A program made the position numbers and the translations under genes. A DNA stretch of 64,000 nucleotides from Bugula neritina (taxonomy: Eukaryota > Animalia > Bryozoa), in the NCBI GenBank assembly GCA_964035545.1, contig OZ037771.1:12647133-12711132 (forward strand), in the 5' to 3' direction. Below, in pieces: positions 1 through 64,000 of the stretch; within the stretch, counting starts at the first letter, position 1; each line of letters begins with the position of its first letter. The notes beneath the pieces were generated by a model. It made no database searches and was not told the DNA's origin. It saw only the letters and a list, made by a program, of their open reading frames with translations.

Positions 1-34
1 AATTAACAATATTAGCAATATGATATAATTGCTT

Positions 35-52
35 ACACACACACACGCACTC

Positions 53-145
<93 letters not shown>
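35..145. repeat. (CA)n microsatellite
   Basis: Directly visible CA run. Confidence 0.95.
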
Positions 146-150
<5 letters not shown>

Positions 151-180
151 TACAATGTAGACTGAGTGGTCTGTTGTAAG

Positions 181-3100
181 GTTCAAGGTGACAATGCCAG
201 TAACCTTGACCTTGGTGCAGTACAGAGAGGGGATGCAGAGATGGAGCAGAAGATGAATAGAATAATCAGGGCATGCATAGAGAGTGAGGAAGGGGCAGGC
301 AATCTCATACGAAGTATACATGATCAAGGGGCTGGGGGAAATGGTAAAGTACTTTTAAGTGTGACATTCCTTCACAAAACAAAAAATAAAAAAAATTTTT
401 TCTGAAGTGGAATGCGAAATGTTCTATGCAGGCAGTGTTAATCAAATTTATTAAAAACTGTTTGTCTAATCCTCCCATAAGTTGTCATATGATAGGAGAG
501 TTTCATTGTCTTCCCTCCAGGAAATGTGTTGAAAGAGATTTGTGAACCGAATGGTGCGGTAATACATAGTGATGCATTTGAACTGGGTGACCCAACCATC
601 AATATATTGGAGTTGTGGGGAGCTGAGTACCAGGTAAGTGTTTGGAGACAGTTAGTTGGGTATTCAGTAGTTTGTTGTGGGAACTGACTATTTGGTGAAG
701 ACTTGCCAGATATTTGCTATGTGAAACTTTGAATGATTGGCTGTGATGTTGTTAAGTTACTGTCATGTTGCTAGGTTACTGTCATGTTGCTAGGTTACTG
801 TCATGTTGCTAGGTTACTGTCATGTTGCTGTCCTATTACAGGAGAGTAATGCATTGTTGATAGACTCTGAACACAAGTCACAGCTGTCTAGCATAGCAAA
901 AAGAGAGAAATGTCAAGTCGACTTTGTCGGTGAAATTACTGGTACTGGCAAGGTAGGGTATTTCTAGGTAACATGTTGAAAAACTGTGCTATACTATTTT
1001 TTTATGTGTCATAAATTGTCAGCAAAAGTGAAACTTGAGTGACCAACTGTATTTGCCTTTGACTTTACTGCCCTACTATATATTATTTCATGTTGAAATC
1101 TTACTCGCTATTTTCACAAGTTTGCAATTAATTGAAATAAAACTGTAAAATTAAACCTTAAAAAGTGGACTCGTTAATAGTGATCCACCAATAGATCACT
1201 GCCTCAGAAACTTGTAGCAGTATTCGTTCAGCATTTTGATTTCTGTACTAAACAGTCCATTTTTCCACTTGTGTGAAGTTTTAGCTAGCAGTCCATGCGG
1301 AATTTCACTTCAAGTGGCCTTGGCCTTAGCTTTTGTTTGTAGCTCATAGAGATGTAGATGGAATTTTCCCCCTACTGTTTCTTATTTCTCATATTTTTTG
1401 ACTTTGATGTATTGTACAAGCTTATATCTGCTTACTCGTATGATAAAAACATCTTCAAAGAGTTGCCTTTGCATTCACTCTCAGGTTCAACTCACCCCGT
1501 TTGGTTATCTCAAAGGAAAGCAAGAAGAGCAAACTGATGGAAACGGGCAGTTATCTCCACCACGTAAAAAGCTGTGCCCAGTGTTTCCTGTTGACTTGGA
1601 GCTGGAGCATGTTCTTGGAGATATGCCCAAAAAGGTAGACAACATTCTTTCAGCTTCTAATCGGTAATCGGTATTCTATCAAGTGTGGTGGTCAAGCCTT
1701 CGTGTCACAAGGCACAAGCTTTTTAGTTCATCATTACTTGGAGTTGTGTTTCCTTTTAGGTGTTCAATTTGAAAAGAATAGCTTCAGTTTTAAAACCACT
1801 GAAACTGCCAAACGATGTACAAGTTTATGATGCACTGAGTAGAGTTCTGCGCCTCCCGTCCGTTTCGTCTAAGCGATATCTCACAAACAAGGTGAGACTC
1901 AATGGAAAATCTAGTATTTAATATTATGTTGATGTTTATGTATGGGCCGTCAAGTATAATTATTTGAAAACATTGTTGTTCATATTTTCAAATGTCTTAC
2001 TATTGAAATTTGTTGCTCTGCCCCCTTCAGGGCTTCAGTCACCGGGGCTTACACATATCCACCCGCAAACTCAGGTTGTGTTGTGAATTTGGGCTACATG
2101 CTGATATCTTCTCCCCCGCTGTTACCCGAGTGGATGTTGTAGGTTGACAGATCAGTGACTGGTCTAGTGGCACAGCAGCAGTGTGTGGGTCCGCTACACA
2201 CTCCTCTGGCAGACGTCGCCGTCACTGCGCTGTCGTACTGGGACACTAAGGGTGCTGCCACCTCTATTGGCGAACAGCCAATCAAAACACTTGTATCACC
2301 GCAGTGCGGGGCTAGAATGTCTGTTGGAGAAGCATTGACCAACTTGTCGTTTGCTCTAATTACAGAACTGAAGGTAAATAGTCTCCTCTGCTTGATGGTT
2401 GCCCTGATATTATTAGTAACATGACCTCACATAGTAAGTACAGTATTCTATTATTAGTAACATGACCTCACATAGTAAGTACAGTATTCTATTATTAGTA
2501 ACATGACCTCACATAGTAAGTACAGTATTAGTCTAGAAGTAACCTCCCAAAAAGTGCTCAAAAAATTGACTTATTACACTTTACTAGGTGGCCACTCAAA
2601 AAAAGTTGTTTCTATATCAAAATTTTGTGCTGATTCTGAATCTACAAACTTTAGAATTCTATCTCTACCCAAACTCAAGTTATTGAAAAAAACAAACCGA
2701 CATTTTGAATGGGTGATAAAAATAAATGTGGATTGTGCAAAATAGTATCCAATTTTATCAAGCTATTTTGAAGAAAAAATATTTGCTGTAATACCAAAAA
2801 TAATTGCCTCTTACTTAGAATTCTATGCTGATACTGAATTTAAAGACTGCAAGGCACTATCTCAAATTAAAACCAAGTTGTTTATCTAAACATATATGTT
2901 TGTTATGAATCGACATATTGCATGCGGCATAAGCATGCAGAATAGTTGTATGACCAAGCTATTTATACAAAAATAAAAACAAAGTCATGCTGATGTGTGA
3001 AAAAACTATATTTATAAAATCATAGCACAAAATAAATGTTGAAATGAACAAATATTGAAATCTTTTGAGCACAGCCCAAGTGAATCATTTGCTAGTCTGT

Positions 3101-6100
3101 CAGTAACCGTTAAACATCCGCAAAAATCAACAAGATTCTGTAAAATTATTTAGAGGAACAGAAGCATGAGAGATGATCAAAATCAAATTGGTTGCATCAA
3201 AATATATAACAAATGTCTAAAAATAGTGCTTTATTATGAAAAAGTATTCTCGTCACCATTGTCACTGCCGTCAATCTCATCAGCTTCTTCCCCAATATAG
3301 AGCTTCTTCTCAGACAATCCTTACATTGACAAACATCAGTGCATGCACTGCATTTGAGACTTCTGACATCCACATCTTGATATGTTGTAGTTGGTCTTAC
3401 AGGAGCAGTTTAAATTTTGCAATATACATGTTCAGGTGCGGAAGCTTGAATCATCTACTTTATATTTATGCTGCCATGATTCTCAACAATCTTTTCATAA
3501 TGTTCTGGGGGTGGTGCATCAATATAGGCTGTTGTCACCCTTCTTCAAATGGCTGCCTGATAAATTGCTCTTTTTACGTGCAAATTTAATTAATCTTTTG
3601 TTGGAGGCGAACTGTATTAAGTTATTTTAGACGGCGAACAAAATACAGTGTATCGGACATTATCTATATTTGAATTTCCTGCTACATAAAGTTTATAGAC
3701 AAATTGTTCTACTTCAGCCGCTGTAATGGCTTACAGCTTAAAATATTTCCCAAGGTGTTTAAAGCTTCCCATACATGAATATTTTCTCGAAAGAAAGTAG
3801 GCTGTGCGCTATCCTTTTCCATAAAAAGCACTATAGTCGAATAACAACCTGTTAAAGCATGAAATCTAGTAAGTGCTGCACACAACTGCATGCGGTCTGG
3901 ATTTATTTGCTGCAATGTTGACATCCAAATACCTAATATGATTATGGTTTCCTCCCACCTAGACGCTGTTTTTATTTTGTTACCATATATCAATATTACC
4001 TATATAACTGTTGAATTGATTGCTAAATAGCTAATATGCTAATAGCTATAGTAGCTAACATGAATTATCTAGAATAATATTTTATTATTTTTACGAATTT
4101 GTGTGAGGCAAAAAGTAGTAATACATTAATAATAGACACTATATATCTTTAATGGATGCTTATTAACAAAAAATCTTTTTAAACAACAGGCAAGATGTAT
4201 AGAATATACAAAATTAATAAGTTAATGCAAATCAAAGGAATTTATTTATGTGCTAAATAACAAGCAATTGATCCAAGTTTATTTAAATATACACATTTTT
4301 CAATAATATTAAAATAAGTTGCATACATGAAAATACATTTTACCAAAATAAATAACCAGCGTCTAAGTAGGAAATTTAGCCTAGTCTTTATCTGGGATGA
4401 CACCATGATTATGACACCCGTGTAAAAATATAATTGGTAAGAAGGTAATGTTTTGCTAATAGCGAGACTTAGGATGAAAACATCAGTGTCTTGAGATTTA
4501 ATTATTGCACGTAGGATTATGATGTTCATAAGATATTTTGCATGTAACAAAAGTTGTGTATCTGATTCCTTATGATCTAATTGTAAACATTTGAGTTCTG
4601 ATTCCTTAAGAATTCCACCATGTTTGAAAAATTGTAGCTGAGCTTTTTTTTTTGGTATGCAACAACTATAATAATAATATTGTTCTCTAAAATATTTTTA
4701 CTCTATGTTTCACACAAAAATGCACCAGTCTCACACTCAGCTTGTTTTATTTGCTGATAAGAAATTATTATTTTTGTGACAAATGGCACACAGGAAAAAA
4801 GTACATGCCTATGATCTTTGAATAAGGCAGCCCAAGATCATTTTTCTAATGGTTGGCCTAAATATAACCATATATATTTTAAATTATAGGGAAGCTTTAG
4901 GGTATTTCTTCTGTAACTATAAATGAGCTAAATTGACTCTAGAGTCATTATATTAAGATAGTATAAAAATATGCATTTTAAGTAATAGCATTGTTTTAAA
5001 AACCAAATTGCTTATTTATATATAGTTCAGCCTAAATTTATTGGCAAAGCTCAATCGTACACATTTAAAATATTATCTTCTGGAGTCCAGATCAACCTGC
5101 TCATGCTTCGATCATTACTTTTTTGTAAAAGTAGTTATTATAATAAAAATTGTGAGGAAATCATTGTCAGACACAGATTTACTTATAATTCGGCTTTTTT
5201 ATAGTTGATCAATTATGTTTGCCTTAAACTAAAAAAACCCATTCCATTGCTTGTTTTCGTCCATACAGTCCACTTATTTTCATATTTTTTCACAAGAAAA
5301 TCACTAGAATTAAACTCAGAGAAGTGAAAAATACATCTATGATTATCTGCGAAAGTTTTTGCTTGTATATATAATAAACTAGCTTCAATAATTTCAAGAT
5401 AATATTTAATGAATTTGGACAAAGTTGTGGGGAAACAACTCCTATAAAATTTTAAAGAGCTTTTGTGACTAACTGGGTGGACAGAAAAATTTAGAGTTTT
5501 TATAACAGAAAAGTGAAAAGAGTATCTATAATTATCAGCAAAATTATTTTGCTTATATAAAATAAATTAGCTTGAATAATTCCAAGATATTTAGCTGCTT
5601 CACAAAAACGTTAAGAGAAAACAACTCCTGATTAATTTTAAAAGTTTGAAGCGCTTTTGTGGCTAACTGGGTACACAGAACAGTCTAGAGTTTTCACAGA
5701 TTAATTAGGACCCTTCAAACTCTCCATTTCTAAAAAAATTGCGTGGCCACCCCTCGGAGTGTAATGAGTGAAAGATAATTGGAGGTTACTTCTAGACTAT
5801 ATTCTATTATTAGTAACATGACCTCACATAGTAAGTACAGTATTCTATTATTAGTAACATGACCTTACATAGTAAGTACACTGTTCTATTATTAGTAACA
5901 TGACCTCACATAGTAAGTACACTGTTCTATTATTAGTAACATGACCTCACATAGTAAGTACACTGCTCTATTATTAGTAACAGAACTTGTCAATGGAGCT
6001 GTAGGTTAACTATGTCAAGGTTACTATAGTACTGTGTGCTTATCTCCTCTTTCCTGTCTACTTTGAAGGACGTGAAGTGCAGTGCTAATTGGATGTGGCC

Positions 6101-9100
6101 GGCGAAGCTGCCGGGCGAAGGAGCTCGCATGTACGATGCGTGTGAGGCTATGAGTGTTGTGATGAAGCAGCTCGGCATCGCTGTCGACGGTGGTGAGTCA
6201 TGTGGAGTGCAAGTCTCATCTACTGCAGTTGTAGCTAGTTCAAGTGTTTAATATTGATTGATTGAAGAACCTTCTGTATTTACTAATTGGTTTCTTTGAG
6301 GAATTTTATATATTTATTAGACTTGTCGAATCTAACTGGCTTTGCCTAAATAGCGTAGGGCTTGTTGTATTTATATGTGCCCATGTCTGTGTTGGCAGCA
6401 TGCTGTGTGTACATAGTTTCAGTTACCATTACTGCAGGTAAAGACTCACTAAGCATGGCGGCTAGAGTTAATGATGCTACAGTCAAATCTCCTGGAACTG
6501 TTGTTATCTCCACCTACGCTGCGTGTGAAGACATCACTAAAACTATAACTCCTGACTTCAAGTGCCCAGACTCTATTGGTAATTGTCCTTTCTTCTTCCT
6601 CCTGCGGCTCTAGTGCTAGGCTGCCATATTTATCCACTCTAGAAATATTGAGCTCAGCATTGGGAGTTGTGTCCCCACAGGCCATATATTACAAAATCTT
6701 TTATTCACACTGTTAATGCAAGTGTTTATGCTATTAGCCTCATTAGATCAGAGTAGTTTGTCGTTTTAACCTTGACCTTCACTTTTTAGCATTAGTTTCC
6801 TTTGTTAAAACATTTTACCAAGAAATGTAGTATATATTCAATTGTTGGCCTATTGTTGACCAGTTCCACAGCCGTTTGATATAAGTATGAATAGTTTTTT
6901 AACCTTTTTTTATAAAACTGCATTGTTCATTTGCTATAAAATTTACTGTGCTGTTCTCAGGTGAGCTAGTTTACATCAACCTGTCTAAAGGCCAGTCCAG
7001 CAGACGCGTGGGCGGATCAGCTCTGGCCCAGGTTTACGGACAAATAGGCGACGTTTCTGCCGATTTGGATGACTCGGACCTGTTCAGCAGATGTTTCCAG
7101 ACTTTACAAACTCTAATCAACAGTAAGTATTAGTAAATCACCTTTATCTGTCAGCTCTTTATCTGCTAGCTCTTTATTCGCTAACTTTTTGGCTGCTAGT
7201 TTTCCATCTGCCTTTTTCTGTTATTGCTAAATCAATTTATTCAATTACTTAAGTTTTTGTTTCTTTAAATTAAAAAATTCGGGTCATCCATTTTGTGACG
7301 AGTTTAAATTTATATGAGAATTCGTGGTCATTAATCTTTTAATTAGTAAGTATTTTTAATAAGATTTGATTTTTGAAGTCCTATTTAGGTTAGAAAAATA
7401 AAAAAAGAACTTTTGACTTTGGGCTTCGCTGAGGACTCGAACCCGGAACCTCCTGCACCCCTTACCTTAGGTGCAGTGCTCATACCACTCAGCCAACTGT
7501 TCCCTTGATATTTTAAGGGCATATTTCGTTATAATAATGGTATCACAACAATTAATTAAAACCAATTAAATTGCCTGAAAAAATTTATTATCCAATTAAA
7601 ATATTTCTCGTTGCAACAATGCATAGTTTGAATATTTTTTTAATAATTTTAAATATTGTCGTAATGAAAAATGACCCAAATTTATGTACTGTCATTATTG
7701 AAAACATATTTCATAAACAGCAAATTTAATTATCGTTTTCATTTTTTATTTAAACTGTATTTTTAGTAAGAACTCAAAAAAACAGATTTCACATGACCCA
7801 GTTTAGTTTATAACTTCATGCTTCAAATTATTTACCATTTTTACTAAACAAATGAGATTAACTAAAATTTGATAGTGTTAGAATAGACTTGTGTTATGAC
7901 GCTGTTGAGAATTTATTTGAAAGGTTTCATTAGATACACTATTTTTACAGATTTGTTCAATAAGTATATTATATGCATAAAAATAGTCCTACATATATTA
8001 TTATAAGCAGGTAAAATGTAGCCATAAGTATACTATAAAAAACTCACGCAAGTTTATAGTCACCATCTCTGTGAGAAACCCCTGATAAAAAGGGCTTTTT
8101 AAATCAGGCTAAGGACTTATTTAAATGAGGCACAGGAGCAATTATGACTGGATGCTCTTCCTAACATTACTAATGGCCTTAGTCAGGGCTCGAACCTATG
8201 ATCTTGTGTTTACTAGGCAAACGCTCTCACCCCTAGACCACGGCTGCTCTCTAGCCATAGGTATACTATAATCAGGTAGAATGTAGCCACAATGTACACA
8301 ATAAGAAGGTGTAATGTAGTCTGTGCCATGTTCTGTAGAGGGTTTAGTTACCGCCGGACATGATGTGAGTGACGGTGGGGTGTTGACTTGTCTCCTAGAA
8401 ATGGCGTTTGCTGGTAACTGTGGTGTGGAAGTCTCATTCCTATACCCTGGAGATATTGACGATACCGTAGATGGTAAACTATACTTTGTTCTGCTTGCTG
8501 ATATTATTCATAAGTTCAGCCATCCTATATAATTTAGGTGTGGGCAACTGGGGACCCCGGGGTCACCTGTGGCCTTTTGCCAATTTTTCAGTGGCCCTTT
8601 TAATGCTTAAGATCAGTAAAAACTGTTGTATACATTCTGATTAGCACAGTCTAGGTTTGGTGACCAATTTCTTTATTATAATAAAATTTAATATGTGTAC
8701 AATCATGTGGCCCTTCGTTTTGGCTGACTTCTAAACTTGGTTTCCCACCCCTGCAGTATATATGTATAGTCCTGTCCATTTTATATACTCTCATAGGTAC
8801 AATGTAATCTACTGCAATACAATGTCTCTTTTATTTAATTTCTCGTACATGGGATGTGATCTACTATATAATACAATGTAGACAGATGCTTTTCATATTT
8901 AAGTGTTGTCTACCCTCTTCCACGAGGAGCTGGGGTATATCTTAGAGGTCAAAGGGTCACATCTCCAGGAAGTGCTGACACTTTTTCAACAAAACAACAT
9001 TGAGTGTCAGCATATAGGAATCTCCACTGCTTCAACCACAGTATGTAGTGTTATATAATAATAGTATACGGTATGTAATGTTATATAATAATATACAATA

Positions 9101-12100
9101 GAAATGTATCAACGCAATCTTTAAACTATAGTTTTAAAGCTAACGTTGTTTCAACCAGGCCAGCAATGTGTTCTTCCGGTAGTATTTCACGCTCTTATCA
9201 AGCTAGAATTGTAAAACAGTTGGTTTGCGTTTCTTTATTTTGTCAATTGTATCAATATTGTGATTATGTCAATTATTGTTTATTGCTCTATAAATGTTTT
9301 CTTTTGCTGCTGATTTTTGAGTCACACACTTTGCTGACCTTATATGTGACCTTGACCTGGTTACCTTGACCTTTTATCTGACCTTGTATCACGGGCTTTC
9401 CATGTACCGATCTCAGATCGATCTCAGATCGATCTCGCTGAGATCGATCTGAGAAATGTGCTCAGATCGATCGTTTTTCCATGAGAGTGTCAGATCGATC
9501 TCGCGAAGTTGCCTCCTCTTAAGTGAAGGATACTTTAAAAGTATATTTTGTTTACCTATTTGAGTGATTAAAGCTATTACTGCTGAAAACAAGATGGTCG
9601 TAGTCTAAAATTTAATCCCAGCTATAAACTATACGCAGCAAAGCTTTCAGGGTATGGTAATTTGGCCAATTTAAAATAATTAATTTTAATTTTTTAGCGA
9701 GACAGTTTATATAAAATTAATGGCTGTCTTGCAGATTATTAATAAACTTACCGGACTGTTAGGCTTAAAATTACAAAGAAAATAGCTAATGAAACTAAGT
9801 TTTAATAGTCATTTAAATTCAATTTAAATTCTCCCATTTTTTTACCTTCTACTGCATATAATTGAGTTTTCTTAATCATTGTACTGAAAGACAAAGTTTT
9901 GGCATCCGAAAAGGTGGCAATCATAATTATTTAATACTTTGCTTAGTAATTATCAATAAGTTATCATTTTTATTAGCAGACAACATTGTAGCGCGCAGTC
10001 TTTTTCTACTTCTCAGATCGATCTGGTGTCTTTCCATGGTCTTATTGACATGAGATCGATCTGAGTTCGAGCTCTACAGACCGACCAGCTCAGAACGACT
10101 GAGATCGATCATTGCCGTCTTTCCATGGATCGATCTCGCCGAGATCGATCTGAGATCGGTACATGGAAAGCCGGTGTATTTGACCTTGATTTGTTGACTC
10201 TGTGTCTGATCTTGACCTGTTGACCTTGAACTTTTATTTGACCTTGTATCTGACCTTGCCTTGCAGGAATGTGCAATCTCTCTCAGCTGTGGAGACAGTG
10301 ACTCATCTGGTGAGAAAGTGACTATACTTAAACAGGATATGAGGTCACTGAGGGACTTGTGGGAACAGACCAGCTTCCAGTTAGAGTTGGCTCAGTGCAA
10401 GAGAGAGTGTGTAGTGCAAGAACAGAGTGGTATGGCTGGTAGAAGGAGTCCCCCCTACAAACTTTCTTTCAACTCTGAAGATACAAGGACTAGACTAACA
10501 CTACCCGGTACATTTAACACCTCAAGTGAACATTAATCTGTATTATTATGTTATACAGTGTTATACAAATTTCTTATTACAAAAATGCAGCTACTTTATG
10601 AAGTTTAGCCTACTTCTACCTTGAATATTAAAATAAAACTAAGCAATGACTTTGCAAGTTTTGCTCAATTTTTTTTTTATTTCCAGCACTGGTAACAATA
10701 GGTGGTAACATTGCTAAGTACCGATGTTGTTTGTATTGACTAACACACAGCATACTCGGTATTCAGAATTTCCATCACTGTAGTACTAGGCGTAGTTTTG
10801 TCAGTGATGTTTGTGTTCGCACAGCACAATCTGTATTTAAACTGTTGTGGTAACTTCAGCTGTCCTGTCCTCCCCTCGTGTCGCTGTCATAAGGGAAGAA
10901 GGATCCAATGGGGACAGAGAGATGGCCGCTGCCTTCTATACTGCAGGATTTGAAGTGCATGACGTCACGATGACTGACCTGCTGTCTGGTTCTGTTAGTT
11001 TGGAGAAGTTCCAAGGTGTGGCCTTCGTCGGAGGGTTCAGCTATGCTGACGTCTTGGGCAGCGCAAAAGGTGGGTGATTCAACTGAAGGTGGGTGATTCA
11101 ACTGAAGGTGGGTGATTCAGCTAAAGGTGGGTGATTCAGCTAAAAGTGGGTGATTCAGCTAAAAGTGGGTGGTTCAACACAAGTCTTATCTCTATATCTT
11201 GCTTTGTTGTGGCAAAAAATTAGGCATTGGAATTTATTCTCTTTCTTCTGCATGTAATGTCTGAGCAGCTTCGATGATGTCATAGAGGGCATTCGTTTCT
11301 GTGTTTTATAAGAAGCAATCCTCCTCTCTCCCCTAGCCTTACTTCTACTGTGTTTTGATACAGAATATCTCTTAAAACTTTAGATGTGTTTGTTACAGTG
11401 TTGAGGTATGAATTATGTTGATATTTACATGCAGGCTGGGCCGCTACTGTTCTGTACCATGAGTCAGTTAATCTCCAGTTTAAGCAATTCCGTAACAGAT
11501 CCGACACGTTCAGTTTGGGGGTGTGCAACGGCTGCCAACTGATGACTCTCCTCGGCTGGGTTGGAGACTTTCAGGACTCTGGTTAGTATTTTATTCAGGG
11601 GAGACAATTTCCAAGTCTAAATCTCACTATGAGTTATCTCCTCTATTGTTTTGTAATAAAAGTGATTTAAATCATTGTGTTTTTTTACTAATCTCTTTAT
11701 AGGAAATTTCTTATAATTTCAAAATATTTGGCATCTTCATTGATTTGACACCTTAGAGTTGTTCTCAAAGCAAAATGTGATGAAATAATAGCAATTAGTT
11801 TTCTAACTTATTAGAGATTGTTGCTCTGTTTAATTTATGGTGATGAAAGATTCAATAACCATTCCACTGTAAGTTACTGCAGTCTTGCGCTAAGCTAATA
11901 AACCTTTCATGTAGCAAAAGCTGAAGAAGGTTGCAGTGTCTTCATGGATCACAACACATCTGGGAGGTATGAATCTCGATTCTCTACCGTGCGCATAGAC
12001 GACAGTCCTTCTATCATGCTTCAGGGAATGAAAGGGTCAACACTTGGTGTGTGGGTGGCCCACGGGGAAGGTGAGTCATGCAAAGAATTTCTACGCTACT

Positions 12101-14163
12101 TTTAAGGAGAGTTTTTATTTATTTTATTGCTTTGTGTTGGGTTCCCCAGCACCTAGTTAGTGTGCACCGAATGAGTGTTTTTATTCTGCACACTCATGTT
12201 TAATAAAGCACCTGCGTGGTCGTGTCTTAAATTTGCATCTTTTGATTAAAAGTATACGAGGGTACTGTCTTTACGTGTCACGCTGTGTCTGACACCTATT
12301 TTTGGCAATACTTCAGGCAAAATGAACTTCCGATCTGCAGACATCTACTCAAGTCTGTCAGCTAAAAAACTTCTACCTGTAAAGTTTGTGAATGATGACA
12401 ACTTAGCCTCAGTTCTTTACCCCTTCAATCCTAATGGCTCTCCAGGTCAGTGTCCGCAGTTTTACTTTTCAGCTATAAAAATTAAGGAAAAATCAAAGTA
12501 CGCATGTTTAGTGCATGTTGTTGCTTATTTATAACAAAAATCATGGTTAGCTTTCAATTTTCATTCCGTTGCAAGCTAAATAGAATTACAAGCTGTACTA
12601 TGGTCACTAAATGAGAGTATAACTCCTAATTGACATAAATCTTGGAATCATTTCTGCATGTTATTAAAACTCTGAGAAACAAGGACTGTGTTGACAATAG
12701 TGCCCTAGCTTATCAGTTGAACAATAAAATGGTGTTCTGCACCCAGAAACATGGTTCAAAGACATACATTGTTTTCACTTATTTTTCAGCATAGATATTT
12801 TACTTGCAGCCTATTCTATGTGCCTGTACTTTCATGCCAATAATATTTATAATCATTGTATTACACCATATAACATCTCATGTAATGATAGGCATATATC
12901 ATATATTGTACCAATCTTCTCTATAGTCAAGTTACTAATATTATCTAAACAAAAGATTCAGTAGTGCATAGTAGATAGTAGTGTATGTTCATGTATTGAG
13001 TTGGTAGTCTTTGTCACTCTTTTACTTACTTTTATTCCTCCTCACTAATGCTAAAGGCCTGGCCTCACACTCATGAGAATCGCACGAAACTCGTGTGACG
13101 ATTTTCGTGAGTTATCCTCTCGTTATGGCCAGCCACACACTCGTCGGACAAAACACATAATAAATAGTCCGTGAATGAGTCTTGCACAGGATACAAACAG
13201 CAGAAAATTGCTAAACAGAGAAACGCAGTAGAAATGAAATAATTACTGTTGCTAAAATTCTATTGACCAATCAAATGGAGCTTATCGTTAATTGCGATTT
13301 TTCGTCCATCGTCTTTGTTGGGTGCACCCAGTGAAGACGATTTCGTTCGAATTCCCTCAAATTTGATCGTATGTTTGTGTTTTCGTGTCAAATAGACGAA
13401 TTCGTAAGATTTTCACGAGTGTGTGGCCGGGCCTTTACTTCTTCCCACTCTTTCTCCTTATCTCTCCCTTTACTTTCACTCTATCACTCATTTCTTGTTA
13501 TCACGTACAAGCTATCTTTGTGTATATTGTGTCTGTGAATAATAGAAAATTATAAGTAGCTTGCATGTCCTGGTATGTTCAGTTTGACACTGGTTATTCT
13601 TCTTTCTTGCTTTATGTTCTATTTCCTTGCACTCATGATAAACTGTAATTATAACAGCTGGCTTGGCACTAGATAAAGTTTCACAAAGCCTTAACTTTTA
13701 CTTCAGTATAACAACCTTTAGGGTGGCTCTTTGTTAGCCCAGATTTCAGGGAGTAGAATTCTCGCTAATGACTAAAAATCAGTGACACTGACCCATTAAT
13801 TATGCATGCAATAGTTCTTAGGTGATGGGAAAAACATCATAGTAGACTATCATAGTTAGCCTTATATTGCAGGACTAGTCATACTAACATAACACTGTAG
13901 AACCTACAACTTATTTTGTTACAATGTTTTCAGTCTCTACATGTTGTGTAGTGTAGCTCATTGCTGTGTTATTTCATAGGAGGGGCGGCTGCCATTTGCT
14001 CTACTGACGGCCGCCATTTGGCAATGATGCCGCATCCTGAGAGATGTTTTATGACCTGGCAATGGCCTTGGATGCCTCAAGACTGGCGAGGAAAGGTTCA
14101 AACGTCACCTTGGCTCAGGATGTTTAGCAACGCCTACAACTGGTGCCGAGAGGTCTCTGCGTA
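181..14163 (+). CDS. PFAS: Phosphoribosylformylglycinamidine synthase (FGAM synthase, PurL-type), 3' part; the 5' end lies upstream of the window
   Basis: Approximate exons: 181-343, 521-633, 842-951, 1485-1633, 1760-1891, 2143-2372, 6069-6191, 6438-6578, 6961-7122, 8339-8472, 8881-9040, 10268-10507, 10860-11069, 11435-11581, 11915-12070, 12317-12445, 13979-14163. Motifs: GAVQRGDAEMEQK, IHDQGAGGNG, KRYLTNKVDRSVTGL, SANWMWPAK, DGGKDSLSM, GHDVSDGG, REEGSNGDREMA, GGFSYADVLGS, LGVCNGCQL (catalytic Cys), MPHPER (catalytic His/Glu). Confidence 0.97.
755..828. repeat. 19-bp intronic tandem repeat (GTTACTGTCATGTTGCTAG)
   Basis: About 4 tandem copies just upstream of a PFAS acceptor. Confidence 0.85.
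2409..5981. repeat. ~39-bp minisatellite (TATTCTATTATTAGTAACATGACCTCACATAGTAAGTACA[G]) split by a transposon insertion
   Basis: About 3 copies at 2409-2528 and about 4.5 copies at 5800-5981. The repeat register continues across the insertion. Confidence 0.9.
2529..5799 (-). mobile_element. Degenerate Academ-like (XPG-domain type) DNA transposon
   Basis: Perfect 19-bp TIRs TAGTCTAGAAGTAACCTCC / GGAGGTTACTTCTAGACTA with a TAT target duplication (2526-2528, 5800-5802). Broken minus-strand coding remnants: HKESDTQLLLHAK, IKSQDTDVFILSL, FHALTGCYST, LHVKRAIYQAAI and a C-terminal Cys cluster CTDVCQCKDC. Confidence 0.82.
7421..7504 (-). pseudogene. tRNA-like pseudogene or SINE head
   Basis: Minus strand GGGAACAGTTGGCTGAGTGGTATGAGCA...GGTTCGAGTCC carries box A and box B. 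The acceptor stem pairs poorly and the anticodon loop is enlarged. Confidence 0.55.
8041..8250 (-). mobile_element. tRNA-Thr(AGT)-derived SINE, copy 1
   Basis: Same ~210-bp sequence as six other loci in the window, with box A and box B in the head. Confidence 0.88.
8535..8753. mobile_element. Degenerate hAT (Charlie-like) MITE
   Basis: Ends TAGGTGTGGGCAAC and GTTTCCCACCCCTG are imperfect inverted repeats. Internal GTGGCCC motifs. No recognisable TSD. Confidence 0.55.
9390..10176. mobile_element. Non-autonomous TIR element (MITE), ~790 bp
   Basis: 36-bp TIRs CACGGGCTTTCCATGTACCGATCTCAGATCGATCTC with 1 mismatch, TAT on both flanks, and subterminal AGATCGATCT palindromic repeats. Confidence 0.9.
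11066..11176 (+). repeat. 19-bp tandem repeat starting at a PFAS splice donor
   Basis: About 6 copies of (A/G)GTGGGTGATTCA(A/G)CT(G/A)AA. Confidence 0.85.
13054..13435. mobile_element. MITE, ~380 bp
   Basis: Imperfect ~40-bp TIRs AAGGCCTGGCCTCACACTCATGAGAATC / GATTTTCACGAGTGTGTGGCCGGGCCTT, flanked by TA on both sides. Confidence 0.8.
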
Positions 14164-14934
14164 GCTCAGCTCACAGCTATGAAGACTTCCTTGAGTTTTA
14201 TTAGTATGATCACTTTCAAGTTCATCACTGTGAATAGTCATATGTGATGTAGCTTTCTGCTAATATCTTGTTAGTTTTGCTATTGAAGGTTTTTATTTCA
14301 AGTGGTTTGGTTATTATTGTTTTATATTGTGCCAATTTATATTCCTTTGCATAATGTCTAGTCTTAGAGAAACTGTTTTGTTTTTCTATCAGCTCAATGC
14401 TACTTTGTTATTTCTATTTTATGCTTTTCCATCATGTGTTATGGTAACTATCCTTCTGCATCTCTTATAATCTGGAAAAAATAAACATTGTTCTTATAAA
14501 TTGTTTTATGTTTATTATATACTAGAGCAGTTGACAATTTATCAACAGCCAGCAATTCCTTTAGCACTAGTAATTTTAATTTATATAAGAATTTTGTTTT
14601 AAGAAAAGAAATAACAGCAAATGAATAAAGAGTATTTTGTAGATAAGTCAATAAGCCAAATTAATCAATTACTTTACAAGATAACTCCAGTTTACTTTTA
14701 CAAAATTGTTTCAAAACTATGTTTCATCTTCTCTTCATGCTGGTCTATTCTCTTCAGCTTGAAGTTTAATGTTTCATTTGCGGAAGGATAAGCTCTACAG
14801 CCTACACTTATATGCAACTTACCTGTAAGTCGTTGACCTATTATTGTCAGGCTCGCAATGAAAGCCTCATTGTAATGTTCATTACTTTGTCCCATTTGGT
14901 ACTCGTATATGATTTTCCGAGTTGTTTTAAAAGC

Positions 14935-15085
14935 GAGTCCAATTAGTTGCGATCTAATTTTTACCGTTGGCCAATCAATAGCTAGATTAGAAGGTTAAAT
15001 TAATAATTTGACCAATCCGATCTGAAACAGCCGTGTCCTCTTCAGCTGTTCACCTACCACCGCCAGCTTTGATTGACCAATATTT
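14935..15085 (+). promoter_or_regulatory. CCAAT-box cluster, probable promoter of the DP gene
   Basis: CCAAT at about 14939, 14971, 15012 and 15077, between the PFAS 3' end and the DP 5' exons. Confidence 0.5.
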
Positions 15086-16011
15086 AGTTGTTATGCTGAG
15101 CAACCAACAACGTAACTTACTTATTGTACTTTTGCTCACACATAAAGTATACTGTATTGTTTCTACATTATTTGAGGACTCTCAGTTTTTTGCTTTTGAA
15201 AAGCAAGTTCTTGTATGGATATTGTCTTTGTGGGAACCAAAAATTGAATTGTGATTTGTCGGGGGTTTGAGTTTTGAGTTTCAGTTTTGGTTATCACTTT
15301 GAGTTTGACTTATCATTATCAGCTATCGCTTATCGACAATCAATAAATATAATCAATAATCCGTGAGTTAATGTGACACTTTGGTTTACGTTACGAAGAC
15401 ACTCAGCACAGTGGCAGTCTGCATCCTACTTACATTGACGTTCATTTTCCTATTGCCAAAGAAGTGAGTCACTTGTGTTTTTATTAATAATAATAATATT
15501 ATTATTATACATATTGATTATGATATTCATATTGATATTGATATTACGTTATTTTAATTGTTTATATTAATATTACAAATAATAATATTGATAATTGTAG
15601 TAATAGGCCTACCAATGGTAATAATGATTATTCAACCAAGGTAAAATTCTGTGTCAGATTGAGATTAAACCTAAACCTTTAGCAGTATTACTATTAGTGT
15701 TATTAGATTCAGTTGCACTGAATTAATCTTTACCTACTCCTCGTCTTCATGTTGCTGATAACTATAATTAATAATACTTATACTTTTACTCAAAAGTAAA
15801 GCTGTGAGCATTGCCAAAGGTAAAGTAAGAGAAATTCATAACGGGAAGTATGGGAATGCGGTGAATATCTGGCTTTTTGATTTGTCTGCATTGCTTTGTA
15901 AGTAACATTGATTTGTATGTTTAATTTTAGCTCCTTCTGGAGAATTGTTAAATGGGCTGTTTGGGGCCTTAATTGGTGACTTCTTATAATAAAAGACAAT
16001 TTATACAAACA

Positions 16012-18866
16012 ATGAATACCTCAAGTGCTACATTAACCAGTCTGTGGGTTGATGAAAGTCCAACAAAGCTGGCGCACATGACTACTCCCACAAAGGCCAA
16101 CGTGAAGCAAGAGTTTGAGCAATATATTCGGGACACAGATGGTCTCGGCTCATTAGCTAAGCAGGTAACTCTCAGTTTCCCTCACAGTATATATAGAAAT
16201 TGTGAAGTAGAAATTGATCATTTTGATGTTCAAACAAGTGATCCTCCAATACAACTAATATTTACATTTCATGCTGAGTGATTTTGTTGTCATATTTTAG
16301 TTCTTTATCTAAATTTGAAATTTATTTTGAAACACTGGTTTTGTAAGCTCGTTAATTACTTTATAGTTTCTTAGTTTATTACATAATGCTTGGAACATAA
16401 TATTTTATTCATGTGTTACATCCCTACATCCTCTCAATCTGCATCAAACTGTAAATTCAATTTTCACAAAGATAACTGTTGTCATCTAGAAGGGCATGTT
16501 AACAAGTAACAATCGTTCACATACCAGCAGCATGTAACTCCTATAATAAAATTTTCTCATCACGTGGTATCTTAAAGAACGTTTTCTTTTCACCACAATT
16601 AGAGTTTAATATATCTCTTCATAACTGAACTTCCCGTCTGCCGGTAGTTAAAGTATTTCACTGTTTCTTTTGGTCTGGGCACTGTAAAACCTTTGTTTAT
16701 TTTTTCCCGTGATATTCGGGCACACATGCTGTTCACATTTTCTTTCAGACTGGCATAGTAGATACGAATGGGGAGTTGCTATCTGTAGGAAGAATCAGTG
16801 ATAACTTAAGCCACACAGCTAGACCAGGTAGGTCAAGGTCATTTGTTACACTGTTTATTCTGAAATCCTCAGACTAACCGGTATGTCTGGTTACCATGGT
16901 TACCATATCTCTGTAGGTACTCACTTCGTGTACGTTAGCTCTCCTAAACCGGGAACATCCAAAACCTCTATCCTACCGAAGGCCAGTGATCGCTTCCAGG
17001 TAAACTTCTAAAATAATCTGGTTTATTTTACTGTCTTTCATTGCTCTTCCTTCCAAATATTTGAATTATTATATTCACTCAGTTGTTCAATGATATCCTC
17101 TGTCATCTGGGCAAATCATCTCTTGCACCTGCATGTAGCTCTTCACTACAGCTTCTATTTGCTGTAAATCTATCATCCCAGTCTTTTCTACTATCTTGAC
17201 TGAAATCATGTAAATATATGATAGCTATTGTCAGATTCTGGTAAACTGAAGATGCACTCCTGACACACGCCTTTTTATACTCACAGATAGCGAGCAGTGA
17301 CTCTAGCGGACACCCCCTCACAGTATTTCCTGGTCAAAGTGGCATATCCTACACTAATGATATCGGCCTCAGTAGGAAGAGGTTGGCAGATGGAAGTCCT
17401 GCTGTTTATAGTTCTATAGATCCGTATGACAACGCTGACAGGTGAGTGAGAGTGTGTGTGTAGTGACCTAGTTGTGTCGTGACCTAGTTGTGTTGTGACT
17501 TAGTTGTGGCATACATGTAACTTACTTTTTACAAGTAACTTACTCTATGCCAATTGTTTACTTTATACAGATTACTTACTTAAGCAAGTGACTTACTCTT
17601 TAATACTGACTTACTTTATACTCGTAACTTACTCTCTACAATGATTTACTCTTGTAGTAAAAGACCGCGTAAGAATGAAAAAGGGAGCAAAGGGTTGAGG
17701 CATTTCTCCATGAAGGTGTGTGAGAAGGTGGAGCGCAAGGGAGTGACGACTTACAACGAGGTCGCTGACGAACTAGTCAGTGAGTTCACAGACCCCCGGT
17801 ACGTGCAGAGCGAGCAGGCCCAGTACGATCAGAAAAATATCAGGAGACGGGTTTACGACGCGCTGAACGTGCTCATGGCTATGAACATCATCAGTAAGGA
17901 GAAGAAAGAGATTAAGTGGATCGGTCTGCCCACCAACTCTGCCCAAGAATGTCACAATCTCGAGGTACCTGAGAATGTTGGCATCTCTTGACATTGAAGG
18001 ATACGCTTTCTTGAAACTTTAATGATAAGTTACATTTTACAGGTATTTTATTATGTCTCTCGTGTACAGGTGGAGAAGGCAAAGAGGAACGAAAGAATTG
18101 CAATGAAGACGCAGCAGCTGCAGGAGCTGGTGCTGCAGCAGATCGCCTACAAGAACCTGGTGGAGAGAAACAGAACGCTGGAGTGCACCCAGGGGACGCC
18201 TCCCGACAACTCCATCATACAACTTCCTTTTGTCATCGTCAACACGGATAAGAAAACGGTCATCGACTGCAGTATATCTAATGACAAGTAAGTCACTCCT
18301 ACACCTCTACACCACTACACTCCCAAACCCCACAGCTTACACTCCTACGTGTTCATGCGGGTCTGCAGGCTTTTTAGCCTTTGTGTCTAGAGTTTTTTTA
18401 AAGAAAAATAGTTTTTTATGTTGCGTAAATTTAAATGAATATGAATATTCATTATATAATAATTATTGTTTTTAAGTTGGAAGGTAAATGTTCATTTGAC
18501 GTGTTTGCTGCAAATACACTTCAAATACTAAAAAGTTGAAAATAACAGCTTTACTTAAAATAATTTTTCGCATTGACCCTGAGTCTACATGTACCTTTGT
18601 GATATATCAAGTTGAAAAGCCAGTCGACTTTTCATAAACATTTCTGTTTTCCTTCAACTCTTTCTAGGTACGAATATTTGTTCAACTTTGACAATACGTT
18701 TGAAATTCATGATGACATTGAAGTGTTAAAGAGAATGGGTCTGGCATATCACCTTGAGAAAGGTCATTGTTCGCAAGAAGATCTCCACAAAGCAATCGCA
18801 ATACTACCTCGATCTCTAGAGCACTGCGTTAGAGACATCGCTCAAGGCAGCGGAGAGACAAGCTAA
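16012..18866 (+). CDS. TFDP1: Transcription factor DP (E2F dimerization partner)
   Basis: Phase-consistent exons 16012-16164, 16749-16827, 16917-16999, 17287-17441, 17658-17964, 18070-18287, 18668-18866. Motifs: [28 protein letters not shown] box [52 protein letters not shown]. Confidence 0.96.
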
Positions 18867-19621
18867 GCTGTAAGTCAGACTCATTGATGTCTAGCATTTC
18901 TAAGTGAGCTCTACGGCATGGTTTCTAAGATTATTAACTATAACTATGGTTTCTATGAGTATAGTTTCTATAGCTCGCACTGAGTCATATTTTCTATTTT
19001 CGCTTCATACTTGTGAACAGTTGGATCAGTGAAAATAGTCGAATGAAATTATTGTAGTATCTTTTCTGCTTACAGTTGAGGGTTTATGTTATATAATGTT
19101 TCTGGTTTCTTTACCTTTAGGTCAGTATCTGGGACAAGGAACAGGCTGTGAGTCAGCTGCACTTAGTTCTACTGTGTAGAATTATACAACTAGTTGACTT
19201 TTTAATCTCCTATCAAGTTGCCATCCCTAAACGCTAGGCTTATCTTTCAACATGGACAGCCTGTCTCAGTGCAGTTACAAATTCGGCTGACATTTCCTCA
19301 TAAGACAACATTGAACTCTAGGGGTGGATGTATATCACACTCTCTAGGGGTGTATGTGTATTACAGGAGTGGATGTAAACTGCACCCCCTGAGGTATATA
19401 TAGATTCCACCCCTTTGGTTATATGTACAAAATATAGAAAGTATTATTATATTTAGCGTATTCAAAGTTAGTAGTTATGCCCACTCGTAATTATTCTAGT
19501 AATGGCATTATATTTTTGCTATCCTCACTGATATATGTTGTATTTTTGTGCATATCTTAGACTGTACTACAAGCAATATGGTAGGCCTCAAAGTACTTTG
19601 TATTTAGGAAGACCACTTTCA

Positions 19622-19749
19622 TAGTGAGCGGGATTTTAACCTTGAACTCCTTCGTCGAACCGACCCTTCAACAATTCAATGGCCTCGCCAAGCCTGTGAT
19701 TATTAGCTTTGGCCTTGTAGGGGTTTCATGGTTCAATGCCCGCTCACTG
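19622..19749. mobile_element. Short inverted-repeat element (MITE-like)
   Basis: TAGTGAGCGGGATTTTAACCTTGAACTCCT pairs imperfectly with AGGGGTTTCATGGTTCAATGCCCGCTCACTG. Confidence 0.55.
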
Positions 19750-21740
19750 TCGATTTCTGCAGAATTCATTTAGTACTTAACCTGCAGAATGCACCAGAAT
19801 TTCTGTAGCTGGTGGCATTATTTCTATTATTGTAGGACAACTTAGGTTAATCAATCAAATATTTTTTGTATGCAGCAAACAAACCCTATAAATTATATTT
19901 TAACCTGTAGACTAGCTGCATCCCTCATCTGTACAAACCTTTGTTTACTACTCCAGCTTTCTTATATGTTCATCAGGTGGAATCAACCCCCCTGTGTTTC
20001 TTTCATACTGTTTAGTTTAATAAACGCAATTAATATAATAACAAGGCTGTTGTGTGAATGCTGTGCAGTAGGCACTTTACATGTAGCTGATGCTGTGTGC
20101 ACTCGACCACATTCTTTGTTTATCATGATAATTACACCTGTTCATTCAGTAGCAAAGTGTATTCACTAGACAAAGGCCAGTGACTAGTCCTGCAGACTCC
20201 AAATAGTAACATTCTTGCAGCACTACTCATAATTACTCTGTGAATTGGTGGATCAAGAAAAAAAATTCTCTGAGTTTCCAACATTTCATATACATAGCTT
20301 AGCACCAGTGTGTATGCTCTTTGGTCTCTTTGATCATAGTGCAGTTTTATGCTACTGTCTTCAAACACGTGGCATGCATTTCCTATTATGTATATACACC
20401 ATCAATATAAACCTTATCAATATGCAATATATCCTACTGCGCAGTGTGTTCTTGTATTCAATAGTCCTGCCCCCACCAGTAGTTTCACCTGAACTAAGGT
20501 ATGACTTGACAATGAATAAACCAACAAGCCCAGGCATATTCTAAATTCTTCCACTGCTATCTCATTTCAAGCACCCTAATCAGGGCACTAACTGAAGTTA
20601 CCATAAATTAATGTTTAATGAAACCTTTCTTAGTAAATGGATAAACTTTATAAATGAATGTGGGTGGGTGTGGTTTTAAGAGTCTTTAATTTCACCACAA
20701 ATAGTTCAACACTTCCGGAACCTCTCCTTATAGATATATGGACCTGGCTATAACTCAAGGAATTACCATCTATAGATGTCAATATTAAGCACCATTTATT
20801 CACCTTTTTAGCTTCTTTATAAGGCAAGAAGATTCTTATCAATTTTCAATTATATAGACAAAGCTTTGAGTAACACTGAATCTCTTTGAATAAATGAGGA
20901 ATTAAACAGCTATTAGTGCTTAGAACAGTGAAATATAGTCTAATTCTAAGAGTGATGGGACATAATCTAATTATATTCATATAAAACTTGAAGGTCACCA
21001 CCAACTTCCTGTGGCATATTTATTTAGCCTGTGCTTATAGATAAGATTGGACTATCTGCTCACGACTACTTCAATCTGTCTCTCAGCCTTTCTGCTATAT
21101 AGGTCAGATTATTATATCTAGGTTAGTGTACATATAGGCTATTATATAGGTACATATGTATTATTGTATTAGTATGCAGATCAACATATATTTAGCTATA
21201 AAAATATTTCAGGTATGTTATATGTTGTATTTATTATATTATGTAGGTTTCTTCTATGTGATGTAACCCAATCTAAATTCATTCAGTGGAGAAATTTTAA
21301 TAGCCTATGTTCTTGAGTTTTCCTAATAGGTTTTGGTTTGAGGTGTGATACACATCTAAATTCTCTTGAGAGGATAACTTCTTTTGCTACATTTCTAATC
21401 CAGAACACATGCAGGCTTTTGCTGCGGTGGCCATGTATCACTAAAGTAAAAACAGGTTAAATTTCACTGCTAAACTGTGATATATTGAGGCGATGGGCTT
21501 CTGGGAGAGAAATATCCTAGCTGGTTTATAAAAACTGAAGCATTTTTGGCACTCAACTGTTTTACTCCTTGTGTGGCATATTGACGGAGTTTCATAGGTC
21601 TGATGAAATATTCCACTGGCTTACTTAATCTGTTATGTGAGCGGCCAGCATTTGCTTCTGTTGCTTGAAATATTAAACTTACCGAAATAAAAGACCAGAC
21701 ATGGCTAGAAATATATAATAGTATTTCAGTTTTTGCTAAT

Positions 21741-21951
21741 GGAGCAGTTGTGGTCTAGGGGTTAGAGCGTTTGCCTAGTAAGCAAGAAGTCATGGGTTAG
21801 AGCCCCAACAAAGGCCATTGGTGATGTTAGGAAGAGCATCCAGTCATAATTGCTCCTGTGCCTCATTTAAATAAGTCCTTAGCCCACTTTAAAAAGCCCT
21901 TTCTATCAGGGGTTTCTCACAGAAATGGTGACTATAAACTTGTGTGAGTTC
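21741..21951 (+). mobile_element. tRNA-Thr(AGT)-derived SINE, copy 2
   Basis: Head GGAGCAGTTGTGGTCTAGGGGTTAGAGCGTTTGCCTAGTAAGCAAG followed by the shared body. Confidence 0.88.
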
Positions 21952-23573
21952 TTGTATTTCAGTTCCTGCTACCCAAATAGGACAAAGCAGTGATAGATGA
22001 GAATTTAGGCAAAGAAATAACTTCAATCTATTATAATCTTATAATAAATGACAAACAAATATTTAGAATTTTCTGTCTAACCATGGAAGTGTATGGAAGG
22101 AAGTGGTAAAGTTAGGACAAAGGAGGAGGCGGGTAATTTGCTTAAAGTAAGAGTAAACATGCCTTTAACATGCCTAACCAACACCATTCCTAAACGCATC
22201 AATAATTCCTAAATAAACATTAATAACACCATAAGATATGCACAGGCATTCAACACCAGCATATAATGATAAAATACCTTTAACATTAGACATACATGTA
22301 CATTGTTGAAATATAATATAAAGCATATTATATATAACATAATATATTTATATGATATATGATACAAGCCTATAATAAAGTGTATTTCTATATAGTAATG
22401 CTGGTGATGCTCAAGTGTGGGTTAAAAGATTTCATCTCATACCTTTCTAACTTTGCATTAATGTAACTATAATTAAATTCTTCTTATATGTCAATGAGTA
22501 AATTAATCTTATATAAGTTTATACATTAAATTAAACTACCGTTCATTGCAACCATTAATCTTCTATTATCATTTAATCAAGCGAACTGCCTGATTAATTC
22601 AATTTGTTTTTAGTTAGGTACAGTAGTAGAGATCAAACTGTAATAGCTTAAATTCTTTATTTTTCTTAATAAATCTTGGGATTATAAGCCCAGGGCTGAA
22701 ATGTTCTGATGTATAACGCTATAACTTCTTTTGCTACATTTCTAATTTCTAGAACACAAGCTTTTTTCAATTTCTCCATTACTGCACCCACCCAATGATT
22801 TTATATCTGGAGCTTGCAATAGAAAAAGTCTTACATTTCTGTTAGTGATAAGTTAAATTTACTGCTGCTTACATTCGTGTCTGAATTTTAATGGTGAGCT
22901 ACATTCTTGAATTTTACTGCCAAGTGATATGATAACTCCCGATTGAAGACAGTTTGCTGCAGGCCTACACAAAGGTGCAGGTAAACACATTAGGCAAAAA
23001 AACACAAACACCAACATAATATATTTTGATAATTGTTTAAAGTTTATAAATTTTAAAATTGTGGTTCTACAACTGCATTATGTAACAAATTATTTACAAT
23101 TAAAAGCTCTATATCAAAATAGAAAATTGACAATATATATTCTAATTAATATATAAACTATAGAAAACAAAGATAAACACTGAACAATCTAGAAACATTT
23201 AGTTTAACTTTGTGCTGAGCACAACGTCACCATTTGGCATTGCGTTTTGCAGGATGGCAAATTTCAAATGTATGACTCTGACAGCTGGGAAAGTTTTTAC
23301 AGAATCAGTGATGGGCTATTTAGGTGTGACTTGCTCCGAATATCAAAGTGAAACAAATAGATAATAATATATTTATAATTTTTCTTTTGCAGGTAAGTTG
23401 CAATAATACAATTTCACAACTTTCATATTATATATCTGCTAATGTTGGCATATTAAAATATTAAAATTTAGATATACGCATACTGCAGATTGATATATAA
23501 TAGCTTTGAGTGGTGAGACTTTTTTAAAATTAGTAGTTAAATATTTTAAATATGCTGTAAATAACAGAATTGC

Positions 23574-26500
23574 ATGTATGCAGCAGCAACTAGGAGTGTC
23601 AATATGCCAGTCCGACTGAAAGGGTCGGATGAAGATTATTTACCCGAAGTGGAAAGGAGGTTCCTCTTCGATGACACGGCTGTCTTGGAGCAACAACAAG
23701 CTAACAAAACAGGAAATGGCGGACAGACAGTTGCCAAGGAGTTATTCAAATCTGAACAGGCAAGACAACTGCTAATTTGATGAATAAATAACTATTATAA
23801 GCCAAACTCACAACATTTTGAATCACTATGACATATAACTATATGTAACGAGATGTAAAAGCACAATATAAAATTACATAAAGACAAATATAATATCCAG
23901 CTGTATTTTAATAATACAACAGTTTTATAAGTTAGACTATGAATATACATATGAATATACATTATTTTTTAAAGAAAATATCAAGTCAGGAATAAAGTTA
24001 TAAAGTCAGCCCTAATCATCACCAAACCAATATCTCAAGTCTTATTGATGGCTAATTATTTTCTATATTTGACACTGGTTTTAATTTATATATAAAACAA
24101 GTAATGCAGTGAATATTATAAAAGTGCATAAGATTTCTAAAGGTCTATCCACAGGACTTTTGTATGCAAAATATGGCCAATCACAATAAACCGAATGTTG
24201 GTGATTTATAGCAATGAAATTAAACATACATATTTTTTCGTGAAATAATTGGTTTATAATTTACTAAACTAAAAATATTCTGTTTACAGAAGGTTTTGTA
24301 CAAGTATATTCTAAATTGCTTCCAAAATTAAAGTTTTATTGAATGCTTAAATACATTATATATAGATGGTTAAACTTTTGAAACATGATCATAAATTTCG
24401 ACAAAGTGTGGACTGTAGGGATTTTTCAGTGATAAGACCTAATTAAGATAAAGACAGCAACACTGGAAACACTGCATTAACATGTATAACTCTTATTTGA
24501 CTATTAGCAAAGCACATAGTATGTATGCAGAATAAGCATGCACTGAAATATTCTTTTATAAATTAAGTTTGTTTAAACCTCTTCCATTACCAATTTATCA
24601 GACTACCATATTTTATGCTTTTAAAAGCCTAGGTTTTATATAAGAAATAAATGTGTGTGTTTCCAGGCTCCCCTTGAAGACATCTATGACATCGTAGATA
24701 GAGATCATGCTGACGTTGAGAACGAGGCGCTGCACAACCTGGTGGCTACGTTGCTGCCAAGCATTGTATTCCGCGGCCTGATACTGCTGCTCATCATTGC
24801 CAACGCCATCATCCTCGGAATACAGACAGATGAACAGTTGGTAAGTTGACAGATTATCACCAACTTGACTCAGGAATATACATTATTTTAGTTAGTTTCT
24901 GTACCATACTGCACTTTAGAGTTATGCTCCCTCACAAACAACTTTGCAGTGTAAATTTTATAAGTTACTGAAAGGAAGCTAGTAAACATTAGAACAACAG
25001 AAATTAAAGTATATATAATATAATATATAATGATATTGCATCTGTTTACGTCAGCTGTTGGAATTTCAGTGTAAATATTCAATAAGATATCCATAATGCC
25101 TACCATGATACTATATGTTGGTATCAATGTGTATGCTGTCATACAATAATTATAATATTCAGATATTTGTAGGGGAAGGAATACGCCTACCTCTTTTCAA
25201 TCCTGGACCAGTTTATTCTCACCATATTCGTAGTCGAGATATTGTTGAAATGGTACTATGGCTTCCTCATTTTCTGGAAGGTTGGATGGAACATTCTAGA
25301 CTTTGCTATCGTAGCCGCTTTACTGCTAATACCGGCCCTTCAGTATGTGGGGAGTGGCCGAATTCTTAGAATACTGAGAGTGTTGAGGGCAGCCCGCAGT
25401 CTTCGCAGTATCAGCGGGTTACAAGGGCTATCTTTGGTTGTGCAGACGGTCATCCAGTCCTTGCCAGATATGTTTAATATAGCAGTGGTTCTATGCATTA
25501 TTCTTCTAGTTTTTGCGGTGGTGGGTATAACCCTGTTCGGTAAGGATATACCAAAGTACTTTGGCAATCCGGAGAAGGCAATGTTCACGCTATTTATCTG
25601 TGTCACACAAGATGGTTGGTTGAATATATTTGAGGCGTTCAAGGAAGCTGGGCAAAGCCAGCCATGGATATACACTGTGGGAATACTGTACTTGATACTA
25701 GCCATTACAGTTGGGGCCTTCGTCTTTGCTAACCTGGCTGTGGCTGCTGTCGTTACTAACTTGGAAATCGCAATGAAAGAGATCAAAGCTGAGAACAAAT
25801 CTGATGACGCTCTGAAATTCATTGAAGACGAAGAGGTTAGTGCTATATATAATTATAACGCTGACCATGAGCTCTACACAAGCCCTTTACTTTATTCACC
25901 AGCAAATTGATGTCTTCTCCCAACATTGATTCTTGTCAAGTATTGATATGTGAGCATAGCATAGAAAACTAATATAATAAAATAAGTCAACAATGCATCT
26001 ATTTAGTATTATATAATAATATATAGTAAGCGGGGCCCTTTAACCAGTTGATAGTAATCAAACTCAGTAGCATTTCAAGTTAGTACTCAGTCTATATTTT
26101 AGTTCACCAATTATGCAGGTAAAATACATAAATGCATGTATTTAGGTGACTCACATACCAATAACACCAGCTGAAGAGGTTACCAAGAACTTTGATTTCA
26201 GCACTCAGGCCCCGATACACGCCCCGGATTTAAGCAGTTTGCTGACTCTAGAAAAATTTGAGAACTACATGCTATTGCTGACAGCTTTGGAAGAGAATTT
26301 GGCTGAATATAAGGCTATAAGAGAAGACTTAGATCGCATGTTTGATATCATTTGTGAGCTGAATATACAGGAAAAGACCGGCTCCGCCAATGAGGTTAGT
26401 TGGTACATTCTTATGACATCATCAACCTAACACGCAAGTCTCCATGTTCGTAGAATGATGACGAATATGAAAATTTAATGCTTAATCCAGTTTCTCTATT

Positions 26501-26798
26501 TTTATAAAATAACACATTTTGTAAAATTCTGAAAACTTTAGAGTTGTGTCCACTACTAATATCTAAAAAGTTTGAGCATATTATAGTTTGTACATGCAGC
26601 TTGTGCCTATTCTTAGCGTAGAATTGTATCTGTTGCTAGCCAGCTGGTGGGAAAGGAAGTAAAGAGAGTGTATCAAATAAACCGAGTGCCTCGGGAGTCA
26701 GGCACACCGGAATACACGGTACAGACTCAAGGAAGGCCAAAGGGATTTCCTCTGCACTGCTATCTAGACCGTCAGCTCACAGCGTTGACAAAATGTAG
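23574..26798 (+). CDS. CATSPER4: Sperm cation channel pore subunit, CatSper4-like (single 6-TM domain)
   Basis: Exons 23574-23759, 24667-24840, 25173-25835, 26146-26394, 26640-26798, all phase 0, with AATAAA at about 26865. Motifs: S4 RILRILRVLRAARSLR, S4-S5 linker VIQSLPDMFNI, pore TLFICVTQDGW (TQDGW is the CatSper4 filter signature as I recall it), S6 ITVGAFVFANL...VVTNLE. The terminal exons are less certain. Confidence 0.88.
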
Positions 26799-27587
26799 CA
26801 CGTATATACGGACTATGTCAGCAAACAGCTTTAGTAGAACAATGTTGAGCAAAGTACAAATTATGAATAAACTTGTTGGATAATTTATTATAGAAAACAA
26901 TATATTGAGATGTACATCAAACATAGTTTTTAATAACCAAATGCTTACTTTAACAAATATATAATGAATACAATAACAGCATATAACAGCAGACATTGTC
27001 TAGAACTACAAGTCCAACATTTTAAGGAGGGAAAAGAAAAAAGTAACAACCAAAGAGCTGACAAGCAGAGCTGGAGAAGATAGCATTGTATTCATAACAC
27101 CATAAATGAAATCAACTAAAACATTTGAGCAAATAAAAATATAACATGTTAAGATTTCAGCAAATCTAAAAATGAAGGGGAAAAATTAAGTCAACAAAAA
27201 ATTATAACCAAGAGCACATTGCACATTTAGTTTAATGTGTAAAATTTTATATTTAAGCATTTGAGTAAGATTTCAAGTTAGGCCGCAGAATTTGAAGCTT
27301 TCAATATATTTCTGAATTTTTGGTTAGTTTTAAGAGTTGTAATGAGATACAACTTTAATAGAGATTATCAAGCACAAGCTCCTAGACATTTACACGAATC
27401 AACATAATACAGGGACTTTAAATGTGAATGGAACCAAACAATAAAATAAATGTGCCAATGTAACAACGGAGCTAGCATGCATGCTCATTACCTATAAGTA
27501 TATATTGTATTTGTTAATCAAATGACTATGACCAGAGTTTACAGTACATAATAGAATGAGATGGAGTCACTTTGATATAGCACATTT

Positions 27588-27740
27588 CTAGTAGTACTAC
27601 ACACTGTGAGTGAGAGTACTACTACACTGTGAGTGAGAGTACTACACACTGTGAGTGAGAGTGCTACTACACTGTGAGTGAGAGTACTACACTCAGTGAG
27701 TCAGAGTACTACTGTGAGTTGTAGAGTACAATTACTGTGA
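27588..27740. repeat. ~23-bp minisatellite (GAGTACTACTACACTGTGAGTGA) in the PGAP2 3' UTR
   Basis: About 5-6 visible tandem copies. Confidence 0.8.
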
Positions 27741-27759
27741 CCATCAGATCTGCAGAGCC

Positions 27760-30700
27760 TTATAATATATCGAGAGATATTCTCCTCCGAATTGCCTGTA
27801 AATTAAAGAGAACACATTCTACTGTTTGCAGTGAGTTTGATTCACCACCCCACCCGACTCATTACAAGGCTAGACTGAGAACTGAGTCTACAAAGAACTG
27901 ACTACACAAGACAGAACTGCATATCATAACGAATACAAAACTAGTCTAAGCAAGCAAACATGAAGATAAACAATAAAATGTCACCATAAAAATGTCACAA
28001 CATGTCACAACATGACACAACATGTCACAAATAGATGCTAAGTGCTAACACACAGGGCGGGGGGGGGGGGGGAGAGGGGGGATTTCTCATTCTCGTATAC
28101 TAAGTAACATCAAATAAATTAAATAATAAATATTCAACAAAAAAACAAAAACAAACACATGTTTTTTACTGACGAGTATTTCAACGGGTGATAACTGCTA
28201 ACAAGTGCTATTGGCGACTGAAAATTTCCACTTTTATTAGAGTTGATGTCAAGCATTGGCCCTGAGTTTATACAGCACAGCACGTGTAGAGAAACTTCCG
28301 TAGAAGGCGGCACAAACTTACGTCAGACGACGAGGAAGATGGCAGTCCAGTGGGGGTCAGGTCCAAGACAGCGTTGCAGTGGAATCCCACGTTAGTCAGC
28401 ACCAACAGGTACTCACAGAGGCTGAACATGGAGTAGACTACAAGAGAGTGAAATCTTGTCATCTCAACAAAACATGTTATCATATCATAAATAGCTTCTT
28501 GATAAGACCGGTTCTGTTTACTAACTGGACCAGTTCTGTCTACTAACTGGACCAGCCCGGGTTTTCTAACAGGACCGGTTCTGTCTACTAACAGGACCGG
28601 TTCTGTCTACTAACAGAAGCAGTTCTGTCTACTAACAGGACCAGCTCTGTCTACTAACAGGACCAGTTCTGTCTACTAACTGGACCAGTTCTGTCTACTA
28701 ACAGGACCAGTTCTGTCTACTAATAGGACCAGTTCTGTCTACTAACAGGACCAGTTCTGTCTACTAACTGGACCAGCTCTGTCTACTAACAGGACCGGTT
28801 CTGTCTACTAACTGGACCAGCTTTGTCTACTAACAGGACCAGCTCTGTCTACTAACTGGACCAGTTCTGTCTACTAACTGGACCAGTTCTGTCTACTAAC
28901 AGGACCAGTTCTGTCTACTAACTGGACCAGTTCTGTCTACTAACTGGACCAGTTCTGTCTACTAACAGGACCAGTTCTGTCTACTAACAGGACCAGTTCT
29001 GTCTACTAACAGGACCAGCTCTGTCTACTAACAGGACCAGTTCTGTCTACTAACAGGACCAGTTCTGTCTACTAACAGGACCAGTTCTGTCTACTAACTG
29101 GACCAGCTCTGTTTACTAACAGGACCAGTTCTGTCTACTAACTGGACCAGCACATATTGGGCCTACCTGAAGGTTCACAGTAGGTATTGTGCCTCCAGTA
29201 GAAATAGGCAGCACCCAGCAGGCAGCAGAGGTAAAACATAAACAGCATCTTCTTATATCTCAGAGAGACTCTCAGCTACAATATAATAGAGAATTCTAGA
29301 GCTTGGAGTTGTCTCTCCTCACAGATCTACCTTCTCAATAAACTGCATTATACAACATTATGTGTTACCCAATTACTATGCATTATACAATTAATATACA
29401 TTACACAACATTAAACACTCTACATTATATTACCCTGAATATATAATGATGTCACACATGTGGAATATCCCCCCCCCCCCCCCGGACTCTTACAAGTACA
29501 CTACTTTCATACTAAAACTGTTGTGACTAATTATCTGTTATTGATTATAATCTTGGAAATAGGGAGCAGCCGTGGTCTAGAGGTTTGGGGTTTGCCTAGT
29601 AAGCACAAAGTCATGGGTTCGAAACCCCACAAAGGCCATTGCTGATGTTAGGAAGAGCATCCAGTCATAATCGTTTCTGTGTCACATATGAATAAGTCCT
29701 TAGCCTGATTTAGCAGAAAACCCCTTTTATCAAGGGGTTTCTCACAGGGATGGTGACTATAAACTTGCATGAGTTTTATAGTCTTGGACATAGATGATCA
29801 GCTAATCTGTAGAGAGAAGGCGGAGCATACCTTGTGCTGAGCCGTGTGACTATAGAGAGACATCTGTAACAGAATAGTGCCCAGCATGTACGCCACAGAC
29901 GAAAAGAGAAAAGTAATGAAAGACGTCTTGTGTAGCCCTGAAAATACAAGCAATAGCTGATAACATACAAAACTTTATAAATTCTAGTTATATTATTATA
30001 TTTTTATTATTATATATTATTATTATTATATAAATATATTACATTATTATTATATTGTATCATATTATTTAATATTAATTCTGGTTGCTTGAACACCACC
30101 AAAGTTTATAATAATAAAAGTTGTAGGAATATAAATGGACAGGTAAAAATTATAAAGGAATAGCTGTAACACTCAATGTGTGAGGTGAACATACTTTGTA
30201 CTTATTATATACATGTATGTTTGTCAACTTCTAGAGGTCATTGAAATTATATAATCACATGGAATAAAGTGTTTGCAAAGGCCACTGACCTTGCACTACC
30301 CTGTGAAGGTCATCATAAATATAATAGTAATATATAAACTAGAGTTGAATACTTTTATATAATCTGTACCCTCATGATTGCAGCTGCTGACGCTGTGTTA
30401 TTGTTATTTCTAGTTGTAGTCACACTACACGATATTCCCTCTATCAACGGTTACAACATGTTAACTTGGTGAGATTCACACACAGAGAATGTATATATTC
30501 AAGTGGGTAAATGTTAACCCAGTTAGCCTTTAGCTAAGACGTGAAGCACCAGCACCCAGTACAACCACTCTTCATATGAGTTTATATACTATACAGGGAA
30601 TACCCTAGTCGACTCTAACTAGTAGAAATGGGGATAGAAGATGGAGAGACTCATAACACTAAACTACATCTATTTATACAATTTGCAATATATCTAAAAA

Positions 30701-32140
30701 TTATCATTAAAAATGACTAAACATAAATTTTAGCCAAATGACATAATTATAATTTATAACTTACAGTTATTAGCTTAAAATAAATATTTGCTCCTCGCAT
30801 ATAAGAAGAGTAAATAAACTATCAACTAATTGGTAGCCTTAATTAGCAACACAGAATACTTATCTAGAGATACCTAACTGAGTAATGTGCCTTGTGTGTG
30901 AGTTTACTAGACTATGTTAAAACACACCTCATACATTCATATCATTTGAAAGAATCAGTCATCAGAAGCAGCTTTGAAATGAGAGTTCTAAAGATGAATA
31001 TTTTCCATTACATCACATTATGCAATGTTTACCTGTATTTACCTGTATATACATGTTTACCTGTATCTACCTGTACTACTGACATGTTTACCTGTATCTA
31101 CCTGTACTACTGACAAGTTTACCTGTATCTACATGTATTAACCTGAACCTATCTACCTGTATTAAAGATATTTACCGAAATCAGAAGTGGAGGTGACTAG
31201 AGTCAAGAGGAGCAAGGCTGTAATTTCTACGAAGTTAAACAGCAAGATGATGATTATCCACGGCTGATTCACGTGTTTCCACCTGCAACAAAATATTTCT
31301 CTCAGAGACGTACTGTCTATGCGGCAGCTAATTGATACATGTGTCTGAGCTATAGCCTATCACCATGTGTCTGATACTATGAAGTACTGCTGCTCGAACG
31401 TTAATAAATTCAGCCACGAATTATTATTACGAAAAATATGTTACAGAAAGTGTATGAGAGTGAAATGCTCCGAGGTAGTACAAACCGTTCGGTGGTTCTA
31501 GTATTATAGTAAACAAGATGGCTGCAGAGAGTGAAGTATCTGCCAGGAGTGTGTAAAACGATACAATACCACCATACTGACATCTGCGGCTCCCGTGATC
31601 CTGCCGCAGCGCTTATTGATGGCAGAAAATTCCAAACCTGTAAATATGTAACGGTACAATAGATAGTCTAACAACTGCCACTAGTGGTAATATTCAGTTT
31701 TACTAGCACTCAATCAGTAGCAACCGTAGTTGCAAGATTACTAATTGGCGGTAATAGTTATCAATATGAATATCACTCATTGTAAACATGAATTTTATTA
31801 TATTAATACATGAATGTCAAATTTACTATTTAACTTTATATAGGCCTTCATTATAAATTTATTTAATATAGCGTTTAAACTTTAACATCAACACGAAATT
31901 GGAAAACAAATTAAAAAACAATCATAATGAGTTGATTACTTACTTTTAATTATGTAACTATGACAAACTAAACTTTGAAATTAAAGAATTGCCACTTACA
32001 TTACAGTGAGTAGCATTTGCCTCCTCAAAATAATACCTTAAAGAATATATCACACAGAAAAATAAACCGAACGTTGGTAAAGAAAGAACTCCTGGCCCAA
32101 ACTTCTTCCAGGGAAACGTATCAATATAACTGCCTGGCAT
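27760..32140 (-). CDS. PGAP2: Post-GPI attachment to proteins factor 2 (Frag1/DRAM/Sfk1 family)
   Basis: Phase-consistent exons 32140-32000, 31637-31486, 31282-31176, 29937-29831, 29275-29167, 28437-28322, 27795-27760. Motifs: ATHCNVWNFLPSISAA, VWWYCIVLHTPGR, VEITALLLLTLVTS, LHKTSFITF, YFYWRHNTYCEPSVYSMFSLCEYLLVLTNVGFH. Confidence 0.93.
28506..29151. repeat. 22-bp minisatellite (ACTAACAGGACCAGTTCTGTCT) filling a PGAP2 intron
   Basis: About 29 near-identical tandem copies. Confidence 0.95.
29562..29775 (+). mobile_element. tRNA-Thr(AGT)-derived SINE, copy 3
   Basis: Head GGGAGCAGCCGTGGTCTAG...GGTTCGAAACCC followed by the shared body. Confidence 0.88.
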
Positions 32141-33845
32141 CTTTAGTCCTCACGTCACATTTGGAATTTTCGAAATTAAAAAACTGAGTGAATAGTAATT
32201 GTAACAATAAGACGCCAACTTTGGGCAGACTATTAATTAATGAGTGTAATTTACTTCACTACTCCACCCTTCCCGTTTTTAACCTCGGTTGTGTTGTATT
32301 CTTTCTCGCAACAGCTAATAAGTTTTAAACTGTTAATAATAGGCAACTGTTTTACGTTTTAATTTCAACGTACAATTAGCGTGCATGCATTCACATACCG
32401 GACTGTGCTTTTTAAAATTGCAGTGGTGTTTCCGATAATACACTAAACTGTCGGCCAAATACCTTCGTACGATCGAGTTATTTTCCGAATTAGTCTAACA
32501 ACGACATACAATCGCCATGACAATGACCTTGCAGAAACTACTTTCGTTTTCGTGCTCGACTCCTCACCGTGGATGCGAATCCGATTCCTATTTTGTAACA
32601 TCAGTTACAGTATGTACAATATGCTTGGTTTTTTTTCTAAAATTATCATTATTAATTTGGTTTAAATTAATTCAATTTGCATAAAATATTTCAAGACACC
32701 ATTGACATTAACTTCCTGAAATCGTGGATTCTATAACTGTGACTATGAGCTTATAAATTTATCATCGTGACTTAGAATTCTATTGTTTAAAATGTGCACT
32801 CACTCACTCACTTGTTCCCAGTGAGTGTCTATGTTGACTTAAAACAAGTATTTGTATGGTAAATAATTTTTAACATTTACAATTATTGATACTAGTATAA
32901 CTGTAAAAGTGCACAAGACTATGACATAAACTATAGCAAATATTGTTAATAGATTAATTATATACTTATACTTATAACATTTTGAAAATTAAAATTGATA
33001 CAATGTAATTCTAATTGTCGCAGCTGATAGCAAAGTTATGTTAAATTGTTTTATTTTATATATAATTTTGTTATAGCTTCAGTGAAAGTCGCTACTATGT
33101 TTGTTATTGGTAATTACTATTCTTGTAATTGCCATTATTTTATTTGATAATGGTCATAGAATGCTCATCAGTTTGTGATTTAAAAAAAATATCAAACTAC
33201 AAGTTTGAAACAACAAGTTAAAAGTTTTTTTTTCTTTAAAAAAAACTTGTTTTCACATAATAATGACTAGAGACCAATGCACTTGTCAGTTGTAATTATG
33301 GTTACAATATTACCTTTGTAATCTTCAGATCCAGTCAATAATCATCATTTCCCATTTACTGTCATTTAGAAAACTTTAATATTTAATTTTATGCTTGTAA
33401 ACATTGATTCAATTGTAGAAAATACCCAAGTGTTCAATCATTGGTTTTTGTCAAAATGAAAACACTGTTGATTGGTTCTCTTTGATTAGAAGCTTCAGTT
33501 TTGAAACCATCGCTGCTCTTATTGGTACTTTTATGAATTAGTATTTTATTTAGAATTCATGTTTGTTAAATAAATATTTAACTTTTTTACATGTGAGTTT
33601 TTTTTCTGGATGATGTAACTTATTTAATTACCCAGAGGTGAGCTGACTTTGTATACTCTCTTCTCACCCTCTAAACAGAGTATATATTCATATACAACAT
33701 AAATACAGTTATATTTGCCTTTTCAATGTAGTATATATAATATTATTTACTGTATATGCAATTGATTTTGATCTGCATATAACTACAACATTTTTTTTGT
33801 TTTAGTTTAAACTAGTTTGTCATATTTCTAATCACACCTCTTTTA

Positions 33846-36800
33846 ATGGAGACAAGATACTGCGACAAGTTTCGTCCTGTTGTAAGTTTGCGCTGCTACG
33901 TGAATTAGCATAAGTTGAAGAATATAATTCTTATAGCATTTGACAGATACATTTGTACACTTTTAGATTCTCAAGTGGAATATTTTGTTTGTATTCATTG
34001 TTCGTTCATATTGGTAGAAATTGAAATTAGTGTCTGACAAATTGTAGCAATTGAATTAAAAAATATTATTGTTTGCAGTATTGTACTTTTCATGTTCAGT
34101 TTATAACATTGTTTCACTGATCATGTTGATTAATTTTTTTTAAGGATGAAGATGCATACTTGAGAGATTTTATTCGGGCTGTAGAGCATAAAGACTTGTC
34201 TTACATAAAGTTTATTGTTCCAATTATCAAAGTGAGTTTAAATTTTTCATTTTGTTAAGCCAAATTGAAAATTTAAAATCAACTTGTTAACACACCCATT
34301 CCCACACACACACACGCACACACACACACACACACGCACGCACGCACGCACACACACACACACTAACAACAAACATTTGCAGTGGTCAATAATAAACAAC
34401 ATACAATTAGACAAAATCTAGTATTAATCAGCTGTAATTGACATTTCTAAGTATTCGACACTCTGCCTTTTAGTTTTTGTGATGAAATTCATTTAAAAGT
34501 AATTAACATGGCTGCTATGTTCATAGATTATTATAGGTTAAGTTTTGCTGCACATAACCTAATAAGTACTTTGAAATGACATCACAGCTACTGGTAACAC
34601 TTTGTTTCAGGACCAACAGAAGGAAGTGTGCACGTCCATTGATCAGTGTGGTCACTATCTAGAGTTGAGTAAAGAAGACAGCTACAAATATGACAAAGTT
34701 CTGGCTCACGGGCTGTTGTTGTCGTCGCACCATGGCAACCTAGATATAACAAATTACCTCCTGGAACAAGGAGCTTTGATCAGTTATCAAAATGAGGTAC
34801 AGTTTAACCAGTCGACTTTGTTCGAACTTTACTTTAGTTTTTTACCTTCAAAGCTTAAATTAAGCGACTCCATCATTATAAAATATATGCCACATCGTTT
34901 GTTTGAAATTAATGCTGTAAAATCTTTTCTCTGGTAATTATTCTTATTAAGCATATTTTAGAAGGTATTTTACCATAATTACAAAGCAGGGAGTTGTCTT
35001 GCCTTGAGTGGTTTTTGTTTATATTTTAAATTACCTATAAATCCTACACAAGGTAATTTATTTTACCTGCCTGTGATAAACATGACTTGTGTATATGTGA
35101 GGAGTTATGTTCTCTTACTCTATATTTAGTCAGGTGACACGGCACTCATCAAAGCGTGTGAAAGAGGTCACACTGAGGTGGTCAAGACTCTGTTGGCTCA
35201 TGGAGCTGACATCAACCAGACCAACCTGGTGGGCTCCAGCGCTCTGCAGTGGGTGTCCAGGACTCATTGTGATAAGAGATTTGAAACAGTGAAGCTTCTA
35301 CTCAGCTACGGTGATATCCAAGTTGATCTCAAATCTCACAAGGTTAAAGGTTATTTCCTGTTTTAGCAGATGTTGAAAAAATAATTTGTCAGCTTGAGAG
35401 TTATGGACTTAAAAAAACTAATATTTTCTGCATTTTTGTCTGTCTGTTTGTCAGAATTCGGTTCTTATTTCTTAGCCAGTAATTATAGAGAGAGCTAAAG
35501 AATAATAGCAGTTGTTGTACTTATGTCATAGAGACTATACAGGTGAATGTATGAAAGCTGTCAAAGTTGTCTCTACATTGCGACATATTTTCATCTTTGT
35601 TTGCTGACCAAATAGGTCAGCATTTAACTCACTGACAGTTTCAGGTGGTGGATTAATACAGACTGCTGCCACAACAAGCAATGAATAGGATTATCTCTTA
35701 AAACTTGCACAATTTTTCTGTAGTTATCATCTTTTTATTACAGAAAAGTCGTACGGCCCTGCACTGTGCTGCGGAAAGCGACGAAACAGGTGTAATATGC
35801 AGAGATCTTCTTGACAAACTGGCTACAGTTAACATTCAAGACATCGAGGGGATGACTCCCTTACATCTCGCTGCCTTTCGAGGTTTAGACATCAATGTGC
35901 AGTTGCTCATACAGTACGGAGCTCATATCAACATCCAAACTCACAAGGTGTGTGTTTTACTCCTTTATATGATTCACAAGACTCTTCTAAAAATAGAATT
36001 GTTTAAACTTTCAAGCATTTTGTATAACAGAATGATGGTTTAGACTTCAATCTGAAAAGTTAGCCATGCAAAGTAATTAAATAATTTTAGACATTTTAAG
36101 AGTTCACAATTTTTTGCAATTATTATAAAAATTTTAAGAAAAGTTGTTACTAACTGCATTTTCTTTCATTTGCATTATGCGAATGGATGCTCGTACGATG
36201 AATTTGAGGTTGCAGTTTGTGTGAACTTGTGGTTGTGGTTTCATTTGGATACAACTGTTTCCAAACATTGAAAGAAAAATTAATTCACATAATGCAAAGC
36301 TTGCAAACATAGTGATTACAATATGTGGCAGAGCATGGCGTAGCTAATCATGAGTTAGTATTCTTTTATAAAATTAAACGATTACAGTTTGGACTAACAG
36401 CACTACACATAGCGATGAGGGAAGGACATTTCAACACTGTGAAGTTGCTGTTGGTCGCAGGAGCCGACCTTGACATTCAAGACTCGGTGAGTCGGCATTT
36501 GAATTCTTAGATCAACACAGTTATTCTATTCTCAGATTAACACAGTTATTCTATTTTGAATTCCATTGACCTCTATGGTTGGTATATATTGTAGTGTGGA
36601 CAGAAAGCACTGGAGAGGATGAAGACGTATGCTAAGTTATCTAGCAAGTATGAGTATAGTTTGATAGAGGAGTATATAGCAGAATATCAGGATGAGATCA
36701 AGACCACTGAGGTACGTATCACCTATACTACTGCTGTCCTTATTGCTATTACAATTTGCTGTTATTCAAAGCAGTATCAACATTGGAGTTGTCATCTTAT

Positions 36801-37815
36801 TTTAAAGTTGCACTTATCATGGAGTTATCATCACATCTTATACTGAATGATTCTATTTTTAAAATGAATAGCCTAAGGTTACAAAATATAAAATTTTACG
36901 ATTGTAGATTTCTTGAGCTAAAAGTGTACTGGTTTTATTATCTGTTCATTTATATTTTTTTATAACAACTTTACTATTTTTATTTTTGTCCTTGAACTTG
37001 GTAGAGTCGCCGACTAGAAAATGCCGCCAGTGTCCTCTGTGAGCTTATACCAGATATTGACAAAGGCTATTCCCTCTTTCAAGAGTTATTACACAGGTTT
37101 GGTTATTCGTGTTAATCTAGAATTTACAACTTAGTATGAAAGTTTATTTTATAAACAAATAAATTAAAACTCAAATATCAGACAGTCAGCTAGCAAGTTT
37201 TCAAGTTGGAATAAAGTTTTGAGTTTTTCTAAGCAGCTTTTTTGTAAGTAGATTTATTTATGTTACAACTTGACTTTAAAATTACTTTGGGACTAAGCTA
37301 CATTCATTGCCATGTAATTCACATTTATTTCATTGTAAAGATAACATGGAAAGTTTTGGCAAAAATTAGCTTGTATATATATAGTTGTTTTGTAAACAGT
37401 TACAACAGTTGATGTCTATTATTGTATTTGACTAGTAAAACTACAAAGAACTAGTAGCTGTGATTCACTCTGTAGTTGTTGTTTTGGTGCTGCAGTAAAG
37501 GTAACGATGACATCATAGACGGTCACATAGCCAGTATACCGTTGAGGAGCAGTGAAGTCAGTCTGTCTGTTCTGTCTCTCCATCTGCTGCACGTCTGGAT
37601 GTCTAAGTACAAGCAGACGGCAACATTCTGGATACTGATGAGAGCCCTTAGAGATCATGGTATGCCTTCATTAGCTGGTGAGTTCTATAGTTAGAGATCT
37701 TTGGTGGTAGATCATTGATCAGTTGTGTATTTTATTAACCACAAATTTACTTTACTGGTTTTTATTTTTGTTTGCAGACAAGATAATTGATCAGTTTTGG
37801 CGAGAAGATTTTTAA
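33846..37815 (+). CDS. Ankyrin-repeat protein with a C-terminal death-domain-like region
   Basis: Exons 33846-33881 (or alternative 32517-32609), 34145-34231, 34611-34796, 35130-35342, 35744-35947, 36388-36486, 36595-36711, 37005-37096, 37496-37677, 37778-37815. ANK motifs GDTALIKACERGH, TALHCAA, GMTPLHLAAFRG, GLTALHIAMREGH. The tail LLHVWMSKYKQTATFWILMRALRDHGMPSLADKI resembles death-domain helices 4-6. Confidence 0.85.
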
Positions 37816-38499
37816 AGCCTCAACAACCGAGAAATATTTCCACATTACAAGATTGATTTCCATCATAGACTTAGATATGCTATGAAACCTACTGCTATTT
37901 ACTTACATTTTAGTTTTCTGCCGGCTTTACTCAAACAGGTGTAAATTAAGTCCTTTTTCTATTTCTTCCGTATAAGCTCAATTGTTATAGCCTTGTTTTA
38001 AAGCCTCTATTGGTCTATATTTGTATGTTTATACCTACTTTATCAACATGTCTAGTTTTCTTATCTTTTTTCATATATATATTATTATATTGTAATTCTG
38101 TAACTTGTACAATGTAAATATAGGCTAACGAATAGATATACTTACAATCTGTGTAGTCACTAAAACACGCTCTAGAGTCTAGACTGTGCTCTGCTCACAG
38201 AGTTGTCTGCCCAAAGTCCTCTACTTGAAGCATTTGAAAAAATGGTTCAGTCTTCAATATGAAAATGTGTTCACTTTTAATGAATAAATCCTTAAATTTG
38301 CAGAAATTTACATAGCAATATTATTTTTTGGAAAGTGTGGCTGATAAATAAAGGAGGTGTTATTGAGGTGGGTGCAAGTTTGGAGAAAGCCTAGACCAAT
38401 ACCTACCATGTTAAAACCTCCAAACAGAGGGAGATAATTCTAATGTAAGAAATACAGCGAAACATATTATAGTGCATATATATATTTATGTATACATAT

Positions 38500-38510
38500 T
38501 TGTGTGTGTG

Positions 38511-38570
<60 letters not shown>

Positions 38571-38579
38571 TGTGTGTGT
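38500..38579. repeat. (GT)n/(GTGC)n microsatellite
   Basis: Directly visible. Confidence 0.9.
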
Positions 38580-39369
38580 CATTGTTCAAAGCACAAAGCT
38601 TCTGTAATGTTAGGTAAAATCAGGCTATCAATATTAAATATGTTGCTGCAAAGAGTTTCTCTATATACTCTGTCTCTTTACTCTTACACTAACCTCTATA
38701 CTCTGTATACACCACCATGCAATCGTTTGATCCTCTCACAATAACTTTTTAGGATGTACATGTAGAATAAAAGATAGCATTTTTTATTCTACATGTAGGT
38801 CCTGAAGTCTATCCTCATCTGACTTTTGTGGATGCTAGTTTCTTTTTTCCATAACATATTTTTAGCATTTTGTTTTCTCTTTCTATCTTTTTTCTCTTCT
38901 CTCCCTCCCTCCTTTCCCTCCCCCTTCCCCCCCCCCCTCTCTCTCCCTCTTTCTCTCTCTCTCCAAGTTTATTCCATTTATGTAGAGTTGCCTTTTCTCT
39001 GCCAGTACAAGATACTCGGCTCTATCTAGTGTTATCCTGTATCCATCAGATTTCACTGCTGCCATGTTTCCCTACAATACAGGCATATCTCTATGTTATT
39101 TGTTGGTTAATGTTTGGCTCCTACAATACTCGTCATCCTGTATTCACATGTAACAACTGTAAAGTTGTACAGGGAACACCTCCAGCTAATCTACAATCTA
39201 ATGCAGTATCACCAGCTTCCTATCTCTGACTCATCTCATTACTAGCGTCCAACCATTGGGATAGTCAAACATTAGGTATCTCTCTGTTGTAAACAACCTG
39301 TTGTAGTCGGATATCGAAGTTGGCTGCAGGAATTATTCACTCCTTATAAATTTTGATCTCAACTGAAGC

Positions 39370-40805
39370 ATGCATATCGCCGTTTGTCATACTTCAAGAT
39401 GTCTTCTGATCTTTGCATGGCTTCTAAGCAGTGGTAAGTGGAGAGGTTTATGATTGTAGCTTTTTCTTGTGTTAACACTACATATGTGCAGCTCTGTATA
39501 AATATATGTAAACACAGAGTTAGTTATTTTGCTACATGAAAGGTGCATGATGAGTTCATGAATAACAATTACTAAAACATTGGCCATTGTATTAATATAA
39601 AGATTTCAGTTTCAAATCTTATTTCAAAGCACAGCTGAAACTACACAAAAACCTTTCCCCAGTTTTATGCAAAATGTTTTTACATTGCCCTTTTAGTTTG
39701 GCTGGACATATGAGTAAGCCAGCCTCATCTCTACTTTTTGTATGGCAGAACTTCTGCTTGTATAGTTTCCATCGATGAATTGGCCATTCCAGTGACATTC
39801 TATTTCAATGGTTTACATGCTTTGAGTTGCAGCAAACACAGTTGAAAGTCTAGAGTGCTACCAATGTCGAGGTAGCTTCAACTCCACATGTTACAAGGCA
39901 TCAACCTCCAGTCACCTGCTACAGCAGCTGAAGTCTCAAGGTCAAACTGCTCAGTGTCCAGCTGACAGCAAGTGCGCTGTCTCCACACAAACCTATGCTA
40001 ATGGCCAGGGAAGTATAAGAAGGTAAACTAATGTGGCAAAATTCGATACTTTGCAAGTACCGTTGTGTGGAAAGATGTTAATCTTGCCCAATATTGATAG
40101 TTGATTTCCCTTAAATTAATCTAAAATGTGAGCGGACAACTCATTTTTTTACACCTGCTGAAAAGAATTTGAACTTTACTGAAAAATTTAGTTTTTGCAC
40201 TCTATCAGCTCCAATAGGGTTTAGACTGCATGTGATGCAACATTTTTATTGCCTAATTTCCTCCGAAAATACCTCAGATTATGCTGTGGTTAGGGCTTAA
40301 GAAATAACCTCTTTTAATTTACAAGTATAATTCAAGAATTATTCCAATTAATTTCTAAATCTTAGAGTAAAAGTGAATAATAATATTATGCTAATCAAGA
40401 AGTGAGTGACAACCAGCTGTGCTAAACACATATTCTGCAGACGTAACAGAACAACGTCTGCTAATGACTACTTATATAACGATAAGGCAGCAATTAAGGA
40501 ATCTTTCATCTATAACACCTGAGTTGGTGTTATTATCTTAAGGATCTACATAACATTATTAAGATATTTGCCTCATTGCAGCAGATATAAACTATGTATT
40601 ACTAATTGTTTACATTTTCAGGTCATGTGACAACCTACACAAAGATGGCTGTCGAGTAGTTGAACGAGTACTAGGATACAAGGAAGAGCTGTGCGTCTGT
40701 TCCGACACTCTGTGCAATACGTCAACACGACTTTCCTACAGAGCAAACTTCATTATGTTGATTGGTGCATTGTTAGCTGCTACCTCGTATTTACTAGCGC
40801 TGTGA
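39370..40805 (+). CDS. GPI-anchored Ly6/uPAR three-finger protein (quiver/sleepless-like), not shown in the ORF track
   Basis: Phase-consistent exons: 39370-39433 (signal peptide MHIAVCHTSRCLLIFAWLLSS), 39833-40022 (ESLECYQC...C...C...C...IRR), 40622-40805 (SC...GC...LCVCSDTLCN plus a hydrophobic tail). AATAAA at 40831. Confidence 0.88.
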
Positions 40806-42398
40806 CTGTCTAGTATATTTTGTTAGATTCAATAAAGTTTATTTAATACAGTGCTCCCTCTGTATCTCACTAAGCCGCTGGTCCCGGCACATTAATTCGT
40901 GACATAGTAGAATATGAAATCTAACTCGAAGATCCGTTCAATTTGGCCATTTTGTCCCTATGCACACACACATAAGCCACAAAACGAGGGTCTAAGCCCT
41001 TCTCGTGACCCACAAAGTTTCGTGAGAACAGTAACTGTGAGATATGGAGGGAACACTATATACACCATGATGTCATGTAATATTACCATTATAGAGAGTG
41101 TGAAAGTGTGTTTAGTTTTGTTGGCTGTAAGAAGTTTCTCTTTCATACTGTGAATATTGTTAGTAATTTCTTTGTAGCCAGTTAATCTCCATATATTCAT
41201 GATATTATAATAAACTTGTTCAAATGAATTGCCAATGTTGTGTATCAGAAATGTGTTATATATGAAGGATGGACAGATAACTTCAATATTTTACAAGTTT
41301 GCTAGGCGATGTAACAACCCGCCACCCGCGCAGGATCACGGCGATGAAAGGTGGCCTAGGTGATGTAACAACACAAGGTTGACATTATAAAGAGACAATT
41401 TTGATGGAATGAAAATATCTATGTAAAAATACATGATCATGGTGACCTGCTGTATAATTATGCAGTAAAGCATTAATCATTCTGCACATTAGTCATTGCT
41501 ACATTTTTTTATTAATATCAACTAACTCTGTGGAAGTTTTTAAAAAAAATTGGTTTGCACCGAGAGTCATATTTGGTGATAAATATTCAGGGAGAACTAT
41601 TCTGCGTGCATCTTCACTTTGGTGATAGATCTAATTCTATAATTTGCCCTGTTTTAGCCGCTACTAAATAACAGCAAACTGCAACAACTGTTGATAATTG
41701 GGGTTTTATGGAAGATTTCTTCCAACAACTTCACATAGCAAAGCAAGGTGGTGCACTATTTACTTGGGTTTTGAAGTATTTCCCAGAACTTCCAGTTTAG
41801 TTTCTACGAGAGTTCAACATACCAACTAGACTAATAAACCCAAAGCTGGAGGAAGTAGTTATTTATAGCACACCACAACTTACCCCTAGAGCTACTTTAT
41901 ATCTACACTCTTATCTATTTTTAGCTTTTACTACTTCTTTAATAATTGGGGTAGTTCCTTTTCATACTCTAAACTCTTAAAACATTGTACGGTGTGCAAC
42001 TCCTTCTACAAATTGTACCGTGATTTATTGAATTGTATTATATATTATAATATATTGCACTGCAATTTATTGCATTGTACTGTATTATTTTGTAGTGTAC
42101 TGTATGAATTGAATTATAGTGTATTAGAGTCGACTGCATGTATTGTATTATACCATATTTTATTGTTGGCATTGTATTGTATTATACTTTATTTAGTTGC
42201 ACTGAGTTTTACTGCATAAATTGCGTTGTATTATAGCATCAGGCTGTACCTGCATTTTATGGTATTAATTTGTGCATATTATATCAAATTTTACTCTATT
42301 GAGTTATTTTGTATTGCAATGAGCCATAAAGTATTAAAAGTCAATTTAGACTTTCTTAAGTGATAATATAGTAGAAATAGCTAATTTATAGACTAGAG

Positions 42399-42607
<209 letters not shown>

Positions 42608-43238
42608 TAGCCAGTTCAGCCAATGTTTAAGGTCAACACTAAATTAGTCATCCCTTGTATAACTCTCACCTAACTTATAACATAATAGTCACTATCCCGT
42701 GAGAGCCACTGGTGTAACGGGTTTTTAACGAGCACTAAAGATTTATTCATATATATGTGGCTCATAATTTTCAATATTTCAGCTTCTATAATTTTGAATT
42801 TAAAATGTTAAAACAACTCATAGCTAGTCTGAAACATTGTAATTTTTCTACAAGAGGCATCTGACCAACTTTCCCATTAGTACTGGTCTACTGGAACATG
42901 AAGTGTTATTAGTTTGAGCTGCTATTTTTGTGTGAGAAATTAATATTTACTGCATGGCATTACAAAAGTGTCAGTCTTTCAACACACACACAATGCTTAC
43001 ATTATTGCTATATCTGGCAGCTAATATACATTCTGTTGCTATACATAAATTCAGCAGTGATTGGGATATGAGTAGTTGCTAAGTCTATTCTTATTATTTT
43101 ACACTTGACTCAGTTATTGAGTAGGTTATAAACGGTTTTTTATGCAAGAATTTATCACTTTTATGTCAAATGGTTATAAATTAATGATTGTTTAATTACA
43201 TCACAATTCAGGAGGTGCAGAAAGGGGTGCACAGTAAA

Positions 43239-43443
43239 AACTCACTCAAGTTTATAGTCGCTATCCCTGTGAGAACCCCTGATGGAAAGTGTTTTTGTTA
43301 AATCGGGTTAAGGACTTATTTAAATGAGGCACAGGAGCAATTATGACTGGATGCTCTTCTTAACATCACCAATAACCATCGTCCCGAACCCATGACTTTG
43401 TGCTTACTAAGAAAACACTCTAACCCCTAGACCACAGCTGCTC
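43239..43443 (-). mobile_element. tRNA-Thr(AGT)-derived SINE, copy 4
   Basis: Matches the other copies. Confidence 0.85.
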
Positions 43444-46400
43444 AAAGGAGTGCACAGTAGACAGGCCATAAAAATAAAGAGTTGGACAGGAATATTATCA
43501 GCACTTCTTGGCTGATTTGTTAGTTATCTACAATTACATAATGCTGTTGTTCCCAGTTGCTGTAGCTGCAGCCATCACTTTGCCAATATTTATTTGACAA
43601 TGATATGTGGGGATAACAGTGCTGATCCTTGGACAAACAAAACTGCAGATAATGTCTAAAAGTCTAAACTCCAAACTGTAAAACTTCTTGAAGATATTCA
43701 ACCAAGAATGTTCTAGATGGCCACCCGCATGAATAGCATTAGTGTATGGCAGATTTCTTGCTACTTGACTTCCAGTAGCTTAGTTTACCTGCTGGCACAC
43801 GTAGCCTCCTGCTCCTACCATATCAGCAGGATGTGTGATAGCAGAAGCGCACAGCTTTCTGCAGGAGGAGGGGGGAGAGTTATTAGGCATCCTAAGCTAT
43901 TATCACAAAAAGATGACTACACTTCAGTAGCCTGTCATCCAAAGTGTGTTTAAAATAGCAATTCTCTGTAAATGGAGAGTTGATGATGGGTCAGAGGCTA
44001 TGATTTAAAGCAGGTAAAACAATTTGAACTGCCAGAGTTCTTTGTTTAGTGCAGTCTCTGGTACTGCAGTTCCAATATTATTATATCACTTGCTTTATCA
44101 CTCACCGTATTCATACATAAACATCAAATTTTCAACTAGTGTTGGATCCAGACACCCCTGCTGATTAGGGTTGGATCTAGCCATCCCTGCTCAAGCTAAT
44201 TTCTCGTTAAGAAACCTGTTATGCAAATCAAGAGAAAAAAGAGACACTCAGTGAATCTTTAGACACGAGTAAACTAAACTAAACAACTTTAGAAAAGTAA
44301 AAATACATTGTCCTACATAATTATACATTACTGGATCCACTCCTGAAATTTGTATACAATATTTATTATAATGAGTGTTCAATTGTATTAGTGCCTGTTA
44401 TATTAGTGACTGTACTTCATCCAATCACACCAAGTGGATGAAGCTTCCCATACATAACACGGATAGCTCACAACCCTGGTACACAGAATCTCCTTGGCAG
44501 CCGAAACACAGTTATTGACATCCATCTTAGTCATCATCCGTGTGGGAAGCTGACTATGGCTCATTTAGTAGGCAGCGTCTGATAGGAGAGAAAGCTAAAT
44601 GGGATACATTTGAAGCATTAACTGAAACATTGTATAGAGGCTAGCATAACGTTCACTCTGTACTTCTAGTGAAATGAAACTAAACTTTTTCTGCTTCCTT
44701 TTCCTTCTTAACAAGGTACTCCCAGGTGAGTCTAGTTGAACCTGTAATGGCACATTAACGTAGCAGTTGTATCCTTCAACTAAAGAATAAGTATTCAACA
44801 TGGGAAGTTCAATGCTAATCCGATATTACTAGTAGTATTAGAGTAACGTATCATCGTGTTATTGTTATTTATATACATGTGTTGAAATTGTATAATAATA
44901 TAACTGTAACTGAGCAATTAAGAAAAATCTGTGTTCTATAAGAGGAAATTAGGAAAAATATTTGTTTTTGTGAATATTTCAACTTGCACTCCATACAGAA
45001 TTTCTTTTGAAAAATTATAGACATTAGGCTATTGACTGTTTTGCTATGTAATGTAGTATAGTAATATGTTTTTATATAATGTAATATATTTAATATAATA
45101 TTATGCTCTTGCATAAATAATGTTTTATGTTTTCAAGTAGTGTGATTGTTTAATATATTATAATGTTTACTACATGCTGTGCATGGTGGCTTGTTATTCA
45201 TTGTTTATAGGTAAGTTTAATTAGCATTGCACAGCCACAATTTAACAACTAGGATTACAGAACTTCGTTTATGTTAAATGTGCATCTGTAGCAGCAAATA
45301 CAGCCCATTCAGAATGTTGGCAGTCCTTTAACTAGCTTATTATACAAATAACATTGAATCACTGGTCTTAGCCATTACAGATATATTTTCTAATGTTGAA
45401 ATGCAAAACATATTGTTAAAAAGTTGTAAAGTTTAGGATTTCCCTTAACTTTACATAAAGTATTATTTGCTATCCTCCATATAAAATATATATACCGAAC
45501 AGATATTATAAAATCTCTTAGATACTTTCTGATATTCTACAACATCACAAAATATAAACAGAAAATCTTCATACATTATAAAAGCTCAGAAAGCTCTGTA
45601 TGCATCATTGCGTCACTTCTGTAGCCTATTATGAGATTTTACTAAAGAGTAATTCATCTAACTAAACCAGGTTTCAGAAACTACTTCCATGGCATTTAAA
45701 TACTATATAAAATAGCTTTAAAATACATTTATATATTATAATAATGTAATCGAATAATTATTATGTCTGTAAATATTGAAATTATTACTATGTTTATAAC
45801 CAGTAATCCATGGGCTCGACTGTTGGGAGTGTTATGCGGAGGACTCGGCAAACCCTTGTTGGCATGAATCCTCGCTACGGGCCGACACTCAAAATGAGGT
45901 AGTTGTCTTCTCTTGTTTATTAGCACTGAGTCACTTGCCGATTCTAGCACACTTGTGAGAGGTAAAGTTTATAATACAGTACTACCTCTAAATCTCACGA
46001 TTCCATTTCTCATGAAATTTCACATTGGTCACAAGAAGGGCTTGGACCCGGTTTTGTGGCTTGTGCATGTGTGCATAGGAACAAAATATGGCTAAATTTA
46101 ATATATCTCTGAGTTAAATATGGTATTCTACCATGTCAGGGGTGGGGGGGGGGGTTTGGGACCCGCAGCTTAGTGAGATACGGAGGGAGCACTGTATTCT
46201 ACGATGAATGCAGCAAGTCTCAAGTGACTGCATGGCGCATCTTTTATTGTTACAAAATTATTTCTTGCTTTCAGATCTCCAGGATTTTAATTTGTATTTT
46301 TGATGTATATTATTTAAGGATATGCATAAATTTAGCTAGTTTCTAGTTTTAAAATTTAAATGAGTCATTAAAGTTTATAGTTTCAACAAAAGCTTATGAT

Positions 46401-46579
46401 AGGATCAATAGATGACGGATGTAAATAGGAAACTTTTACAGGGTATAGCAACTCTTAACATCTACTTTTGGCTATACTTTTAGAAGTGAGGCAAATATCA
46501 AACTCAAATGTTATAGTATAGATATTTTATAATATGACAACTTTTTACTAACTTACAGACTTATCTGATGAATTTGTAG

Positions 46580-49298
46580 ATCTCAATAGAGGATTGTGCA
46601 AATTACCACCAAGCTACAGGTTCTGAAGTGCTTGTATGTGTTACAGCTCAGGTTTTTAATGGCACAACAGAAATCTTTAGAGGGAGGTGAGAATATAACA
46701 CATCACAGCTAGTTTAAGGTCATTACTTTCCAGATTCAAGCACTGCTTTATGTTATATATAAACGGTTTCCAGGGGATAGCTCGAACAGTTTTTGTCTCA
46801 CATTAACAAATTTTACATGAAAAGATAGCTCTTGCATTCCTCTTTCATATACTTTTTTAATTTTTCAATAAAAAATTTTCTGAGAAAGTTGTTGCATAAT
46901 AAGTAAAATTTTACACCCTCCATGTTCCACTGCTGTAGCACAGGGGATTCATTTTATAAAGTCTAAAAGTTAAACTTGACATTCCTTGATATGTTTTCTC
47001 TAATATACTTTCTTTGTTTTTTGAAATTCTGTTTATGCTCTTCACAATTTGGTAAAAACATACACCATTTTGCAAGTTTCACTGCAATTTTCTAAATTCT
47101 TCATATGGTGGTTCTAGCTACGCTCCTGTGACTAATTATAACATTCCTAGTACGTTTGCCGCTCTGCGCTATCACAATAACATATAGTACCCTCTCGCAC
47201 AAATTGACAATCTATTGGATTTCTGCCAATATAATGTTCCCTGTTTTACATTAGCGCTTAGCTGAATCATCTCACTATGTTACAATAATATATTGAAAAT
47301 GCCTCAGCACAACATAATTCTTTGTTTGGCAGAGTTAATTTCAGCTAAATCACTTCACTTTGCAGTCTTGTCAGTAAAGGTCTGTCTATAGCGCAGCAGG
47401 TATACTTTCAGTTTCTCTAATTCGCATATGATTATTTTAAGTACATTGTATTCTATAAGATCAATTTAAGGTTTAGTCCAGTGTTCAGTATCTAATTATT
47501 ATGCATGTATGTTGTCTTACTGTTGAACAAAAGTTAAAAAAAAACTTTACAATTATAGCCATATTTATTATACATGCGTAGGATTTGCATAAGTTGATAA
47601 AAAAAATTGCAACAAAGCAGGGTTGAACCATGACCAACCAACTCGTCGCTGATGCCTCTAACCTCTGGACCACGCAGTCATCGAGATTGAAATGCGCACT
47701 ATATGAGTAACTATCATTACATGAATATTTTGCGCGCAAATGGGTTATAATTATTAGGCTGTCAATTGATGCTGATAGCAGTCAACTGTTGCAATAGTCT
47801 CAGGTTACTAGCAAAGCTAATGGTTTTGAACAAATAACCCAAAAGTTTAAAAAATAAGTAGCTTGCGTATTGCTAGCTACAAAAACAGGTCTGAAATAGA
47901 CTGGTAAAGCAAGCTCTTATTGTAGAGTTTGCAGATGTGCTCTAAAATAAAACTTAAACTGTATGCTATTACATAAGTATTTGTATGGACATTACTGAGT
48001 TTCTGGAAAACAACATACTTGAACTTAACTTTGACAATGGTGTGTTATTTTCACCATACACTAGCACAGATAGGGCCTATAGCATAAATCTCTAATCATA
48101 TGAATCTTTATGAAGCCCACAGCTCATGTAAGGGTGGCAAATGTAATTTGAAACTAAAAATTGTGTTGCTGCATTGTGTCTAAGGTATATTAGAGAGCAG
48201 AATTTGGTTTTACTAGCCTACCCCAACGGCATTCTACAATGCAGCTTATATGCTGGCAGTTGTAATAAGTACTGTCAATAGCAAGGTTACTATCACTGCT
48301 AGCTCTGTGCAGTATGTAACCACTTGAATAATTGCGCCAATTTTAAACTCTTGGAAGTTGGCCAAGTTATCATATCGCAGCCAGCCACCGGAGACAAAGC
48401 ATCAGAGCTATTCATATAATATTATACTGATGCACTTGGTAGCAGAGTGGCTAATCTAATATAGTTCATAGTTCAACACCCTTTACTTTGGGAATACAGC
48501 CTCTTTTTTTAGGTTTACCTTACAAAGCATGAACATATCTAAACTGGTATTCTGATAATTTAGAGGTACATTTTGAAAACTAGGTTAATTGCACTTGTTT
48601 GCACAACAACAATAATAAAATAGATATTATGCAGTATAATAAAAACACACATAATACTATATAATATATTATAATGATAATAATATAATATTATAAGTAC
48701 CATTACTGCATTTTATAAATCACATGGTTGCCAAAAAAATGTATCACAAATTTTGTAATTATACATCAAAAATAGAACTATAGCTAGGCAGCAGGTTAGA
48801 ATAGAGTAAATTTTTAAAACATGAAATCATGATTTGACTATTGTTTTATTTAGGCCAACCAACCTAGGAATACAAGATTGGGTTTTAGCTGACAGTTTAT
48901 AACATTTAGCTTTTGAGCCAGCAGCACTGGCACTTGTGAAGTATAGGCAAAGTTAGTGAAGCGAGACTAACTAGCACTCAAATACAAGGCATATTGAGAC
49001 GCAATAACAAGTCAGGAGCGTATAAATTGAAAAGAATGTGGAAGGGGGACTATGTTTTTCAACAAGCTATAACTTAAACATGGATTGGTTTTTGAAAAAA
49101 ATAAAAAAGTATATTGGAGAACATAAGTTTCTTTATCTTTTCATATTTTTTTTGTTCCTGTGACATTCAACCTGTTCGAGCTATCAGTGGAACATTGTTC
49201 ATATAGAACATAAAGCACCTGGCAAAGAGCCAGAAAATGAAAAGTGTGACCTTAAACTAACTGTGATGGCATACAATTACATAGAAATATACTTATAT

Positions 49299-49386
<88 letters not shown>

Positions 49387-49817
49387 AATATCAGTATAAT
49401 TACTTTACCTAATAAAGTAATAATTCAACAATGTTTCTCGTATACTTATTTATAATCAAATTGCTAGCTCGTAAAGATATAATTATTTAAATATATATAT
49501 ATATATATATGTATATATTATATTGAAGGACATGTGGTAAAGAAAACCAGCAGAAAGTTGGATGTAAAACCGCCACTAATAAAGTGGGACTGACTGCCTT
49601 AACCTGCACTTGCACAGCTGACTTGTGCAATAATAAAGCTGGTGTTAATTATCAAATTGACCATCCAAGTATTAACTCTCCAACTAACAGAATAGCAGCT
49701 ACCTCTCCACAAGCTAATGGAGGTTTCCGGCCAAGGTTGCTCAGCTCAGATATCTATCTTAACACCAGATATTATCTTTGGTATATGCTGTTGCTGATAG
49801 TTTTGGCAGGGATATAA
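46580..49817 (+). CDS. Second Ly6/quiver-like GPI-anchored protein (3' exons; 5' exons unresolved)
   Basis: Last exon ~49529-49817 reads (R)[12 protein letters not shown]...[12 protein letters not shown], then a Ser/Pro/Thr spacer and a hydrophobic tail. The candidate preceding exon ~46580-46686 (ISIEDCANY...VCVTAQ...FRGR) ends in phase 2 at the same R|xC position as in the first Ly6 gene. Confidence 0.68.
49308..49382. repeat. (TA)n microsatellite
   Basis: Directly visible. Confidence 0.95.
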
Positions 49818-50295
49818 ACAATATGTAGCAACTGCTTAACACTAAGCATATGGTGTTGAACTATAAACAAAATTAGACAACTCTTAATTCCAGATAATTT
49901 TATTGTTTACTTTAGAAATTCAATGAAACTTGAAAATAAAAGTATGGGAGTAAATTATATAAAACTTTATGTACTACTGGTACATTTAAATACTAACAAT
50001 ATAATTGTATAAATGTATTTACATGTAAAATTTACAATATGTATTTAAACCTGTTATTTATCACTAACTCAATAAAATAAGTCTATTATTGGACTAATTA
50101 GTAGAATTAGAACCAGCTTAATTGAGCATTGAAATCTGAGAGGTACATGCGCAACCCGAATTTTTCATGAAACATCTTGAATGAGATTGAGGTTATTTGA
50201 GATATATTACTAGATATAATAACCCATATAAATATCTATTTAAATTGCTTGAGTCACAAGTCACAGATACAAGTCAACACTCAAGTAACAGGAAG

Positions 50296-53200
50296 CTAGA
50301 GACGAGGTCGTCTCCCCCTGCTCCGAGTTGAGCTACTAGGGGAGAGAAGCTGAAAGTTCCGTAGCGCTTCAAGATTCTGTCTATTTTGCAATTCCAAAGC
50401 ATTGTTCACTCTTTCATAGTGGTCCTTCGACGCTGTTGAGCTACAAGAAAATGACAGATATATGCAACAGATATAAAAAGAATTCAAGCAAGTTTATAGT
50501 CACCATCTCTGAGAAACCCCTGAAGGGAAGGCTTTTTAATGGAGGCTAAGGACTTATTCATATCTGGCACAGGAGCAACAAACACTTGTCAGAAGTTCCT
50601 CTAGGTGCATTTATATTTTAGAGTTGGCTCCTCCCATCTGGAACAAAGGGAACCTCCATAATGGAGAGAAAGCGCATAAAATCAGTGTGGGAGGAGCCAA
50701 CTCCAAAATATACATGCCCCTAGAGGAACTCTTGAAAAGGGTCTGTTATGACTGGATGCTCTTCCCAACATTACCAATGGCCTTTACTAGGGTTCGAACC
50801 CATGACTTCATGTTTGCTAAGCCTAACACTCTAACCCCTAGACCACGGCTGCTCCCACCCGTGCATCAGATATGCTCCAAGAAATTAGACCCACTCATCT
50901 CAAAGATGTCTACATATCCCAAAGACGTCTACATATCCCAAAGATATGTAGATGTCTCAAAGATATCTACATATCCCAAAGATATCTACATATCCCAAAG
51001 ATATCTACACATCTCAGAGATATCTACATACCCCAAAGATATCCACATTAGAAAATGAGGTTACCATGTGTGACCGGTAACTGAAAGAAACAGACCCTTC
51101 AATACCAGTTTAGTCTATACATACCCAGCGGCAGTCAGGATAGAACCAAGTTGAAGAGAAGAAGCTGACTGACTCCTCAACATAGCAATTTCTGCCTTAA
51201 AAGAGGCGTCGAGTGGTGACTGTGGAAGATCAGATCTTGGTCTCCTGGTACATGACAGTGACTGTCTAGCGCTACGTTGCGGTGTTTGTGTGAGTCTACC
51301 ACGTGGTGGTGTGTGGCTAGAGTCATGTCTTGGTGTCCTGGTACATGACAGTGACTGACTAGCGCTACGTTGCGGTGTTTGTGTGAGTCTACCACGTGGT
51401 GGTGTGTGGCTAGAGTCATGTCTTGGTGTCCTGGTATGCGACAGTGACTGTCTAGCACTACGTTGTGGTGTTTGTGTGAGTCTACCACGTGGTGGTGTGC
51501 GGCTAGAGTCATGTCTTGGTGTCCTGGTATGCGACAGTGACTGTCTAGCACTACGTTGTGGTGTTCTAGTAGGTGACAGTGTTAGTGTATGCTGTGGTAT
51601 TATGGTAGACGAAAGTTGCGTAAGTTTATATCGCGGTACTCCAACAGGTGATGACGTTTGACTAGAGCTACGTTGTGGTGTTCTGGTACGTGACAGCGAC
51701 TGTTTAGAGCTACGTTGTGGTGTCCCAACAGGTGATGATACTTGTGTGTGTATACCACGTGATGTTCGAACAGGTGATGGTGTTTGTGCGAGTCTACCAC
51801 GTGGTGGTGTGTGGCTAGAGTCATGTCTTGGTGTCCTGGTATGCGACAGTGACTGTCTAGCACTACGTTGTAGTGTTTTAGTAGGTGACAGTGTTAGTGT
51901 ATGCTGTGGCATTATGGTAAACGAAGTTTGTGTAAGTTTATATCGCGGTACTCTAACAGGCGATGACATTTGACTAGAGCTACGTTGTGGTGTTCTGGTA
52001 CGTGACAGCGACTGTTTAGAGCTACGTTGTGGTGTCCCAACAGGTGATGATACTTGTGTGTGTATACCACGAGATGTTCGAACAGGTGATGGTGTTTGTG
52101 TGAGTCTACCACGTGGTGGTGTTTGGCTAGAGCCATGTCTTGGTGTCCTGGTATGCGACAGTGACTGTCTAGCGCTACGTTGCGGTGTTTGTGTGAGTCT
52201 ACCACGCGGTGGTGTTTGGCTAGAGCCATGTCTTGGTGTCCTGGTATGCGACAGTGACTGTCTAGCACTACGATGTGGTGCTTTAGTAGGTGACAGTGTT
52301 AGTGTATGCTGTGGCATTATGGTAGACGAAATTTGTGTAAGTTTATATCGCGGTACTCTAACAGGTGATGACGTTTGACTAGAGCGATGCTGTGGCATTC
52401 TGGTACAAGATGATGTTTGTGTGTGTATACCACGCGATGTTCTAACAGGTGATGGTGTTTGTGTGAGTCTACCACGCGGTGGTGTATGGCTAGAGACATA
52501 TCTTGGAGTGTTGGTACGTGACAGAGACCGTCTAGAGCGATGCGGGTTGTCTGATTGCACACGGTCACCTTTTCTTGGCAGCATTGCAATGTTTTGGTTT
52601 GTAAAAGTTGCTTCCTTTGAATTTAGGAGTCTAGCATATTCCAAACCACAACCACTTAGAGAAGAATCAGAACTGCTGTCATAGGACAGCTCAGATACAT
52701 CTAGCTCCCGACCTGTGAAGCTGGAAGAAAGACTGAGGTTGGTGTTGTCTGCCCTCTTGCCTCTACTTGCCTCACTTTCAAATAACTTGGTGCTACGTCT
52801 GTTAGGAGATTTCCTATCATAGTTGAGTTTCCTGTGAGCCAATGAATCACCAGTATCCTGATGTGAGATCTCCCACGGCATTTCTCTACCAGAGTCATAC
52901 TTGAAGCTTCCAGTCAATCTGTCAGAGTAATACTTGGAACTTTCAGCTGGCCTGCCAGAGTAATACTTGGAGCTTCCAGTCAATCTATCAGAGTAATACT
53001 TGGAGCTATAGTCACCAGAAAATGAAGTTCCTTTGGCGCCATCAGACTCTTGATCGCGTCTAAAGAAAAGAGAATCATCAATATTTACCAGAGAGAGTGG
53101 AGATTATGGAGAGATCAGTGCAAAGAAGTCTCGACGTTCTTATAAAGCGTTAGCCAAGCAAATCGGCTGTTGATGCTCCAATCAGATTGGATGGCTAAGC

Positions 53201-56200
53201 ATTTGCGGACATAGTTTTAACGTTTTAAAGGAAAACTAACATGAAACAAGGAAAAGCTAAAAATTCCTTGTGCTGAGTTTGCTTGCCGGACATGGTTTGG
53301 CTAATTTAAGTAGCACAGTTATGAAAAACAAAAACATATTATACTAAGAGCTCTAACTATAATTCAGGAGTTGCCTTCTTTTTTATAAATTGAAAATCAA
53401 CCATTTTTAGAGAAAATAAAAACAAACAGCTGTACACAAGAAATTTATTATGAATAACTGCAGTACTTTGAAACAGAAAATCTTAGGAAATCATATTAAA
53501 ACTCTCTCTATGAGAAAGTTATGTAATGAAAACTAGCATTTGCCATATTTATTAGTTTACAATGTTTCAAATGCAGCAGCACGCTTCAATTCCTTTGAAA
53601 AAACGACGATTCCCAAGAAAAAGAAATGAACACAAGTTGACCAACAAGTCAAGAGACGAGTAGTCATTTTGTGGACAGTGAGAGGGATTAGTTAGTCTCT
53701 CACCCAGCATGCTGGTGTCGGCTACCACGGTACGAATATACAGTCTTGTTGACCAGTGAGTCTGAGAAGTTGTCTGTACACGGCGGGGAAAGCTTTCCAG
53801 AGATGTCAGTGCTGGAAACTTGTCTGGAGTTTCTAGAAGAAGCTGCAGCAGATATAAGTGAGTGGATATGATGATGTAGACCAATACAGACACTATACTA
53901 TACTGTGAAACAATACACTATACTATACTATATACTATACTATAGAACAATACACTATACTATATACTATACTACACTGTAGAACAATACACTATACTAT
54001 ATACTATACTATACTGTGGAACAATACACTATACTATATACTATACTATACTGTGGAACAATACACTATACTATATACTACACTGTAGAACAATACACTA
54101 TACTATATACTATACTGTAGAACAATACACTATACTATATACTATACTATACTGTGGAACAATACACTATACTATATACTATACTACACTGTAGAACAAT
54201 ACACTATACTATATACTATACTATACTGTGGAACAATACACTATACTATATACTACACTGTAGAACAATACACTATACTATATACTATACTGTAGAACAA
54301 TACACTATACTATATACTATACTATACTGTGGAACAATACACTATACTATATACTATACTACACTGTAGAACAATACACTATACTATATACTACACTGTG
54401 GAACAATACACTATACTATATACTATACTATACTGTGGAACAATCACTATACTATATACTATATACTATACTGTGGAACAATACACTATACTATACACTA
54501 CACTGTAGAACAATACACTATACTATATACTATATACTATACTCTTCCCTTCAGACACACTCAGGTCATAGCAAGCGTGTCAAATGCTCGTATAAGGACA
54601 CAATGGTAAAATGTTTAGCAAGCCAAAGGATCCTGAAAATGAACCACCAAGAGAAGGTCTGTAGCTTCTGCTGTGTGAAATGGAGGTTGAGAAAAAGGAG
54701 AAACTAACCTGACACGTCAGCTAGGGGCGTCAGCTGAACCCTCCGCCGTTTTGCTGCATGTTTTAGAACTGGAGCATCATGAGAACGAAGGTTGTGGGTA
54801 GACTGTTCTGAATATAATATATACAGAGTAGAGTATTATATAATATATACAGAGTAGAGTATTATTATATAATATATACAGAGTAGAGTATTATATAATA
54901 TATACAGAGTAGAGTATTATATAATATATACAGAGTAGAGTATTATTATATAATATATACAGAGTAGAGTAATATTATATAATATATACAGAGTAGAGTA
55001 TTATTATATAATATATACAGAGTAGAGTATTATATAATATATACAGAGTAGAGTATTATGTAACATATACAGAGTAGAGTATTATATGATATATACAGAG
55101 TAGAGTATTATTATATAATATATACAGAGTAGAGTATTATATAATATATACAGAGTAGAGTATTATGTAACATATACAGAGTAGAGTATTATATGATATA
55201 TACAGAGTAGAGTATTATTATATAATATATACAGAGTAGAGTATTATATAATATATACAGAGTAGAGTATTATATAATATATACAGAGTAGAGTATTATT
55301 ATATAATTATACAGAGTAGAGTATTATATAGTATATACAGAGTAGAGTATTATATAATATATACAGAGTAGAGTATTATATGATATATACAGAGTAGAGT
55401 ATTATTATATAATATATACAGAGTAGAGTATTATATAATATATACAGAGTAGAGTATTATATAATATATACAGAGTAGAGTATTATGTAACATATACAGA
55501 GTAGAGTAATATATGATATATACAGAGTAGAGTATTATTATATAATATATACAGAGTAGAGTATTATATAATATATACAGAGTAGAGTATTATATGATAT
55601 ATACAGAGTAGAGTATTATTATATAATATATACAGAGTAGAGTATTATATAATATATACAGAGTAGAGTATTATATAATATATACAGAGTAGAGTATTAT
55701 ATAGTATATACAGAGTAGAGTATTATATAATATATACAGAGTAGAGTATTATATAATATATACAGAGTAGAGTATTATATAGTATATACAGAGTAGAGTA
55801 TTATATAATATATACAGAGTAGAGTATTATATGATATATACAGAGTAGAGTATTATTATATAATATATACAGAGTAGAGTATTATATAATATATACAGAG
55901 TAGAGTATTATATAATATATACAGAGTAGAGTATTATATAGTATATACAGAGTAGAGTATTATATAATATATACAGAGTAGAGTATTATATAATATATAC
56001 AGAGTAGAGTATTATATAGTATATACAGAGTAGAGTATTATATAATATATACAGAGTAGAGTATTATATAATATATACAGAGTAGAGTATTATATAGTAT
56101 ATACAGAGTAGAGTATTATATAATATATACAGAGTAGAGTATTATGTAACATATACAGAGTAGAGTATTATATAATATATACAGAGTAGAGTATTATATG

Positions 56201-58523
56201 AAGGTACACACTAGTCTTCAAGGGTTCAAAACTCTTCTTCTGCTGCCGATGCTTTTGACCTTTCTCTGACTTTACTAAGTCGTGAACCTTTAGTAGGATA
56301 TCTTCAGGGACCACACGAGTCCACCTCCTAATTGAGCAGGAAACACATGTAGAAACCACAGGCTATACCCAGGCATGTATGTTACAATAAAACACACAAG
56401 TTTAAAGTCACCATCCCTGTAAGAAACCCCTGGTGAAAAGGGTTTTTGTTAAATCGGGCTAAGGACTTATTCAGGGATTGAATCCATGACTTTATACTTA
56501 GTATAGACAAACGCTCTAACCCCTACACCATGGCTGCTTCCTATGTAGGTTATAATAACATAATGCAATTTATTGCCACAAAGTATTTTACAACAAGAAC
56601 GGTACTGATTTTCACAGTTATTTAATAAATGAAATATAGTTTAGGGAAGAGACCTATTATAACTATTATAGTTTGTATTTTATATTATCTTATAAAATAC
56701 AAACTTTGATCACTGCACAGTGTATTGGGAATCTAAAAATATTTTCCTGGAGCCCTTCGATAGCAGGACACTGGGCACGCCTACACAACGCCCGCCATAC
56801 TTGTCAAGTTTACAGCAACTGTTAAATATATTCAGAACTTACTGTACTTTCTCAGTGTGTGTAGGGAAGGTAGAACTTGCTTCTCCCCAACTATTTTCAT
56901 CTTAAAATCAAAATAAAGAGGAGATAAACACACAAGTACAATAGAGTCATGTTGCATTACACTGTTTACCTGTCGAGCATCTCTTTATAATTTTATAACC
57001 AATCTATACAGATGTTACTATACTAATCTATACAGATGTTACTATACTAATCTATACAGATGTTACTATACTAAACTATACAGATGTTACTATACTAAAC
57101 TATACATGTGTTACTATACTAAACTATACAGATGTTATACTAAACTAAACAGATGTTATACTAAACTATACAGATGTTACTATACTAAACTATACAGATG
57201 TTACTATACTAAACTATACAGATGTTACTATACTAAACTATACAGATGTTATACTAAACTATACAGATGTTATACTAAACTATACAGGTGTTACTATACT
57301 AAACTATACAGATGTTATACTAAACAGTAAACAAGTGGTCAGACCTTGAACTTCCTCTCCTGGAACAAACTCTTCCTCAGTTACATATCCATCAGAATCA
57401 CTTGCTGGATCATCTACAGTTGAAATAGTAGTAGTAGTACTAGTAGTAGTAGTAGCAGTAGTAGTAGTAGTAGTAGTATCAGTGGCAGTACTAGTAGCAT
57501 CAACAGTAAAAGTATTAGTAAAATAGTAAAAGGAGTAGCGATAGTAGTAGCAACAGTATTAGTACTAGTACTAATACTACTAGTAGTAATAGTACTAGTA
57601 CTAATACTACCACTAATAGTACTATTACTAATGCAAAGCAAAACTAACCTTCATCCTTCACATTACACCATATCTCTGGACCTTCATGTTTATATGACTC
57701 CACCAAACCTTGACATAAATGAAGAAACTGATACTAATACTACATATAAATATGGCAAAACAATGAAATGTCTATGAATAACAACTGTGGTATCACAACT
57801 CCCATTATACATAGAATACAATCGGTAAGGATGGCTTCTAATAGACAGGAAAATGCTTACCATTATTCGTTCTGATTTCCATGCGATACAAATCAAGGAC
57901 ATCATCCTTGTGTTCAGGAACATTTCCATACTACAACATTTGTAAATAACCATCTAGAAGAACTTCAACGTTATATTTTCATATTTCTAGAAAATAACAA
58001 CTTAAAAAAAGAATTTAGAAATTTTAACGCTTTTAATACAAAAAACTCACGCAAGTTTATAGCCACTATCCCTGTGAGAACCCCTGATGGAAAAGGTTTT
58101 TTAAAAGGGGGCTAAGGACTTATTTAGATGAGGAGCAATGGCCTTTACAGGGGTTCGAACCTACAACCTTGTGCTTACTAATATAGCGCTCTAACCCCTA
58201 GACCACAACAGCTCTGTCAAATACAGATTACACCACATAATGTTGTGCAATGACAAGCATTCTATCCCGGGCAAATACTCAGGATATCGATTCTGTAAAA
58301 ATAGCCACACCACATAATATTAGATAAATCAGTGCTTTAGAGTTGAGACTAATTTCTGCTCTACAATACAACTGGCTATCGTCAGACTATATTTAGCTAG
58401 AACCATATCTTCAAATATCAACATGGTATATCATATATATACTACCTTTTCAGCTATTCTATCGACTGTGTTCATAAAGTTTTCATAACTTTCTCTTGTG
58501 CTTGCAATGATACTGTCATCCAT
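50296..58523 (-). CDS. Putative Scm3/HJURP-like CENP-A chaperone with a large basic Ser/Thr/Pro/Arg repeat region (~922 aa)
   Basis: Ten phase-consistent GT-AG exons: 58523-58446, 57930-57861, 57708-57649, 57413-57345, 56900-56843, 56327-56212, 54807-54709, 53842-53704, 53059-51125, 50440-50296 (2769 nt, a single terminal stop). The N-terminus MDDSIIASTRESYENFMNTVDRIAEK|YGNVPEHKDDVLDLYRMEIRTNNG|LVESY fits the Scm3 pattern. The gene model is more certain than the family call, and the exon-6 donor is weak. Confidence 0.72.
50484..50855 (-). mobile_element. tRNA-Thr(AGT)-derived SINE, copy 5, interrupted by a nested MITE
   Basis: The SINE sequence GGAGCAA|TTATGACTGG is split by a 167-bp insert. 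Confidence 0.85.
50579..50745. mobile_element. 167-bp hairpin MITE without target-site duplication
   Basis: About 60-bp imperfect TIRs (core AGTTCCTCTAGG.GCAT.TATATTTT.GAGTTGGCTCCTCCCA). The empty site is visible in other SINE copies. Confidence 0.82.
50900..51048. repeat. 20-bp tandem repeat (CAAAGATATCTACATATCC-type)
   Basis: About 7 copies in the last intron of the minus-strand gene. Confidence 0.85.
51245..52545 (-). repeat. In-frame coding tandem repeat with higher-order structure
   Basis: ~14-codon monomers arranged in about 3 larger blocks plus 31-codon sub-duplications. The frame stays open throughout. Confidence 0.92.
53890..54542. repeat. AT-rich minisatellite (CTGT[A/G]GAACAATACACTATACTATATACTATA...)
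   Basis: Many 31-36-bp units in an intron. Confidence 0.93.
54811..56199. repeat. 26/29-bp minisatellite (TATATAATATATACAGAGTAGAGTAT) filling an entire intron
   Basis: About 50 copies running from acceptor to donor. Confidence 0.95.
56392..56541 (-). mobile_element. tRNA-derived SINE, copy 6 (internal deletion)
   Basis: Both ends match the family; the central part is missing. Confidence 0.75.
57000..57325. repeat. 21/24-bp minisatellite (CTAAACTATACAGATGTTA[CTA]TA)
   Basis: About 14 tandem copies in an intron. Confidence 0.92.
58044..58214 (-). mobile_element. tRNA-derived SINE, copy 7 (internal deletion)
   Basis: Matches the family ends; box B GGTTCGAACC is present. Confidence 0.78.
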
Positions 58524-58759
58524 TAGCAAATCATGGTGTTACTCAAAACTTGTCTTTATTCTAGAACAAGAATCGGTGTTTCCTAAAAGTTGAGACCTCA
58601 ACTATACATGATAAGGTGCTTAGTCTAAGCCATACCTCTACTACTGGGTATATTAAAATATATAATTTGTACTATTAGTTATATTAAAATATAGAATTTG
58701 TACAGCTAGTTTACTACAAATTATAATCAGATTTAGTAATCACTGGATTCTCCATACAA

Positions 58760-58935
58760 CAGGGTTGGGGTAATTGTAATTTGTAATTAATTACATTTTC
58801 TCAAGTAACTGAAATTAATTTGTAATTGATATATAAAAATTTAATTTCAATTGTAATTGTAATTAATTACATATCTAATGTAATTGATTTTTACAATTAC
58901 TTTATAATTACTTACATATCAATTTGAATTACTTC
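58760..58935. mobile_element. hAT-like element end with (GTAATT)n subterminal repeats
   Basis: CAGGGTTGGGGTAATTGTAAT... followed by repeated GTAATT/AATTAC. No partner end was found. Confidence 0.4.
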
Positions 58936-60514
58936 AAACATTTAAACCCTAAAAAATTCATGCTTTTCCTACCATGCCTACTGTTAAAGAATTTCTGACA
59001 CATTTCACTTATGCAGTACTAAAATATTCTTATATAGGTTAGTTTTCATTTGCATACTGTTTCAAGGTTGAATGCCTAAACAAGTTTGTTTTATAATGAA
59101 CTTTGTGCGAGTATGTACTGAAATGATTTGAGATTTTTGATCGGCTTAGACTTTACTGCTATTATAAAACTTATAGGTACTAGTTATAGTTAACTTTTAT
59201 TTCATGCTATTGTTAGCTGCTGCACTGCGCAGCATAATCACTGATATGGCTTGACAGTTCAAAGTTTAGTAGAATATACACATTTTATAGTAATGCTTTA
59301 ATTATAATAAACAAACTAATCTTACTGATATATGTAAAGATTTAATTACTGACTTATTCTGTTTATATCAGTTTTATTATCACTATAAAATTTATAAATA
59401 TTACTTTTCATTGATACTGAATTAATATTCTACTTCAATAAAATTATGTGTAAAATTTTATACAACTACGAGTTTAGAGTGAGTTGTGGATAAACAATTA
59501 AATTTATTCACATAATGATAATCAGCTATGAGTTAATCATAATGTATATTTTAATAATATTTTTCGTTCACAGTTGATAATTATCAATATTATATGAATT
59601 ATGAATACCATAATAATAACAATATTAATTATCAAACATAAACAAAATCATAATGACTTACTTTTAGTTTTAGATCCTTCATTCTAATTCTCATTCTGAG
59701 TCTGTCACACTCATACTCATACTTGAAGTTAATACTAAGTCTAATAGTATACTGAAAGACGAAAATGATACTGGGAGTGAGTGAATATAAACCTAAATGT
59801 GATACTCTAACTCATACTTCAAGTTCATAGTAACTCTAACTCAAACTGTAAGTAACAAGTATTATTATGATAAAGTGATTATCATTATGATAATCATAAT
59901 GGTTATCTGCTTAATTACCAATATCAATATGAATATCATAGCATTAGTGATTTGCTAACTCTACACCAACGTCATACTGACACTGATCTGATAGTCATAC
60001 CCATACGCCGTACAGATAGTCATACTCATAGTCAGTATGAGTATGATACTGAGTGTCAGTATGACTAGTAATACTGATTGAGTGATACTCAATTTAGAAA
60101 TAGATTTAGACTAGTCAAACTCAATGTCATTATGATTACGATGTCGATTAATATAAATATAATTATTGTATTGTATGAATATTATATTTATAATCATAAT
60201 GATAATGATTATCATTATGATAATTATTAGACTCGGTGATTACATTTTGATTTACTGATAGTGATACTCATACTGATACTGATACTAATGTCATACTGAT
60301 ACTGATAGACGATAGTGATTGGTGATAAAGAATTTTTATTTAGGGCGGTATTTTACATTTCAAATGATACTTTACCGATAATTTTTTTAAGCTTTGACAA
60401 ATTTCAATTTGATGTAAATCCTAGTCAGTGTAATTTTCCACTACTACAGATCATTACAAATTTTAAGTTATGATTATTATTACTTCAGCAAGACCAACAT
60501 GAACCACAGTAAAA

Positions 60515-60625
60515 ATTCATGCCGCGAAAACGTTCAAATTTCTATCGTCATTATCCAATGATTTAGCCTAAAAAGCCAAATAACAATGCGGTTGAAGGTC
60601 GCTTACAGGCGCGCACTCGATTTTT
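60515..60625. promoter_or_regulatory. Candidate bidirectional cell-cycle promoter: E2F site, CHR and CCAAT
   Basis: The minus strand reads TTTGAA-CG-TTTTCGCGGC (60538-60521). CCAAT at about 60555 and GGCGCGC at about 60608. The site lies between the divergent Scm3-like gene and FPGT. Confidence 0.55.
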
Positions 60626-60875
60626 CACAATTCTCATCATAGAAACAGGTTAGACCTTGACATTTGGATGATCTCTCGCTCTACAACCAATACACTTACG
60701 TTATTCCCTGGAACTGTCATGAGTGCAGTTATGTGAACAGTATCCATAAAAATGGATTGCTCCTGCGAAAGGCTTGTAAACCACTCAAATTTTACAGCAG
60801 ATGGGTTGGTTCTCTGTGCAATCAGTACAATTTATACAATTTTTAAAGTAGCTAGTGACTAAATATAAAGCACAA

Positions 60876-63698
60876 ATGGTGGTAATGAAGAAATCTACCC
60901 TGAGCATGGCAGATGTTCTTCAAGAGTATGACCAGCTTCGAGGTGAGTCTTACAGTTACTCTTACACTTACAGTCCTACTCTTTAACTTTTTACTTTTTA
61001 GTTTTTATTTTAGCCTTTAGGTCTGTGTTTCAAGGCATTATCGAAATAATAAAGTAAAATAGTGATTTCAAATTGTCACTATGATTATTAGCACTACGTC
61101 AAAGTTTTTGTGAAAGCTGCAAGAATATAAATATCATTCTTCATTATGATTATGATTATGATTATAATAGTAATATTAGTTGGTTGTTTTAATTTACTTG
61201 TAGTTACTCTATGGCTAACAATTGCAATAACTAGTACTAGTACTAGTAGTGTTAGTAGTATTAATATTAAGTCAAATAATTTAAAACAGAAACTCACATT
61301 TAAAAATGAAACTGATAGCAGACCCATTTGTTTCAGAATGTAGTTTCATTCTTTGCCTTTGCTTTGACAATTAGTTTTAGTAAGTTATATCAAAATACTA
61401 TTAACTAGTACTATGGATTTTTGATTTATATATTGATTTTAATTTATTTTCTCATGTAGTGTGAAAATAAAATTAGAATTGAACAGGTATATAATTTTCA
61501 ATAAAATTAAATAGAAAATCTATCAGTTTCAGTTGAGTTTTTATGAGGTATGTAATAGCAACATGTTTGTGTTATAAATAGTGAAATACAAATCAAGAGG
61601 TACTGTTGCTGTTAGTATTTGAGTAAGTGCAAATTTTTATTTAAAGTTGAACGAAATATTGCTGCTAGTATTATATTGATGAATGGTTTTAATCAAATTT
61701 AGTAGGTAAATTTAAGGTTAACATTGGTCATACTGCTCAGCCTTTATGATTAACTTGAAGTTGGCAGCACTTCAATTGATGCCAATAACAGCTCATATAC
61801 ACTAAAAGGCAGCTTGCTTATTATTTTTTATGCTTCAAATAATACACAGTTATATAACTATTTAAGTTTTTATAGTTTCTTTTTTCAGTTCCTTAACCGC
61901 CTTCATCTCTACTAACAAATATAAATATAATAATTATAATTACAATATATACTTGAACATCAAACTATAATTTATAAAACAATTCATTCAGTATTTCTGA
62001 TCCTGGAGTTAAATGAAGATACATTTAGAAACATGTCTAAAATCCTATCCATAACGCAATAATGAATCATTACTTTAATATCAAAGCTTCCAACTCTGGC
62101 TTTACACCCATATCACAGTTCTTGATAAAACTGCTAGGAAACAGGTCATGTTTAACAGGACAAGCGCTTTATTTGTTTTTGCATTTTTATGACTGAGAAT
62201 ATATTTTTGAGAATATCTGGGTTTTTTCTCTTACCACTCATGAAAGTTAAAACTTGAAATTTTTATTCAAATCAGTTAGATTACTATTCGAATCACTAGA
62301 TGAGTCATTCAACATTGGAAAGAAATTTTTGAAATAATAAACTTAACTGAGGGGAACAGTGAAAGCGGCTTAGCTTTTTTGAAATTGCTTTGATCGGGCA
62401 ACTTTTTATCTAGTTTTCCTGGCTTTTTTGGAAGGAGGGGGTAATAAAAAGTACCTGGATTTTTTTAGGACAGGTTCTTTAGTCTAGTCAGACCGACCGA
62501 AATGGACTGTTTTGGCTAAACTTTAGGAAATACTTCACATTTTTGTGGACAAGCTAGTTGACAATTGTTTGGATAAGGCAGCGTTGACTGCTAGACAGTT
62601 GAGTTCCAGCCAATATTTTATGAGGCTGCTTATAATAATTATGTCTGCATAAACAGAACAAAAAAAGGTTCATTAATTGGAGCAGCTAACCATTAACCTT
62701 CCTGTCGGGTTAAAAATAGCTGTCCTTAGAGTTGCAGGACCCTTTGAGTTTCATATAAACAGTTTTTGGTCAACTGAAATGTAAACAATGCCCTTCATAG
62801 TAAGAAGGATAATGGCCTCTCATTTATCGATATCTCAGTTGAAACTCGGTTATCCAGGCACTTGCTATTTGTTAGAGACAATAACAAACCGGTTTTTATA
62901 GAAAGCAATTCATTACATTGTGTCCGAAAGCAGTGGGTGTGTTTTTATTACCAGAGATGATTGCACATTTCATATATACAAAGAATAAAATTAATTAATG
63001 CTTTAAAGTTTAGCACATAAATTATAGATTATAAATTATAGCCATATTGTAATAAATTGCTTTCCAGTTTTCAATGTTACTTCCATATCTTTCTGATGAA
63101 TGGTTGATACTCCCATGCCTATCTAGTTATTTATACCCTATTTTTTTCAGGTAGTATACCATATAGGTCTATTTTCAGTAAATTTGCAGTTTTACGGTGA
63201 ATAGGTTGCCAGAAATTCTGTCCTGGTAGGTAGATTAGTTTTCAAGAGAGGCTGAAAGCTAATAGTTTTACGCACCATGCCTACCTACCACTGTTTCGTT
63301 GATAGTTGTGTTACTGAAACCAATTTTTTGAGTTCAAAAGCATTTATTGTCAACAACTGTGGATTTTGCCAGTTACTGATTTGTTGTTTAACTATTTTGA
63401 AGCAGTTTAAACTTCTGGAGATTAGTTGTGATAATATTATTTTGTCAAAACAATATAATCACAATTCTGTTTGAATAGGAATGTATTTTGTGTTCCAGAA
63501 AGTGTATAGTGTGTGTGTTTGTAGAGGGGCATGCTACTACTGCTGCATTCTGGGACGTTGTGGTGCTAACCACATCCGATGCCGCCCAGCAGCAGGTGTA
63601 TGAGCTGGCCATTAACAACAAGCTTAAACTGAAGGAGCTGCCAACCAGTGCCAGATACCATGTCATCCACGACCCACCCGGTGCAAAGATCGGTTCAG
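60876..63698 (+). CDS. FPGT: Fucose-1-phosphate guanylyltransferase, first two coding exons (continues beyond the window)
   Basis: Exon 60876-60942 (MVVMKK...EYDQLR) and exon 63525-~63698, which reads FWDVVVLTTSDAAQQQVYE...KELPTSARYHVIHDPPGAKIG and matches the FPGT N-terminus. Confidence 0.88.
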
Positions 63699-63709
63699 GT
63701 TAGCTCTTA

Positions 63710-63805
63710 GACCACAGGCTATGTCCGACAGTGACCACAGGCTATGTCCGACAGTGACCACAGGCTATGTCCGACAGTGACCACAGGCTAAGTCCGACAG
63801 TGACC
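63710..63805. repeat. 23-bp tandem repeat (GACCACAGGCTATGTCCGACAGT)
   Basis: 4 copies just downstream of an FPGT donor. Confidence 0.9.
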
Positions 63806-64000
63806 ATTGCCATGAGGTCAGGTTGTAGGGCGTAGGCTGTGGGTTATTTATGAGTGATTCTGTTGTGACATGAGCTATGTGACACATGAGGAAACTGTGT
63901 TAGGTTATAGTAGATATAGTAGACACTGGCATGGCTTCATGCACCACTCATTAATCACCTTTCAAAATGTCTTCCCTAGTCAAGCTTCACTAATATTCTC

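Follow-up and report, generated by a model that had tools for sequence, protein, structure and literature searches.

A probable HJURP/Scm3 ortholog of the bryozoan Bugula neritina, with its Scm3 domain divided among three micro-exons

The window analysed here, a stretch of 64,000 nucleotides of the Bugula neritina genome, contains a predicted gene of ten exons that, with a probability of roughly nine in ten, represents the single HJURP/Scm3 ortholog of this species and encodes its CENP-A loader, the Scm3 domain being encoded by exons 1-3 at the N-terminal end. This assignment was made in the preliminary description and is upheld by a combination of the Pfam match of exon 2, the helix register of exon 1, the agreement of exons 1-4 with a published candidate from Watersipora, the N-terminal position of the domain in a polar protein and the presence of CENP-A in the genome; the combination is needed because the score of exon 2 by itself is weak. 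The gene is an additional member of a family already reported across animals, another bryozoan included, and it brings the number of bryozoans in the HJURP set to two. The general question of the retention of HJURP in invertebrates had been settled by Hollis et al. in 2026. The main points of note are the array of CDK sites, a bryozoan DGYxTE motif and the explanation that the micro-exons offer for the difficult detection of such genes.

Gene model, introns and surrounding sequence

The predicted gene encodes about 922 amino acids. Splicing of the ten exons is predicted from the splice signals and the open frame; all coordinates are those of the window and all exons lie on the minus strand. 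The three micro-exons are read as real, with AG/GT ends and compatible phases (0, 1 and 1), and their exon-by-exon translation is as first described. Exon 1 (58446-58523, 78 nt, phase 0) contains the ATG start and the amphipathic Scm3 helix, ends with the Lys of the KY pair and has the donor AAG/GTAGTA. The ATG at 58523 is the first Met, because an in-frame stop lies six codons 5' of it. Exon 2 (57861-57930, 70 nt, phase 1) begins with the Tyr of KY after the acceptor TAG/ and continues with an acidic loop, a D-V-L-D-L strand and the hairpin up to N-N-G. Its donor (ATG/GTAAGC) is strong, and its acceptor is the sole Y-AG site in phase with that donor. Exon 3 (57649-57708, 60 nt, phase 1) holds the end of the domain and a Trp located 13 residues past the hairpin Gly; the acceptor (AAG/) has a tract of 80% pyrimidine and the donor is AAG/GTTAGT. 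As had been remarked, the right frame is missing from the list of open reading frames, where only an out-of-frame ORF is listed here. One DNA run covers the stretch about 100-fold, with zero differences in exons 1-3, and the joints listed in this run belong to an intronic repeat.

The claim that the frame continues through seven more exons was borne out: it is open, without a stop, to the TAG at 50298-50296, the donor of exon 6 being uncertain. Exon 4 (57345-57413) encodes an acidic stretch and the DGYxTE motif. It is followed by the predicted exons 5 (56843-56900), 6 (56212-56327; basic, with a weak donor and several alternatives), 7 (54709-54807; with a basic KRRR cluster that is possibly a nuclear localisation signal) and 8 (53704-53842). 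Exon 9 (51125-53059) is 1935 nt long and open over 644 codons in only one of the six frames. Exon 10 (50296-50440) encodes the C-terminal 47 codons and the TAG stop and is single copy in the genome; AATAAA at 49899-49904 (minus strand) is a candidate polyadenylation signal. When in-frame alternatives were compared, the chosen donors and the acceptors of exons 3 and 4 were the most consensus-like.

The donors of exons 1, 4 and 6 are weak, as might be expected if the gene were a true homolog of the Scm3 family but not a working loader (a wrongly spliced, non-expressed or diverged copy), the real loader being encoded elsewhere. Such a reading is considered very improbable, as all ten exons are open, exon 9 for its 644 codons through repeats, and the gene is single copy in the B. 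neritina genome.

Introns cut the 50-aa domain between K and Y and at the hairpin Gly, so that no exon passes the cut-off, and such genes are therefore missed. In human HJURP the introns lie between K and Y and inside the hairpin Gly, exon 2 has 67 nt, and the penultimate exon is very long. No publication on the borders of HJURP exons came to light. In the coelacanth, transcript bases 93-156, which lie over the scm3 domain, are missing from the assembly, and the authors describe this as a contig gap (PMC13322267). This gap is 64 nt long and, like the 70 nt of Bugula exon 2, a multiple of three plus one, a hint of common intron positions that is given as a lead only.

Intron 1 contains a high-copy SINE-like repeat (58040-58230, strand not assigned) that is non-coding for the gene. 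The element is of very high copy, with a 5' part that appears tRNA-like by eye; ARAGORN called no tRNA on it. Further copies lie near 8037-8250, 21742-21953, 29564-29777, 43236-43443, 50477-50854 and 56393-56474, and three copies are located in introns of the HJURP gene. Long intronic minisatellites with units of 37, 26 and 24 nt (53892-54543, 54812-56199 and 57004-57317, respectively) abut exons 7 and 8 and sit between exons 4 and 5. A CatSper4-like exon of the window is 99% identical to proteins from JGI contigs that carry the label AY690838, the mitochondrial accession of B. neritina (PMC2678162). On the plus strand, the window also contains a gene for a CatSper4-like channel, one exon of which is unusually long (25242-25910 and 26146-26430); its relatives in other metagenomes are 82-85% identical and include at least one labelled bryozoan. 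The plus strand further has ankyrin-repeat exons (34602-36043) and, at about 15973-17991, exons recognised by sequence that we take to belong to the gene of the E2F partner DP (TFDP).

Evidence for the Scm3 domain

Profile searches were made exon by exon. Exon 2 alone, searched against Pfam (24,736 families), matched only the Scm3 family (PF10384; E 0.012, profile positions 23-45), and its 15.7 bits fall below the PF10384 cut-off of 24.3 bits. Exons 1 and 3, searched singly, gave no match. The same kind of search gave an EF-hand match on the 22 aa of exon 4 (E 0.025), which was rejected as a chance match of 12 residues under the cut-off; because an exon of this length yields a spurious hit at such a value, E-values near 0.01 are weak for short peptides.

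A genome-wide Scm3 scan produced two candidates, exon 2 and a stretch of 22 codons at C3:28323050, which scores higher (21.3 bits on Pfam Scm3). The latter has K-Y and E-I-D-L, and would be the place to look for a real loader if the gene described here were not one. No helix exon was seen in the 9 kb upstream of it, it lacks a hairpin and it runs into a stop after its 22 codons; it was rejected as a chance match. Its surroundings are duplicated cysteine-rich exons, and a short gene for a secreted, cysteine-rich product follows directly. Because this chance stretch scores higher, the exon 2 score by itself is at the noise level of the genome. The DNA pattern of exon 2 also occurred at chance level genome-wide, with two matches versus four in the control.

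These scores, together with the failure of exons 1 and 3 to match singly, are what a chance resemblance would produce, in which exon 2 of an unrelated disordered, CDK-regulated nuclear protein mimics half an Scm3 domain. Against it, a helix exon lies directly upstream in the right register and phase. Counted from the Lys of KY (position 0), exon 1 has S-14, F-10, V-6, D-5 and I-3, and its hydrophobic moment exceeds that of 99.5% of shuffles (p about 0.005). An end of this kind, a helix register closing on Lys before GT, turns up about once in 50 kb of strand, or with about 4% chance within 2 kb, a rough figure for a pattern that was chosen after viewing the family. The KY dipeptide is split over the predicted splice in phase 0, K closing exon 1 and Y opening exon 2. 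The strand of exon 2 reads D-D-V-L-D-L and is followed by the hairpin N-N-G-L-V; the count from L to G is nine residues, the same as in the published alignments. As in the family, the domain starts close to residue 9, and the protein is polar with low hydrophobicity. The spacing from Gly to Trp and the DGYxTE motif, both outside the Pfam domain, agree with the Watersipora candidate. With these points taken together, a coincidence appears most unlikely, and an HJURP/Scm3 ortholog is the reading followed below.

Other searches added little. A sequence search of the PDB with exons 1 and 2 singly returned nothing relevant, no solved Scm3 or HJURP structure being matched. Exon 9 was used as a query both whole and as residues 1-160, and neither search retrieved a homolog; the ESM Atlas returned short, unnamed clusters only. 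A phmmer search of 1.84 billion proteins with a 30-codon frame over exon 2, of which seven codons are intronic, gave one match, which was rejected as a repeat-protein artefact. The exon 2 DNA pattern had no match over metagenomes, where records of the organism's own genome may be left out.

CENP-A partner and a proposed mode of regulation

The partner expected for the HJURP ortholog is found in the same genome. A CENP-A (CenH3) gene, an intron-containing H3 variant of four exons with a short basic N-tail, is located at C1:18550258-18552104 (plus strand). Compared with H3, its product lacks the canonical tail and has one residue more in loop 1; the Phe that follows this loop in H3 is replaced by Trp, and the Gln of the H3 motif P-F-Q-R-L is missing. 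The CATD exon matched CENP-A chains only when searched against the PDB, weakly so (best E 0.25). A single-copy candidate HJURP and a CENP-A gene thus co-occur in Bugula; elsewhere the two have been reported to be lost together (PMC13322267). Genome scans for SANTA (M18BP1) and Mis18 were uninformative. The Mis18 scan gave a weak Yippee-Mis18 match (C3:3777372-3777779, E 0.045).

Judging from what is known of the family, the helix of exon 1 would lie against helix 2 of CENP-A in antiparallel orientation, with the KY pair touching a conserved Glu of helix 2, and the strand and hairpin of exon 2 would cap the CENP-A targeting domain (CATD). CENP-A/H4 would thereby be selected over H3/H4 and handed to centromeres. 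Targeting and regulation would fall to the long polar tail.

This tail includes the product of exon 9, in which S, T, P, Q, R and H make up 66% of the residues and hydrophobic residues 17%. A separate 33-nt coding repeat (52890-53007, minus strand; 3.6 copies of an 11-mer containing Tyr-Tyr-Ser) is located at the start of the exon. A nested coding tandem repeat with periods of 93, 312 and 405 nt occupies 51235-52542 (minus strand) and encodes about 436 aa. Full CDK consensus sites number 25 in exon 9, versus a mean of 3.1 and a maximum of nine in shuffles; most of them lie inside the tandem array, and the copies are not independent, as they descend from a few repeat units. The Watersipora protein has 470 aa versus about 922 aa in Bugula, a gap close to the 436 aa of the array. 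Without the array the Bugula protein would have about 486 aa, near the length of the Watersipora protein, and a lineage-specific expansion is therefore its probable origin.

The basic S/T-P-x-R array is probably a target of CDK in S/G2/M, and its phosphorylation would keep the loader away from centromeric chromatin until the cell leaves mitosis; human HJURP is prevented from localising to centromeres by CDK phosphorylation (PMC12484383). When unphosphorylated the array might bind chromatin, from which CDK would release it.

The DGYxTE motif resembles degrons of the beta-TrCP type. It is a speculative proposal, and one we hold to be rather unlikely, that the Bugula loader gained its approximately 25 basic CDK sites by nested tandem duplication, doubling the protein and creating a chromatin-binding module switched by phosphorylation, and that the bryozoan DGYxTE just after the Scm3 domain could act as a phosphodegron. 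If the array were such a switch and DGYxTE a degron, the timing of CENP-A loading would have been rewired in a lineage-specific manner.

Comparison with the published HJURP/Scm3 family

Orthologs of HJURP with an scm3 domain are present in most animal lineages (Hollis et al. 2026, PMC13322267). The domain is defined by KY, spaced hydrophobic residues of the helix, an acidic and hydrophobic strand and D-x-G-x-L; the proteins are polar and disordered and have only the N-terminal domain in common (PMC13322267). Invertebrate orthologs are accordingly not as hidden as the preliminary description supposed, since Hollis et al. report them across Metazoa and Table S1 of the preprint includes a bryozoan, Watersipora subatra XP_067948887.1 (470 aa, HHpred E 0.77, scm3 18-53; PMC13001451). 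The available text of the preprint supplement has no Bugula entry (PMC13001451).

The published alignment rows were compared with the Bugula exons by eye. The helix of the Watersipora protein, a candidate that was likewise identified by computation (HHpred E 0.77), is identical to Bugula exon 1 at four of 15 positions (S-14, D-5, I-3 and K), and 11 of 24 residues of Bugula exon 2 with the split Gly are identical, with one gap. In both species a Trp stands 13 residues after the hairpin Gly, in Bugula within exon 3. Watersipora has D-G-Y-Q-T-E where Bugula exon 4 has D-G-Y-V-T-E, five residues further along. The Trp spacing and DGYxTE provide the most independent support for the orthology and the reading frame, as neither the Pfam model nor the evidence of the preliminary description covers them. 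Conversely, these motifs common to both proteins outside the domain independently strengthen the Watersipora protein, which belongs to the weakest kind of candidate so far published.

In the more distant rows, Salpingoeca rosetta has E-15, S-14, N-11, F-10, I-3 and K identical to Bugula exon 1, and Hypsibius has D-L-x-R-M-E-I and N-G in common with exon 2. Together with Priapulus, Dimorphilus and Limulus, these two show the hydrophobic residues at -10, -6 and -3, KY, D-x-x-D-L and nine residues to the hairpin Gly. They differ in the loop after KY, of seven or nine residues versus eight in Bugula, and in an unrelated tail. The hairpin of the Bugula protein had been thought closer to the fungal pattern, but is not specially fungal, as D-N-G is also what the published alignment shows for tardigrade, annelid and snail.

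Human HJURP and yeast Scm3 (PF10384) share with Bugula the landmarks S-14, an aromatic residue at -10 and E-K-Y in the N-terminal domain. The HMD and the HJURP_C repeat of human HJURP were not detected in the Bugula gene: HJURP_C (PF12347) had no match in exons 4, 6, 7, 8 and 10, in the complete frame of exon 9 or in its two ends outside the repeat. Its absence is expected, because invertebrate orthologs have only scm3 in common (PMC13322267). A genome scan for HJURP_C gave a weak match elsewhere (C6:14220438, E 0.066), possibly MEF2. Human HJURP has a few regulatory CDK sites (S210/S211 and S412; PMC12484383), whereas the Bugula protein is predicted to carry them in a repeat array.
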